The notes beneath the pieces were generated by a model that worked only from the letters and a program-made list of their open reading frames with translations, was not told where the DNA came from and did no database searches. A DNA stretch of 64,000 nucleotides, taken from NCBI GenBank assembly GCA_030429735.1, contig JAUIET010000014.1:6252-70251 (forward strand). The letters run 5' to 3'. Source of the stretch: Gammaproteobacteria bacterium (GTDB lineage Bacteria > Pseudomonadota > Gammaproteobacteria > Pseudomonadales > JAUIET01). Both the position numbers and the translations under genes were made by a program. Below, in pieces: positions 1 through 64,000 of the stretch. Position 1 is the stretch's first letter. The number at the start of each line of letters is the position of its first letter.

Positions 1-277
1 CACGCGTTTCATAATCAGCCACTGCTCTGCGCAGATTCAGCTCGCCCAGTGCCGGGGAGTAATGCGTTCTGCCCACACGCATATGACTGACGGCGTTATC
101 AATGATAGGGTCTGGTGTTCTGAAATCCGGGTCACCAATGGACAGCAGCACGACATTATCACCTCGCCGGCGCATAGCCAGTGCGCGTTCGTGCACAGCC
201 CAGGCTCGCGCATTAACGTCCCCATCCAGACGCAGTGCCAGGGAACTGAACGTTCCATGAAACGGTTTGTTGTTCAT
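1..277 (-). CDS. PLP-dependent class I/II aminotransferase, AruH (arginine:pyruvate transaminase)-like; 5' part only, runs off the window
   Basis: Not in the ORF track. Manual translation from ATG at 277: MNNKPFHGTFSSLALRLDGDVNARAWAVHERALAMRRRGDNVVLLSIGDPDFRTPDPII...GRTHYSPALGELNLRRAVA. ATGA overlap with the upstream gene's stop (274-277). Confidence 0.85.
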   Translation of the reverse strand, partial: MNNKPFHGTFSSLALRLDGDVNARAWAVHERALAMRRRGDNVVLLSIGDPDFRTPDPIIDNAVSHMRVGRTHYSPALGELNLRRAVADYETR

Positions 278-1335
278 TTTGCACGTCGCACGGGGTTCAA
301 TTGAATCAAACTCAATATCTCAAACAGCATTTGCGCACCAATATGCGCAGTATTCGATGTTGGATCATATTGTGGCGCAACTTCAACAACGTCACCACCG
401 ATGATATTCGCACCCGCCATACCACGGACAATGGCCAGAGCTTCACGAGAGCTAAGCCCCCCGACTTCCGGTGTGCCAGTACCTGGGGCAAACACTGGGT
501 CTAGTCCGTCAACGTCAAAACTCACGTAACAAGGTAAATCACCAATCACTTGTCGAGCTTTCGCTATGATGCAGTCAATCCCCATTTCGGAAATTTCGTG
601 GGCACGGACAACAGTCATGCCGGACGCTTCTGAAAACTCCCAAATATATTCTGCGTTACCGCGTATCCCAATCTGTATGGTTCTTTCTGGATCCAGCACG
701 CCGTCGAGCACAGCATTTCGAAACGGTCCACCATGGTGAAATTTCTCACCTTCATACGGCCCACCGGTATCACAGTGCGCATCGATATGCACCATGCCTA
801 CTGGTGCCTTGGCGCCGACGGCTTTTAAAACTGGATGCGTCACGGAATGATCGCCACCTACAGACAAGGGCATTACACCGTCACTGAGCACGCCTTTGGT
901 AAAGTCGAAAATATCCTGATGGGATTGGCTCAGGTCAAATCGACTTTGCATAGGCACATCACCAATATCGGCGACGGCCATCTCATGTACCGGAGCACAT
1001 TTGAGCACATCGTTGTACGGACCGATTCGCTCAATAGTTCGCAGTGCTCTGGGGCCAAATCGAGCACCATTTCTGTTGGTCACACCAAGATCCATTGGAA
1101 TGCCAAACAGTGCAACATCCAGGTCACGCAGTGAGCCAGGCTCGGCGTTATATTGCCGAATTGGCGCGTCCAGCAAACTGGGTACGCCCGCATAAGGCGG
1201 CGAGCGTTTGTCACCATCGGAGAATATCATGTTGGCAATACGTTGGAAGTGGGTGTCGTGCATATCCGAACCCCCGGCGTCGCCATACAAGGCTCGCAAT
1301 CGCTCGAGTTTTTCCTGTCTTTCCTTGTCAGACAT
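274..1335 (-). CDS. ureohydrolase (agmatinase / guanidinobutyrase family)
   Basis: GGDHS, DAHCD, HHGGPF, DVDGLD and GTGTPE motifs. Start moved to ATG 1335 (GAGGT RBS upstream); the ORF track starts at 1371. Confidence 0.9.
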   Translation of the reverse strand: MSDKERQEKLERLRALYGDAGGSDMHDTHFQRIANMIFSDGDKRSPPYAGVPSLLDAPIRQYNAEPGSLRDLDVALFGIPMDLGVTNRNGARFGPRALRTIERIGPYNDVLKCAPVHEMAVADIGDVPMQSRFDLSQSHQDIFDFTKGVLSDGVMPLSVGGDHSVTHPVLKAVGAKAPVGMVHIDAHCDTGGPYEGEKFHHGGPFRNAVLDGVLDPERTIQIGIRGNAEYIWEFSEASGMTVVRAHEISEMGIDCIIAKARQVIGDLPCYVSFDVDGLDPVFAPGTGTPEVGGLSSREALAIVRGMAGANIIGGDVVEVAPQYDPTSNTAHIGAQMLFEILSLIQLNPVRRAK

Positions 1336-1395
1336 ATTTACCTCGTTAGCGTCATTCTCTGAAAGAAGCATCCACCCTCATGCACCTTCTATAGC

Positions 1396-3261
1396 TTAGC
1401 CATTGCTGGCGTTAGCGGCCAGCTCTTCGCGTATCCACTCGTTAATGCGACGCTCCAACACTGAAAGCGGCAAAGCACCGCCACTCAACACTCGGTCATG
1501 AAATGCTCTGATATCAAAGTCAGTTGCCAATGCTTGCCTGGCAAGTTCCCTTAGTTCCAGTATTTTAAGCATGCCAATCTTATAACTGGTTGCCTGCCCT
1601 GGCCAGACAATATAGCGACGCACCTCAGAACGAATACTCTCCTCCGGTTCCGGGGAGTTTGCCATGAAATACTGCACTGCTTGCTCCTCGCCCCAACCCT
1701 TGGCGTGAATACCAGTATCAACAACGAGGCGTATCGCCCGCCAGATCTCTGACGATAATTGACCAACGCGCGAGTAAGGGTCTTGATAGGCACCCATTTC
1801 ACCGGCCAGCACTTCCGAATACAAGGCCCACCCTTCTACGTATGCGGTGAAACTGGCTTGAGTTCTAAATTGCGGCACTGATTCCAGCTCCTGCGCGATG
1901 GAAATTTGCATATGGTGCCCTGGCAAGCCTTCGTGGTAGGCAATCACTTCCATTTGATTTTTAGGCATCGCGGTCATATCGGACAAATGCGCATAGTAAA
2001 TACCCGGGCGTGAGCCATCTGGAGTACCCGCGTAATAGTGCTGCGCGGCACCATCCTGCTCACGAAAGGCTTCCACGCGCTTCACTACCAGATCTGCCTT
2101 TGGCAGCAGACCGAAATAGTCCGGTAGCTGCTTCTTTATAAATGCCAGGTAGAACTCGGCGCCGTCGATATATCCTTGCCGACCTGCATCCGTATCAGGA
2201 AAGAAGAACTGCGGGTCTGTACGCACAAAAGCAAAAAAATCCTGCAAGTCGCCATCGAAGTTTACCTCGCGCATAATCTTCTCTATCTCACCGCGCAGAC
2301 GCGTGACTTCGGCCAAACCGATATTGTGGATCTCGCTCGCCGTCAATTCAGTGGTAGTGGAGGCCGCTAGTTGATGCTCATAGTAGGCTTCTCCGTCAGG
2401 AAGCGCGCCCGCACCTTTCGCCAGCTCAGCGCTCAGCTTCCTGTCGTTGCTCAACCAATCGATCAAGTGCTGGTAAGCTGGTTTGAACCTCTGCAGCAAA
2501 GCCATTTTTACCTGCGACTGATACTGCAAAGCTGTCTCATCCGAGATCAGCTCGGCCTGAAGCAGACCGGTGATTTTCGCATTAGAGCCAGACCAGAGCG
2601 GGGAATCTTCAGCGGAGTCAGGGTCAAACGGTTGCCCGGTCAATAGCTTTGTCGCCTGGTCAATCGCGCCATCGTAAGCGAAGCGTGGTGGGCGGATACC
2701 ATTGCTGGCGGCTTTTTCTGCGCGGACCTGAAGCTGCGAGATTGCATCGGCAACCGCGGCGATACGCCGGATGTACGCTTGCAGGTCGGATTCTTCTTCA
2801 ACCTTGTGAAAATTCAGAAGAAAGTTGGGCAGAAACGACTGCATACCACCCATTTGTTCGAATATGTATCCGTGCTGACTGAAACGCTGACCGGCGGCGG
2901 CTACCTCATACTGATACTTCCAGATATCGTATGAGGCTTTTGCCTCGTCACTGAGCGCCGAGTAGTCAAATGTTCGCTCCATCTCTTCAACCGATCGACG
3001 CTTCCAGTCTAATTGTTCAGCCTCAGCTTCCTCGCTGTAATCGTCAATTCGATCGTATTGTTCCTTGCGTCCCAAAAATGTAAGCGAAATAGGGCTGGTC
3101 TGAAGCTCTTGTTCGAATTTTTCGGCGAACCACGTATTCAGCCGCGCGCTTTCTGTTGCCTGCAATGACTCATTTTTACCATCGTTACTGGCAAGCGGTG
3201 TGCAGGACAGTAAGAACAGAGATAATACAGCGATGTAACAATACTTATGTACTTCTTGCAT
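1396..3261 (-). CDS. DUF885 family lipoprotein (putative metallopeptidase)
   Basis: Lipobox LLSC; HEGLPGHH, EGWALYSE, RLVVDTGIH and PGQATSYKIG motifs. Confidence 0.9.
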   Translation of the reverse strand: MQEVHKYCYIAVLSLFLLSCTPLASNDGKNESLQATESARLNTWFAEKFEQELQTSPISLTFLGRKEQYDRIDDYSEEAEAEQLDWKRRSVEEMERTFDYSALSDEAKASYDIWKYQYEVAAAGQRFSQHGYIFEQMGGMQSFLPNFLLNFHKVEEESDLQAYIRRIAAVADAISQLQVRAEKAASNGIRPPRFAYDGAIDQATKLLTGQPFDPDSAEDSPLWSGSNAKITGLLQAELISDETALQYQSQVKMALLQRFKPAYQHLIDWLSNDRKLSAELAKGAGALPDGEAYYEHQLAASTTTELTASEIHNIGLAEVTRLRGEIEKIMREVNFDGDLQDFFAFVRTDPQFFFPDTDAGRQGYIDGAEFYLAFIKKQLPDYFGLLPKADLVVKRVEAFREQDGAAQHYYAGTPDGSRPGIYYAHLSDMTAMPKNQMEVIAYHEGLPGHHMQISIAQELESVPQFRTQASFTAYVEGWALYSEVLAGEMGAYQDPYSRVGQLSSEIWRAIRLVVDTGIHAKGWGEEQAVQYFMANSPEPEESIRSEVRRYIVWPGQATSYKIGMLKILELRELARQALATDFDIRAFHDRVLSGGALPLSVLERRINEWIREELAANASNG

Positions 3262-3309
3262 GAGGTTTGATTTCCATGGGCAAAGGCGTGTATTGAAACA
3301 TTGATCTCA

Positions 3310-5478
3310 TCATTGCGCCAGTTCATCTAACGTCAGTAGACACCATGCAAGCAAATCATAAAACGTCTGTTTAATGGCTAGCCACAGCGAGTTGCCTTCT
3401 CGCATAGCATAGGCCTGATGAGCCTGATCAATAACGTATGCTTGTATTGCAAACACCCCTTCCGAATCTAACACCTGATCAAAGCGAGGCATTCCGGCAG
3501 CAACCATCATTCCATTCAATACCACTTCTTCAAAATTATCATGCCAAGCTGCATTGAGGTAGCGCAAGTCGGCAATCGAACCGTCACTGACAACGCCGGA
3601 ACCATGGCAACGATTGCAGTAACGGTGGTATAACTGCAAACCACGCTCTAACACAGCATCATCGGCTGTAAGTCTGGCGGGCGGCTTAGCATCGAATACA
3701 TCGACTTGTTTGCTTGATGGCAGCGCGGCAGCGCCATTCAGGCTGAACGCCAGAATACGGCCGTTGGCGCTGGCCGGTTTTAGATCCGAACCTGAAATCA
3801 AGCTTATGCCTCCGCCTCTGGCAACAGGAACCGAAACAAATTGCGTATCATTGACGGCGTAGCTTATCGGACTACCGACAATGCCGTTGCCAGCTTCGAA
3901 GCGAAACATCTCTGTACCGCTTTGTGCGTCGTAAGCCGTAAAAAACCCATCGATAGTTCCCTGAAACACTAACTGGCCAGCGGTACTCAACACCCCACCA
4001 TTACCAATATACGGCCGCGATACTTGCCAGGCTTTTTGCTGCGTGAGTGGATTCCAGGCCAGCAGAAAGCCATTAACAAACGCCTTCCCAAGCGTACTGT
4101 TCAGTTGTTGATTGTGCAGCGGCAAGGAGGTTTCAACGCCGGTGTTCCAAACGTTTTCTTCCATCTTGAAATTTGCCTCGGTACTCAACTCGCCGCCGAT
4201 GTGCTGGCCCGGAATGTATACCAGGCCGGTTTTTGGGCTGAATGACATGGGGTGCCAATTGTGCGAGCCGACGCCAATCGGATACACCATAAATGGCTCT
4301 GTCGGGTAATCCGCACCGGGTGTCAGCACGGGTCTGCCGCTGTCCAGATCATAATGACTGGCCCAGTTAACCCGAGTGCCAAACTTTTCAGCCGATAGCA
4401 ACTGGCCGGTTTCACGGTCCAATACGTAGAAAAAACCGGATTTTGGAGCGTGCTATAGCAGTTTGCGTGGCACGCCTTGCCAAGGCAGGTCCGCCAAAAT
4501 CATGTGTTGTGTGGCCGTGTAATCCCAGGTTTCACCGGGCACTTCCTGGTAGTGCCAAACGTACTCACCAGTGTCTGGGCGCAGTGCCAGAATGGAACAA
4601 AGAAATAGATTATCGCCACCGCCTGGGCTACGAATATGCTTGCTGTGTGGTGCACCATTGCCGACACCTACATAGAGCAGGTCCAGCTCGGGGTCGTAGG
4701 CAAGTGAATCCCATACCGTACCACCGCCACCGAACTTCCACCATTCGCCATTCCACGTTTCCGCCGCCATTGCCATTTGCGCATTTTCAAAGCCCAATGC
4801 CGGGTTACCAGGCACGGTATAAAACCGCCAAACCTGCTCACCAGTCGCTGCATCATAGGCACTGACATATCCTCGCACGCCGTATTCTGAGCCCGCGTTG
4901 CCAATGATTACCTTGCCTTTCACTACGCGGGGCGCACCCGTAATGGAGTAATTGTCGCCTTCTGGTGTGGTCTGCACTGACCAACGCTGTTCACCGGTTG
5001 CACGATCAATGGCAATCAACCTACCATCCAGGGTGCCGACAAATACGAATTCGCCCCAAACCGCAACACCTCTGTTCACCGCGCCACAACAATACTTGTA
5101 CGACTTTTCTTTCGGTACTTGCGGATCAAAGGTCCAGAGCCGGTCACCATTCTCAGCATCCAGCGCGACAACAACACTCCACGAGGCGGTCACATACATA
5201 ATGCCGTCAATAACCAGCGGCGTGGCCTGCAAACCACGTTTATCATCAAATTCATAGAACCACGCCAGGCTCAAGCGGTCGATTGTCTCCGTATTGATAT
5301 TATGCAAAGGGCTGAAGCGTTGCTCAGCATAATCACGACCGTGGGTAATCCAATTGGCAGCGTCTTTATCCGCAGTAAGCAAACGCTGATCGGTCACGGG
5401 GTGTACAAGGGCTTGCCCAGATGCGAAACTCACACCAGCAATCAGCAGCAGCGCAATAGCTGCGTAACATCGAAACAT
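3310..5478 (-). pseudogene. PQQ-dependent quinohemoprotein alcohol dehydrogenase (type II, C-terminal cytochrome c), interrupted by one in-frame TAG at 4453-4455
   Basis: ORFs 4453..5538 and 3310..4422 share a frame and read RKLL*HAPKSGFFYVLDRETG across the stop. Vicinal CC (YCCGAVNRG), WDYTATQ, heme motif CNRCH and a signal peptide from ATG 5478. Confidence 0.85.
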
Positions 5479-5610
5479 GAAATTGATTCCAGTGCTCTTA
5501 ATGTGCAGACAAACGGGAAGCTTAACTTGCCCCAGCATGGATTGGGATTTACCGAATGGTTATGTGCTTACCCAGAACGCTGAGGGCGAAGGTAGATTTG
5601 CCAGTTTGCG

Positions 5611-7362
5611 TTACGCACTGGCCGCCAGTTGCGCATCTTTTATTAACAGCGGTTCCAGATCTGCCGCGAGCATGGGCTTGGCGTAATAGTAACCCTGATA
5701 GACATCGCACTTTTTGTCGCGCAGCACTCGCAACTGGCCTTCTTCTTCAATTCCTTCCGCCACCGTTTTCAAGCCCAGCGCATGGGCCAGAAAAATAATG
5801 GTGCTTACGATCGCCTCATCACGATGGTCTGTTTCGACGTCGATGATAAACGATCGATCAATTTTCAATTCGTCAATTGGAAATTGCTTAAGATAACTGA
5901 GGGACGAGTATCCCGTTCCAAAATCGTCAATAGACAACTTTGGCCCCAGGGCTTTGAGCTCTTTAAGCACCCGTATACTTTCTTCTACGTCTCCGGCAAG
6001 CACGCTCTCAGTGACTTCCAGGGTGAGTCTACTGGTGTCAGCACCTGATTCGTTGATAATGCTGCCTATCAGCTCCGGCAAACCGGCTTCATGGAATTGC
6101 TGCACCGACACATTAATTGCAACATTAATGTCAGCAAAACCGGCCAGCTGCCACTGGCGTTGTTGTTGGCATGCTTCGCGCAATACCCACTCGCCAATCG
6201 CTGGAATCAGACCGGCATTCTCGGCAATCGGAATAAATTCCACCGGGGAAACAAAACCTAATTCTTCATTGTTCCAACGAATCAGCGCTTCAACGCCGTA
6301 CATCTTGCCCGTTTCCACATAGACTTTGGGTTGATAGTTCAAGGTAAATTCATTGCGTTCCAATGCTCGTCGAAGCTGCCCTTCTACCTGCAGCCTGCGT
6401 TGAGACTTTTGATTAAACTCCTCAGAATAAAACTGATAGTTGATGCCCTGGCTTTGTTCTGCAAAACTGGCCGCACTGGCTGCATTTCGGAACAACACAC
6501 TGGCATCGTCACCGTCGTTTGGAAACGCCGCAATTCCAACGCTGGAACCGATCGCAACTTCCGAGGTTTCCAGTTTAATGGTCGCTGACAAGGAACTAAT
6601 CAGTCGCTCTGCCACCAGTGCTGCATCTTCTGTGCGGCGCATACTTGGCAACAGCAACATGAATTCGTCGCTGCCAACTCGTGCCAAACGCTGAGACGAC
6701 TCTTCTCCCTCTGAGGTCATCGAGTCAGAGTCTCGTACACAGTCGCTTAATCGCAGACTGATCTCTTTCATCACAGCGTCGCCGGCGGATTGTCCAAGCG
6801 TGTCCTTGACTTCGCTAAAACGACTGATTTTGATGTTCAAGACAGCCAATGCGCAGTCAGTACGAGCCGCAAGTTTCAGCGCAGTTTCAACCCGGTCGAC
6901 AAATAAGTCGCGATTGGGCAAGCCAGTCAATGCATCGTAATTTGCCAGCTGATCCTGATAGGCTTTTGCTGCCAGAGTATTGCGCAAGCGCAGCGCCAGC
7001 TCACTGGCGTCGACCGGTTTTGCCAAAAAATCCGTGGCACCGAGCTCAAGCGCTTTCATCTTGGTATCCGCGTCGGTTGCAGATGTCAAAATCAATACAG
7101 GCAGATGCTTAAGAGCCTGGTCATTTCGAATTTCGGTCAGAATATCTATGCCCGACACCTCGGGCATGTTCAGATCAAGCAATACCACGTCAGGCTTACT
7201 CTCAATCAGAGTACGCATGGCGCGCGTGGATTGGTCTTCGAGGATAAAATTACTGTATCCAGCGTCTTGCAGAAAGATCTGGATCACTTCCATATTGATG
7301 GATTCATCATCCACCATCAATATGGTGGCACTGCTATCAATACCCAAATCGCTCAATGACAT
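5611..7362 (-). CDS. response regulator REC-GGDEF(degenerate)-EAL, probable c-di-GMP phosphodiesterase
   Basis: REC (VDDE, LLDLNMP, AKP); DALTGLPNR with RVGSDEF in place of GGDEF; intact EALIRW and [13 protein letters not shown]. Confidence 0.92.
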   Translation of the reverse strand: MSLSDLGIDSSATILMVDDESINMEVIQIFLQDAGYSNFILEDQSTRAMRTLIESKPDVVLLDLNMPEVSGIDILTEIRNDQALKHLPVLILTSATDADTKMKALELGATDFLAKPVDASELALRLRNTLAAKAYQDQLANYDALTGLPNRDLFVDRVETALKLAARTDCALAVLNIKISRFSEVKDTLGQSAGDAVMKEISLRLSDCVRDSDSMTSEGEESSQRLARVGSDEFMLLLPSMRRTEDAALVAERLISSLSATIKLETSEVAIGSSVGIAAFPNDGDDASVLFRNAASAASFAEQSQGINYQFYSEEFNQKSQRRLQVEGQLRRALERNEFTLNYQPKVYVETGKMYGVEALIRWNNEELGFVSPVEFIPIAENAGLIPAIGEWVLREACQQQRQWQLAGFADINVAINVSVQQFHEAGLPELIGSIINESGADTSRLTLEVTESVLAGDVEESIRVLKELKALGPKLSIDDFGTGYSSLSYLKQFPIDELKIDRSFIIDVETDHRDEAIVSTIIFLAHALGLKTVAEGIEEEGQLRVLRDKKCDVYQGYYYAKPMLAADLEPLLIKDAQLAASA

Positions 7363-7371
7363 CGTTCCTAC

Positions 7372-10251
7372 CTATCCCGTTGCTGCTTGCACAGGCTTGT
7401 CACCCGGTATGCGCTGCGCCAATGCAGACAACTGATCAATCAGCTGTGCGGCAGCGGCGGGCCGATGTTGTTTGGCATACGCTTCAAGTTCGGCGGCAGG
7501 TTCGGTAAATTCATCAAAACCGATGGTTCCGCCCGCCCCCTTTAACCAGTGCGCTAAATCCGCAAGCTCAGCAAACTGCTGCTGCTCGCATTTATCGCGC
7601 ATTACAACAATCTGCTCAGCCAAACGCACCCTGAACTTGGCAATGAGTGGCGCGAGACGTGGATCATTTGCAAATTTTGAAACCAGTGGTGCGCTTGCCA
7701 TAGACTCTTCATTGGCCGCAGACCGCGGCACGAACACCTGGTCACAGTCGGAGTCATCAGTCGTCACAATGTCGGTGCTGATCCGGCCAGCTATAGTGCG
7801 TACAGCACCCATATAAAGCTCAATCATCCCGGCGTCTTGAGATTTCGCTGCCTGTTCCAGCTCCGCCGCGGGTTCTGTAAACACGTCAAAACCAACCGTG
7901 CCCCCCGCACCTTTCAACCAGTGCGCAAGATTTGCAAGCTCTTCAAAGTCGAGGAAATCTATCGCTCGCTGCATCTCAAGCAGTTGAGCATCCAAGCGTT
8001 GCTTGAACTGTTGAATCAAACGCTCGAATCGTGGGTCGGTTAATCGCGACACGATCGGGCCTGTACCCAGAACAGAATTGTCCAATATTGGCACATCACT
8101 GTGGGCACCAACAGATAATGAGCGTTGCGGTGGCGCCTCTGCTTCGGTTGCGCCTAGAAATTTCGCAAGCAAAGCTAACAGTAGATCAATGTTGATCGGT
8201 TTGCTCATGTAACTGGTATACCCGGCATCCAGGCATTGCTGCTCAAAACCTTTCATTGCATTAGCGGTGAGCGCCACGATCGGTGTATCGACACCGCTGG
8301 ACCGGAGACTGCGAGTGGCTTCGAATCCATCCATCACAGGCATTTGTATGTCCATTAAAATTACGCCGTACTGAGTATTAAGCGCCTTATCAACACCTTC
8401 TTTTCCATTGCAAGCCTCATCGACCTGCAGACCATTTTCCTCAAGCACCAGCCTAACCAACTCTCGGTTTTCATCGCCGTCATCAACAACCAATATGCGA
8501 CTTGCAGGAAAGTCCCAATAAACACCGGCCACAACGGCAGTTGCTTCGGCACGCTGCATCAGCTCTTCGGCAGGTAAGCGTTCAAATTCGCTGATATCAC
8601 CGGTTCGAATGGTGCAGCAGAAGTTGCTGCCTTTGCCGGGTTCACTGCTCACGACAATTCCACCGCCTAAGGCCTCAGCGAATCGTTTACTAATGGATAA
8701 GCCAAGCCCGGTACCGCCGAATCGCCGAGTCACAGAGGTATCCGCCTGAACAAAAGGGTCAAAGATGCTGGCCAGGCGATCCTGCTCCATACCTATGCCC
8801 GTGTCTGTTATATCAAACTGCAGCATGCTTTCCGGAGATTCCACATACTTAAGCGTCACAGTAACACCACCGGTCTCGGTGAACTTGATTGCATTGCCGA
8901 CAAGATTGGTAACAATCTGTCGCAAACGAGAGGCATCCGATAACACTTTCTCTGGCAGCAAGCCTTCAGGCTTGAAGTGCAGATATATACCCTTTTCTTC
9001 GGCCTTTACTTTTAAGACGTTAACTGTCTCAGCGATGACAGCGTGCGCTTCACACTCGATTTCTTCTACTTCAAGCCGACCGGCTTCCACCTTGGAAAGG
9101 TCAAGAATGTCATTGATAAGGTTCAATAAATGCCGTCCACTGCTGAGAATAGTGCCCAGATGTTTTTGGGCAGCAGCAGGGTCATTACTGTAACCGCGCT
9201 GAAGAATCTCTGCAAAGCCAAGAATTGCATTCATTGGGGTGCGAATTTCATGACTCATATTAGACAGGAAAGAGCTCTTTGCAGCATTGGCTGCTTCGGC
9301 CTCTTCTTTGGATTTGCTGAGCTCAATCTTCTTTTCTTCCAGTTCCGTGACATCGTCAAAGCTAACCAGCACACCTGCGTAATTGCCCTTGGTACCCAGT
9401 ACGGGTGAGCAATTGCTTTTGAAGATTTTGGTTACTCCATTCGGCAACTGCAGACTGATCGACTGACCTAGACGGGCCTCGCCTGCAGCCAGGGCTTGCG
9501 TCCATGGGTAATCGTCATCATGGGCATGCTCTCCGATGCCAAGCCATGGCAATTGATTTGCGGAAACACCCACTAATTTTTCAGGGTCCTGGTCCAGCAT
9601 ATCCGCGAACGCCTGATTGGCCAACACGATCTGTTGCTTCTTATCCAATACCAGTAAGCCCTCGGCCATGGTATCAAGAGCTGACCTCACTCTACCCGGA
9701 ATAGCCTGACTTGGATCCAATTGCGATAGCATTCGACCAAGATACAGGTAGAACATGACGAAGCTGGCCAAGCCCAAAAACACGCTGAGCTGTAACCACG
9801 GTGACTGCAATATACCCAACAGGCCTTCAGCTCTGGCAGATGTAAAGCGTAACTCCAACGCGCCCCACTCAATGTCGCCGGTATGAATTGGTACCACCAA
9901 CTGTCGATCGGCCGAATAGTCGCCGGTAAGTGCTTCCCAGGCCGTATCATGCTCGCCAGCACTTATCGCCAAACTGCCGTCAAACCGTCGCAAGCCTGCC
10001 GACAACAAATCATCGTTGCGGGCAATGACCAATTCAAGGTTGGACTGAATTCGTCGCAGGTCAGCATAAGTAAGAAACGCGGAGCTGTTAGCGGCTAACG
10101 CCTCAGCAAGAGCGGCACGGCCATCACGCACGGCACCTACCCGATCCGGCACCAGACCCAGTATTACCGCGATCAGCAACGCAGTAACAATAAGTCCAGA
10201 CTGACCGAGCGCAATCTGAGATTTAGCCGATAGCTTCTTTAGGAAATTCAT
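7372..10251 (-). CDS. membrane hybrid sensor histidine kinase: PAS-HisKA-HATPase-REC-HPt-HPt
   Basis: Two TM segments, [41 protein letters not shown] and two copies of AHWLKGAGGT. Start at ATG 10251 is a guess (ORF extends to 10284). Confidence 0.92.
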   Translation of the reverse strand: MNFLKKLSAKSQIALGQSGLIVTALLIAVILGLVPDRVGAVRDGRAALAEALAANSSAFLTYADLRRIQSNLELVIARNDDLLSAGLRRFDGSLAISAGEHDTAWEALTGDYSADRQLVVPIHTGDIEWGALELRFTSARAEGLLGILQSPWLQLSVFLGLASFVMFYLYLGRMLSQLDPSQAIPGRVRSALDTMAEGLLVLDKKQQIVLANQAFADMLDQDPEKLVGVSANQLPWLGIGEHAHDDDYPWTQALAAGEARLGQSISLQLPNGVTKIFKSNCSPVLGTKGNYAGVLVSFDDVTELEEKKIELSKSKEEAEAANAAKSSFLSNMSHEIRTPMNAILGFAEILQRGYSNDPAAAQKHLGTILSSGRHLLNLINDILDLSKVEAGRLEVEEIECEAHAVIAETVNVLKVKAEEKGIYLHFKPEGLLPEKVLSDASRLRQIVTNLVGNAIKFTETGGVTVTLKYVESPESMLQFDITDTGIGMEQDRLASIFDPFVQADTSVTRRFGGTGLGLSISKRFAEALGGGIVVSSEPGKGSNFCCTIRTGDISEFERLPAEELMQRAEATAVVAGVYWDFPASRILVVDDGDENRELVRLVLEENGLQVDEACNGKEGVDKALNTQYGVILMDIQMPVMDGFEATRSLRSSGVDTPIVALTANAMKGFEQQCLDAGYTSYMSKPINIDLLLALLAKFLGATEAEAPPQRSLSVGAHSDVPILDNSVLGTGPIVSRLTDPRFERLIQQFKQRLDAQLLEMQRAIDFLDFEELANLAHWLKGAGGTVGFDVFTEPAAELEQAAKSQDAGMIELYMGAVRTIAGRISTDIVTTDDSDCDQVFVPRSAANEESMASAPLVSKFANDPRLAPLIAKFRVRLAEQIVVMRDKCEQQQFAELADLAHWLKGAGGTIGFDEFTEPAAELEAYAKQHRPAAAAQLIDQLSALAQRIPGDKPVQAATG

Positions 10252-10351
10252 GCATCCATTCCGTGGCTTTATCAGGATAATCAACCACTCTAATCAGTGT
10301 AGATCATCATTTGCTCATCAGGTTTAGGTTCGTTTGCTGCCGTGTACGGCA

Positions 10352-11200
10352 TTACTTATCAACAAAACTCAGATTGCATTTACTGCCAGCCGGTATCGCA
10401 AGCTGGGTGTTATCAAGACTTAACTGCACGCCGAAGGTGTTAGTCGAGGGGTCTCCCATTTGATCAACCACTTTAACGCTTGTTGGAAACGATCTGGACG
10501 TATCGCTGTGCAGGCGTATGACTGCTTCGCTGTCACTATTCAGTCGACCGAAGAATTCCAGAGGTACGGCCGCCTCAACAATCAACGGGTGCAACTGAAC
10601 GACCTGCACAATGGGTTGTTCCTTAACGTATTCGCCGGCTGAGCGATACCTGCGCGTGACCATGCCATCGATCGGGCTGCGAATGGATTTACGCAACAGG
10701 ATTTCCTGACTACGAGCCAGTTCCAGGGTGCGTAAAGCGTTGATATCTTTTGCCTGTTTCACCCGCCATTTTGACAGATCCGCATTTCTTTTCGCCCTGT
10801 CTCTCTCCTGCTTCGATGCCGCCTCGCCCTCTTGCAGGGAATGCAAGCGATCGCGTGTCCGATTGTCGTAGTCAAGGTTTACTTCGTTAAGGCGTATTTC
10901 GCTGATGATATTCGCTCGCGCATCCGCTAAAGCGAGTTCCGCTTTTTCTACGCCAGAGTCTAACGTTGCCAATAGTTGACCTTGTTTTACCACATGGCCT
11001 CGATCCACTTTTACTTCAGACAATACCCCCGGCACTGGACTGGCCACATCGGCAATCACGGAAGGCAACACAACACACTCCACATCAGGGATAATGTCTG
11101 TCGACTCCTGGGCTATCGAATTGGAAGACAGCGCAACGCAGAGCGCGACCGCCAGCCCCGCCGCACTTTTGAAGCGATACAGTGATTGCAAAACATCCAT
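10352..11200 (-). CDS. efflux RND/T1SS periplasmic adaptor (membrane fusion protein)
   Basis: Signal peptide; lipoyl half-motifs SPVPGVLSEVKVDRGHVVKQGQLLATLD and IRSPIDGMV flank a coiled coil. Confidence 0.85.
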   Translation of the reverse strand: MDVLQSLYRFKSAAGLAVALCVALSSNSIAQESTDIIPDVECVVLPSVIADVASPVPGVLSEVKVDRGHVVKQGQLLATLDSGVEKAELALADARANIISEIRLNEVNLDYDNRTRDRLHSLQEGEAASKQERDRAKRNADLSKWRVKQAKDINALRTLELARSQEILLRKSIRSPIDGMVTRRYRSAGEYVKEQPIVQVVQLHPLIVEAAVPLEFFGRLNSDSEAVIRLHSDTSRSFPTSVKVVDQMGDPSTNTFGVQLSLDNTQLAIPAGSKCNLSFVDK

Positions 11201-11347
11201 TGTTGTTCCTTTAAATCCTTGCCTAGTTTAGATCTATCCAAAAAGTATAGGCGCTGACAAAAAAGACTGGTCCGTTGGCGATGAAAAACAAGTGGAATTT
11301 ACAGTACGATGAAATCTCTCCTAAAATGCACTCCTGTATTGGATGAC

Positions 11348-12733
11348 CTAACGATTGCGTCCAGCAATTTCGCTCAGTTTTCGCTCTATATGCTCACTAT
11401 TTATCCACTGCCCACGCAGCATGACACCCTGCAGGCTGCGAATATTACTGATATCGTCGCCCGGGTTGCTGCGTAACAGCAGTAGATCGGCCACTTGCCC
11501 GGGTTCAATGCGCCCGTATTGCGGCTGGTCTTGGCCTGCTAACGTCGCAAGGTACGTTGCCGGATGAATGGTTGCTGCCGCCAACACGGCTGTGTTGCTC
11601 ATTCCAGCGTCGACCATCGCTTCCAGTTCATGCAGCGCGGAAAAACCGGGCACGTTGAAGACCTGTGGCGCATCCGAGCCGAGTAATATCGGTACGCCTG
11701 CATTCGCGAGCGCGATCAGCACGTCATTTCGAAGTTCCAGCAAGCGACGTGATTGCGACATTGAGAACAGGGGGTCATCCTCCAGCTGCTGTTTGCGCTT
11801 GCGCCACTGCTTGATCGTGGACCGCGGCATATAACGCATTTCAACGTTGCTGGCGAGTTCCTCAGCCGACTCTGTGCCTGCCCAACGCGTAAACAGCGTC
11901 TGCGTGGGCACTACCGCAACACCCGACGCCGCAGCTGCGCTGACCAGCTCCGCTAACTTATCCCGATTCGCTTTGCCTGCATAACGCATTCCGAAAAAGC
12001 CGCCTTGTTTGGCATTGACGTCTCCGTCTGCGATGCCCGTGACAAAGCCATCCAGATGATCAATGGTGCCATAGCCATAGGCCAGTGCTCTCTTAATCCC
12101 TACATCCGCCGGGACATGTCCGGAGAATGCCATACCCTGCTCTCTTGCTGTTTTCACCAGCGCCTCCATTACAGGCAGGCTGATACCGGGGTGTATCTTC
12201 AGAAAGTCATAACCCTTCTGTTTGTAGAGCTTTACCAGGCGTATAGCCGATTTCTCCGTTCTGACGGTGCGGCCGTTCAGCGATGGGCTGGACGTGATGA
12301 TCCGCGGAGCCATAAGTTGCTCACGATTAACGTCGTTGCGCAGCCGCAGATGATACGGGTCGCCAATCATGCCTCTGATGGTGGTTACCCCCTGACTTAC
12401 AAACAGAAACAAGGTGTCTCGAACCAACTGATCATCACCTTGCTTGGCAACCGGGATATGCGCATGCATTTCAATAAGACCCGGCATTAAATACTGGCCA
12501 GAGCCATCGATGACGGTTGTAGATTCGCCAGCGGATATTTCCCCGGCGGCCGCTATCCGCTGGATCAAGCCATCACGTACCAACACAGCACGAGCCGTTC
12601 TGGCCCCCTCATCACTGCGTACAGGGACAATGTTGACGTTGTCTATCAGGACCTCGGCCGACACCTGCACGCCGCCAAGCAAACAGGCCAGGAAAAGCGT
12701 ACGGCATAACAAATATGCAAGGTTAACTGTCAT
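11348..12733 (-). CDS. secreted amidohydrolase superfamily protein
   Basis: Signal peptide; PGLIEMHAH, GHV, IDHLD, GSDAP and GRIEPGQVADL motifs. Confidence 0.88.
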   Translation of the reverse strand: MTVNLAYLLCRTLFLACLLGGVQVSAEVLIDNVNIVPVRSDEGARTARAVLVRDGLIQRIAAAGEISAGESTTVIDGSGQYLMPGLIEMHAHIPVAKQGDDQLVRDTLFLFVSQGVTTIRGMIGDPYHLRLRNDVNREQLMAPRIITSSPSLNGRTVRTEKSAIRLVKLYKQKGYDFLKIHPGISLPVMEALVKTAREQGMAFSGHVPADVGIKRALAYGYGTIDHLDGFVTGIADGDVNAKQGGFFGMRYAGKANRDKLAELVSAAAASGVAVVPTQTLFTRWAGTESAEELASNVEMRYMPRSTIKQWRKRKQQLEDDPLFSMSQSRRLLELRNDVLIALANAGVPILLGSDAPQVFNVPGFSALHELEAMVDAGMSNTAVLAAATIHPATYLATLAGQDQPQYGRIEPGQVADLLLLRSNPGDDISNIRSLQGVMLRGQWINSEHIERKLSEIAGRNR

Positions 12734-12901
12734 GGCTGAGCTCCAGGTAATTTGGCTGCGTTGAAACCGACACTGATCACTCGCGTCGGCGAGTTATACA
12801 ACAGTAATTTTACACGGACGCTGGCCCATGCGACCATCAACGACGATGTGCGCTGTACATAGCGCGGCAATGTTAGCTTAGCCTGGAGCTTGCCTACCGT
12901 C

Positions 12902-13666
12902 ATGTTGAACGAAAGAGTGTATGTTATTACTGGCGGTTCCCAGGGTTTTGGCTTGGCTATTGCGCGCGAATTGCTGAAAGCCGGAGGGCGCGTTGGTCTG
13001 CTGGCGCGCAGCGCGCACACGTTGACAGCAGCGGTAAATGAACTGGGTGACGACAAGGCTTTTTCCGTGGTGGCCGATGTCTCTGACAAGAAGCAAGTAC
13101 ACAAAGCCTTTCAACAGATTTATCGGCATTTCGGTCGTCTGGACGGATTGATCAATAATGCAGGCGTTGCGCGCCCAGGGCCAATCAGCGAATTGTCAGA
13201 AGATGATTTGCGCATGCAATTTGATGTGAATGTGATCGGCCTCGTGTTTTGCTGCCAGGAAGCGCTGCCATTGCTCAAATCAAGTGACAATGCACGTATC
13301 GTGAATATAGGTTCGGCAAGCTCAGTGTACCGGGAAGAATGTCGTCATGTCGGCATATACGCGGCCAGCAAGTCGGCCGTTGATCGATTAAGCGCCGAAC
13401 TTAGGGATGAATTGCGAGCTGATGGAATTGGCGTTAGCGTTGTCATTCCCGGTGCCGCTGCAACAGATTTTGCCTCGGCTTGGAGTGCGGAGAAGATGCG
13501 TCGATGTGCCACCGAATGGGCTGACTACGGTAAATACATGGACACCGGCATGGAACCCAGTGATGTTGGCGAAGCGGTTGTTCACTGCGTTTCCAGACGA
13601 CCCGGAGTGGCGGTAGATACCTTAACGGTAAGGCCGAATATACCCACCGAAAAAATCACCTGGTAG
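12902..13666 (+). CDS. short-chain dehydrogenase/reductase (SDR)
   Basis: TGGSQGFG, NNAG and YAASK motifs. ATG 12902 preferred over TTG 12890. Confidence 0.9.
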   Translation: MLNERVYVITGGSQGFGLAIARELLKAGGRVGLLARSAHTLTAAVNELGDDKAFSVVADVSDKKQVHKAFQQIYRHFGRLDGLINNAGVARPGPISELSEDDLRMQFDVNVIGLVFCCQEALPLLKSSDNARIVNIGSASSVYREECRHVGIYAASKSAVDRLSAELRDELRADGIGVSVVIPGAAATDFASAWSAEKMRRCATEWADYGKYMDTGMEPSDVGEAVVHCVSRRPGVAVDTLTVRPNIPTEKITW

Positions 13667-13676
13667 TCCACCGCCA

Positions 13677-13719
13677 AACATTGCAATCCTGCAATGTTGC
13701 CGCTCCATATTGCGATGTT
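13677..13719. promoter_or_regulatory. candidate operator: AACATTGCA-N4-TGCAATGTT inverted repeat plus a near copy of the half-site (TGCGATGTT) 21 bp downstream
   Basis: Perfect 9-bp inverted repeat at 13677-13698, about 95 bp upstream of the TonB receptor ATG. It could instead be a terminator hairpin of the SDR gene. Confidence 0.35.
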
Positions 13720-13791
13720 CAGTCGCTTGACGCAAAATCGGAGGCGATTGGTTATCAATTACAAATAAGACTAACCTCGAGGTAAAAAATA

Positions 13792-16377
13792 ATGCCAGAC
13801 CATCAGCACAGATTGTCTATCCCCGTTAAATCACTCATAGCTATCAGCGTCGCCGCAGCTGCCAGTACAACAGCGTTTGCACAAAATAGGCTGATGTTAG
13901 AGGAGATTATTGTGACCGCGCAAAAGCGCGCAGAGAACGCGATCGATGTGCCGATTTCGATGGCCATAGAAACCGGAGAATCTCTTGAAAAGAAAGGCAT
14001 TCTCGACCTGCAAACTCTATCGATAAACACACCGGGATTGTACTTACAGGACGGCGGCCGCACCTCACAGGTGGCCATGCGCGGCCTCGGCAGCCCCGGT
14101 CTTGATTCGGTTGAAAGTTCTGTTGGGTTTTATATCGACGGCGTTTATTTCGGGCGCAGCCGTCTAAGTCGAAACCCATTGTTTGATATGGAACGAATTG
14201 AAGTGTTGCGCGGCCCACAGGGTACTTTGTACGGCCGTAACACCATTGCCGGTGCCATCAACATGATCACCGCCAAGCCAAGCGACGAATTTGAAGGCCG
14301 CTTTTTAATCGAAGGCAGTGCGGGCGATATCGATAACCACAAGTTTGAGGCCTACGTATCAGGACCTATTGTTGATGGCCTGTCTGGCCGCTTGTCGGTA
14401 CTGAATTCGAGACGCGGTTCCTATCTGGAAAACAGTGAGCCGGGTCCGGATGGAGGCGGTCAAGATACAGAGGGCTATAGAGGCAGCCTGCGCTGGCAAC
14501 CCAATGACGCCTTTGATCTGACATTCAAATACGAGCATATGAACCATGCCAACCTTGGCTCGTACGCACAGCTGTCTGGAAACCCGTTCAACGCACCAGC
14601 GCTTCAGGGTATCGCCAATGTGGATGTAGCGATTGATCGCAATCAGCAAGTTGGTGGCACCGGCATCAATAATCTACGCGATAAAGTGGGTGGTTTTTAC
14701 ACGTCCGATGTTGCCTCAGTGAATGCCACGTGGGATATCAATGACGGCCTCCGGCTCACGTCGGTGACGGGTTACTATGATTACGACGCGCAATCTCGCG
14801 ATTACATTACTGCGTCACCTGTCGACACGCTCACTATTGCCGGCTTAACCGACAACTACGAGTACTGGAGCCAGGAGCTGCGCCTGGAGTCCACGGGCGA
14901 TGGCCCGTTCAACTTCATTGCCGGTGTGTTCGCTGACAACTATAAGCTGACCACAAAACCAGACGATGCAGCCAATGAATTTGCCGCATTGACGTTGGGT
15001 GGGCCCGTACTAGGTCCTACCGCCGCCGGTCTGGCCGCCAGTCCCGTCATTCAAGCAATTTTCCCTGGCCTGGCCCAAAATGTAGCGGATGGCTTCGCGA
15101 ACGGACTTGCAGACGGATTCACGCTGGTGACACCTTCTGGAAGCCCGGACGGTTCGCAGTCAAACCTTGAGCAGGACATTACCACCTGGTCAGTCTTCTT
15201 TGAGGGCACCTACGAGTTCAACGAGCAATGGCATCTGACTGCGGGCATTCGCTACACGGATGAAGAAAACGAAACCGTACTGGCCAAAGGCACGTTCTAC
15301 CGTAATGGCGCAGGTGACCCGTGGGGACAATTACCCAGCGGTGCCGAGTTGGCGACGGCTGCCGTTGCTAACGATGCCGCCTTGGCAGGTCGCGAGGGTA
15401 TTCTAGGGCTGGTTTACCAAGGCACCCTGGATTCTGAAATTGCACCCGGCGTGCCCTTTAGCTTCCTGCCGTTTGCAATCGGCGCACCGGCAGGCACACC
15501 AATTGCCAGACCGGAACCAATTACCGAAGACTCCATCACTCCGTCGCTTAAACTGCAGTACTTTGCCAGTGACGACTCGATGTATTACTTAAGCGTGGTG
15601 ACTGGCTTCAAGGCCGGAGGCTTTAACAGCTCAAATATTCTGGCGTTTACTGTAGAAGGCGATACCTTCCAAAGTGAAGACGCATTGGCGTTCGAGATTG
15701 GCGGCAAATGGACACTGGGCGGTGGGCGTGGAACACTGACGGCGGCCCTGTTCCGAACTGATTTCGACGATCTGCAAGTTGGAACCATCACCGCGCAGGG
15801 GGCTTCTTCGGTAGTGAATGCTGCGTCAGCGGTCAGCCAGGGTCTTGAACTAGACACTGCCTGGAGAATTAGCGAGTCGCTCACTATTGGCGGATCTTAC
15901 TCTTTCCTGGATGCGCACTATACCGATTCAAATACCTTGAATTGCAACGGTTTCCAGACGCAAACGCGAATTCTGGCAGGCGACCTGGCACCAGGAGCCC
16001 CGTGTACCTTCCGGCTTGATGAGCAATTCAGCGGAAACAATGACTTACAGCGCGCACCGGAACATACCGCTAGCGCATTCATTGAGCACAATACGTCAAT
16101 TGCGGAAGGCTGGAACTTGCAATCTTATGTCGGCGCAAACTATCGAGATGAGGCAAACACGAGCATTGAGAACATTCTTCGCTCTGATTCCATGCTGCTC
16201 GTTAACGCGCGTTTCGCGCTGTACAACGAGCCAGGTGATTGGTCCCTGTCGATTTACGGCAATAACCTGACGGATGATCGTGGTCTTGTTCTGCGGCAGG
16301 ATAACAGTGGTACGGCAGAAAAAGGCATTATCACAACGCCACGTATCTGGGCAGTGCAGTTTTCTAAGAATTTTTAA
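13792..16377 (+). CDS. TonB-dependent outer membrane receptor
   Basis: Signal peptide, LEEIIVTAQKR TonB-box region, plug motif ERIEVLRGPQGTLYGRN, C-terminal Phe; GAGG RBS. Confidence 0.95.
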   Translation: MPDHQHRLSIPVKSLIAISVAAAASTTAFAQNRLMLEEIIVTAQKRAENAIDVPISMAIETGESLEKKGILDLQTLSINTPGLYLQDGGRTSQVAMRGLGSPGLDSVESSVGFYIDGVYFGRSRLSRNPLFDMERIEVLRGPQGTLYGRNTIAGAINMITAKPSDEFEGRFLIEGSAGDIDNHKFEAYVSGPIVDGLSGRLSVLNSRRGSYLENSEPGPDGGGQDTEGYRGSLRWQPNDAFDLTFKYEHMNHANLGSYAQLSGNPFNAPALQGIANVDVAIDRNQQVGGTGINNLRDKVGGFYTSDVASVNATWDINDGLRLTSVTGYYDYDAQSRDYITASPVDTLTIAGLTDNYEYWSQELRLESTGDGPFNFIAGVFADNYKLTTKPDDAANEFAALTLGGPVLGPTAAGLAASPVIQAIFPGLAQNVADGFANGLADGFTLVTPSGSPDGSQSNLEQDITTWSVFFEGTYEFNEQWHLTAGIRYTDEENETVLAKGTFYRNGAGDPWGQLPSGAELATAAVANDAALAGREGILGLVYQGTLDSEIAPGVPFSFLPFAIGAPAGTPIARPEPITEDSITPSLKLQYFASDDSMYYLSVVTGFKAGGFNSSNILAFTVEGDTFQSEDALAFEIGGKWTLGGGRGTLTAALFRTDFDDLQVGTITAQGASSVVNAASAVSQGLELDTAWRISESLTIGGSYSFLDAHYTDSNTLNCNGFQTQTRILAGDLAPGAPCTFRLDEQFSGNNDLQRAPEHTASAFIEHNTSIAEGWNLQSYVGANYRDEANTSIENILRSDSMLLVNARFALYNEPGDWSLSIYGNNLTDDRGLVLRQDNSGTAEKGIITTPRIWAVQFSKNF

Positions 16378-16413
16378 GGGCTAAATGCACTGCCATTAGG
16401 AATTTGGCACAGA

Positions 16414-16447
16414 AGTGAGAAATCGAGTTCGTGCTCGATTTCTCACT
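16414..16447. terminator. 14-bp perfect hairpin between convergent genes (probable bidirectional terminator)
   Basis: AGTGAGAAATCGAG-ttcgtg-CTCGATTTCTCACT; no strong U-tract on either side. Confidence 0.55.
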
Positions 16448-16472
16448 GATTATAGGCAAATGTAATTTAGCG

Positions 16473-16991
16473 TCAGGACAGCATGTCGAAGAGCTTCTGC
16501 TTCATAGCTTGCACCCAGTTCTCTTTCAGAGCGTCAGAAAGCAAACCGGCTGCCTCAAGCTCGTCGCACAAATGCATCTGATGAGCCAGATCAAACATAT
16601 CCAGCTGCCTGGCAATCTGGCCATTTTTGTCAAAGTCCATAAATGAAACGCCAGGCGTCTCAAAGTAGGAACCGTCCTCACGCTTCCCAGGGCCGCGATT
16701 CATCCAGTGGGTAATTCCTTGACCGCGGTCATTTACGTAGGTTCCCATGTACGGGAATGTCCACCCTTCCCAACCGTGGGCCATGTCTCGCCCATAATGC
16801 GTTGACTTAATCTGATCAATGCCATGTGCCGCAACCGTCATGGTACCCGCGTACTCGCAGGTGTACACGCACGTGGGCGCGTACATTTCATCAACAAAGA
16901 AAATCCAGTCGCCGCTCTGACTGGCCTGGCCATGGTACTTAACCAGTTTTGCCATCGTCCGCTGCGCCAATTCGTATCCGTTGCCTGCCAT
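16473..16991 (-). CDS. NTF2/SnoaL-like domain protein
   Basis: 172 aa from ATG 16991 (the longer ORF would overlap the divergent gene). SnoaL-like pattern YAPTCVY...PGVSFMDFDKNGQIARQLDMFD. Confidence 0.72.
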   Translation of the reverse strand: MAGNGYELAQRTMAKLVKYHGQASQSGDWIFFVDEMYAPTCVYTCEYAGTMTVAAHGIDQIKSTHYGRDMAHGWEGWTFPYMGTYVNDRGQGITHWMNRGPGKREDGSYFETPGVSFMDFDKNGQIARQLDMFDLAHQMHLCDELEAAGLLSDALKENWVQAMKQKLFDMLS

Positions 16992-17062
16992 AGCATTCAC
17001 CCTGATTGATTTTTCCCAGATCGTAATAGACCCGGTCAGATGCTTCACCTTACACTGCGGCA

Positions 17063-18733
17063 ATGCAGGTGGAAGAATTTGATGTAATTGTAGTTGGCAG
17101 TGGCGCAGGCGCGCTGACCACGGCGTGTTGTGCTCACGACTTTGGTCAGCGCGTTGTGGTGTTGGAAAAAGCAAACGTGTACGGCGGCACATCGGCCAGT
17201 TCCGGCGGCGGGCTATGGATTCCCAACAATCATTTGATGAAACAGAAGGGCATCGAAGACTCCAGGGAAGAAGCCATTGAGTACCTTCGCCAACTCACCG
17301 AAAACGACGTAGAGCAAAGTCTGATTGAAGCGTTCGTGGATTATGGGGCAGAAATGCTCGAGTACATGGAAACAAACACCCGTGTCGCGAACGAGTCCAT
17401 GCAATATTACGCCGATTATTATCAGGAACTTACCGGTAGCAAACCTGGCGGTCGTTCCACTGACCCCCTTCCATACCACGCGAAATACCTTGGCAAGCAC
17501 TTTCTGACAATGGGCCACTCGCACATTCAAACCACAGTCATGGGTTTGATGGGCTACAGCAATATGGAAGGCGCGGTCTTACTTAGTAAGGCGCCGGGCT
17601 GGTTTAAAGTGGTGTGTAAATTAGCACTTGAGTATTTTGCCGATATTCCAGGCCGGTTGACATCGAGTCGCTCGCGACGACTTGTGATGGGCAATGCCTT
17701 GATAGGCCGGCTGCGCCACTCCCTGATCGATCGCGACATCGAGCTGCGCCTGGATTGCCCGGTTACAGAGCTGTTACTGGAAAACGCGCGTGTGTGTGGC
17801 GTTCGATACCATGACAAGCAGCTGAGAGCACGCAAGGCCGTGGTCATTGCGGCTGGCGGGTTTGAGCACAGCCAGGCGCTACGCAATAAATATTTACCCA
17901 CGCCCACAGCAACCGAGTGGTCAGCCGCATACCCACAAAACACCGGTGATCTGCTGATGGCTGCTGAGAAAATTGGCGCTCAACTTCACCTGATGGATGA
18001 GGCCTGGTGGGGACCGACCATAAAGCTGGCGAATGAAGATCGAGCGCGCATGTTGTTTACCGAGCGTTCCATGCCTGGCTGTATTATGGTCAACCAACAG
18101 GGCAATCGCTTTGTTAACGAGTCGGTCGCTTACACAACCGCGGTGCAGGCCATGTACCAGCAGCAGGAGCATGGTCAGAATATCCCGGCCTACGCGGTGT
18201 TTGACGCTCGCTATCGCAGGGAGTATCCGTTTGGTCCTCTGCTGCCCAAAGGAATGCACATGGACTGGCTGCAGCCGTCAGCCATTCGCAAACATTTTTT
18301 ACGCCAGGCTGACTCACTGTCTGCGCTCGCCAACCAATTGCGCATTGATCCCCTGGCACTCACGGCAACAGTCCAGCGATTCAACGGTTTTGCCCTCGCG
18401 GGTAAAGACCAGGATTTCCTGCGCGGCGAGAACAGCTACGACCTACTATACGGTGACGCCCGCATACAACCTAACCCATGTCTCGCTCCGCTGACTGAGC
18501 CACCCTATTACGCGGTCGAAATACACCCCGGCGACATAGGTACCAAAGGCGGCTTGCGCACTAATCATCGGGCGCAGGTGCTTGATCGACAGCATCAGGA
18601 AATACCAGGGCTGTACGCGATAGGTAACAGCTCGGCATCACCTATGGGGCGCTACTATCCCGGCGCAGGTGCAACACTCGGACCCGCCATGACCTTTGCT
18701 TACATAGCAGCGAGGCATATCGCTGGTCTGTGA
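17063..18733 (+). CDS. FAD-dependent oxidoreductase, 3-ketosteroid delta-1-dehydrogenase (KstD)-like
   Basis: VVGSGAG, GGTSASSGGGLWIP, GDIGTKGGL and YPGAGATLG motifs. Confidence 0.85.
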   Translation: MQVEEFDVIVVGSGAGALTTACCAHDFGQRVVVLEKANVYGGTSASSGGGLWIPNNHLMKQKGIEDSREEAIEYLRQLTENDVEQSLIEAFVDYGAEMLEYMETNTRVANESMQYYADYYQELTGSKPGGRSTDPLPYHAKYLGKHFLTMGHSHIQTTVMGLMGYSNMEGAVLLSKAPGWFKVVCKLALEYFADIPGRLTSSRSRRLVMGNALIGRLRHSLIDRDIELRLDCPVTELLLENARVCGVRYHDKQLRARKAVVIAAGGFEHSQALRNKYLPTPTATEWSAAYPQNTGDLLMAAEKIGAQLHLMDEAWWGPTIKLANEDRARMLFTERSMPGCIMVNQQGNRFVNESVAYTTAVQAMYQQQEHGQNIPAYAVFDARYRREYPFGPLLPKGMHMDWLQPSAIRKHFLRQADSLSALANQLRIDPLALTATVQRFNGFALAGKDQDFLRGENSYDLLYGDARIQPNPCLAPLTEPPYYAVEIHPGDIGTKGGLRTNHRAQVLDRQHQEIPGLYAIGNSSASPMGRYYPGAGATLGPAMTFAYIAARHIAGL

Positions 18734-18888
18734 CTCGCAACGAAACAAGCAATAGTGTCGAAATATCATACAAAAGCGCAATACTCCACACCTGCAGTAA
18801 AGCATAAACCATTGAAATAATTACCAATAATCCCAATGGCATAGTGTGTGCATTATTTAACCAGAACTACCAGTTAACGTGACAGCTT

Positions 18889-19095
18889 ATGAGATTCAAA
18901 CCGATTGCACTTTACGCCCTGCTACTTTCCTCGTTGACCGGAATGTACGTACAATCCGGTCAGGCGGAATTGGATGTTCATGCGCTGGCCCTGGCCAAAA
19001 CGCACAATGAGACCTTTCCCAAGGCCGCTGCCGCTAGCCGGGTCAGCCATGATGAGCGGCTGACCCAGCACGACTCTGCATTGAGCACCCGGTAG
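18889..19095 (+). CDS. small hypothetical protein with signal-peptide-like N-terminus
   Basis: 68 aa starting MRFKPIALYALLLSSLTG; fills the gap between an AT-rich region and the convergent gene, ending 2 bp from it. Confidence 0.4.
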   Translation: MRFKPIALYALLLSSLTGMYVQSGQAELDVHALALAKTHNETFPKAAAASRVSHDERLTQHDSALSTR

Positions 19096-19097
19096 CA

Positions 19098-20660
19098 CTA
19101 GCGCGGCGAGGTTTGCTTCCTGATAGCGGGCATTCGCCAGCTAGGATTACTGCCAAATGTGGGGCCGGGTTGATAGGCACGAAGCTCTACACGAAAGTCT
19201 TGTGCTGGAATGGGTAACCAATTGGCCGTATTGCTGCTGCGGTCCCCGTACGGGTTTCCAGCAGACAAAAAAATCGTGACCCGCCCATCTGCGTCAACCA
19301 ACAACTCATCATCGCTGCCCAGGTGGCTTCTGCCAAGAAGATTGTTCGCCTGCTGACCTTGCATGGTGGTGACATACAGTGACCAAAATGCCTCAACCGG
19401 CGGCAATTTATTCGCTTCAAATTGAATCACGTATTGCTGGCCCTGACCGCCGTTAAGCACATTACCATCCATTGCCTGATGGCTGGCTGTAAGGACAATG
19501 AGTTCTGCCGGTGGCAGATAGTCCAGCCCGGTCGACGCCAACCGGGCCCGCAACACGTAGTTATCGGATTGCGTGATACTTACCTTATGGCCATCAACCG
19601 CGTACCAATTGCGTTTCGGATAGTGCCAGCCATTGTGCACAGTGCTGGCCAAGGTAACGCTATCAGCATCCAGCAATTTCCTGGCTTTATGTGCGGCAGC
19701 TGTCAACATCTGCTGTCTTCGTTCAGTTAACTCCTGCCATCGAATCGCGCGCCCGGGATAAAAGCCAAGCTGAATAATGTCTTTGGCAAATTCACGATCT
19801 GAGGCAGACAAAGTTACGCTCGCGCTCCCCCACAGTGCGGTAGCCCAGCTGAAGAAGTCAGCAGGGCTAAGTTGCAACACCGCCTTCGAAGGCGTAACCC
19901 CGGCCGCAAGGCTCGCAAGTAAAGCCTCAGGAACATCAATGGATGGGGTATCACGTCTGTTTTCATGAGATTGAAATGTTTCTGCATGCCGTCTCAGCAA
20001 GAATTTCGACTGCAAGCCGGCTATGCGTTTTGCCTGCTCAGGTCCGCCTCGCTGCATTTGTGCCAACAACAAAATTCTGTAGTCGGGGCATTCAACAAAC
20101 GTGGCTCCAATTGGCCAATGGCCGCTGATATATTGTTCTTTGCGCATTCCGGGTGGTAAATAAACAATGGTTCCTGCTTTGTTTCCAGTGGCGCGACTGC
20201 CCGTCGTGGCGAACGTTTGCGACCATTGATCAATTCCTTGAATGACATAGTAGCGTTCGCCCATGTCAGGTACGTGCAGATTGATTGGCCCGTCACGCAG
20301 GTCCAGCCATGCTCGAGAGTACACAGTATCAGCGTTAGGCTTGCCGCCCGCTGCGAACTCATTCGGGCGCGTTACATCCGAATGTTGCCAGGTATTGCTG
20401 GGGGCTTGGTCACTCGCCAACTGACTGGCCTGCATCACCAATAACGGATAGAAATACAACCAGGCTTCCACCGCCTTGTTTTCCAGGCTGTCCTGATGAG
20501 CTTCAGCTTTTCGCGTGTCAGCTTCCGTCACCGATGGCAGTGCGCACGACATAATTGCAAACACTACAGCCCACAACAGAAGGTTGCCCGGTCCATACCT
20601 GACGTCAGAATACAAAATAACCACCGTTCTCCAGAATACCCCTGCGATCGTCACCAACAA
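19098..20660 (-). CDS. DUF1254/DUF1214 domain protein (exported)
   Basis: PNADTVYSRAWLDL, GERYYVIQ, PPVEAFWSL and NWLPIP...LRAY motifs; start codon uncertain. Confidence 0.8.
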   Translation of the reverse strand: MLVTIAGVFWRTVVILYSDVRYGPGNLLLWAVVFAIMSCALPSVTEADTRKAEAHQDSLENKAVEAWLYFYPLLVMQASQLASDQAPSNTWQHSDVTRPNEFAAGGKPNADTVYSRAWLDLRDGPINLHVPDMGERYYVIQGIDQWSQTFATTGSRATGNKAGTIVYLPPGMRKEQYISGHWPIGATFVECPDYRILLLAQMQRGGPEQAKRIAGLQSKFLLRRHAETFQSHENRRDTPSIDVPEALLASLAAGVTPSKAVLQLSPADFFSWATALWGSASVTLSASDREFAKDIIQLGFYPGRAIRWQELTERRQQMLTAAAHKARKLLDADSVTLASTVHNGWHYPKRNWYAVDGHKVSITQSDNYVLRARLASTGLDYLPPAELIVLTASHQAMDGNVLNGGQGQQYVIQFEANKLPPVEAFWSLYVTTMQGQQANNLLGRSHLGSDDELLVDADGRVTIFLSAGNPYGDRSSNTANWLPIPAQDFRVELRAYQPGPTFGSNPSWRMPAIRKQTSPR

Positions 20661-20781
20661 AAATCACAGCAGAACGAAGTGTAATTGTCGCTCGCCGATA
20701 TGTACCGCAATTTAGCCGGTACTTTTCAAACGTCGTGCAATAATCCAAATTGCTTGCCGAGCGGGTCGCGTGTAACCTCTG

Positions 20782-22629
20782 ATGATGAATCGAATTCTCA
20801 GTTGGTTTGAAGGCTTGGTTGACCCCTACCCCAACGAACCACCACGACAAGCGCCAGACACTCTGTTTCAGTTCTGCCGATACTTCACCCGAAGTGTCGA
20901 ACCGCTGCTGATTCTGATGGCAATACTGACCGCCCTGATCGCCATCAGCGAGGCGATGCTTTACGCTGTATTGGGCCAGCTGGTCGACTGGCTGGCGCTG
21001 CGTGACCCACAGTATTTCCTTGAACAGGAGTGGCCATTGCTGCTGGCATTCAGCGTTTTCATACTGCTTGTGATTCCTCTGCTGGTGGTGGCCAACACCT
21101 TGCTTGTACATCAAACACTGATGGGTAATTTTCCAATGATTGTCCGTTGGCAAGCGCATCGCTACTTGCTTGACCAGAGCTATTCGTTTTTCCAGCAAGA
21201 GTTTTCAGGTCGCATTGCAACCAAACTGATGCAAACAGCCCTGGCCGTGCGCGACACCGTGATGACGGTGCTGGATGTCATGGTGTTTGTGCTGGTGTAT
21301 TTTGTGACAACGCTGATACTGGTCATTAATGCGGATTGGCGCTTGTGTCTACCCATCCTTGCATGGCTTTGCTTGTACATAATGTGCCTGCGGTATTTTC
21401 TGCCAAAGCTCGAGAGTATTTCCAGTCGCCAGGCCGACGCTCGCGCCGATATGACCGGCCGAATTGTCGATAGCTATTCAAACATATTAACCTTAAAACT
21501 GTTTTCCCATTCGGAGCGCGAATCTGGCTATGCACGCAAAGCCATGCACAAATTCATGGGCACTGTGCATCCGCAGATGCGGCTGGTATCAGGGCTGGAT
21601 ATTTGTGTATGGAGCGTCAACATGTTGCTGGTGTTTACAACCGCAGCTTTCGGCCTGTACTTATGGGCCAATGCTGCAGTCTCACCGGGTGCAATAGCCA
21701 TTGCAATGGCTATTGCGATTCGCCTGACAGGCATGTCGCACTGGATAATGTGGGAAGTAAGCCAGCTGTTTGAGAACATCGGCACAATGCATGATGGCAT
21801 GAATACCTTGTCTGTTCGACAGCAAGTAGTCGACGCACCAGATGCCAAGGAGCTGCTCGTAACCAACGGTCAAATTGAGTTCCAAGACGTGAACTTCGGC
21901 TACCAAGGCGGCTCAGACAGTACTGTCGTGTTCGAAAACTTCGACTTGTCGATCGCTGCCGGTGAAAAAATTGGCCTGGTAGGGCGATCGGGTGCCGGAA
22001 AATCCACTCTCGTAAATGTGTTGCTGCGTTTCTATGACATAGATTCAGGCAACATTTGCATCGACAAGCAAAATATCGCGGGCGTTACTCAGAAAAGCTT
22101 GCGCGAAAATATTGCAACTGTTTCGCAAGACACGTCTCTTCTTCATCGCACAGTGCGCGAGAACATTATGTTCGGCCGACCCGGCGCAACTGACAGTGAG
22201 CTGTTTGCGGCTGCAAAAAAAGCACAAGCCCATGATTTCATATTGAATCTGCGCGACTCAGAAGGGAGAACCGGCTACGAAGCTCACGTAGGCGAACGTG
22301 GTGTCACCCTGTCGGGCGGGCAACGTCAGCGCATAGCCATTGCGCGAGTATTACTAAAAGATGCGCCTATTCTAATTCTGGACGAAGCCACCTCGGCATT
22401 GGACTCTGAAATCGAATCAGCCATTCAGCAGTGCCTCTACGAATTGATGGCCGGAAAAACCGTCATTGCTATCGCGCACCGACTGTCAACGATCGCCGCG
22501 ATGGACAGGTTAATCGTTCTTGATGAAGGTAGTATTGTCGAACAGGGTACTCACCAGCAGCTATTGGACAACGGCAAGGTGTACCACAATCTTTGGGCAC
22601 ATCAGTCAGGCGGTTTTTTAGGGGGCTAG
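20782..22629 (+). CDS. ABC exporter, fused permease and ATP-binding domains
   Basis: N-terminal TM domain, Walker A GRSGAGKS, LSGGQRQ signature, ILILDEAT, AHRL. Confidence 0.95.
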   Translation: MMNRILSWFEGLVDPYPNEPPRQAPDTLFQFCRYFTRSVEPLLILMAILTALIAISEAMLYAVLGQLVDWLALRDPQYFLEQEWPLLLAFSVFILLVIPLLVVANTLLVHQTLMGNFPMIVRWQAHRYLLDQSYSFFQQEFSGRIATKLMQTALAVRDTVMTVLDVMVFVLVYFVTTLILVINADWRLCLPILAWLCLYIMCLRYFLPKLESISSRQADARADMTGRIVDSYSNILTLKLFSHSERESGYARKAMHKFMGTVHPQMRLVSGLDICVWSVNMLLVFTTAAFGLYLWANAAVSPGAIAIAMAIAIRLTGMSHWIMWEVSQLFENIGTMHDGMNTLSVRQQVVDAPDAKELLVTNGQIEFQDVNFGYQGGSDSTVVFENFDLSIAAGEKIGLVGRSGAGKSTLVNVLLRFYDIDSGNICIDKQNIAGVTQKSLRENIATVSQDTSLLHRTVRENIMFGRPGATDSELFAAAKKAQAHDFILNLRDSEGRTGYEAHVGERGVTLSGGQRQRIAIARVLLKDAPILILDEATSALDSEIESAIQQCLYELMAGKTVIAIAHRLSTIAAMDRLIVLDEGSIVEQGTHQQLLDNGKVYHNLWAHQSGGFLGG

Positions 22630-22667
22630 CCCGCATTGCTCATGAACGCGCGAAGCGAAAGCGTCAA

Positions 22668-22768
22668 CAGTCTGTAAAACACGGTGTGGCGCGGACTGGA
22701 AGGCGCACAGGCGTACTTGGCAGTCCGTCGAGCACCTGGAAGGAGCACGCACCGTGTTTTATAGGCTG
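22668..22768. repeat. 101-bp palindromic (MITE-like) element with 21-bp imperfect terminal inverted repeats
   Basis: CAGTCTGTAAAACACGGTGTG ... CGCACCGTGTTTTATAGGCTG match at 18/21, and all three differences are G-U compatible. Internal AGGCGTAC-N6-GTCCGTCGAG core and two CTGGAAGG copies. Confidence 0.6.
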
Positions 22769-23430
22769 GTGGCGTTTGCAGCCGTGGGTTCATGATCAAT
22801 GCGGGCTAGCAGCTGCATTGCTGTTATAAATACAGATTCGGCCGTTACTCTTTTCGCATAGCCGTCAATAAATATCTTACCTACGATTTTTCGGTCAGCG
22901 TTGACAAGGAATATGCCTGGGTAAGGAATGCCATACGCATCATCACCAGGCGCGTACGCCTGGTCGAGAATGCCAAGCGCGTTAACACTGGTCGCATCAA
23001 TATCTGACAAAAATGGATACTCGATCCCATTTTTATCCGCGAACGACTTTTGTATCTCAGGGGCATCGTAGGTGAGTGCTACGACGCCAATGCCAGCTTC
23101 GTTAAAGTCTTTAAATTTGCTTTGCAATTGCACGAATTGCGCCATGCAGAAGGGTCACCAATCAACCGAGCGATTGGCAATAAAAATCATCCCTTTGTCT
23201 TTGATAAATTCATCAATGCGGGTAATCTCGCGCCCATCATAAATGGCTTTGATGTCGGGAAAGGGATTGTTAATGAGCATGCCCGGATCAAAATCATCGT
23301 TGTCTTCCGGAAGGTACATATCCGCCAGCATCAGATCCAACGCGGATTCCTTCAGCTGGTCTTTGAACACATAGGTCCCGGCCAGCAGCATGGCGGCAAC
23401 AGCCGCCGCAGACACCAGAATTTTGTTCAT
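22759..23430 (-). CDS. peroxiredoxin-like (AhpC/TSA, thioredoxin-fold) selenoprotein, UxxC motif, Sec at TGA 23155-23157
   Basis: ORFs 23155..23430 and 22759..23145 are in frame: FIANRSVDW-[TGA]-PFC-MAQFVQLQ, 223 aa on readthrough. N-terminal signal/anchor; downstream VVALTYD, FLSD and PYPGIFLV Prx-like motifs. Confidence 0.85.
23124..23140 (-). promoter_or_regulatory. candidate bacterial SECIS element for the Prx-like gene
   Basis: GCAAUU-CGUGC-AAUUGC hairpin 15-31 nt after the UGA, with GU in the apical loop. Confidence 0.55.
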
Positions 23431-23451
23431 GTGCTCAGTTAACTCCGCCAG

Positions 23452-24666
23452 TCATTGTTTGCTCGCAACGCGGCGCATTATGATTGGACCCAACTTGCGT
23501 TGCAGCGGACCCAACAGTTTTTTAAAACGGCCAAGCGGCGGCGTATTTTTTGACGATTCAAAACGCCGTAATTGCAGGGCTTCAGCTGCCGCATCCATCA
23601 TTGGCTGTCTCTGTGCATCTACCGGTATGCCGGTTGAATCGGCAATGCGAACCATACGCTGGAAGTTGGCCGCCACACAGGCAGCGTCTACCACCACGTC
23701 TGCACCCGCAACAGTCAATAGGGCATCGCGAGTACGTGAAAGTTCCAACTCATCTCGCGACGCGATTGCCGTTGCAAACTCCATTAGTTCACGCGCCCAC
23801 TGCAATTGACTGCTCTGTGCGGCACCCGCATGTCCATTCACCATCTGTAAATCGATCTTGGAAGCGGTTTTATCGGCACTCAAACTGAGCATCGTAGCGT
23901 GTGAGCTGGTTCAGTAAAAACACTCATTATGTGACGACACCCTGCCGGCCACCAATTCCATCTGCATTCTATTCAAGGAGCGATGCGTATCGGCAAGCAT
24001 AGTCATCATCTGTTTCATACTGAGATACTGGGCGTTCGCCACCAACATCCATTCACGGACCGCGTTGGGCACAGCGCTTAACGCACGCAGCACGTTAGCC
24101 GATCTCTGTTTTGGCCAAAGGTCACGCTCCTGTGGACCAAGGTCTTTCTCGGCAATCATCGGCACCTGCCCGGTCTCCATTGATAAACCAGGTGGCGTGT
24201 AGCGCGTTGGCTCACCTTCAACCGGGGCGGGGAGCGGCTCTCTAGGTAACCCAAGTGCGCGCATCGATTCGTCGATGCTGAATACCGTCACCGCAACCCC
24301 TATTAACTCAACCAAGGCCAAATGTGGCAGGTCGTCAGCGTTAAGAGTGTCGATATAACGTTTGGTGATCCGGGACTGGTCGGTGATAACGCGGTGCGCG
24401 GCGTCAATCGCGTTCGTGGAAATCACAGCGGCACTGCTGTCTGCGCTGTCGTGCTCACCATCGTACTGATAGGGCGACAGCGCTTGTTTTCGTTCAGCGC
24501 AAAGAGCGCAGTCAATCGCTCTGCGCGTCTCTTCCGCAATCGCCACTCTTTGTGCACCAGTCCACCAGGTGCCGGCCTCTGCTAGCGCACGCCAATACTC
24601 GCGATAAGCGAGCTTCAGATCGTCTCGAATCGCAAAAGCAGATTGTGAAAACTGGAAAGCGTGCAT
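23452..24666 (-). CDS. AhpD/carboxymuconolactone decarboxylase-like selenoprotein, CxxU motif, Sec at TGA 23911-23913
   Basis: ORFs 23911..24666 and 23452..23892 are in frame: ELVAGRVSSHNECFY-[TGA]-TSSHATMLSLS, matching AhpD E-x9-C-x-x-C-x3-H; 404 aa on readthrough. Confidence 0.85.
23874..23894 (-). promoter_or_regulatory. candidate bacterial SECIS element for the AhpD-like gene
   Basis: CG-A-UGCUCA-GUU-UGAGUG-C-CG stem-loop 17-37 nt after the UGA; the loop starts with GU. Confidence 0.55.
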
Positions 24667-24747
24667 GGCGGTGCCAGAAACTAGCTTCCGTGCACTATAG
24701 GGTCAATTTGAACCGCGGGCAAGTTCGGCAAGCATACAGAGCAGGAT

Positions 24748-25194
24748 CTACTGGAAATCCTCGGCAGTACTTTTTGCCATCTCTTCCAGGAACCAATCCG
24801 GAAACTGCGAGACAAATTTCTGCAAATCCCAGTAATCGCTCCATCGATACACTTTGCCATCTTTCATTTCGTGCATGCTCGCAAACGTATGGGCCGCTGT
24901 TTCACCCGACTTGAACGTCCAGGTTTCAGTATGGTCCAGGAACACCACGTCGCCATCTGCGGCGATGTGATGGGTTTCCTGCTCCTGTTTTTCCAGGTGG
25001 GCAAACGCGATCATCAGTCGCTTAACAGTGTTCTCTGGACCATGCGCCCCTGGATCGTCAGACGGTACATCTCGATAGTGTATTTCCGGGTGCATGCAGT
25101 CTTTCATGGTTTCCCAGTCCATGTCAGACAGTGCCCGCCACATTGTTTCAACTACTGCCTTGTTTTGTTCAGATCTGGTTTGCTTCGCTGACAT
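24748..25194 (-). CDS. NTF2/SnoaL family protein, limonene-1,2-epoxide hydrolase-like
   Basis: HHIAADGDVVFLDHTETW and HEMKDGKVYRWSDYWD motifs; GGAG RBS. Confidence 0.8.
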   Translation of the reverse strand: MSAKQTRSEQNKAVVETMWRALSDMDWETMKDCMHPEIHYRDVPSDDPGAHGPENTVKRLMIAFAHLEKQEQETHHIAADGDVVFLDHTETWTFKSGETAAHTFASMHEMKDGKVYRWSDYWDLQKFVSQFPDWFLEEMAKSTAEDFQ

Positions 25195-25310
25195 GGCTTG
25201 ATACTCCGGTGAACGCTTGTACTCGCACCTGGCATTGGTGTAAACGCAGTGTAAGGCAATGAAACTGCGAATACGATAGAATCACATGTCGAATAAGAAA
25301 GGCTGGCACA

Positions 25311-25568
25311 GTGAAAGCTATATTTTGGGGGCTGGTAACAGCGCTGTTTCTACGTTTTGGCCTTGAGCCAACGGCCTGGTTTTTTTATGAAATCAGCCAT
25401 CTTTTCAGTGTTGGCTGGCTCTATTGGGGCTATAGCGTATTCCGCGGACTGGCATTCGTACTTGATTTGTACGGCTATCACCTGATCGTCTCCCTAGCCG
25501 GAGGCCTTGTCGTAGGCTCTATTGTTGGCCTGCTATCTCGCCACTCACATTCGGAGCGTAAGACATGA
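25311..25568 (+). CDS. small hypothetical membrane protein
   Basis: 85 aa, hydrophobic, GTG start; ATGA overlap with the next gene. Confidence 0.6.
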   Translation: MKAIFWGLVTALFLRFGLEPTAWFFYEISHLFSVGWLYWGYSVFRGLAFVLDLYGYHLIVSLAGGLVVGSIVGLLSRHSHSERKT

Positions 25569-26212
25569 ATCGCCGCGAATTTTTACAGTGTGCTGCACTG
25601 CTCACAGCAGGGTCCGGTGTTGTACCTGATACCTGGGCGCTGACACTCGAACAGCAGACTTATCTGGGCGCCAGAGGCTCTTATCTTGACCGGGTAACAT
25701 TGACACTATTCTCGGGCGAGCAACGAGCGATGGTAGCTGCAATGAGCGAGCTGACCATTCCGCGCACCGATACTCCAGGAGCAATAGATGCCGGCGTTCC
25801 GCAATTTATAGAGGCCATGGTTTCGGCCTGGTTTAACGATGAAGAGCGGGCGAATTTTATGAAAGGGCTGGCTGAGCTGGACCGACGCGCAAACGGATAT
25901 CTCCGCCAGGATGCGGATCAACAGCTGGCTTTACTCGAAGCGCTTGAAGATGAAGCGTCTGACGCGGAATGGTTTCGAATGGGCAATACCATGCGCATCT
26001 GGGATTCGAATGCGCCTTTTATTTGCCAGTTCAAGGAACTGACCATTCTTGGCTTCATGTTATCTGAAACAGGTGCCAGGCAATTTCTGACACCAAACCC
26101 AATGGGGGCATTTGACGGCAGTGTCAGCTTGCAGCCGGAGCAACGCACGTATTCCACACAGACGCCCATGCGCTCAGTCAGTCCACCCATCAGTGCCGCC
26201 GAGGATTTGTAA
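25565..26212 (+). CDS. gluconate 2-dehydrogenase subunit 3 family (Tat-exported partner of GMC flavoprotein)
   Basis: Twin-arginine motif NRREFL; IPRTDTPGAIDAGVPQFI and KELTILGF motifs. Confidence 0.88.
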   Translation: MNRREFLQCAALLTAGSGVVPDTWALTLEQQTYLGARGSYLDRVTLTLFSGEQRAMVAAMSELTIPRTDTPGAIDAGVPQFIEAMVSAWFNDEERANFMKGLAELDRRANGYLRQDADQQLALLEALEDEASDAEWFRMGNTMRIWDSNAPFICQFKELTILGFMLSETGARQFLTPNPMGAFDGSVSLQPEQRTYSTQTPMRSVSPPISAAEDL

Positions 26213-27918
26213 TGCCGGAAAACAATGCAACAGAGTTTGATGCCATTGTTGTTGGCTCGGGCATTTCAGGTGGCTGGGCGGCAAAAGAGTTGACTGAGCG
26301 AGGTCTTAGAGTTCTTGTACTCGAGCGCGGCAAGAACATCGAGCACGGCAAAGATTACATTGGCGAACACGCCAACAGCTGGAATCTCGATTACTACGGC
26401 ATGCCTGACCGTGAGTTAATCGCCAGTGACTACCCCATCCAAAGCGACTCTTATGCGTTGATGGCGACCAATTTGCAGTACTGGAATAACGACCGGCTGA
26501 ATCCCTACCTACAGACCGAGGGCAAACCTTTCAGTTGGAAACGCGCTGACGTTGTAGGTGGTCGCTCACTGCTATGGGGCCGGCAAACCTACCGCTGGAG
26601 TGATGCTGATTTCAAGGCCAATGCCCGTGATGGTATTCAGATACCCTGGCCGCTTGACTACAAAGAGATAGAGCCGTGGTACAGCTACGTAGAGGAATTT
26701 GCCGGCATCAGTGGTCAGGAGGAAGGCCTGGAGCATTTACCCGACAGCAAATTCCTGCCTCCGATGGAATACTATGAACTGGAAAAAACCATAAAAAAGC
26801 GCGTCGAAAAGAAACTCGACAACGTGAAAATCACAATGGGGCGCTGTGCTGTACTGACCCGGGAACACAAGGGGCGCGCACCCTGTCACTACTGCGGTCC
26901 TTGCCACAACGGCTGCTCAACGGGTAGCTACTTTAGCTCGCAGAGTTCTACCCTGCCAGCTGCGCGAGCAACAGGAAACCTCACCTTACTGCCGAATCAA
27001 TTGGTCAGTAAGCTCGTCCACAACGACGCAGGTGACAAGATTGTTGCGGTAAACACCATTGATACTGTTAGTAAAGAACAACGAAGCTTTTCAGCAAAGC
27101 TGATTTTTTTGTGTGCGTCAACCGTTGCCAGTACCCAGATACTATTGAACTCCGCAAGTAGTTCACACCCCAATGGTCTGGCAAATGCCAGCGGCGCGCT
27201 GGGAAAATACGTGATGGACCATGGCATGATCGGCCACATGGGGATGTTTGTTGACCACCCAGATATGTATTTTAAAGGCAACCGCCCCAATGGTTTGTAC
27301 ATACCCCGCTTTCGAAACATAGGGCGACAAGACGAGGATGCCGACTTTATTCGCGGTTACGGTTATCAGGCGCATTGTCTACGCCCAGACTGGCAGACCT
27401 CGTTCAATCAGCGTGGATTTGGCGCCAAATTAAAGGAATCACTGGGCAAACCCGGTTCGTTCTGGATTTGGGCAATGGGTGGCTTCTTTGAATGTCTGCC
27501 CTACGAAAGTAACCAGATTCGATTACACCCACAGAAAACCGACCGTTTCGGCGTGCCCCTGGTCGTCACCGAATTTGACTGGGGTGACAACGAACGCAAA
27601 ATCGCGGCAGACACAGCGACACAAGCAGAAAAAATACTGCGCGCAGCTGGCTCTCTATACCATATCTTAAGTAAACCTGAACAGATGAGCGTCGGCGGTG
27701 CCGGCATTCACGAAATGGGTACCGCTCGCATGGGCGATGACCCGGGCAAGTCGGTACTGAACAAATACAATCAGGCGCATGAAGTGAGCAATCTGTTTGT
27801 TACCGATGGGTCGTTCATGACCTCAGCGTCGTGCGTCAATCCATCACTAACCTACATGGCCTTTACTGCCCGGGCGGTAGACTACGCAGTAAAACAGCTT
27901 AATGAGGGCCAGATTTAG
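26212..27918 (+). CDS. GMC family oxidoreductase (glycoside 3-dehydrogenase-like flavoprotein)
   Basis: VVGSGISGG, GGRSLLWG, Cys cluster CHYCGPCHNGC, HEMGTARMG and NPSLTYMA motifs; TAATG overlap with the upstream gene. Confidence 0.92.
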   Translation: MPENNATEFDAIVVGSGISGGWAAKELTERGLRVLVLERGKNIEHGKDYIGEHANSWNLDYYGMPDRELIASDYPIQSDSYALMATNLQYWNNDRLNPYLQTEGKPFSWKRADVVGGRSLLWGRQTYRWSDADFKANARDGIQIPWPLDYKEIEPWYSYVEEFAGISGQEEGLEHLPDSKFLPPMEYYELEKTIKKRVEKKLDNVKITMGRCAVLTREHKGRAPCHYCGPCHNGCSTGSYFSSQSSTLPAARATGNLTLLPNQLVSKLVHNDAGDKIVAVNTIDTVSKEQRSFSAKLIFLCASTVASTQILLNSASSSHPNGLANASGALGKYVMDHGMIGHMGMFVDHPDMYFKGNRPNGLYIPRFRNIGRQDEDADFIRGYGYQAHCLRPDWQTSFNQRGFGAKLKESLGKPGSFWIWAMGGFFECLPYESNQIRLHPQKTDRFGVPLVVTEFDWGDNERKIAADTATQAEKILRAAGSLYHILSKPEQMSVGGAGIHEMGTARMGDDPGKSVLNKYNQAHEVSNLFVTDGSFMTSASCVNPSLTYMAFTARAVDYAVKQLNEGQI

Positions 27919-27943
27919 TGTTGCAGCAAGTCGCGGCATCTCT

Positions 27944-28486
27944 ATGAACAGGCAAGCTGAGAACGAGCACTCAACAATGATTAAGGGGCTGAGTTACGCA
28001 GCCCTCACCATTGCCGTCGTGATGTTGGGCTACCTGTACTTTGATGATGCGATTGAGCAGCAACGAAACCCCAACCGCTCACCATCCACTCAGGTGTCCA
28101 GCCAGCAAGTGAGTGTTGTTCTGCAGCGCAATAAGTTTGGGCATTATGTCAGCAGCGGTGAAATCAATGGCAAGCCTGTAGAATTCTTCCTGGATACCGG
28201 GGCTACCGACGTCAGTATACCGGCGCAGCTGGAGAAGCAACTGGGCCTGACCCGCGGTCGTGCTGTGTCAGTGATGACAGCCAACGGCGTAGTGTCTGTC
28301 TACTCGACATTGTTGAGGCAAGTGAATATTGGTCCGATCACCTTGCGCAATGTTCAGGCCAACATTAACCCTCACATGCCGGGCCAGGATATACTGCTGG
28401 GCATGTCGTTTCTTGGCCGATTGGATTTCAGCCAAAGTGGCAATGCACTAACGCTTAAACAATATCTGCCGGGCTCACCGATGTAA
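27944..28486 (+). CDS. clan AA (retropepsin-like) aspartic protease, TIGR02281 type
   Basis: TM anchor; GHY, FLDTGAT, TANG and LLGMSFL motifs. Start 27944 or slightly later. Confidence 0.9.
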   Translation: MNRQAENEHSTMIKGLSYAALTIAVVMLGYLYFDDAIEQQRNPNRSPSTQVSSQQVSVVLQRNKFGHYVSSGEINGKPVEFFLDTGATDVSIPAQLEKQLGLTRGRAVSVMTANGVVSVYSTLLRQVNIGPITLRNVQANINPHMPGQDILLGMSFLGRLDFSQSGNALTLKQYLPGSPM

Positions 28487-28511
28487 GCGGCGGGCATCGG
28501 GCGCTCGCCTC

Positions 28512-29276
28512 TTAATCCTCAGCAGGCACCCAGGGCGCGTCTTTCCGCTCTCTGAATGCCTTTATGCCTTGCGCCGCTTCGTCTGAGCCGAACAAAGCCG
28601 CTGAAACACCCGCCGTCCACTCAAAAGCGGCGGTTCGATCCATATCCGGAACCTTAACCACCAGTTGTTTTGCTGCGGCCAGTGCCATGGGCCCGCCGCG
28701 GACCAGCTTGGCCAGCAATTCATCAAGCTTCGAATCCAGCTCTGCTCGCGGTACCGCGTGATTCAGCAAGCCCAATTGTGCCGCATACGACGAAGACACA
28801 CGCTCACCAGACAGAAACAACTCCATGGCATCGCCATAGCGCATTTTCGGTAGACAAACCACCGAGATAATAGCCGGTGCAACCCCAATCCGAACTTCGG
28901 TAAACCCCAACTTGATATCGTCAGCGGCAATGGATACATCACAAGCCGCCGCCAAACCAACACCACCTCCCATACAATGCCCTGCAATCCGTCCTACCAC
29001 GGGTTTGCTGCTGGTTTGCATCAACCCAAACAGCTCAGGTAGCTGATAACGCGGTTCCACACTGCTGTCACCTTTGAGGTCCGCCCCGGCACAAAATGTA
29101 TTGCCGTGATTGGTTAACACAATTGCGCGTACAGCAGTGTCCTGCTCGGCACGCTTAAGGTTGTCGCCGAGTGAGTTAAGCAATCCGGCACTCAGTGCGT
29201 TCTTGTTGTCTTCCCGGTTGAGCGTAATTGTGGCAACGCCCTGTTGTGCTGCGTACAAGGTATCTTCGTTACCCAT
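28512..29276 (-). CDS. enoyl-CoA hydratase/isomerase (methylglutaconyl-CoA hydratase-like)
   Basis: FCAGADL, GHCMGGGVGL and FTEVRIGVAPA motifs; ATG 29276 chosen to avoid overlap with the divergent gene. Confidence 0.9.
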   Translation of the reverse strand: MGNEDTLYAAQQGVATITLNREDNKNALSAGLLNSLGDNLKRAEQDTAVRAIVLTNHGNTFCAGADLKGDSSVEPRYQLPELFGLMQTSSKPVVGRIAGHCMGGGVGLAAACDVSIAADDIKLGFTEVRIGVAPAIISVVCLPKMRYGDAMELFLSGERVSSSYAAQLGLLNHAVPRAELDSKLDELLAKLVRGGPMALAAAKQLVVKVPDMDRTAAFEWTAGVSAALFGSDEAAQGIKAFRERKDAPWVPAED

Positions 29277-29382
29277 AAGTAATTGCCGCTTGACCGCGGC
29301 CCTCATTTCAATAGACTGTTGGCATAAACTCTGCCATATCTCTGCAGCCCAGTAAAGCGGCGCGAATTTATTCCACGCCCTA

Positions 29383-30075
29383 ATGAGAGACAATATGATC
29401 AACTACGAACTCAACGATGACATCGCCGTATTGAGCATGGACGATGGCAAGGCAAATGTAGTTGGGCACGCGTTAATAGACGATATTCATACCTATCTGG
29501 ACCGCGCAGAGCAGGAAGCCAAAGCCGTGGTCATTGCGGGTCGGGAAGGAATATTCTCCGGTGGCTTTGATCTCGCCGAGTTTGCCAAAGGCGCGGACGC
29601 CTCCCTGGCATTGGTTCAACGCGGCTTCCCAATGCTGCTGCGTCTGTTCAAGCACCCACAGCCTCTGGTCGCAGCCTGCACAGGCCATGGCATCGCCGCA
29701 GGCTCATTTATGCTATTGGCCTGTGACACGCGAGTTGCGGTGTCTGGCAACTACACACACCGCCTGCCAGAAACCGCAATTGGCATGACACTGCCTGTGG
29801 TATTGCATGAGTTTGCCGCTGCGCGTTTGTCGCGCCGTTTTTTGACCGCGGCGGTTATTCAAGCGCAGGCGTTTACGCCCGAGCAGGCAGTTGAAGCCGG
29901 GTTTGTGGACGAGCTTGTTGAGCCAGACGCGGTACTTTCGCGCGCAACTGATATAGCTAAAATGTTAGCCGAAATGCCCGTCGAGGTGTACGCACAGAAC
30001 AAACTGGATTGCCGGCGCCAGTCAATTGAACGCATGCAAGCGAGCATTGATGAAATTCTTGCTGGAAGTAGCTGA
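29383..30075 (+). CDS. crotonase/enoyl-CoA hydratase family protein
   Basis: MDDGKAN, FSGGFDL, CTGHGIAAG and LPETAIG motifs. Confidence 0.9.
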   Translation: MRDNMINYELNDDIAVLSMDDGKANVVGHALIDDIHTYLDRAEQEAKAVVIAGREGIFSGGFDLAEFAKGADASLALVQRGFPMLLRLFKHPQPLVAACTGHGIAAGSFMLLACDTRVAVSGNYTHRLPETAIGMTLPVVLHEFAAARLSRRFLTAAVIQAQAFTPEQAVEAGFVDELVEPDAVLSRATDIAKMLAEMPVEVYAQNKLDCRRQSIERMQASIDEILAGSS

Positions 30076-30126
30076 CAATAGAACTGTTTACATGATCAAC
30101 TCACTGAATAATAAAAGGTTAACATT

Positions 30127-30501
30127 ATGCATATTGCACTGAAAATTGCTCTGGGACTGCCCGCCTTGCTGTTTGCTTTCGTTGGACTCGGCTGGGTTAC
30201 CGACCCCGCGAGTACTGCCCCTACGTTCGGGATGCCGCTTCTCGAAGGTGCTGGGTTGAGCACCCAGGTCGGCGATCTTGGGTCTTTCTTTTTCACATTG
30301 TCAGCGATGTTGTTGATCGGAGTATTTACCGAGCAAAAAGCCTGGCTTCAGGCTGCTGCGATACTATTGCTGTTGACCGCCGTATTTCGAACAGTGGCCT
30401 GGGGAGTGCACGGTGCCACTTTTGAAACACAGTCAATAGCAATCGAAATCATTGTGGGCGTGTTGGCGTTGCTGGCCGCTGCTAAAACATCACCGCGTTG
30501 A
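30127..30501 (+). CDS. hypothetical 4-TM membrane protein
   Basis: 124 aa with four hydrophobic segments; stop overlaps the TetR start. Confidence 0.7.
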   Translation: MHIALKIALGLPALLFAFVGLGWVTDPASTAPTFGMPLLEGAGLSTQVGDLGSFFFTLSAMLLIGVFTEQKAWLQAAAILLLLTAVFRTVAWGVHGATFETQSIAIEIIVGVLALLAAAKTSPR

Positions 30502-31082
30502 ACACCGACAAACCTAAAGACGGTCGTACCTTACGATCGGAGCGCAGTCAGCAGAAAATTGTTGATGCCATTGTGGAGCTGGTTGAGGCCGGCACGCTGG
30601 TACCCACCGCTGAGCAGGTGGCCAGGCAAGCCGGTGTTGGTATTCGCACCGTGTTTCGCCATTTCAACGAGATGAACGATCTTTATGTTCGGCTTGATGA
30701 ACGTGTCAAGGACGATTACGAACAATGGTTTGCCGGCGGCAACCGCGAAGGCACCCTGGACCAGAGAATCACCAACCTGGTTAGCCATTTTGGCCGTGCT
30801 TTCGAGAAGACCACCAATCTGCAAATGTCAGTGCAGGCACAATTTTGGCGGGTTGAGTCCCTGCAAAAAAACTACGAAGGCAACGTGCAGAAACTCAGAA
30901 AAAGTCTGATGCATTGGTTGCCAGAGCTTCGCAGCATGCCCATAGACAAGGTTGACGCCGTTTGCGTGGCTGTATCATTTGAAGCCTGGTATCGCTTGCG
31001 CGTGGTGCAAAAACGCAGTATCCCGGCAACCCATGCGGCGATAGAAGCTCTACTCCGCGGTTTACTCGCTGTCAGGGATTAG
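30498..31082 (+). CDS. TetR/AcrR family transcriptional regulator
   Basis: DGRTLRSERSQQKIVDA and HTH TAEQVARQAGVGIRTVFRHF. Confidence 0.9.
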   Translation: MNTDKPKDGRTLRSERSQQKIVDAIVELVEAGTLVPTAEQVARQAGVGIRTVFRHFNEMNDLYVRLDERVKDDYEQWFAGGNREGTLDQRITNLVSHFGRAFEKTTNLQMSVQAQFWRVESLQKNYEGNVQKLRKSLMHWLPELRSMPIDKVDAVCVAVSFEAWYRLRVVQKRSIPATHAAIEALLRGLLAVRD

Positions 31083-31110
31083 GCTTCTCCGAGTTGATAC
31101 GAGGAAGAGC

Positions 31111-32355
31111 TCAGTTGGCATCGAACTCAATGTGCATTTCCTTGATGCCGTTAATGAAGTTTGATCTCAGCCAACTGACCGGTTGCGCCAGTCTTGGGTT
31201 ACGCAGCCTGGGTATGATCTCTTCAAAGATGACCTGTAGTTCTAATCTGGCCAAATGCGATCCCAGACAGAAATGCTCACCTATGCCAAAAGCGCGGTGT
31301 TTGTTTCGGACATCTTCACGCTGTGCGCGCGTAATATCGAACGTATCGGGATCGTCGAATACTTCTTCGTCGCGACTGGCAGAGTGATAAAACAACACGA
31401 CATTGTCGCCTTTTTTCACAGTGTGACCACTGGGCAGCTGCGCGTCTTCCATAACAGTTCGACGAAAACTGACCACCGCGGTGTGATAGCGCAACATTTC
31501 TTCAATCGCGTCAGGAATTAAATCCGGTTTATCGATCAGTTGTTGCAAAGCATCTGGGTGCTCCATCAATAAGCGCATGCCTTGCGCCGTCACCGTGCGC
31601 GTCGTCTCGTTACCTGCAACCAGCAATATCAGAAAAAAAGTGCTGAACTCTACTTCGTTGAGCTTCTCACCCTCGATACCGTCCAGTAGTGCACTCATCA
31701 GATAACCGGTGTTTTCAGCAACTGCCTTACCCTCAAGATAGTCCGTGGCCAACTGATGACCGAGCGCAAACAGCTCAGCCATAGCCATCTGCCCGTCTTC
31801 CTCACTGGTACTCAGATCGGGGTCTTCTGAGCCAATCATAATATTGGTCCACTCGAAGACATCTTTGCGACGGTCAAGAGGAACAGCCATCAGTTCGCAA
31901 ATAGCAATCAGCGGCAGCTCGGCGGCAACGTCCTGCACAAACTCACAACGACCTTGGTCTGCAATCTGGTCAATGATGTGTTTGGCAATCACTTTGAAGC
32001 GCTCGTGATAGGAATCAACCACTTTCGGCGTAAACGCATTACGAACAATACGACGGTGTTTGATATGATCCGGCGGGTCCATATTAATCAGTATCATTCG
32101 ATTAAGCTCAAGCTGCTCCGGCGCCATGTCCTTCATTAGACAGGTTCGCTCCGCTGAACTGAAAATGGCTGGATTTTTTGACACATAATCCAGGTCTTTG
32201 TGTTTTGTAATCGCCCAATAACCGCCTTCGGCAAATTGCGGCTCAACTTGCCAAAACACAGGTTCTTTTTCTCTTAGCTCGCGCAACCACTCGAACGGAA
32301 CGCCACCAATGTAGCTGTCTGGGTCGGCAAGATTGATGTGGGGACACTGACTCAT
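31111..32355 (-). CDS. cytochrome P450 (CYP124/125-like)
   Basis: MDPPDH, AGNETT, EEMLR and heme motif FGIGEHFCLG; ATG 32355 preferred. Confidence 0.93.
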   Translation of the reverse strand: MSQCPHINLADPDSYIGGVPFEWLRELREKEPVFWQVEPQFAEGGYWAITKHKDLDYVSKNPAIFSSAERTCLMKDMAPEQLELNRMILINMDPPDHIKHRRIVRNAFTPKVVDSYHERFKVIAKHIIDQIADQGRCEFVQDVAAELPLIAICELMAVPLDRRKDVFEWTNIMIGSEDPDLSTSEEDGQMAMAELFALGHQLATDYLEGKAVAENTGYLMSALLDGIEGEKLNEVEFSTFFLILLVAGNETTRTVTAQGMRLLMEHPDALQQLIDKPDLIPDAIEEMLRYHTAVVSFRRTVMEDAQLPSGHTVKKGDNVVLFYHSASRDEEVFDDPDTFDITRAQREDVRNKHRAFGIGEHFCLGSHLARLELQVIFEEIIPRLRNPRLAQPVSWLRSNFINGIKEMHIEFDAN

Positions 32356-32491
32356 AGCACTAAACTCTTCAGGCTTGCTGTTGAGTGCGACGATAGCACA
32401 GCGTTCTTCAGCTGCTTGGAACATTGCTAAAATTACACTGAAGAACCCACCGTCACGGTGCCCGCGATGCAGCGTGGTTGCTCAACAGGCC

Positions 32492-33364
32492 CTAGCCGAG
32501 CGCAGATGATGCTGCCTGAAATTTTTCCTGCATTTCTTCGGAGTGCAGCTCATCGTTGGCGGCGCCCATATTCAAGCGTTTGTAAGCGGTAACAACATCA
32601 GGGTCTACCTGCGCGTGCGGCGAATCAGTTCCCTGCGCCGCCTGCAGTACCGCGAACGTGACAAGGTCAACGTAATCAGCTTCAGGAACCTCACGATTGA
32701 ACTGTAAGTGCTGGGATGGTACGTGACGCAAGTCTTCGTCAAAGTTCCAGTGCGTTAGTATCTGATCTCCGAGTTCGGGTGCCAAAGCATGTATTGCCAT
32801 GTCCAGAAAGACCGGCTGCTGAACCAGTGCCGGTTTTTCCTGCGCGAACTTCAATACCGGTAACACACCGATGTTGTGAACCAAACCGGCCAACATCGCC
32901 ACTTCCGGTTGCAAAGACGTGCTGAATTTGCAAATCACCTGAGACAGGCCCGCCACCTCGGTACTCTGCTTGCATGCGGCTCGCATCCTTTCGCCAATGA
33001 CCTTGTTGTCCGCCATGAACATGTGGACAATAGCAATACCCACAGCCAGGTTGGCAGAGGTATCAAAGCCCATCTGCATTAATGCCAGACGAAGATCGGT
33101 CACCGGTTTGTCGCTGCGGCGCATCAATGGTGAATTCACGACTCTCAACATGTGAGCACTGACAGCGGGGTCCTCGGAAATCACGTGCATCAGGCTATTG
33201 CAGTCTGCCGTGTCATCCCCTGCCACTTTGCGCACCTGCATGGCAACTTCCGGCAATGTTGGTAACTCCAACCGTTCAGCAGCAATTGCCGCCTGAATAT
33301 CATCGCGAACTTCAAGCACTTCCTTATTCATAACCAATCCCGGCGGCAGTCTGTAGTGGGTCAC
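32492..33364 (-). CDS. HDOD domain protein
   Basis: LPTLPEVA, DPAVSAHMLRVVNS, AGLVHNIG and ILTHWNF motifs; start may be ATG 33331. Confidence 0.88.
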   Translation of the reverse strand: MTHYRLPPGLVMNKEVLEVRDDIQAAIAAERLELPTLPEVAMQVRKVAGDDTADCNSLMHVISEDPAVSAHMLRVVNSPLMRRSDKPVTDLRLALMQMGFDTSANLAVGIAIVHMFMADNKVIGERMRAACKQSTEVAGLSQVICKFSTSLQPEVAMLAGLVHNIGVLPVLKFAQEKPALVQQPVFLDMAIHALAPELGDQILTHWNFDEDLRHVPSQHLQFNREVPEADYVDLVTFAVLQAAQGTDSPHAQVDPDVVTAYKRLNMGAANDELHSEEMQEKFQAASSALG

Positions 33365-33465
33365 CCATGGGCGACAATACTTCTAATTAAAGTTCAGAAA
33401 ATGTACAACCACACAACTACCTGCACCGTTTACAGACAAACGGTGATAACGGCAACATACCCCAT

Positions 33466-34332
33466 TCAATCGCTAGGTTTAGGTCGACCGGGCACCAGTG
33501 TCGGCGTTGCTTGCCGGTATTGTTGGAATGCCGGATTATCGCCCCAGCGTTTTTCGGCGGCTGCGTCTAGTAAGTTAATGCCACTCACTTTGGTCAGCAG
33601 CAGGTACACGAAGACTGGTGATAGCAAGGTCAAGTAGCTTAATCCTCCGAGCACGGGCACAGCGATCAGTGCGATACCGCACCAGAGCACTATCTCACCG
33701 AAATAATTGGGGTGCTGGCTGTAAGCCCAGAGTCCACTTCTGATAAATTCCTGGTCTTTTTTAGCAGACGCGCGAAACCGCCGTTTTTGGGCATCGGCAG
33801 TGGCCTCAATAAGAAACCCGGTCAGCCAGATCGCCACACCCAAGGCAGCCGGCCAGCCCAGTGGCTGAGGTTGTGCGGAGCTCATGGCGGCCATTGCCGC
33901 GCCGGCAGTGACACTCACCCACAAAGCCTGCAGATTCCAGGTGATAAACAGTCGCCCGAAATTGGTTTTGATCTTGTCAAAACGACGGTCAAAACCATCG
34001 CTGGAGATACGCATAAACAGAAAACCGCTCAGGCGTATCGCCCATACAGAGATCAGCCCGGCAAGTAACAGGGCTCTGGCTGGTGCACCCGGCAGCAGTG
34101 CCAGGATAAGCACCATCAGTACCACGTAGGTAACCCCGCCGGTTAAATCGTAAAACTTTTCGGTTTTCAGCAGCCAGGAAGGAATAAAGGCCAGCCATTG
34201 CATCGCAAATGCAACGAGTACGCACACTGCAAATAACGGCAAAACCCCTGCCGTTACCGACCCGTCGGAACCGGCGAACGCGATAAAGGCAGCGATCGAC
34301 CAAACAACAGCAAGCGTTAATGCAGTGCGCAT
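33466..34332 (-). CDS. DUF1295 family membrane protein (steroid 5-alpha reductase-like)
   Basis: Multiple TM segments; EKFYD, DRRF, ADAQK and GLWAYSQHPNYFGE motifs. Confidence 0.88.
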   Translation of the reverse strand: MRTALTLAVVWSIAAFIAFAGSDGSVTAGVLPLFAVCVLVAFAMQWLAFIPSWLLKTEKFYDLTGGVTYVVLMVLILALLPGAPARALLLAGLISVWAIRLSGFLFMRISSDGFDRRFDKIKTNFGRLFITWNLQALWVSVTAGAAMAAMSSAQPQPLGWPAALGVAIWLTGFLIEATADAQKRRFRASAKKDQEFIRSGLWAYSQHPNYFGEIVLWCGIALIAVPVLGGLSYLTLLSPVFVYLLLTKVSGINLLDAAAEKRWGDNPAFQQYRQATPTLVPGRPKPSD

Positions 34333-34436
34333 AAGGAAACTCCAGCAAAAGGGTGAGCGCTGACATTCAGCGGTCCACCATGAGTGGGTGTATACTGCGC
34401 CGCAATGACGCGTGATTCAAGAGGAGTACATAATCG

Positions 34437-35483
34437 ATGGCCGTGGCTGAACTTTGGCAAGAACTGAAAGATACACTGGCATTTCGAGTAAGTCAGTCGT
34501 CTGGCACACGCACTGGCAAAAGCGGTGGATCAGCCACAATCGTAGTGCTGTTGGTCGTTCTGTTGCTGACCAGCCTTCTCGGTTGGTACGTGTCACGTGA
34601 ACCGGACTTGCTGTGGGTTAACTGGGAACTGGACGGCAAACCCGCACCTGCCGGTTATGCGACAGCCGATACTGCGGCTCGTGTTGCCAGCACGTTGTTG
34701 GACAAACCCGGTGGTTTTATGAGCAACGACAAACTACCACCGTTTGTCATTTTAGATAACATGCCCAACTGGGAATACGGCGCGCTGATTCAACTGCGCG
34801 ATGTGGTAAAGGCCTTGCGCAATGACTACAGCCGTTCACAATCTCAGTCGGTTGAAAACATTAACCTGAGCAAAGCCGAGCCAGCGTTCAACTCTGATCA
34901 CACCTGGTGGATTCTGCCCAGCTGTGAGAGCAAGTACGAAGAAGGCGTTGATTTCCTCAATGCTTACCGCGATGCGCTGGCAAATCCGGACACTGTCGAC
35001 GCCCAGTTTTACGCGCGTGCAGATAATTTACGCGAGTGGTTGTCGGTGGTGGAAAAACGACTGGGTAGTCTGTCGCAACGGCTAAGCGCCAGTGTCGGTC
35101 AAAGTCGGGTGAACACCGATCTTGCCGGCGAGCGCGCGGCGGAAAACTCAACGGCCACGCCCGCTGATATTGAGGTAAAAACGCCGTGGATGGAAATTGA
35201 CGACGTGCTGTACGAAGCGCGCGGCTCGGCCTGGGCTTTGGTGCATTTCCTGCGTGCCGCAGAGAATGATTTCCAACAAGTATTGAACGACAAAAACGCG
35301 AGTGTCAGCTTGCGTCAGATAATCCGCGAGTTAGAAGCCGCCTTACAACCGATTAACAGCCCAATCGTGCTCAACGGTAATGGCTTTGGCCTGTTTGCCA
35401 ACCATTCTCTGGTCACTGCTTCCTACTTGTCGCGGGCTAACTCGGCGGTCATCAACTTGCGTGAGTTACTCGATCAAGGCTAG
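34437..35483 (+). CDS. DUF2333 family protein
   Basis: LLDKPGGFMSND, DNMPNWEYG, FYARADNL and FANHSL motifs; GAGGAG RBS. Confidence 0.85.
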   Translation: MAVAELWQELKDTLAFRVSQSSGTRTGKSGGSATIVVLLVVLLLTSLLGWYVSREPDLLWVNWELDGKPAPAGYATADTAARVASTLLDKPGGFMSNDKLPPFVILDNMPNWEYGALIQLRDVVKALRNDYSRSQSQSVENINLSKAEPAFNSDHTWWILPSCESKYEEGVDFLNAYRDALANPDTVDAQFYARADNLREWLSVVEKRLGSLSQRLSASVGQSRVNTDLAGERAAENSTATPADIEVKTPWMEIDDVLYEARGSAWALVHFLRAAENDFQQVLNDKNASVSLRQIIRELEAALQPINSPIVLNGNGFGLFANHSLVTASYLSRANSAVINLRELLDQG

Positions 35484-35484
35484 C

Positions 35485-35994
35485 GTGGATGGCTCAGGGC
35501 CGCTTTTTTGCCCTGCATGCGGCAACCTGGCTTTCCAGCCGATTGGCCGCAAGAAGCTGGTGTGCGGCGAGTGCCGATTCCAGTTCTACCGAAACGCCGC
35601 CAGCGCGGTGGCGGCCGTTATCTTGTATGGTGATGAAATGCTGGTCGGTAAACGTGGGCGCAACCCCTGTAAAGGCCTGCTCGATCTGCCTGGTGGATTT
35701 GTTGACCCTGGTGAGAGCCTGGAAAACGCGCTGTATCGCGAACTGCACGAAGAATTAGGCTTGACGCTCAGTGACGCCAGGTATCTTGGTTCAGGTAACA
35801 ATGTGTACCATTATGCGAATGTTGAATACGATACAACAGATGCATTTTTTGAAATTCGCTGTGATCAACGACCCGAAGTGACGGCGATGGACGATCTGGA
35901 TGATGTGATGTGGTTAAAGCTAAGCGACATTGTACTTGATGACTTCGCGTTTACCTCGCAGCAAAAACTGCTCAGGCAGCACTACCTTCCATAG
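35485..35994 (+). CDS. NUDIX hydrolase with N-terminal zinc ribbon
   Basis: CPACG...CGEC and Nudix box GGFVDPGESLENALYRELHEELG; GTG at 35485 follows the DUF2333 stop. Confidence 0.88.
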   Translation: MDGSGPLFCPACGNLAFQPIGRKKLVCGECRFQFYRNAASAVAAVILYGDEMLVGKRGRNPCKGLLDLPGGFVDPGESLENALYRELHEELGLTLSDARYLGSGNNVYHYANVEYDTTDAFFEIRCDQRPEVTAMDDLDDVMWLKLSDIVLDDFAFTSQQKLLRQHYLP

Positions 35995-38263
35995 TTTTTG
36001 TATCAAATAATACGAGTAATGCCGGCAGCACTAACAGGTTGAACAGCGCCGACAGCAGTATGACAAAGCCGGTCAACAAGCCCAGGTCTGAATTCAACCC
36101 GATATCAGAGCGTGTAAGCACCCAAAACCCGCTCACCAATACAATCATTGTTATCCAAATTGCTCTGGATACTTTGTCGTAGGCAAACTCAATAGCTTGA
36201 ACCGTTGTGTGGCCTTTTACTTTCGCCATGCGGTACTTACTTAGAAAATGAATTGAGAAATCGACCACAACGCCAAGACAAATACCGGCCACTGCTGATA
36301 CAGCAAAGCCTAAGATACCACTATGGATAGCCCACCCTGCATAACCGACAGCGATCGGAAAACAGGTTGCCAGCATACCCAACAAGCCAAGACGAACACT
36401 GCGCAAGGCAAACAGCAAGATCAGGCATACGGTTAAAATTGCAATCGCGCCACCACGCAGCATCGACGGAATAAGATAGGTATAGGCAAGCTCACTGGAT
36501 GACTGACCAACACCGGTGACCGCAACTCGCAACTCTGGTGCCTCGCGTTCAAACCAATTTCTGGTTTCGGCATTGAGCCGAACGGCGGCCTCAGCGGTAG
36601 CACTTGCGCGCATTGCACTGACCAGAGTTGCTGACTTGTCAATATTAAGCTGATGGGTTAACTCCATACCCGCTGGCAATGACAACTCGTACAGCAGCAA
36701 ATACTGAGCCGCCAACTCCCGCGATTCGGGCAGGCGATAATATTGCTCATCATCGCCATGAAGGCTGCGGTTCAGCCGCTTCAAAGTATCGGTAATGCTA
36801 GCCACATGAGTGATGTCACCGCGTTCGCGCAGGTAGTTCACAAAGCGATCTACGGTGTTCAGGAAATCAGGGTCCATTACCGAGTCCGGACCATCACTGT
36901 AAATAGCTATTTCAGTGGACACCAGACCAGCCAGCTTGGCTTCAACGAAATCGTTCACTTGCCGCTCAGGTGTTTGCTCCTCAAAGAACACCCTCGGTGA
37001 TTCGTCCATAACATTTTGCGGTGCCAGCCAAAAAACCAGCGCAGCAAGCGGTATGCAACATAGGGCGATCGTTTTGGCATGATTGGTTGAAAGTCCGGCC
37101 AGCCATACGAGCACCGGCCCCGGTTTCGCATTCTGGCGCTGTTTTAAAGGGCGCAAGCTGAGTAAGGCTGGTAATAAAGTCACTGAAAGAACAAACGCGA
37201 TTGTGACCCCAACGGCAATGATAACGGCCAGTTTTCTAAGCGGTGGGAAGTCGGTAAAGCTGAATGTAATGACTCCAAACACGGTCGCCAGTGACGTGAG
37301 AAAAATGGGCTGGAAGTTGAGCGCAAGGGAGTTCAGTATACTGTCCCATTGAGCCAGTCCATTACTTCGACCCTGAATAGCGCCGTTGACAACGTGCACC
37401 GTGTCGGCGACGGCCAGCGTCATGACCACGATCGGTGCGATGATACTGACAATCTCGGTTTCCAGACGCAGCCAACCAAATATCCCCATAGTGGACGCAC
37501 CGGTTGCAATAACAACGACAACACATGCAAAACACGCGTAAATCGAGCGCAACAGCACTAATAAGATCAAGGCCATAATCAGCAGCATCAGCGGGATTAA
37601 CTGAGAACTGTCTTTTTGTGCGTATGCCTGAATCGCAGAATTGACCGCATGGTTTCCGCTGAGCATAAAGTTCACCTGCGGATAACGCTCGGCCAATTCC
37701 GTGACCAAGGCCGAAGCGGCGCCCACAAACTCCGGCATCGCCGCCATCAGTTTCTGGTGGCTCTCTGCCTGAAAAGAGATGTTTACCGCGGTGACATCAC
37801 CAGCACTCGATACCACGACTCGCTGTAAGGCCGGGTCAGTTTCTGCAACGTGCTGCAGCCTTTGCAGTATCTCCTGATTGTCGTACTCCCCAGCCGGAAC
37901 CAGGTCGGACACAATCAAGTCATCGCCATCTGCAAAGGTGTATTGGAAGTTGGTGATGGAATCCACTCGGCTCGCGTAGGGCAATTGCCAGGCTTGGTCG
38001 GTGAGTATCTGTATCAGTTCTACGACATCAGCCTGGTACACAGTGCCCCGCTCAACGCTGAGAACTACTATGATCTGGTCGCGCTTGCTAAACTCTTCTT
38101 CCACCATTGCCAGCTGCTGGACGATGGGGTGCTGCTGATCGTACAGCGAACGAAGGTCAGGATTGAAACGAAGATGCTGGTTGCCAGCCGCTGCCAGGGC
38201 CACCAGCACCAGACAGCCCGCAATGACCAGGTAGCGATACTGCAGTACCCATTTAAACGACAC
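35972..38263 (-). CDS. MMPL/RND superfamily transporter
   Basis: Two repeats of TM + large loop + 5 TM; LAVADTVH and GVVVDFSIH motifs. Confidence 0.9.
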   Translation of the reverse strand: MSFKWVLQYRYLVIAGCLVLVALAAAGNQHLRFNPDLRSLYDQQHPIVQQLAMVEEEFSKRDQIIVVLSVERGTVYQADVVELIQILTDQAWQLPYASRVDSITNFQYTFADGDDLIVSDLVPAGEYDNQEILQRLQHVAETDPALQRVVVSSAGDVTAVNISFQAESHQKLMAAMPEFVGAASALVTELAERYPQVNFMLSGNHAVNSAIQAYAQKDSSQLIPLMLLIMALILLVLLRSIYACFACVVVVIATGASTMGIFGWLRLETEIVSIIAPIVVMTLAVADTVHVVNGAIQGRSNGLAQWDSILNSLALNFQPIFLTSLATVFGVITFSFTDFPPLRKLAVIIAVGVTIAFVLSVTLLPALLSLRPLKQRQNAKPGPVLVWLAGLSTNHAKTIALCCIPLAALVFWLAPQNVMDESPRVFFEEQTPERQVNDFVEAKLAGLVSTEIAIYSDGPDSVMDPDFLNTVDRFVNYLRERGDITHVASITDTLKRLNRSLHGDDEQYYRLPESRELAAQYLLLYELSLPAGMELTHQLNIDKSATLVSAMRASATAEAAVRLNAETRNWFEREAPELRVAVTGVGQSSSELAYTYLIPSMLRGGAIAILTVCLILLFALRSVRLGLLGMLATCFPIAVGYAGWAIHSGILGFAVSAVAGICLGVVVDFSIHFLSKYRMAKVKGHTTVQAIEFAYDKVSRAIWITMIVLVSGFWVLTRSDIGLNSDLGLLTGFVILLSALFNLLVLPALLVLFDTKTMEGSAA

Positions 38264-38438
38264 AGATTTGAGCCTTGAGCTATCGGATCCGACAACTTAA
38301 CGGTTGCAGCGCGCTATTTCAAGTCAACTATCCGCATAGCCGACCTGTCAGATGGCTGCGCCTGTGCGGTGCCGGAGAGAACCTATTATTCTAAGAAAGC
38401 AGCGCAAGCCAGGTCAGGCTATGCTGCTATTGCGATTG

Positions 38439-38624
38439 CTAAAGCGACTGTCCTTGCTTACGCGTGTTCGCAATTGCAATCATGCACAGACCGATAATCG
38501 GCAAAGCGCCTGGTGGCAGGCCGACACTGCGTAATGCCTCATGCAAAGACAAGCCTTGACCAAGAAACAGTACAGCCAAAACTGAGATAACGAGCAGTGC
38601 GGCAATGCTAAGTAAGGTTTTCAT
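38439..38624 (-). CDS. small 2-TM hypothetical protein (61 aa)
   Basis: ATG 38624 with GGAG RBS; MKTLLSIAALLVISVLAVLFLG...ALPIIGLCMIAIA. Confidence 0.5.
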   Translation of the reverse strand: MKTLLSIAALLVISVLAVLFLGQGLSLHEALRSVGLPPGALPIIGLCMIAIANTRKQGQSL

Positions 38625-38772
38625 ATGGTTCTCCAAATAGCTTTCATTGGACGGACAATCTATTCTGCTTGTATACAAAGCAAAACACGGGCCAACTTTA
38701 TTTTCGTTTATTATTCAGAGACTTAGGAGAATCAGGGAAACCAGGGCCGCACAAAATGTAAGAAATTTCGAC

Positions 38773-38811
38773 AAAAAAAGCGGTTTGAAAGGTCTCTAAG
38801 CCGCACTTTTT
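38773..38811 (-). terminator. possible intrinsic terminator downstream of trxB-acyl-CoA dehydrogenase
   Basis: Minus strand GCGGCTT...AAACCGC imperfect stem followed by T7. Confidence 0.3.
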
Positions 38812-38943
38812 ATGCGTAATTCGGGCTAGCGCTTAGAGCGAATCTTGTGTCCCTTAACATAAGTTCGCACCATTTAGAGCCTGCACAATGCCATTCTTCC
38901 AGGCGTGTTCCGCAGGGAATATCGGCTATATTGGCAAGGGACA

Positions 38944-41078
<2,135 letters not shown>

Positions 41079-41200
41079 TCACTGTTGAAATGCATGTTGT
41101 AGTTTACCATGCGCCGATTCGGTACAAGGTCATATTTTTTCTGAGCCTGCCTGTGATTCAATGAAAACCCATCAGCCGTACCTCGAATGAATGCAACACC

Positions 41201-41617
41201 ATGAGCAGTGAAAAAACGGATACCCGTGACCCGGTCAACCAGCTGTTGCATATGGTGGAAGAAGCACATCGTGATCCGGGTGATCAATTGTGTTGCATTC
41301 ACTGCCTCAGTGCGGTGACTACATCCAATCAAAAAACCAGCGTAAACTCGGCCCACAACGTACATGTGACGAACCCAGGTGGCGTGGAATTTGACCTGGC
41401 GTGCTTCTCTGAGGCCTGGGGTTGTGGGATGCACGGCCTGCCGTCAGTAGAACACAGCTGGTTTGAGGGCTTTCGCTGGCAATATTCTCGATGCCTGAGC
41501 TGCGATGCTCATCTGGGCTGGTATTTTGAGGAAACCAAGGGAGCGCTCGACAGCCGGCGCCATTTCTTCGGACTGATTATAGAAAAATTGATTCCTGCGG
41601 AATCGTCTGCTGAGTAA
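41201..41617 (+). CDS. cereblon-family (CULT domain) protein
   Basis: Zn ligands CIHC and CLSC; NPGG; aromatic cage motifs HSWF, FRW and HLGWYF; FFGLI. Confidence 0.85.
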   Translation: MSSEKTDTRDPVNQLLHMVEEAHRDPGDQLCCIHCLSAVTTSNQKTSVNSAHNVHVTNPGGVEFDLACFSEAWGCGMHGLPSVEHSWFEGFRWQYSRCLSCDAHLGWYFEETKGALDSRRHFFGLIIEKLIPAESSAE

Positions 41618-41625
41618 GCAGCGGC

Positions 41626-42306
41626 TTGACCACATCTGATCCAAGTCTTTGCAAGCAATCCATCTCCATCGTCTACGCAGATAACGATATTGTCTTAATT
41701 GATAAGCCGGCTTTTCTGCTAAGCATTGACAGCAAAAGCGCCGCAAAGGGAACTGGCGCGCCAAACGTGCTTGATCTTGCCCGTGAACGCTACCCTGATG
41801 CACGCCTTGTTCATCGATTGGATTTCGACACATCGGGCTTAATGCTGCTTGCCAGAACACCGAGCGCGCAGCGCCATATCAATCAACAATTCCAGCAACG
41901 GCGTATTCGCAAGGAGTACGAAGCCACTGTACTTGGCCACCTATGCCACCGGTTCGGTCGAATAGAATTGCCGATCGCCAGGGATTGGCCTAATCGCCCA
42001 CGCCAGAAAATCGACTTTGCGCACGGTAAAGAGGCCATTACGGATTACGCCGTATTGGACTGTTCTCACGGTCAACCTAAGCCGGCAGCGATCAGCCGCC
42101 TGCGGCTTTTCCCGATTACTGGCCGCAGCCATCAATTACGAATTCATTTGCGTTGCCTGGGTCACCCTATTCTGGGCTGCGACCTGTACGGGACCGAAAC
42201 GGCTTATGAGCTGAGCGAGCGATTGCTGTTACATGCTGCCAGACTGCGCTTCATTCATCCTGGGTCAGGTATGCCAGTGTGTTTCGACAGCTCGGTTCCA
42301 TTCTGA
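41626..42306 (+). CDS. rluA: RluA family pseudouridine synthase
   Basis: DKPA, VHRLDFDTSG, DWPNRPRQ, TGRSHQLRIH and GHPILG motifs. Confidence 0.9.
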   Translation: MTTSDPSLCKQSISIVYADNDIVLIDKPAFLLSIDSKSAAKGTGAPNVLDLARERYPDARLVHRLDFDTSGLMLLARTPSAQRHINQQFQQRRIRKEYEATVLGHLCHRFGRIELPIARDWPNRPRQKIDFAHGKEAITDYAVLDCSHGQPKPAAISRLRLFPITGRSHQLRIHLRCLGHPILGCDLYGTETAYELSERLLLHAARLRFIHPGSGMPVCFDSSVPF

Positions 42307-42372
42307 CTGTAGCACCGCAGCTGAGCACAACTTTACTGGCTTCTATAGCATTGGCGAGCGATAATTCCAACG

Positions 42373-42879
42373 ATGGTAGTTTCGGAACGATACAGCGGCG
42401 GACATCGCATCATTCTCACCCCCAATCGATCAATGTCGTGGCGTGGCAACCAGATTTTTCTGCTCAGCATGATTTGTCTGTCGGCGCTCATCAGCATTGG
42501 TTTTGCGCTGATCGGAGCATGGGTGATCCTGCCTTTTGCCGGCCTGGAAATGCTCGCACTGGGCTCTGCGTTGTACTATGTATCCTGGAAGTTAAGTTAT
42601 CAGCAAGTCATCAATATCACGGCTGACTCAGTGACCATTGACAAAGGCGTGTACAAACCAAAAAGAAGCTGGTTATTTACACGCGATGGCCTATCGCTGA
42701 GCGTGCAACCCGAAGAACACGAGTGGTCCACGCCGGTCATTCAACTGCGCCACCAACAAAACCTGGTTGAAATTGGTGAATTTCTCAATCAGGCGGACTG
42801 CCTGACCTTGCTGCGATTGCTAAAAGACAATGGCATACCCACACGAACCTGGGGCGCAGCTGGCAAGCAGGCTTTCTGA
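42373..42879 (+). CDS. DUF2244 family membrane protein
   Basis: LTPNRSMS, GAWVILPFAGLE and EIGEFL motifs. Confidence 0.85.
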   Translation: MVVSERYSGGHRIILTPNRSMSWRGNQIFLLSMICLSALISIGFALIGAWVILPFAGLEMLALGSALYYVSWKLSYQQVINITADSVTIDKGVYKPKRSWLFTRDGLSLSVQPEEHEWSTPVIQLRHQQNLVEIGEFLNQADCLTLLRLLKDNGIPTRTWGAAGKQAF

Positions 42880-42917
42880 GCGGTACCATGCGCGCTGAAT
42901 TCCAGGAGTGACTTTGT

Positions 42918-44255
42918 ATGTCCGCCAACAAATCCACTGATTCCGGCAAAGTCGGTTTCGTTAGTCTCGGTTGTCCCAAGGCACTGGTTGACTCCGAACG
43001 CATACTGACTCAATTACGGATGGACGGTTACGAGGTTGTTCCAAGTTACCAGGACGCTGACGTCGTTGTGGTTAACACCTGTGGCTTTATTGATGCCGCC
43101 AAACAGGAGTCACTGGATGCAATTGGCGAGGCCATCGAGGAAAATGGCAAGGTCATCGTCACCGGGTGTCTAGGTGTTCAAGAACAGGATATTCGCGAAC
43201 AGCACCCACAGGTACTCGCAGTGACCGGACCTCAGGCCTATGAGCAAGTACTGGGCGCAGTTCATGACTTTATCCCGCCGCAGAAGCTGCATAAACCGTT
43301 CGAAGATCTGCTGCCGCCACAGGGTATCAAGCTGACACCAAGGCATTATGCGTATCTAAAAATTTCGGAAGGCTGTAATCATCGTTGCCGCTTCTGCATT
43401 ATTCCCGCAATGCGTGGCGACCTGGTGAGCCGACCCATCGGTGAGGTCATGCAGGAAGCCGAATGCCTGGTGCAATCCGGGGTAAAAGAATTGTTAGTTA
43501 TTTCTCAGGATACCAGTGCGTACGGCGTAGACCTCAAATACCGAACCGGATTCTGGAACGGACGACCACTGAAAACCCAGATGCAGGCATTGTGCGAGGC
43601 ATTGGCTGAGCTGGGTGTGTGGGTTCGTCTGCACTATGTGTACCCCTACCCGCATGTAGATCGTGTGATTCCTTTGATGAACGAGAATACGCTGCTGCCC
43701 TACCTCGATATCCCTTTTCAGCACGCCAGTCCACGAATTCTGAAATCGATGCGTCGACCGGCGCACAGCGAAAACACGCTCAAACGAATCGAGTCGTGGC
43801 GCAAGGAATGTCCTGACCTGACTATTCGCAGCACGTTTATCGTGGGCTTTCCTGGTGAAACCGAGGACGACTTCGAGCAGCTGCTGCAGTTCATGCGCGC
43901 CGCCCAACTTGATCGTGTTGGATGCTTCGAGTACTCGCCGGTGGAAGGCGCTGCGGCGAATGATTTGCCCGGCGCCGTGGAAGACGCTGTTAAGCAAGAG
44001 CGCTTTGAGCGATTTATGCAACTGCAAGCGGAGATCAGTGCACAACGCCTGCGGCAGAAAATTGGTCGTAGAATGAATGTTTTGATCGATGACGTTGGGA
44101 CTGATGGCCTGACGGGCAGAAGCCCGGCCGACGCGCCTGAAATTGATGGTCAGGTATTTATCGATGGCCGTAAGCAGTTCAGCGCTGGCGACTTCTGTCG
44201 CGTGGAAATAACCGGCACCGATGAACATGATCTGTTCGCCAAACATGTCGATTAG
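42918..44255 (+). CDS. rimO: ribosomal protein S12 methylthiotransferase
   Basis: [18 protein letters not shown], radical SAM motif CNHRCRFC and TRAM region DAPEIDG; AGGAG RBS. Confidence 0.97.
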
Positions 44256-44261
44256 CCACCG

Positions 44262-44975
44262 GTGAACACGCTTTTACTGGAAGATGAAGATTTCACGTCA
44301 GCACAGGTAGCAGTGATACGAGGCTGGCGCGCCGAGCACATGATTGCGACCGTTGGCGTGAGTACTGGAAGTGTAATTCGTTGTGGCAAAGTCGGAGGAT
44401 TGCTGGGCCAAGCCATCATTCGCAAGCGCAGCGCCAAGCAACTGGTGTTGGAATGTACGTTAGACTCAAATCCGCCGGCACCAAGTGCGATTGAGCTTGT
44501 TTGCGCGCTCCCCAGACCCAAAATGCTGCGCAGAATTGTACGCACCAGCGCCGAATTAGGGGTAAAGCGCCTGGTGTTCATCAATAGTTTCAGAGTTGAA
44601 AAAAGCTACTGGCAGAGCCCAATGCTCGCGCCAGACAAGTTGAGGGAATTTTGCATTGAAGGCCTGCAGCAAGCCGGCGACACCGTAATGCCCGAAGTCA
44701 CTGTGCAAAAAAGATTCAAACCGTATGTTGAAGATCAACTGCCGGGCATCATCGGCAGCAAACAGGCGATTCTGGGGCATCCGCGTGCACCTGCATTCCC
44801 ACCCTCGGCGGCGCCCGCTGCCTGTCTGCTTGCCGTGGGCCCAGAGGGTGGTTTTATTGACTATGAAATCGATGCACTACAGAGCGCTGGGTTCTCAGCG
44901 TACCGCTTTTCCGAGCGCGTCATGCGTTGCGACACAGTCATACCATTTTTGATCGCCCGCTTGACCGGCAATTAG
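44262..44975 (+). CDS. rsmE: 16S rRNA m3U1498 methyltransferase (RsmE family)
   Basis: ALPRPK, ELGV, EGLQQAGDT and VGPEGGF SPOUT motifs. Confidence 0.88.
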   Translation: MNTLLLEDEDFTSAQVAVIRGWRAEHMIATVGVSTGSVIRCGKVGGLLGQAIIRKRSAKQLVLECTLDSNPPAPSAIELVCALPRPKMLRRIVRTSAELGVKRLVFINSFRVEKSYWQSPMLAPDKLREFCIEGLQQAGDTVMPEVTVQKRFKPYVEDQLPGIIGSKQAILGHPRAPAFPPSAAPAACLLAVGPEGGFIDYEIDALQSAGFSAYRFSERVMRCDTVIPFLIARLTGN

Positions 44976-44985
44976 CAACGCCAGC

Positions 44986-45786
44986 TCATTGCTTTTCGCT
45001 GCCTTGCTCAAAGCCCTGTTCAAACTCTTCCATCCCCTCGCTCATGCCTTTGAAGAATTCGCCGAGTTTACGGCCAGCTTCTTCCGGCGACATTTCGTCG
45101 AGGTTTTCCAGTTCTTTCAGGCTTCCCTCCATACTTTTACCGATGCTCTCCGCAGCGTCTTCATATTTCTCCATGTTGCTCTCTATTTTGCGCATGGCAA
45201 TCTCGCCAGACACCTGCATAAACAACATAATTGCAGCGAGAATACCAATGACCATTCGCGCTGTTTCCTGCTTTATCTTGTGCACTTCAACAGAGGCGTT
45301 GTACATTAAATACATACCCCACAGCACGCCAACTATCGTGCCTATATAGGGAATCAGGCCTAAAACACCCATTATTGGATAGATTGCCGTTGCATAGGCG
45401 ACACATCGATAGGCTGTTTCGTAATCATAGTCGGAGCCCATCAGCTTCCAGATAACGAACATAATCAACGCAGCGATAAAACTGCCGATCACCGCCATGA
45501 TGGGCATCATGATGAAAGACCCCATGCCAACGGCCATGGCGCCCAGGCCGCTGCCACCAAACAAGGCCACCAAAGTCATTAAAACGCCTATCACAGCGCC
45601 CATAACCGCAACAAAAATAGCGGGTTCTGCAAAGCCGCCTGTGGTCGGCATCGTTCGGTAAAAGCCGGCCGGGTCGGTCAGTACGGCTTTCGCATCCTCA
45701 ATTACCTTGTTCAGACTAAAGCCGGAGTCCTGTGGAGCCGGCGCCTCTTCATTAGCGGGCTGCTGATTGTTTGTTTCATCGTTCAT
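44986..45786 (-). CDS. Yip1 family membrane protein
   Basis: VLTDPAGFY motif, five TM segments, acidic C-terminal tail; GAGGA RBS. Confidence 0.8.
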   Translation of the reverse strand: MNDETNNQQPANEEAPAPQDSGFSLNKVIEDAKAVLTDPAGFYRTMPTTGGFAEPAIFVAVMGAVIGVLMTLVALFGGSGLGAMAVGMGSFIMMPIMAVIGSFIAALIMFVIWKLMGSDYDYETAYRCVAYATAIYPIMGVLGLIPYIGTIVGVLWGMYLMYNASVEVHKIKQETARMVIGILAAIMLFMQVSGEIAMRKIESNMEKYEDAAESIGKSMEGSLKELENLDEMSPEEAGRKLGEFFKGMSEGMEEFEQGFEQGSEKQ

Positions 45787-45843
45787 GACAAGTCCTCATT
45801 ATTGAAAAACACCCAAAGTGGGGTTCTCACAAACAGTGTGATT

Positions 45844-46494
45844 TCAATTTGCTGCGGCCACATCCGGTAGACACGCCCCAGTACCACCAAGTCCACAATA
45901 ACCCCCGGGATTCTTGGCCAGATATTGCTGATGATACTCCTCTGCGTAGAAGAATTCAGGCGCATCCAGAATTTCGGTGGTGATTTCCGGGTAGCCCTGC
46001 TCAGTCAGCACCTGTTGATAGGCCTGTTTACTGGCTTCTGCCGCTTGCCTGTGCGCTTCCAGACTGGTGTAAATGCCACTGCGGTACTGAGTGCCCGCAT
46101 CATTGCCCTGCCGCATACCCTGGGTTGGATTATGCGATTCCCAGAACACCTTTAGCAAATCTTCAAACCGGCATACATCCGGATCGAAAACCACCAACAC
46201 TACCTCATTATGCCCAGTCTGGCCGGAACACACCTCTTGATAACTCGGGTTTGGCGTATACCCTGCCGCATAACCAACGGCGGTGGTATACACGCCGTCA
46301 ACAGTCCAGAATTTCCGCTCAGCACCCCAAAAGCAGCCCATGCCAAACATAACTTGCTGAAGGTGATCTGGGAACGGACCCCGCAGTGGCGCCCCGTTGA
46401 CGAAATGCTGCTCTGGCACAGCCATTGGCTCGGATCGACCTGGAAGCGCCTGCTCCCTACTTGGCATTGTGGACTTTTTGTTCAAACCAAACAT
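45844..46494 (-). CDS. msrA: peptide-methionine (S)-S-oxide reductase
   Basis: [33 protein letters not shown] and GYCG motifs. Confidence 0.97.
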
Positions 46495-46512
46495 GGTGTT
46501 TCTCCCCGGTAT

Positions 46513-47766
46513 TTAATTGACATTCAACCTTTTAGTGGCGGGTAGCACAAGGCTCGCCAGGCAAGCGCCGGAAATCAGGCACAGCAAGGCGATCATTAGC
46601 TTGCTATATACACTGAATGCAAGCAACAGGCTGCATAACATCATGAGGACAAGCCGCGCGGTTTCAAGCCCGTAGCCAAGCCATCTGTTCTCTAACATCA
46701 GGCCAAGTGCCGTATACCCCAGGGCACACAGTGCAAAGCCGAGCCAGAGCTGGCCAGCCTCCAGTTGAGCCGCCGCGAATGACAAGTAGCTGGCCAAGCC
46801 CAGCAGCAAAACAAACTGCACAGCAACGTAGTATTTTACGTCACGGGCAACGGCTGGGTCATACTTCTGCCACTCGCTTTTATCCGCAGCTGCCAGACTG
46901 GGAGTTGATTGCGCGCCCTGCTCTGCCAGCAAGCCATGCAATTGCCCGGGCGATGCCATCAGCACACTCGCCTTTTGCCGCCAACTAAGCGCGCGTGCGG
47001 CCCGCCACATATCGACGTAGATGTGTGCGTTTGCCCACAACGGATTCCAGCTGTGCAGCGGCTGACTTAACCCAAACCGTGGCTTTTCTTGGCCGGTTTC
47101 CTCACAAAAAGTCCCAAACACGCGGTCCCAGAGTATAAACACGCCGCCGTAATTACGGTCCAGATATCGACGATTGCTGGCGTGATGCACGCGATGATTT
47201 GACGGCGTTACCAGCACTTTATCAAGAACACCCAGACGCCCAATATGTTCAGTATGCACCCAAAACTGGTACAATAGATTCACCGCCGCAATGGAGTAAT
47301 ACATGTCCGGCGGGCAGCCCAGCAAAAACAAGGGGATAAAAAACACCCAACTGCATAAGAATCCGGTACCGGTCTGTCGAAGAGCAGTGCTCAAGTTAAA
47401 CTCTTCGCTTTGATGATGGGCCACATGCGAGGCCCAGAATAAGCTACGCTCATGGCTGATTCGATGAAACCAGTAATAGCAGACATCGTAGGCAATAAAG
47501 CCAACAATCCACGCCCACCAGGTCGATGGCCATTGAATCATGTCCAATGCGCCCGCAATCGCGTCAAACAGGCGCACGCTCGCATCAAAAAATAGCAGCT
47601 TACCGAGAGTGCGCAGCGACCCTAAGCTGAGGCTGTTCACGGTGTCGTTCAGACGATACGTATCGCGGCCCCGGGCCATCCCGTAGGCATATTCTACGAG
47701 CATCAGAAACACAAAGGCAGGAATGGCGAGAGTAACTAGGTCCACAGGTGCCAGTATATCCTCCAT
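46513..47766 (-). CDS. fatty acid hydroxylase/sterol desaturase family, alkylglycerol monooxygenase-like
   Basis: His boxes HRISH, HVAHH, HTEH and HRVHH; NLSTALRQ; NYGGVFILWDRVFGT; extra C-terminal TM helices. Confidence 0.85.
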   Translation of the reverse strand: MEDILAPVDLVTLAIPAFVFLMLVEYAYGMARGRDTYRLNDTVNSLSLGSLRTLGKLLFFDASVRLFDAIAGALDMIQWPSTWWAWIVGFIAYDVCYYWFHRISHERSLFWASHVAHHQSEEFNLSTALRQTGTGFLCSWVFFIPLFLLGCPPDMYYSIAAVNLLYQFWVHTEHIGRLGVLDKVLVTPSNHRVHHASNRRYLDRNYGGVFILWDRVFGTFCEETGQEKPRFGLSQPLHSWNPLWANAHIYVDMWRAARALSWRQKASVLMASPGQLHGLLAEQGAQSTPSLAAADKSEWQKYDPAVARDVKYYVAVQFVLLLGLASYLSFAAAQLEAGQLWLGFALCALGYTALGLMLENRWLGYGLETARLVLMMLCSLLLAFSVYSKLMIALLCLISGACLASLVLPATKRLNVN

Positions 47767-47953
47767 CCAACTGCCGGATCAGGTCATTAGAGGTCAGGGC
47801 CGCGCATAAAAACCGGCAACGGACTCCATAACGTGCACAGATCGCATTATCAACAGACCAACAGCCTGGTCCGGCCGAACACGCGTATTCGTGACTATAC
47901 TGAACCGGTAGACCACCATGGACTGGGGTCGTAAATAGCGCGTGGGGATAACA

Positions 47954-50044
47954 ATGCGTTTTCTATGGGGAGCAATATCAGCACACATGCTGCGGACCTT
48001 GGTCGGCACGGTCTGCTGTGTGACAAGCGCCCAAGCTCTGTGTTCTTCAATGGCGTTCGACGATCTGGCAGATCTCAGTCTGGAAGAACTGATGTCCATC
48101 GATATCAGCACGGTCGACGAAAAAGCACACAATGCCTTAAGCCAGGCATCTGCAGGCTATACCATTACCCGACAAGCCATCCAGCGCAGTGGACGGCGCA
48201 GTATTCCCGAAATTTTGCGAATGGCTCCCGGCGTTCATGTTGGGCGCGTTGACAACAATAAATGGGCCGTTAGCTTACGTGGCTTCAACGGGCGCTTTTC
48301 CAACAAGTATCTGGTACTGCTTGACGGCAGATCCATGTATTCACGCTCATTGCCCGGTATTAACTGGCAGCAGATTGATACGATCATTGAAGACATAGAT
48401 CGTATCGATATTATCCGAGGACCCGGTGCGTCGTTGTGGGGTTCGAATGCAGTCAATGGGGTCATCAATATCGTCACGCGTTCAGCGCGCGAAACGCAAG
48501 GCCTGCTGCTGGCACTGAGCAGCGGTAGCAGCACCGACAGCGAAACACTGTTTCGTTACGGCACGACGCTGGGTAATAGCACGCATTTGCGAGTCTACGG
48601 CAAACATGTTGAGCTTGACGCATTCGAAGACGTTAATGGCCGTTCAGCGCACGATGAAAACAGACGCACCTTGATCGGTTTCCGTAGTGATCGCCAAACC
48701 AATGACAAGAGCAGCCTCACTATCAGCGCCGAGTATTCTCAAAGTCACCCGGATGAGCTGTTTGCCAGTGTTAACTTCGATGAATTGGCGTTACAGGTAA
48801 TGCCAACCACAAACAGAATTACCACACACCACGTACTTACGCATTGGACGACACGGCTGACAGAAAAAAACCAGATAGGCTTGCAGCTCTACTACGACCG
48901 CGAAGAGCGTGACACCGCCTTGCAGGTGCTTGAACGCGAAACGATTGATTTTGATTTCAAGCAACATCTTACGCTGGGCAATAGACACAGCTGGGTGTGG
49001 GGGTTTGGGTACCGCGTGTCTCACGATGAACTGAGCAACACCAATCTACTGACCGCATACCCCAACAATCTCAGCGTCAAAGTCGCACAGGCCTTCGTGC
49101 AAGATGAGATCCAGGTAACTTCCAATATAAGTGTTTTGCTTGGCGCAAAAATTGAAGACAACAGCTTCAGTAATATTGAAGTGCAACCAAGCTTAAAACT
49201 CAGCGTTGATACGGGCCAGGCACACCATAGCTGGGCATCGGTTTCCAAGGCGGTTCGCACGCCAACTCGGGTGGGCACCCAGGTACGCATTGATATTCCA
49301 AGCCTGTTGCTTGAACCCGGCACAGCTCTCAATGCATTCCCGCTGCCGCTGCTCGCCGAACTCGCGGGGAATGATTCACTGGAATCAGAACAATTACTGG
49401 CCTATGAACTAGGACATAAGTGGCAACCAAGCAGTACATTTTATATTGATCTGGCGCTGTTCTATAACGATTACAAGAAGCTCAATGGAACTGAATTCAG
49501 CGGTCTGCTGTGCCAACCGGGTAACACACTGTTCGCTGACGACCCAAGCTGCTTGGGCACTGCGCGCTTCCTGGAAACGCCACTGATGTTTAACAACAGC
49601 GTCAGCGGAAATACCAGCGGTGGTGAACTGGTTCTTTACAGGCAATTTACGGATCATCTGGAAAGCGAATTCAATGCCAGCTACATCAGCTATGACCTTG
49701 AATCCACATCGATTGGTTTTCTAAACGAACTGGCCGATGTTCGTAATCCAAAACTGCTGGCAAACCTTAAACTGAGTTATCAGGCCAGCGAGCGCTGGAA
49801 TCTCGATCTCTGGTTTCGTCACGTTGGTAAAATAGAGGGTTTTGGCCCACTCGGAAACGGCTTTGCCAGTTACACTGCACTGGACCTGCGCGCGGCACTG
49901 CAGTTCAACAAATTCCTGCAATTTGAGTTTGCAGCAGCCAACCTCACCGATGCGGACCACCTCGAAGAGAGCAGCGAGTTAGGGGAAGTTGAAAGTCAAC
50001 CGATTCCCAGAACGCTGCGCGCCACGATCAAAATACTGTTTTAG
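47954..50044 (+). CDS. TonB-dependent receptor (YfiR-operon type)
   Basis: LADLSLEELM, LRMAPG, LVLLDGRS and RIDIIRGPGASLWGSNAVNGVINI plug motifs; C-terminal Phe. Start ATG 47954 or GTG 47942. Confidence 0.92.
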   Translation: MRFLWGAISAHMLRTLVGTVCCVTSAQALCSSMAFDDLADLSLEELMSIDISTVDEKAHNALSQASAGYTITRQAIQRSGRRSIPEILRMAPGVHVGRVDNNKWAVSLRGFNGRFSNKYLVLLDGRSMYSRSLPGINWQQIDTIIEDIDRIDIIRGPGASLWGSNAVNGVINIVTRSARETQGLLLALSSGSSTDSETLFRYGTTLGNSTHLRVYGKHVELDAFEDVNGRSAHDENRRTLIGFRSDRQTNDKSSLTISAEYSQSHPDELFASVNFDELALQVMPTTNRITTHHVLTHWTTRLTEKNQIGLQLYYDREERDTALQVLERETIDFDFKQHLTLGNRHSWVWGFGYRVSHDELSNTNLLTAYPNNLSVKVAQAFVQDEIQVTSNISVLLGAKIEDNSFSNIEVQPSLKLSVDTGQAHHSWASVSKAVRTPTRVGTQVRIDIPSLLLEPGTALNAFPLPLLAELAGNDSLESEQLLAYELGHKWQPSSTFYIDLALFYNDYKKLNGTEFSGLLCQPGNTLFADDPSCLGTARFLETPLMFNNSVSGNTSGGELVLYRQFTDHLESEFNASYISYDLESTSIGFLNELADVRNPKLLANLKLSYQASERWNLDLWFRHVGKIEGFGPLGNGFASYTALDLRAALQFNKFLQFEFAAANLTDADHLEESSELGEVESQPIPRTLRATIKILF

Positions 50045-50048
50045 CGCG

Positions 50049-50648
50049 ATGGCTCCATTCTCGCGTCAATGCGCTCCCAGCCTTGCACTAGCTGCAGCCT
50101 TGATGCTTGTGCAACTGGCCAACCCGGTTGCCGCGGAAATCAAGAACGAGCATAAGGTGAAAGCAGCCATTGTCTACAAGCTGTTGCGCTACATAAGCTG
50201 GCCTGACCCTGCATCCAGCAGTGACACGATCAGATTGTGCGTTGACTCGAATGACCCTTATTACACAGCATTTTCCGACCTTGATGGACGCCATGTGCGC
50301 GATCAAAAAATTGTTCTGAAAGTCTTGCCAGAGCCAGTGGTGGTTGACGCATGCCACATCGCATTTACATCGGCAGAGCGCGATCGCACCGCCAATTCTC
50401 TAATCGCGCAAGCGGGGAAAGGTGTACTTACTGTTAGTGACTCCAGTCAGTTTGCTGAACATGGCGGCATGATTAACCTGCTTGTAGAGAACAATCGAGT
50501 ACGCTTCAAGATTAACCCTCAGGCTGCGTATAAATCGGATCTCAGGATAAACTCCTCCTTGCTAAGACTGGCTGAAGTTGTAGAAACGGATAGCAAGCCT
50601 TCTAAAACCGCTATTAACCTGCACGTTGATTCGGGGGCTTTCGAATGA
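50049..50648 (+). CDS. YfiR family periplasmic protein
   Basis: Signal peptide from ATG 50049; [40 protein letters not shown] and INSSLLRLA motifs. Confidence 0.88.
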
Positions 50649-53600
50649 GCCTGACCAAATCTAATCACTCGATTGCTGCAAAGCTTCACAGAATCGTGTT
50701 TTTTACTCTGGCAAGTTTGTTGTTCGCCGTGCTGGTCAGCAATCTGATTCTTGATGGCGCCAGTGAGCAGGCCGCAGTCAAGAAAAGGCTGCAGGCCGCT
50801 GCAAGCCTGGTTGCGGAAAACAGTGCAACAGCTATGTACTTCGATGATCGCTCCGAGGCGCAACGGGTACTGAACAGTCTCGACGCAGTGGCGGATATTC
50901 GCCAAGGCATTTTGTATGATGTCCACGGCCAGATCTATGCTGAGTTTCGCAAGAGTGACATGGTTGCAGACGATCAGCGCTTTACTGCCAGTACTCCGAT
51001 CGCCCCACTGGGGCGCTTTATAGATCGCAGTGTTACTGTCGACGTAACAATCGATGATATCGAGCTGGGTCAGCTGTACATTCAATCCGGGCTGAATGGC
51101 TTCAGGCAGGTTCTGCATTGGAACCTCAGACTGTCCGCTGCTATTTTTTTGATCATCATGTTGTTTGGCATTCGGATGTCGAATCGCTTGGAGCGAGCGA
51201 TAACCAACCCTATTCTTACCCTGGTCAAAGACATGAATGCATTGGCCAATTCCAGAAACTTCTCGTACCGGGTTGCCAAACACAGCGAAGACGAAACCGG
51301 TGATCTGGTAGACGGTTTTAATCGTCTCCTGGATCAAATTCAAGCGCGCGACGAGTCTCTTGCGGATCATCAGAAATCGCTTGAATCAACCGTAGAGCGA
51401 CGAACAAAAGAACTCAGCGCACTCAATGAACAATTGCATGACAATATGCGGATGCTCACTGAAGCAAAGGAACAGGCAGAGTCGGCCAGCGAGGCAAAGA
51501 GTGAATTTCTGGCCAATATGAGCCATGAAATAAGAACACCAATAAACGGTGTGCTGGGCATGACAGAATTGCTGCAGAACACACCGATGAATGACAAACA
51601 GCACTACTTCGCAGAAACCATTCACACGTCTGCAAAATCCTTGCTGAACATAATCAACGACATACTCGACTTCTCAAAAATCGAAGCGGGTTCATTGTCA
51701 ATGGAGTCCATACCGTTTCATTTCGGCCGTTTAATCGAAGATTGCGCCGCCATCATGGCCGGTCAGGCTCACAAGAAGAACATTGAACTGATCACTGACA
51801 TTCCCGCCGATGAACAGTTCATTGTTATGGGCGATCCGCATCGTCTGGGCCAGGTTCTCAATAACTTTATCAGCAACGCCATCAAGTTTACCGAAGAGGG
51901 TGAGGTTGTTGTTGCTCTTAATTCCCTACACAAGGAAGATGGCCTGCAAACCATTCAATGCCAGGTGTTCGATACCGGTATCGGTATGTCCGAAAGCGTG
52001 CTTGGTGAAATATTTGAGTCCTTCCGGCAAGCCGATGGGTCTACCACACGCCTTTATGGCGGCACTGGCTTGGGCTTGAGTATCACCAAGCAGTTGATTG
52101 AGCTGATGGGCGGTACTATTGAGGTGAGCAGCACACCCGGTATCGGTTCCACGTTTTCTTTCCAGCTGACATTGCCAGTGGCAGAAGGCAGTCACGATCT
52201 GGACGCCAACAATTTCAGCCTGGAAGGCTTGCACGTACTGATCGTTGACGATAACGAAACCAATCGAGACATTCTTGCGCATCTGGCATCAACCTGGAAA
52301 ATGTCGTTTGCAATCGCCGAGAATGGTCAGCAAGCGATAGACATTCTGGCCAGCCCGTCGGGGCAATATCTTGAACTGGTTCTGCTTGATCAAAACATGC
52401 CGTACATGGATGGTATTCAGGTTGCCGGTTGGATCGAACAAAACCTGCCACATCTAGCGGTAATAATGCTGTCGTCGATCGATGGTGTGGGTGATGAAAC
52501 TGCAGAACTCAGCTGCGTGTATTCAGCAATCACAAAACCGGTACGACACACCGAATTATTCAGTGCCATTGCCTCCCTGGTTGTTCAGCAAGAAGCCAGC
52601 GAAGAAATTCAGCAAGCGGAGGCTGTGCTGCCTGTTGCGCAGCATTATGACGGCAGAGACGCCAGATTATTGGTCGCAGAGGACAATCTGATCAATCAGG
52701 AAGTCGTGCTTGGCATGCTAGAACAGTTTGCATGCACGGTTGAGCTTGTTGAGAATGGTGCGGACGCACTAACCAGGCGTTTTGAAAAAGAATATGATCT
52801 TATCTTGATGGATTGCCAGATGCCGGTACTGGATGGCTACGCGGCAACTGAGCAAATACGACAGCAGGAAGTCGAGCAAGGCCTGGACGCCATACCTATT
52901 ATTGCACTTACGGCCAACGTCCTGAAGGGCGACCGTGAAAAATGCATCAATGCAGGCATGTCCGACTTCCTGAGTAAGCCGTTTGAACAGAATGACCTGT
53001 ACAGAGTGATTAACACCTGGTTGCCCGAGCAAGATCTTCGTCCGCGCAACGCTGCCAATGACGAGTTGGAGGACGAGACCCAAAGGCGTCTAGTTAGCTC
53101 CGTTGATGCAACGGCTATTGACAAATTGCGCACCCTGCAGCGCCCCGGACAACCTGACATTGTCAAGAAACTGGTTGGCAATTTTCTGGACACTATCGCG
53201 GCCAGTTTGTCTGATATCCAGGAAGCTTTTATTGATGGCGACGGCAATAGAATCCATCAGTACACGCACCCATTGAAATCAACTGCGGCCACTCTGGGCG
53301 CGCATCACCTGGCAGAACTGCTAACCCGAATAGATGACACTTGCCGACAAGGAAGTATTGCCGGCTGCTCGGTGCTGCTGCAAGACGTTGAGGAAGAAGT
53401 GCAGCTTGTGTGCAGCGAACTGGCACCCTATGCGACAAGCGAAGAAAAAAACACCGTCGTCGGTGATCACGCCACTACTGAGGCAGAGTCGCTTCCGTAT
53501 GCAGACAACGGTCTGGCTTTGATAGTTGATGATGATGCCAATATGCGCCTTGTCGCGCGGGGCGCGCTTGAAAACGCGCAATTCTCAGTGATTGAGGCCG

Positions 53601-55621
53601 ACAATGGCCAAAACGCTCTACGTCTGTTTGAGGAACACGACGTAGACGTTGTGCTACTTGACGTCGAAATGCCGGACATGGACGGCTTTGAGGTATGCGC
53701 GACACTGCGCTCAAGCGATAGAGGAACCTACACACCAATCATCATGATGACTGGCCGCAATGATGTCGACGCTATCAATAAGGCCTACGATTTTGGCGCA
53801 ACCGACTTTAGTACAAAGCCCATCCATCCTGAGTTGCTGTGCCAGCGAGTACTTTATATTCACCGCGCGCAACACGCCATGGTGGAAGTGCGCGAAAACG
53901 CGAGGCGTCTGAAGGCGGCCCAACAAGCAGCCAAACTGGGGTATTGGGAATGGCGTAGTGCTGATTCCACGGGCTTCATCAGCGAAGAAATGCTGGGCTT
54001 TTTCGGCCATACCAATGACAGTTATTCGGGTGACCCGCGTGACTTGATCAAGCTGCTGGAAGAGTCGCAGCAGGCGCCCTTTCTGCAGCTGCTGCAGAAC
54101 GGTGAAATCGATCAGCGAACCAAACACATGGAACTGCATGTAACCTTGAGCAACGGCGAACAGCGCTACCTCCAACAGCAGGTTGAAATGATTCCGGACA
54201 GCGGTAGTCTGCTCGGAACGGTACTCGATATTACCGAAAAACGGCAAGCAGAAAACAAGATTTTTAACCTCGCAAACCTCGACGCTGTAACCGGCCTGCC
54301 AAATCGCAACATGCTGGTCTCACAACTCGATGGCCTGATTAATCGATACAGTCGCGACAACAAATCCTTTGCAATTATCACCGTGCAGTTTTGTGAGCTC
54401 AGGAGAGTCAGGGATACTTACGGGCCAAATGTTGTTCAGTCTCTGGTAAAGATTGCCGTGGATCGATTACAAACGGATGTGCGAAGCTCTGACCTGATCA
54501 TGAGCAACGCAAGCAGTGAGAGCGCCATACCGGGCTGGAACGGTATAATGCATTTGTCAGATGACGAGTTTGTTGTGATCCTCCACGACTTACGCAAACC
54601 CTCAGACGCGGCGTCATTGGCGGATCGTCTGGCCGACACACTCACCGACAGTTACGATGTAGATAACCACATCATATTCCTGTACGCGAAAGCGGGTATC
54701 GTTCTCTATCCGGAAAATGGCGTTGATTCTGAATCGCTTCTTCGAAACTCAACGGCAGCCCTGAAGCAGGCAAAAGACCTGAATGCCGGAAATTACCACT
54801 TTTATTCAGAGACCCAGAACGAAAAGGCAGTGGAAATTCTGGCGCTTGAGAGCGAGCTTAGAAAGGCGATTCTCGACAAGCCATTCGAGCTCTATTACCA
54901 GCCAAAGGTACACAACAGCAGCCTGCAACCATACGGAGCTGAGGCACTGATACGCTGGATACATCCCGAGAGAGGTTTTATTTCCCCCGCTACCTTTATT
55001 CCACTTGCCGAAGACATGGGCCTGATGGCCGACATCGGTACCTGGGTACTGGAGCAAGCTATAAAACAATGCGCACAGTGGCAGAAACAGGGCATTATTG
55101 ACCTGGTCGTATCTGTAAACGTTGCGCCTCAGCAGCTGTACTCTACTGATTTGCCGGCTTTATGCAGCGAATTACTCACGGAGTACTCAGTCGCCCCTCA
55201 CCTTATTGAACTTGAAATCACCGAAGGCAGTTTGATTGAGGATGTGGAGCACAGCGTGCAAACTCTTGCCCAATTGAAGAATATTGGGGTATCAATAGCG
55301 CTGGATGACTTTGGTACCGGCTACTCATCATTGAGCTATCTGAAGAAATTCTGGCTGGACGTGCTAAAGATCGACCAATCGTTTATTCGCGACTTATTGG
55401 TTGAACCACAAGACGCTGCTATCGTAGAGTCCACAATTAACCTGGCACACAAACTGGGCATGACAGTGGTTGCAGAAGGCGTGGAAGAGGTAGAACACTT
55501 GCGCTGGCTGACTGAACACGGTTGTGATGCCACCCAGGGTTATTACTTCAGCCCACCGCTTAGCGCTGGAAAATTTGAAGCGTGGCTGGCCGAGTTTAAT
55601 CCGAAAAAACGCTCGGCTTGA
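50645..55621 (+). CDS. 1658-aa sensor: periplasmic (CHASE-like) domain-HAMP-HisKA-HATPase-REC-REC-HPt-REC-PAS-GGDEF(degenerate)-EAL
   Basis: Two TMs; [14 protein letters not shown] (HAMP); MSHEIRTP; GGTGLGL; REC motifs LLDQNMP, LMDCQMP and LLDVEMP; HPt THPLKST; HLSDDEF; EALIRW and [13 protein letters not shown] overlap with the YfiR gene. Confidence 0.92.
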
Positions 55622-55636
55622 GCGACAGTCAGGGAA

Positions 55637-56980
55637 TCATACATCAAGCCCATGTTTACGTAGACACGTGCGTAGGCTTTCCAGCTTTACTGGTTTTGCT
55701 AGAAAGTCCGACATGCCGGCGGCAACACAACGACGGCGTTCTTCTTCCAACACATTCGCCGTCATTGCAATAATATGTGGCGCGTGATCCATCTTCTCCA
55801 GTATTTCTTGGCAAGCGTCAATGCCATTGGTTCTTGGCATTTGCAAGTCCATGAGCACAATATCGAAGCGCCCTTCACACGCCAGCTGCACGGCTTGTGC
55901 TCCGTCAATCGCAATGCACACCTGGCAACCCAGTTTCTCCAGCATTCGCTGGGCAATCATTTGATTGATATCATTGTCCTCTGCAACCAACACGCGTGGT
56001 TGCGCGCTCTCGGTGGCAAAGCCCGAATCGCTTATGGCACGCATAGGCATGACTTGGTCGCTAACCGCAGGCAATGGCAGCCTAACGATAAAAGCACTGC
56101 CGACGCCAATACGTGATTCCACCTCAATGCCGCCATCCATTTCGTCGACCAACTTCTTGACCAGAGCCAGGCCAAGCCCGGTTTGCTGTGAACCGTCAAC
56201 CACAATACTGCTGCCCATTTTATAGGCTTCGAATACAGATTCACGCTCAGCCAGTGGTATACCGGGGCCGTCGTCACGAACAGTAAAAGCAATGACTCCA
56301 GGGTTGCCGGGATCTTTCTCAACCGACAAATTCACTGAGCCTTGCGATGTAAACTTAATTGCATTGCCAAGCAGATTAAGTAGAATTTGCGACAATCTAA
56401 GCGCATCACACTGCACCTTTTCTGGCACTTCCGGGTCTATTTGATAGTCAAGCTTCGCCCCATTGACATTGGAAAAGCGTACAATTCGAAAGCAGGTTTC
56501 GACCGTATCGCCAAGGCGTGTAACACGATGTTCAGGCGTACCTTGCAAATCGTCTGGTTTGTTGATCGTAACAATATTCTCTACCACGTCACTGGCACTT
56601 TGCGCCGACTGCTCTAATTGAGCCAGTTCACGCAATTGCCTTGGCGACGACAACTGTTTACGCAGCTCGCTAACACCTGCCAATACGGCAGTGATTGGAT
56701 TTCGCACCTCATGACTTAATACTCGAACATAGGTAATCAGTGTTTGCCGGCTCTGCTCCGCCTGCTCCCGTTCCAATCTGACCGCCAAGCGGATCTTGTT
56801 GAGCAAAGCAATTGCGATCATTAACAGTAACGACATCACAACAAACAATGCGCCCAAAGCAATTGCCATGGTGGCGGAACTTTCGGCTAAAAATATTGCT
56901 ATCAACGCAAGCACGCACAACGTGACCACCGCTATTGCGGCAAGCTGATTCAATTGACGAAAATAATGATCCACTATCAT
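55637..56980 (-). CDS. hybrid histidine kinase (2 TM, HisKA-HATPase-REC)
   Basis: LSHEVRNP, NLLGNAIKF, DDGPGI, TGLGL and REC LMDLQMP motifs. Confidence 0.9.
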   Translation of the reverse strand: MIVDHYFRQLNQLAAIAVVTLCVLALIAIFLAESSATMAIALGALFVVMSLLLMIAIALLNKIRLAVRLEREQAEQSRQTLITYVRVLSHEVRNPITAVLAGVSELRKQLSSPRQLRELAQLEQSAQSASDVVENIVTINKPDDLQGTPEHRVTRLGDTVETCFRIVRFSNVNGAKLDYQIDPEVPEKVQCDALRLSQILLNLLGNAIKFTSQGSVNLSVEKDPGNPGVIAFTVRDDGPGIPLAERESVFEAYKMGSSIVVDGSQQTGLGLALVKKLVDEMDGGIEVESRIGVGSAFIVRLPLPAVSDQVMPMRAISDSGFATESAQPRVLVAEDNDINQMIAQRMLEKLGCQVCIAIDGAQAVQLACEGRFDIVLMDLQMPRTNGIDACQEILEKMDHAPHIIAMTANVLEEERRRCVAAGMSDFLAKPVKLESLRTCLRKHGLDV

Positions 56981-57013
56981 CCCGTTACTTCTTGCTCGAC
57001 CACTAATCGCACA

Positions 57014-57688
57014 TTAATGCAACCTAACAGTAGGCCCAATGGGCATAAAATCACCAGGGTTTTTGTTTGCTGCATTATTCACCTTGGTGGACAACGGGGT
57101 GACTAAGAGAGGTGCGTAGCAACCTGGTAAAAAACCTGAGAACGATAAGGACAATTCCTGACTGTCGTCCAGCCAAAGCGTCGTCTCGGTCGCGCTAAGC
57201 ATCACCGGCATCCTGCTGTGAATAGGCTCAAAAGCAGGATTGGCCGCCTTGGTAACAATTGCGCACGACAAGATATTCTCGTTATTGATTACAGTGCGTT
57301 CGAACACCGCCGCAAATGCGATGGCCGATGCCTCTAATTGAATTTGCTGTGCTTGCTTGCCACTATCTGTTTTTTGCCATTCAATAAATGAGCTGGCAGG
57401 AACCACCCCTCGTTGTCGTTGAAACGGCTTCGCAAATGCACGACTTGAGAGCAAATTCTCGCTGCGTGCATTAAACATTGAATACCTGGTGTTGATCTCC
57501 TTCGCCCAGCTGGGCAGCAACCACCACCGAGCGTCCTGTACTGTACGCGTACCATTATCCTCAAAAATCAAGGAAACAGGCTCAGTCGGGGCAATATTCA
57601 TTCGCGTTTGCAAATGAAGGTCTACATCCAGACTCTCGAGCAGACCGGCCAGAAATGGGTCATCCACAATATTAAACCGACCGCACAT
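57014..57688 (-). CDS. SOS response-associated peptidase (SRAP/YedK/HMCES family, abasic-site protection)
   Basis: N-terminal MCGRF; NIAPT, FNARSE, FIEW and IHSRMPV motifs. Confidence 0.93.
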   Translation of the reverse strand: MCGRFNIVDDPFLAGLLESLDVDLHLQTRMNIAPTEPVSLIFEDNGTRTVQDARWWLLPSWAKEINTRYSMFNARSENLLSSRAFAKPFQRQRGVVPASSFIEWQKTDSGKQAQQIQLEASAIAFAAVFERTVINNENILSCAIVTKAANPAFEPIHSRMPVMLSATETTLWLDDSQELSLSFSGFLPGCYAPLLVTPLSTKVNNAANKNPGDFMPIGPTVRLH

Positions 57689-57822
57689 GCGTCTATTCCA
57701 CTGCTGCTATCACTCCTCGCAATATACCCGAATATCGAGCAATTGCCATACGGCGCTATCGTCGTGTCTGGGCTTCCGGTAAACTACGCGACTGCGAATT
57801 ATCATGAAGTGATGCCAGAAAT

Positions 57823-58956
57823 ATGCCACTGAACACCATTGAAGAGATCATTGACGACATACGCCTGGGCAAGATGGTCATTCTCATGGACGATGAAAGT
57901 CGTGAGAATGAAGGCGATTTGATCATTGCCGCCGATGTGGTCACGCCTGAGCATGTTACATTTTTTGCCCGGCACGCCTGCGGTCTGGTATGCCTGACCA
58001 TCACCGAACAACGCGCCAGACAATTGAAGATCACCCACATGGTGCGTGACAATGGCTCGCAACACGAGACCAATTTTACTGTGTCCATTGAAGCCGCCGA
58101 AGGCATCAGTACCGGCATCTCCGCTGCTGACCGCGCCAAAACAATTCGCACAGCAGTTGCAAAACGGGCCGAGCCTGAAGACATTGTTACACCTGGCCAT
58201 GTATTTCCAATTATCGCGAAGCCTGGTGGCGTTCTGACTCGTGCCGGTCACACTGAAGCCGGTTGCGATCTTGCCCGCCTTGCGGGTTATGAGCCCGCGG
58301 CGGTCATTGTGGAAATCATGAACGAAGACGGCACAATGGCCAAACGGGCCCAACTGGAACAGTTTGCAGCCAAGCACGAACTTAAAATTGGCACGATCGC
58401 AGATTTAATACAATATCGCACACTGAACGAACAGACGATTGAGAAGCTATCCGAAAAAGACATCACAACAGAATACGGCGACTTCAAGCTGGTTACGTAT
58501 CGCGACCAGATCTACAAAGAAGTGCATCTCGCGTTGGTAAAAGGTGAGATTAGCGAAGACATGCCCAGCTATGTGCGGGTTCAACCTGTAAATACCTTAC
58601 GCGATGTACTGGGTGCAACTCGCCCTGACCACTCGCCAAGCTGGTCTGTTAGCAGCTCGTTGAAGAAAATACACAAAGAGGGCAGAGGCGTTCTGGTACT
58701 GGTGGGCCGACCAGATAGCTCAGACGAACTACTGGCTCAGGTTGACGCATTCCCGGAAGTACCACAAATTCTCAGGCCCCCCAGTGAAGAAGGGATGGCA
58801 GTTTACCGGGTGATTGGGACAGCCTCTCAGATACTTCGCGATCTGAAAGTGGGTAAGATGATGCTGCTGAGCTCGCCGGTACGGGTTAACGCCATATCCG
58901 GTTTTAAGCTTGAAGTGGTTGACTATGTGGAGCCAGAACAGGACTTCGCTGAGTAG
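57823..58956 (+). CDS. ribB: 3,4-dihydroxy-2-butanone-4-phosphate synthase fused to degenerate GTP cyclohydrolase II-like domain (RibBX type)
   Basis: DDESRENEGD, FTVSIE, PGHVFP and RAGHTE motifs; the C-terminal domain has RVQPVNTLRD and lacks the GCH II zinc cysteines. Confidence 0.9.
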   Translation: MPLNTIEEIIDDIRLGKMVILMDDESRENEGDLIIAADVVTPEHVTFFARHACGLVCLTITEQRARQLKITHMVRDNGSQHETNFTVSIEAAEGISTGISAADRAKTIRTAVAKRAEPEDIVTPGHVFPIIAKPGGVLTRAGHTEAGCDLARLAGYEPAAVIVEIMNEDGTMAKRAQLEQFAAKHELKIGTIADLIQYRTLNEQTIEKLSEKDITTEYGDFKLVTYRDQIYKEVHLALVKGEISEDMPSYVRVQPVNTLRDVLGATRPDHSPSWSVSSSLKKIHKEGRGVLVLVGRPDSSDELLAQVDAFPEVPQILRPPSEEGMAVYRVIGTASQILRDLKVGKMMLLSSPVRVNAISGFKLEVVDYVEPEQDFAE

Positions 58957-58990
58957 CACCTGTTTGCATACCAGTTCTTAACACTCACTG

Positions 58991-60031
58991 CTAAGCGGAT
59001 CTGGAACGGCGATATTGTGCAGGCGATATCTCGGCCCATTGAATGAAGGCTCGCCGAAAATTGGATGGGTCAGCAAAGCCCAGCACATCTGCAATATCAG
59101 CCACGCTAAGATTAGTAGATTCCAGATACTCCCCAGCCAGTTTGAAACGCACGTCATTAAACACCTCCTGGAAAGACGTGCCCTCGGCGGTTAGCTTACG
59201 CCGCAGCGTGCGCTCGCTCATGTGTAACATCGAGGCAAGCTCAGCAATACGTGGAAAATCTCCGTGATGTTCCAATAACAATTTTTGCACCTGCCTGGCC
59301 AGCCCCTGCCGCTGGGTCATCGTGCGCAACATCTCCGCGCATTGCTGCTGGTACATGCGCGCTGCGGCCGGATTGGCCGACGGCAAGGGTTTGGAAAGAA
59401 GTTCCACCGGCACTCTCAGCTGACATTGAGATTGCGAGAACGTGGGTGCCTGATGAAACACTTCAATATAACGATTAAGGTAGGATGGTGCCGGATAGTC
59501 AAAACAGAGTTCTGCCCAATCCGGATCCTCGTTCAGCAGAAAACTGACCGTGGTGTATACACTGGCGAATAATACTTCCTTGGCGAATATTTGCGAGTTT
59601 GCCTGGTCACTCGCAAGCCGCGCTTCCAACACTGCCGTGTCGCCTTCAAGACGGTATTCCAGCCTCAGGTCTGAATGATTGATTGAATGGTACTTCAACC
59701 ACACCTGCACGAGCTCGTAGACGTTCGAGCAGCTCATCAACGCAAAACCGAGAATACCGTGTGTGTTGGTATTCAACCTGCGCCCAAACTGCAATCCCAG
59801 GTCGGGCTCGTCATAAAGGCGCTGAGCGTTGGCAATCAAGGTCTGCATATGTTGCTTGCGAACAAGCTGTTCGCCATTTAGCAGACGGTTCCAATCCAGG
59901 CCGGTACCCTGTAGTACAGCTTCAGCGCTTATTTGTTTGCCCTGAAGCAAGCGAATCAGTTCTGCCGCATAGCGATTTCCAATCATCAGCATTTTCCCGT
60001 GCTCATCTCTGGGCTGGCCCCAGTTGGTCAA
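58991..60031 (-). CDS. AraC family transcriptional regulator
   Basis: THGILGFALMS N-terminal domain; HTH SERTLRRKL and LGFADPSNFRRAF. Confidence 0.92.
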   Translation of the reverse strand: MTNWGQPRDEHGKMLMIGNRYAAELIRLLQGKQISAEAVLQGTGLDWNRLLNGEQLVRKQHMQTLIANAQRLYDEPDLGLQFGRRLNTNTHGILGFALMSCSNVYELVQVWLKYHSINHSDLRLEYRLEGDTAVLEARLASDQANSQIFAKEVLFASVYTTVSFLLNEDPDWAELCFDYPAPSYLNRYIEVFHQAPTFSQSQCQLRVPVELLSKPLPSANPAAARMYQQQCAEMLRTMTQRQGLARQVQKLLLEHHGDFPRIAELASMLHMSERTLRRKLTAEGTSFQEVFNDVRFKLAGEYLESTNLSVADIADVLGFADPSNFRRAFIQWAEISPAQYRRSRSA

Positions 60032-60516
60032 CCCGAATGCAAAAGTAGATCATCTTTGCTCACTACAACACCGTTGTTGTCTGCATACAAGTAATGGCCC
60101 GTCACAAACCGAACACCACCGAAGTGAACGTCGCACCCTCGCTGCCCCTCACCGCGTTTTTCGGTTTTTAATGGACAGCAACCCAACGCCTTCACCCCTA
60201 TGCCAAGAGCATCTAAATCATCAACGTCGCGGACTGCGCCATTGAAAACCAGTCCGCTCCAGCCATGTTTGACAGCGGATAACGCAATTTGATCCCCTAA
60301 TAGTGCTCTTCTTAACGAAGCACCTCCATCAACCACCAACACTTTTCCCTGACCTGGCTCGGCCAGGGCCTGCTTGACCAGGGAATTGTCCTCAAAGCAC
60401 TTGATTGTCTCTATTTGGCCACTGAAGCGCGCGTGCTGACCAAAGCTGCGAAATTGCAGTTCACAAGCGTGCACGTTGTTGGGAAATTCGTCGCATATAT
60501 CCGGCGTTGAGAGCAT
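60028..60516 (-). CDS. rraA: RraA family protein (regulator of RNase E / HMG aldolase-like)
   Basis: TPDICD, CFEDNSLV, VVDGGAS, ALLGD, GAVRD and YADNNG motifs; ATG 60516. Confidence 0.9.
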   Translation of the reverse strand: MLSTPDICDEFPNNVHACELQFRSFGQHARFSGQIETIKCFEDNSLVKQALAEPGQGKVLVVDGGASLRRALLGDQIALSAVKHGWSGLVFNGAVRDVDDLDALGIGVKALGCCPLKTEKRGEGQRGCDVHFGGVRFVTGHYLYADNNGVVVSKDDLLLHSG

Positions 60517-60630
60517 GTTTTGGCATCCTGTGTGGGGGTGGGTTACTGTCTGAAAAACCTGTTCTGGGCCAGGCATTCACAAAATAGCGCGTTGGAATAA
60601 GTCTATCAATGGACTGTGTATTCCCAAGAT

Positions 60631-60665
60631 TTATAATTATAATTACTAACATTCGCAACATGAAT
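60631..60665. promoter_or_regulatory. candidate LysR box in the divergent rraA/LysR promoter
   Basis: ATTC-N7-GAAT (T-N11-A) at 60651-60665 and TTATAATTATAA palindrome at 60631-60642. Confidence 0.45.
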
Positions 60666-60690
60666 AGAGACGCCCGTCTCTGGCAACACT

Positions 60691-61653
60691 ATGAATCTTG
60701 CAAAGCTGGATCTGAACCTGCTGGTGTACCTGGAAGTTCTTTTAAGGGAAAGGAACGTGACCCGCGCCGCCGAACAATTGAATATTACCCAACCAGCCAT
60801 GAGTAATGGCCTGAAGCGGCTGCGAACAATGCTTGGCGATCCTATCCTGGTGCGCACTTCCAGCGGCATGGAACCCACTGAATATGCCATTGAAATCCAG
60901 CCGCTGCTGCGTGCTTTTATCGCGAACGCAGAAGAGATTGTGCACAACAAAGACACCTTCGATGCCGCACGCAGCGCCCGTGTGTTCCGCATTATGGCCA
61001 GTGACTACGCCGAATCAACCTTGCTGCCGGCAGTTCTTGGCAAACTGAGTAAACAGGCACCCGACATCGTGCTTGATATCCTAACGCCCAGCGATGTCGT
61101 TTTCGAAGACATAGAGCACGGCCGTGTTGATATGGCAATCAACCGCTTCGACGATATGCCTCAATCGCTTCATCAGCAAACGCTGTGGCAGGACACATTC
61201 TCCTGTTTGATGAGTGCCAGGAACGAAGCATTGAATGATTGGTCACTGGAGACCTACCTGAATGCCCGCCACGTATGGGTCAGCAAAACGGGTATGGGTA
61301 TTGGTGTGGGGATGAGCCCTGATCGAATCCAGCGACTCGGCTGGGTGGATGAAGCACTGTCGCAGCTTGGCGCCAGGCGCACAATTAAAGTCTTCACACG
61401 CCATTATCAGGTGGCCGGTTTGCTGGCTGGCCAGGACGACTTAATCATCACTCTGCCGACTAAAGCGGCCAATCTTCATCAGCGCAGCGCAGATGTGGTC
61501 GCCCTGCCCCCGCCATTCGAGATAAAGCCCATTTCGCTAACCATGGCATGGGGGCCCTTATTGCAGCATAATGCAGCGCATAAATGGCTGCGCAAGCTGA
61601 TTGTGGCAACAGCCTTTGAACGTACGACAGACAGCAAGACCGAGGTAACATAA
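60691..61653 (+). CDS. LysR family transcriptional regulator
   Basis: DLNLLVYLEVLLRERNVTRAAEQLNITQPAMSNGLKRLR HTH and substrate-binding domain. Confidence 0.95.
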   Translation: MNLAKLDLNLLVYLEVLLRERNVTRAAEQLNITQPAMSNGLKRLRTMLGDPILVRTSSGMEPTEYAIEIQPLLRAFIANAEEIVHNKDTFDAARSARVFRIMASDYAESTLLPAVLGKLSKQAPDIVLDILTPSDVVFEDIEHGRVDMAINRFDDMPQSLHQQTLWQDTFSCLMSARNEALNDWSLETYLNARHVWVSKTGMGIGVGMSPDRIQRLGWVDEALSQLGARRTIKVFTRHYQVAGLLAGQDDLIITLPTKAANLHQRSADVVALPPPFEIKPISLTMAWGPLLQHNAAHKWLRKLIVATAFERTTDSKTEVT

Positions 61654-62072
61654 TGGCGGCTAAGCGAAAGACAGCGGCTGGAAAGCGAAGCACAAGCGGC
61701 AGAAAGAAAAACACTGGTGCAAGGAAACAAGACACCTTTATCGAGCAAGCCATCGCCAACATTGAAGAACGCGCCAAAAAAGAAATCGATGATTTGCGCG
61801 AACGCATTGAAGGTGGCATAGAAGACATGAGCACTCGAGCCAATCAGCGCACCAGCAAGCTTGAGGAAGCGTTCGATAAACGTGTCGCGCAGGCGTACAA
61901 TCGATTAGGCCTGCCTTCAAAAGCGGACATCGTATTGCTTGAGGCGAAGATCGACAAACTACAGAAAACAGTGACGGCATTGAAACGGGGTTCGGCGAAA
62001 CCGGCTGCAGCCACAACACGAAAAACAAGCAGTAAGAAGAAGCCGGCACCCACCGCCAAAAAGAAACGCTAA
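61653..62072 (+). CDS. phasin / PHA granule-associated protein (PhaF/PhaI-like) with Lys/Ala-rich tails
   Basis: KLEEAFDKRVAQAYNRLGLPSKADI motif; basic N- and C-termini; TAATG overlap with LysR. Confidence 0.8.
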   Translation: MAAKRKTAAGKRSTSGRKKNTGARKQDTFIEQAIANIEERAKKEIDDLRERIEGGIEDMSTRANQRTSKLEEAFDKRVAQAYNRLGLPSKADIVLLEAKIDKLQKTVTALKRGSAKPAAATTRKTSSKKKPAPTAKKKR

Positions 62073-62692
62073 AGGTAGCCTTGCGCCAGCGCTTTTACAT
62101 CGTCTTTGCTGTCATCCGCCAGGTAGGGCACCAGCAGACTGACTACCTGGTAGGCACAATCAGCCAGATCGGGTTGAAAATGATCCATTTTTTTGGCGCA
62201 AATGCGTTGATAGTTCAGCCAAAATGTCATGGTCATGGTCATGTGCTCGACCAATGACGCAATGTCAGCATCACTGGCCTGCAATTCAGACTCATTATCC
62301 AATGCCTCACAAAGAACCCTAAGCGACTGACGCTGCTTTGCAAGAATTGCGTTAAACCGACGTTGCAAGGCCGGGAAGCGGGTGAGTAAATCGGCCACGT
62401 CGCGAAACAGGAATAAATAGCGCGCCATTGTTTCAAAGCTGAACTGCAAATAAGCCCACATGTTCAGCAACGGTGAATCAAGCGGCGCTTGCGTGATTTG
62501 CAGCTCCAGCAACTCCTGCTCAAAATCTGCAAACAGCTCGGCAATGATCGAATCTTTGCCCTTAAAATGGTAATACAAATTACCCGGGCTGATATCCAGT
62601 TCAGTGGCAATGTGCAGTGTTGTGACGTTAGGTTCGCCCTCTTCATTGAACAGCGCGAGGCTGCAGTGCAGAATTCGGTCGCGTGTCTTCAC
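62069..62692 (-). CDS. TetR family regulator, PhaD-like
   Basis: KTRDRIL...FNEEGEPNVTTLHIATELDISPGNLYYHFKGK resembles Pseudomonas PhaD; adjacent to the phasin gene. Confidence 0.85.
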   Translation of the reverse strand: MKTRDRILHCSLALFNEEGEPNVTTLHIATELDISPGNLYYHFKGKDSIIAELFADFEQELLELQITQAPLDSPLLNMWAYLQFSFETMARYLFLFRDVADLLTRFPALQRRFNAILAKQRQSLRVLCEALDNESELQASDADIASLVEHMTMTMTFWLNYQRICAKKMDHFQPDLADCAYQVVSLLVPYLADDSKDDVKALAQGYL

Positions 62693-63126
62693 ACTGCATC
62701 GACAACCAACGATGAGCCATCGACCGATTTAACTATCACTTTGCTACCTGCTGGCAGATCCGGCCCAACAATCCGCCATGAGCTATCGTCAACCTTGACT
62801 CGCCCCGTACCATTTTTTACCGGTTCATCAAGCACGAACTCACGACCAAGATATTGCTCACCGCGGCGGTTTAGTGTGGTCGGCTCAGACCTATCCACGC
62901 TGCGAAACAATCGACGACCGACAATAACGCTAACGATCGACAATACCGCAAACGCAATCAACTGAAGCTGCCAGCTGAGCGCAGGCACCAACATCAACAC
63001 CAGCCCCAGCACGGCTGCCGCGGCACCAATCCAGATAAAAAACGCAGCGGGGGCGAACAACTCCAACAGCAGCAATAGCATGGCCAGAACCAGCCAATGC
63101 CAAAAAACCAAACCGGCAGCAAACAT
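62689..63126 (-). CDS. NfeD family membrane protein (YbbJ-like)
   Basis: TM segments with ELFAP; LNRRGEQYLG and GRVKVDDSSW OB-fold motifs; follows the SPFH gene. Confidence 0.9.
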   Translation of the reverse strand: MFAAGLVFWHWLVLAMLLLLLELFAPAAFFIWIGAAAAVLGLVLMLVPALSWQLQLIAFAVLSIVSVIVGRRLFRSVDRSEPTTLNRRGEQYLGREFVLDEPVKNGTGRVKVDDSSWRIVGPDLPAGSKVIVKSVDGSSLVVDAV

Positions 63127-63140
63127 GTTGAATCCTCGCG

Positions 63141-64000
63141 TTAAACGTCGCCGCTGCTAGCGGCTGACGTTCTTTTGTTGGTGTTTTGCTGCGCCATGGC
63201 TTCTTTCGCTAACTCCGCGATCCCACCAACAGCGCCAATAACACTGGCTGCCTCCACCGGGAGCATCAGCAATTTCTGATTTGGCGACATAGCAATCGAC
63301 TTAAGCGCGCCGATGTATTCCTGTGCAACGAAATAATTGATTGCTTGAACGTCGCCCGCCGCAATAGATTCGGATACCATCTGCGTCGCAGCCGCTTCCG
63401 CCTGAGCCTCACGCTCTCTGGCTTCGGCATCGCGAAATGCAGCTTCCTTGCGGCCTTCAGCCTCGAGAATGGCCGCTCTTTTTTCGCCTTCTGCGCGCAG
63501 GATTTCTGACTGTCGTTCGCCTTCCGCTTCCAAAATAGTTGCGCGCTTTTCGCGCTCGGCTTTCATCTGCCTGGCCATGGCGTCCACCAGATCGCGCGGC
63601 GGGGCAATATCCTTAATCTCGATGCGCGTCACTTTTACACCCCAGGGCGTGGTCGCTTCATCAACCACGGTGAGCAACCTGGCATTGATATCATCGCGGC
63701 GCGACAGCAATTCATCCAAGTCCATCGAGCCCATCACGGTTCGGATATTTGTCATGACCAGGTTCAGAATCGCGAGTTGCAACTGGCGCACTTCATAAGC
63801 CGCTTTGGCGCTGTCGAGCACCTGATAGAAGACAACACCATCCACCGTAACCATTGCATTGTCGCGGGTTATCACTTCCTGCGAAGGCACGTCCATGACT
63901 TGTTCCATCATGTTCATTTTGGCGCCTATTTTATCCACAAAAGGCACAATGAAATTCAGGCCAGGCCGCAAGGATTTTGTAAAACGGCCGAAGCGTTCCA
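63141..64000 (-). CDS. qmcA: SPFH/band-7 protein (QmcA-like), 5' end outside the window
   Basis: ERFGRF...[17 protein letters not shown] and [10 protein letters not shown] motifs; the frame is open to the window edge. Confidence 0.9.

Follow-up and report, generated by a model that had tools for sequence, protein, structure and literature searches.

Two predicted selenoprotein genes in a three-gene cluster

The window, a 64,000-nucleotide stretch of gammaproteobacterial DNA, carries a cluster of three minus-strand genes, two of which are, with a probability that we put at roughly 85%, bona fide selenoprotein genes that form a recurrent but non-obligate pair. An AhpD-related gene is followed after 21 bp, on the same strand, by a gene for a peroxiredoxin-like (Prx-like) protein, and each contains a single in-frame TGA followed by a short hairpin (Table 1). 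The genes, their spacing, the TGAs and the hairpins had all been described in an initial annotation and are present in the sequence; its assignment of both genes to AhpD-like and Prx-like selenoprotein families is borne out by the conservation of the TGA, the alignment of that codon with Cys in homologs, and the family profiles. It had also expected standard annotation to split the genes, and a 128-aa C-terminal fragment of the Prx-like protein (P0003) is indeed a called gene in the protein database.

Table 1. Positions of the genes, predicted selenocysteine (Sec) codons and other elements of the cluster within the window.
Feature	Position	Strand	Basis or remark
SnoaL/LEH-like (NTF2-fold) gene, 148 codons	24748-25194	minus	first gene of the cluster; ORF and Pfam
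Promoter-like site, LEH-like/AhpD-related intergenic region	24694-24722	minus	weak, not above chance
AhpD-related gene, predicted selenoprotein, 404 codons plus stop	23452-24666	minus	NF041238, AhpD_rel_CFYUT; read-through translation
N-lobe C53-A-L-C56 codons, AhpD-related gene	24499-24510	minus	C53 and C56 invariant, 38/38
Predicted Sec codon UGA (U252), AhpD-related gene	23911-23913	minus	C249-F-Y-U252-x3-H256 redox motif
SECIS-type hairpin, AhpD-related gene	23877-23891	minus	22-36 nt past the U of UGA; loop GUU
Prx-like / ResA-like thiol:disulfide oxidoreductase gene, predicted selenoprotein, 223 codons plus stop	22759-23430	minus	read-through translation, Pfam
N-terminal hydrophobic segment codons (residues 4-22), Prx-like gene	23365-23421	minus	probable signal anchor; hydropathy/charge heuristic
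Predicted Sec codon UGA (U92), Prx-like gene	23155-23157	minus	W-U-P-F-C95 motif
SECIS-type hairpin, Prx-like gene	23124-23140	minus	17-33 nt past the U of UGA; loop CGUGC

The first gene encodes a protein that matches both Pfam SnoaL_2 (1.2e-11) and Pfam LEH (9.5e-11) over their cut-offs; its LEH score is 42.5 bits against a cut-off of 24, and SnoaL_2 scores equally well on the same protein. Scans for promoters and terminators returned one site of each kind, below the counts in shuffled sequence; the promoter-like site is the sole sigma-70-like match between positions 22500 and 25500, where shuffles average 2.6. A coarse search of the window for other redox ORFs interrupted by UGA gave 49 candidates, mostly spurious and none convincing beyond the known two.

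The AhpD-related protein

Read through its in-frame TGA (context NECFY-U-TSSHA), the AhpD-related gene encodes a protein that matches the NCBIfam family NF041238 (AhpD_rel_CFYUT, "alkylhydroperoxidase-related (seleno)protein") over the whole profile (positions 1-357 of 357), with 414.6 bits against a cut-off of 175 (E 3.5e-124); in a six-frame search of the genome the same model scores 406.5 bits. The CFYUT motif is present with UGA at the U, and the protein is an ordinary member of this family. According to a 2026 review, the family is the same as "hypothetical protein 1" in the Sargasso Sea selenoproteome of 2005. The U252 column holds TGA in all 80 species-level loci and in all seven full-length matches in relatives, and coding conservation carries on beyond it. 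Across 38 aligned sequences, from which one locus (L066) was left out for an internal stop, C249, F250, Y251, U252, T253 and H256 are invariant, and in solved AhpD-like proteins (2oyo, 6k40) the second Cys of the NRC[LV]YC (CxxC) motif aligns with U252. Pfam CMD scores 19.3 bits on this protein, under its cut-off of 23, and no other Pfam family matches at E <= 0.01. The translation lacks a signal sequence.

The structure model (pLDDT 91.4) has two AhpD/CMD-fold lobes. Its best VIA-align match as a whole is human Sestrin2 (5cuf_A; Z 15.7, rmsd 3.9, 247 aligned, residues 1-348), and AhpD/CMD chains match it with Z 8.3-13.4 over about residues 163-365. When the N-lobe is folded alone, members of the AhpD/CMD superfamily fill the top seven rows (Z 8.9 to 5.0). 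Foldseek against the PDB gave nothing at E <= 0.001, and AhpD-like chains head its list (E 0.07-0.6). Alignment of the N-lobe with the C-lobe by hhalign put CALC in register with CFYU, but not significantly (E 0.048, probability 1%). The AhpD fold and a CxxCxxxH-type site, present here as C249-x-x-U252-x3-H256, place the protein in the AhpD/CMD group.

As in Sestrin2, two AhpD-like lobes appear to lie within one chain, but identity to Sestrin2 is 11% and only the fold resembles it, the protein falling outside the Sestrin (PA26) sequence family; the likeness seen in the model is one of architecture, not membership. The redox motif of Sestrin2 presumably sits in the lobe opposite to that of the AhpD-related protein. 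Mycobacterium tuberculosis AhpD (1gu9) shares the AhpD fold (Z 8.3, residues 189-348) and has a CxxCxxxH-type center where our protein has CxxUxxxH; the latter differs in being twice as large, with two lobes and Sec replacing Cys, and in having a neighbor that is not an AhpC-type peroxiredoxin; a partnership of the M. tuberculosis AhpD/AhpC kind is putative here. A two-lobe, Sestrin-like model and an invariant N-lobe CxxC are absent from the descriptions of NF041238 that were consulted.

The Prx-like protein

The Prx-like protein, with its TGA in the context VDW-U-PFC, matches Pfam AhpC-TSA (PF00578) at 1.6e-18, with 67.3 bits against a gathering score of 26, and Redoxin at 1.1e-12. Full-length Cys homologs are about 210 aa long; all 18 full-length homologs have the Cys of WCP[YF]C at the position of U92, and among 24 related loci the column holds TGA in 14 and TGC, TGT or AGC in the other 10. 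The best NCBIfam score is 30.9 bits and no model attains its cut-off; annotation pipelines may therefore go on splitting this gene.

In peroxiredoxins, the peroxidatic Cys lies in a PxxxT/SxxC motif. The Prx-like protein departs from this motif: in an alignment with 5xbs, D-F-T-P-V-C pairs with D-W-U-P-F-C, so that the Sec takes the place of the motif Thr, and a Ser stands for the motif Pro at position -7. Judged by its sequence, then, the protein is Prx-like and not a canonical peroxiredoxin. It resembles ResA/TlpA proteins (3c71, 1st9) in its thioredoxin fold, in a residue-for-residue alignment of the W-C-P-x-C site (W-C-P-H-C of ResA 3c71 falls on W-U-P-F-C), and in an N-terminal anchor, the last assigned by heuristic; it differs from them in having Sec first, and Pfam puts it nearer AhpC/TSA. 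Residues 4-22 have a Kyte-Doolittle mean of 2.15, a positive N-flank and a negative C-flank, and an anchor-like flank pattern, by heuristic only, is common to 17 of the 18 full-length homologs. By hydropathy and charge, the protein looks membrane-anchored or exported. Across the 24 loci, no gene family of any kind is conserved beside the Prx-like gene, and this includes cytochrome-maturation and DsbD/CcdA genes.

Selenoproteins termed Prx-like or "Prx-like 1", with a thioredoxin-like UxxC motif, are a known family (PMC1088965, PMC2398784). As described there, the published family shares with our protein the pfam00578 domain, the Sec-first UxxC, abundant Cys homologs and an occurrence in marine gammaproteobacteria, and the window's protein fits it, the match being by description rather than by sequences. 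Because both selenoprotein families have long been known from marine bacteria, we regard the locus as real but ordinary.

Recurrence of the gene pair

The two genes co-occur in relatives and are adjacent in some of them, a check that the initial annotation had proposed. A Sec-type Prx-like gene lies in the flanks of 8 of the 80 species-level NF041238 loci, and the adjacent cases (tandem, divergent and more distant) represent at least four arrangements. The same flanks contain selA in 11 of 80 and selB in 7 of 80, and in three loci (L048, L060, L082) the order is selA-selB, then the Prx-like gene, then the AhpD-related gene. In two genomes (G002 and G059), the pair is found on separate contigs. 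Other recurrent neighbors are ORFs that, named by eye from sequence, are enoyl-CoA hydratase-like (12/80) and acyl-CoA dehydrogenase-like (8/80); beyond these two, selA, selB and the Prx-like gene, nothing recurs in the 80 flanks.

Mycobacterial AhpD re-reduces AhpC, and by analogy the initial annotation had suggested a dedicated selenium-based detoxification module, in which the AhpD-related protein would recycle its Prx-like neighbor and the two, possibly with the LEH-like protein, would act on peroxides or oxidized lipids. The recurring adjacency stands, and two further observations accord with such a module: the two genes, so close together on one strand, are not separated by a terminator-like site, and loci of the same genus (L043/L025 and L044/L027) preserve the order of all three genes. 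Clustering of Prx-like with AhpD-like selenoprotein genes has already been published, and the 2026 review reads this co-location as a hint of a common redox process. The dedicated partnership stands less well: in 72 of the 80 loci the flanks contain no Sec-type Prx-like gene, and five nearly complete genomes with a Cys-type Prx-like ortholog have neither NF041238 over its cut-off (0/5) nor selA (0/5). Nor does the Prx-like protein have the canonical motif, and the heuristic evidence for its anchoring or export, set beside an AhpD-related protein without signal sequence, agrees with the caveat on location that the initial annotation had itself raised. A part for the LEH-like protein is not well supported either, since its gene precedes the AhpD-related one in just 4 of 80 loci (L042-L044, L073), three of them in the window's genus. 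Altogether, we consider a dedicated module unlikely.

The three adjacent cases inside selA-selB islands also weigh against a module, and for them selenium-trait islands fit as well as shared function. In our view the adjacency most likely arises because selenium-dependent redox genes are inherited or regulated together, in preference to a putative electron relay from AhpD to Prx. Eight adjacencies in at least four arrangements are nevertheless far above chance for unlinked genes, and a functional link is therefore still conceivable.

Hairpins downstream of the UGAs

Bacterial SECIS elements are hairpins that follow soon after the UGA and carry G/U in the apical loop. The candidate hairpins read UGCUCA-GUU-UGAGUG in the AhpD-related gene and GCAAUU-CGUGC-AAUUGC in the Prx-like gene. 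By themselves they prove nothing, as neither beats shuffled controls in single-sequence folding (z +0.83 and +0.75, respectively), and a scan of positions 22500-25500 against Rfam found no family at E <= 1.

Comparison among relatives is more informative and lifts both predicted hairpins above chance. For the Prx-like gene, all 60 of 60 cells are paired, with compensatory changes in four of the six pairs, and forms with and without UGA contrast clearly: 83 of 84 cells are paired in the 14 UGA forms versus 36 of 60 in the 10 Cys/Ser forms, where the residual pairing of the Cys forms arises because the Gln and Leu codons are complementary. For the AhpD-related gene, 89.9% of 474 cells are paired versus 27-59% when the partner strand is slid. 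The core of this hairpin hardly varies, and conserved codons (Met-Leu ... Ser) overlap it; compensatory cells number only three, with C-G in 76 sequences and U-A in two at pair 36-42, and A-U in 35 and C-G in one at pair 37-41, so that its pairing could be mostly protein-driven. With the covariation and the contrast between Sec and Cys forms, both genes conform to the bacterial SECIS pattern.

Selenocysteine decoding

The window's own genome, 97% complete, encodes the selenocysteine machinery that the initial annotation had proposed looking for: selA (582.5 bits), selB (347.2 bits), selD (226 bits) and, 165 bp downstream of selA, tRNA-Sec (76.7 bits), all over their curated cut-offs. A second proposed check concerned TGC or TGT at either codon; in four runs, which come from three studies, the contigs read TGA at both without any other letter, and one of these runs represents a diverged strain with 28 other substitutions. 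No RNA run contains this stretch. Taken with the conservation described above, the machinery and the contigs make selenocysteine the very probable reading of both UGAs.

If the UGAs were instead read outside the Sec pathway, through a reassigned code or near-cognate read-through to Trp, Cys or Gly, the frames would equally stay open; nothing supports this reading specifically, and several observations make it very improbable. TGA is also an ordinary stop here, for instance that of the AhpD-related gene itself (23452-23454), and translating every TGA fuses unrelated frames; moreover, both UGAs fall exactly at redox Cys columns with conserved hairpins after them, in a genome that possesses the Sec genes. 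Least credible of all is that the TGAs are true stops marking pseudogenes, split genes or errors of sequencing or assembly: gene callers do split the genes and the single-sequence hairpin energies are unremarkable, but all 80 relatives of the first gene and all 14 UGA-type relatives of the second keep the TGA in place, the protein being conserved beyond it, other homologs carry Cys there, the contigs of the three studies concur even in the diverged strain, and the Sec machinery is complete.

Proposed mechanism and implications

Family membership, conservation of the UGAs, hairpin covariation, the decoding machinery and the fold are established here, and they provide the frame for a working model. 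SelB and tRNA-Sec would decode both UGAs, guided by the short downstream hairpin with its G/U loop. The first product would be a cytoplasmic protein of 404 residues with a Sestrin2-like overall shape, its C-lobe bearing an AhpD-type center in which Sec replaces the second Cys, and its N-lobe the C53-x-x-C56 pair. The second would be a 223-residue thioredoxin-fold protein with an N-terminal signal anchor and a ResA/TlpA-type W-U92-P-F-C95 site, in which the attacking residue, the N-terminal one of the CxxC, would be Sec. Each protein would cycle between selenol/thiol and selenenylsulfide states, its substrate being a peroxide, a sulfenate or a disulfide that it reduces; the CxxU site may receive electrons by way of the N-lobe CxxC.

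A further extension, in which electrons pass from the N-lobe CxxC to CxxU and on to the membrane Prx-like WUxxC, so that the adjacency would be functional and not hitch-hiking with selA-selB, is decidedly improbable; if true, this two-selenoprotein relay would give bacteria an equivalent of the proposed sestrin-peroxiredoxin axis.

The locus leaves the general understanding of selenoproteins unchanged, and its chief value is for annotation, in that four ORF fragments merge into two selenoprotein genes. Relative to the family literature consulted, it also makes small additions: a SECIS hairpin in the Prx-like gene that differs cleanly between Sec and Cys forms, compensatory changes in the NF041238 hairpin that are synonymous, the two-lobe, Sestrin-like model of NF041238 with its second, invariant CxxC, and the repeated occurrence of NF041238 next to selA-selB and Prx-like genes.

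Two probable selenocysteine codons in adjacent genes

ORF listing and translation bear out the three minus-strand genes of the initial annotation, two with one in-frame TGA each, and its predicted product sizes of 404 and 223 aa are exact. The AhpD-related gene and the Prx-like gene are 21 bp apart; the product of the third gene is an NTF2-fold SnoaL/LEH-like protein (Pfam).

Features of the locus and of the selenocysteine (Sec) machinery in the same genome (window coordinates unless a contig or locus is named)
Feature	Position	Strand	Details
SnoaL/LEH-like gene	25194-24748	minus	148 codons
AhpD-related gene	24666-23452	minus	404-codon frame, single internal TGA
AhpD-related, internal TGA	23913-23911	minus	NECFY-U-TSSHA
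AhpD-related, hairpin	23891-23877	minus	UGCUCA-GUU-UGAGUG, G/U in loop
AhpD-related, own stop TGA	23452-23454	minus	
Prx-like gene	23430-22759	minus	223-codon frame, single internal TGA
Prx-like, internal TGA	23157-23155	minus	VDW-U-PFC
Prx-like, hairpin	23140-23124	minus	GCAAUU-CGUGC-AAUUGC, G/U in loop
Divergent three-gene set	25311-27918	plus	
ABC transporter	20782-22629		converges on the cluster
selA and tRNA-Sec	C1:21958-23552		side by side
selB	C2:98590-100491		
SelD fusion gene	L010:1405-3660 (contig C22)	minus	751 aa

The stop of the AhpD-related gene is in frame with the start of the Prx-like gene, and reading through all TGAs yields one 658-codon frame (junction 23431-23454). This shared frame looks coincidental, since the counterparts in two loci of the same genus, L043 and L044, occupy different frames judging from locus coordinates. 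The divergent set comprises an 85-aa hydrophobic ORF that matches nothing in Pfam, a protein resembling gluconate 2-dehydrogenase subunit 3 whose N-terminus is twin-arginine-like, and a GMC oxidoreductase. Downstream of the cluster lies the ABC transporter, a fusion of membrane and ATPase domains.

We are highly confident (probability about 0.93) that both UGAs are Sec codons. Across species-representative genomes, a scan returned 513 loci with relatives of the AhpD-related gene; in the best 80, the UGA column is TGA in every case (80/80), and protein conservation continues past it. Separate sampling of 61 related genomes gave seven full-length matches, each with one TGA (7/7). The corresponding column of the Prx-like protein holds Cys in all 18 full-length homologues aligned (WCP[YF]C), and among 24 related loci the codon is TGA in 14 and TGC, TGT or AGC in 10. 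Protein database entries of 122-136 aa that start exactly past this motif are split Sec forms. One Prx-like relative (L137:1735-1806) has AGC (Ser) at the column, giving the SxxC variant W-S-P-W-C.

In contigs from four sequencing runs (three studies), one of them possibly the source of the window, both codons read TGA without variation. Another of these runs (X7), from a different study, represents a diverged strain with 28 substitutions listed, mostly inside the AhpD-related gene (window 23445-24036), none of them at its UGA.

The genome (24 contigs, 97% complete) encodes the Sec machinery, with selA (582.5 bits), selB (347.2), selD (226) and tRNA-Sec (76.7) all above curated cut-offs. The initial identification of two selenoprotein genes is thus upheld by TGA/Cys conservation, the Sec machinery and the hairpin comparison presented below. 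The tRNA-Sec gene lies 165 bp downstream of selA, and selB is on a separate contig, an arrangement that differs from the selA-selB pairs of several relatives. SelD is a Cys-type enzyme (H-C-A-G-C-G-S-K) fusing a pyridine nucleotide-disulphide oxidoreductase domain (Pyr_redox_2, 1.1e-34) to SelD/AIRS domains; the GOS paper describes Ndh-SelD fusions of this sort with a CxxC motif.

Post-UGA hairpins

Neither post-UGA stretch folds, as a single sequence, more stably than its shuffled controls (z +0.83 and +0.75), and an Rfam search of the hairpin region gave zero matches; the hairpins therefore needed comparative support. For the Prx-like gene, ten UGA-type sequences aligned in register pair in 60/60 cells, as against 7-55% when the partner is slid, and four of the six pairs change on both sides (11 cells). 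In a wider set of 14 UGA forms, 83/84 cells pair, with loops CG[U/G]NN. The ten Cys/Ser forms pair in 36/60 cells, with the full six pairs in none (0/10); the leftover pairing in Cys forms arises because Gln and Leu codons are complementary.

Across 79 distinct sequences, the hairpin of the AhpD-related gene pairs in 89.9% of 474 cells (27-59% with a sliding partner), with only three compensatory cells: two C-G to U-A, where Leu and Val codons change synonymously, and one A-U to C-G. Its invariant Ser is encoded by AGY in 81/81 aligned sequences, preserving the stem GAG. A real hairpin here is credible from these comparisons, if less independently proven than that of the Prx-like gene.

The AhpD-related protein

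This product matches NCBIfam NF041238 (AhpD_rel_CFYUT; E 3.5e-124). A profile search against solved structures, hitting the AhpD-like proteins 2oyo and 6k40, aligns its Sec with the second Cys of their NRC[LV]YC-x-x-SH. C249, U252 and H256 are invariant in 38/38 sequences, and the N-terminal half contributes a further invariant pair, C53 and C56; the 38 were hand-picked from about 87 available sequences (L066, which has an internal stop, was left out).

AlphaFold models the protein with confidence (pLDDT 91.4, pTM 0.92), and human Sestrin2 ranks first among the structural matches of the model, covering residues 1-348 with 247 aligned positions (Z 15.7, rmsd 3.9). AhpD/CMD proteins of a single lobe, including M. 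tuberculosis AhpD, match residues ~163-365 (Z 8.3-13.4). When the N-lobe is modelled alone (pLDDT 89.8), its top seven matches are all AhpD/CMD-superfamily chains (Z 8.9-5.0), with unrelated rows at or below 4.3. As modelled, lobe-wise matches and motifs indicate two AhpD-like lobes in tandem, with one CxxC-type motif per lobe; sequence-profile comparison of the two lobes gave no significant match.

The Prx-like protein

The Prx-like product matches Pfam AhpC-TSA and Redoxin, and no NCBIfam model exceeds its cut-off. D-F-T-P-V-C of a peroxiredoxin structure aligns with D-W-U-P-F-C, indicating that Sec replaces the Thr of the peroxiredoxin motif; W-C-P-H-C of a ResA variant aligns residue for residue. 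Placement in the published Prx-like UxxC family is putative, by domain and motif match only. A hydrophobic segment, residues 4-22, is flanked by positive charge on its N-terminal side and negative charge on its C-terminal side, a pattern common to 17/18 full-length homologues; in remoter homologues it ends in an Ala-x-Ala-like sequence, as cleaved signals typically do. By this heuristic, the domain is probably extracytoplasmic.

Gene neighbourhoods and the proposed module

The initial annotation proposed a selenium-based module for detoxifying peroxides or oxidised lipids; the gene neighbourhood does recur, and several results argue against an obligate partnership. Within flanks of up to 4 kb, eight of the best 80 of 513 AhpD-related loci contain a Sec-type Prx-like gene, far above expectation for unlinked genes, and a ninth (L070) has a partial match at the locus edge. 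The Prx-like gene is in tandem downstream in L043 and L044, divergent ~0.3 kb upstream in L048, L060, L082 and L094, ~2 kb upstream in L047, and downstream with an additional opposite-strand copy in L054.

Part of this linkage reflects clustering around Sec machinery, because selA occurs in 11/80 flanks and selB in 7/80, and L048, L060 and L082 share the order selA-selB, Prx-like, AhpD-related. Each of these three loci is a compact selenium island (~100-5100) in which the Prx-like and AhpD-related genes are both Sec-type and the Prx-like gene is oppositely oriented. In L054 (162-3043; a Haliea MAG), three consecutive redox genes contain UGA: an AhpD-related gene, a Prx-like gene (WUPPC) with a 329-aa post-UGA ORF and a long C-terminal extension, and an opposite-strand Prx-like gene (WUPYC). 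L128 and L129 likewise have long WUPPC forms, whose open frames span ~410 aa.

Against an obligate partnership, 72/80 loci lack a Sec-type Prx-like neighbour (the neighbour count is a lower bound, some contigs ending early), two related genomes (G002, G059) carry both genes on separate contigs, none of five genomes with a Cys-type Prx-like orthologue (98-100% complete) has NF041238 over cut-off, and an LEH-like gene adjoins NF041238 in only 4/80 loci, three of the window's genus. The same five genomes yielded no selA (0/5). Given this non-obligate pairing and the probable difference in compartment, an AhpD-to-Prx relay is possible but unproven, and we consider a direct one at this locus unlikely.

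Relation to known families and significance

Both families, and the clustering of such genes, are already in the literature. NF041238 is equated by a 2026 review with hypothetical protein 1 of the 2005 Sargasso Sea selenoproteome, a group that the 2005 paper (PMC1088965) presents as four sequences sharing a CXXU motif, without functional evidence. The 2026 review mentions 'operonic clustering' of selenoprotein genes of the Prx-like and AhpD-like kinds and ascribes no known function to them. The practical value of the locus is annotation. On the boldest reading, which is unlikely, the Sestrin-shaped selenoprotein would recycle the Prx-like one at the membrane.
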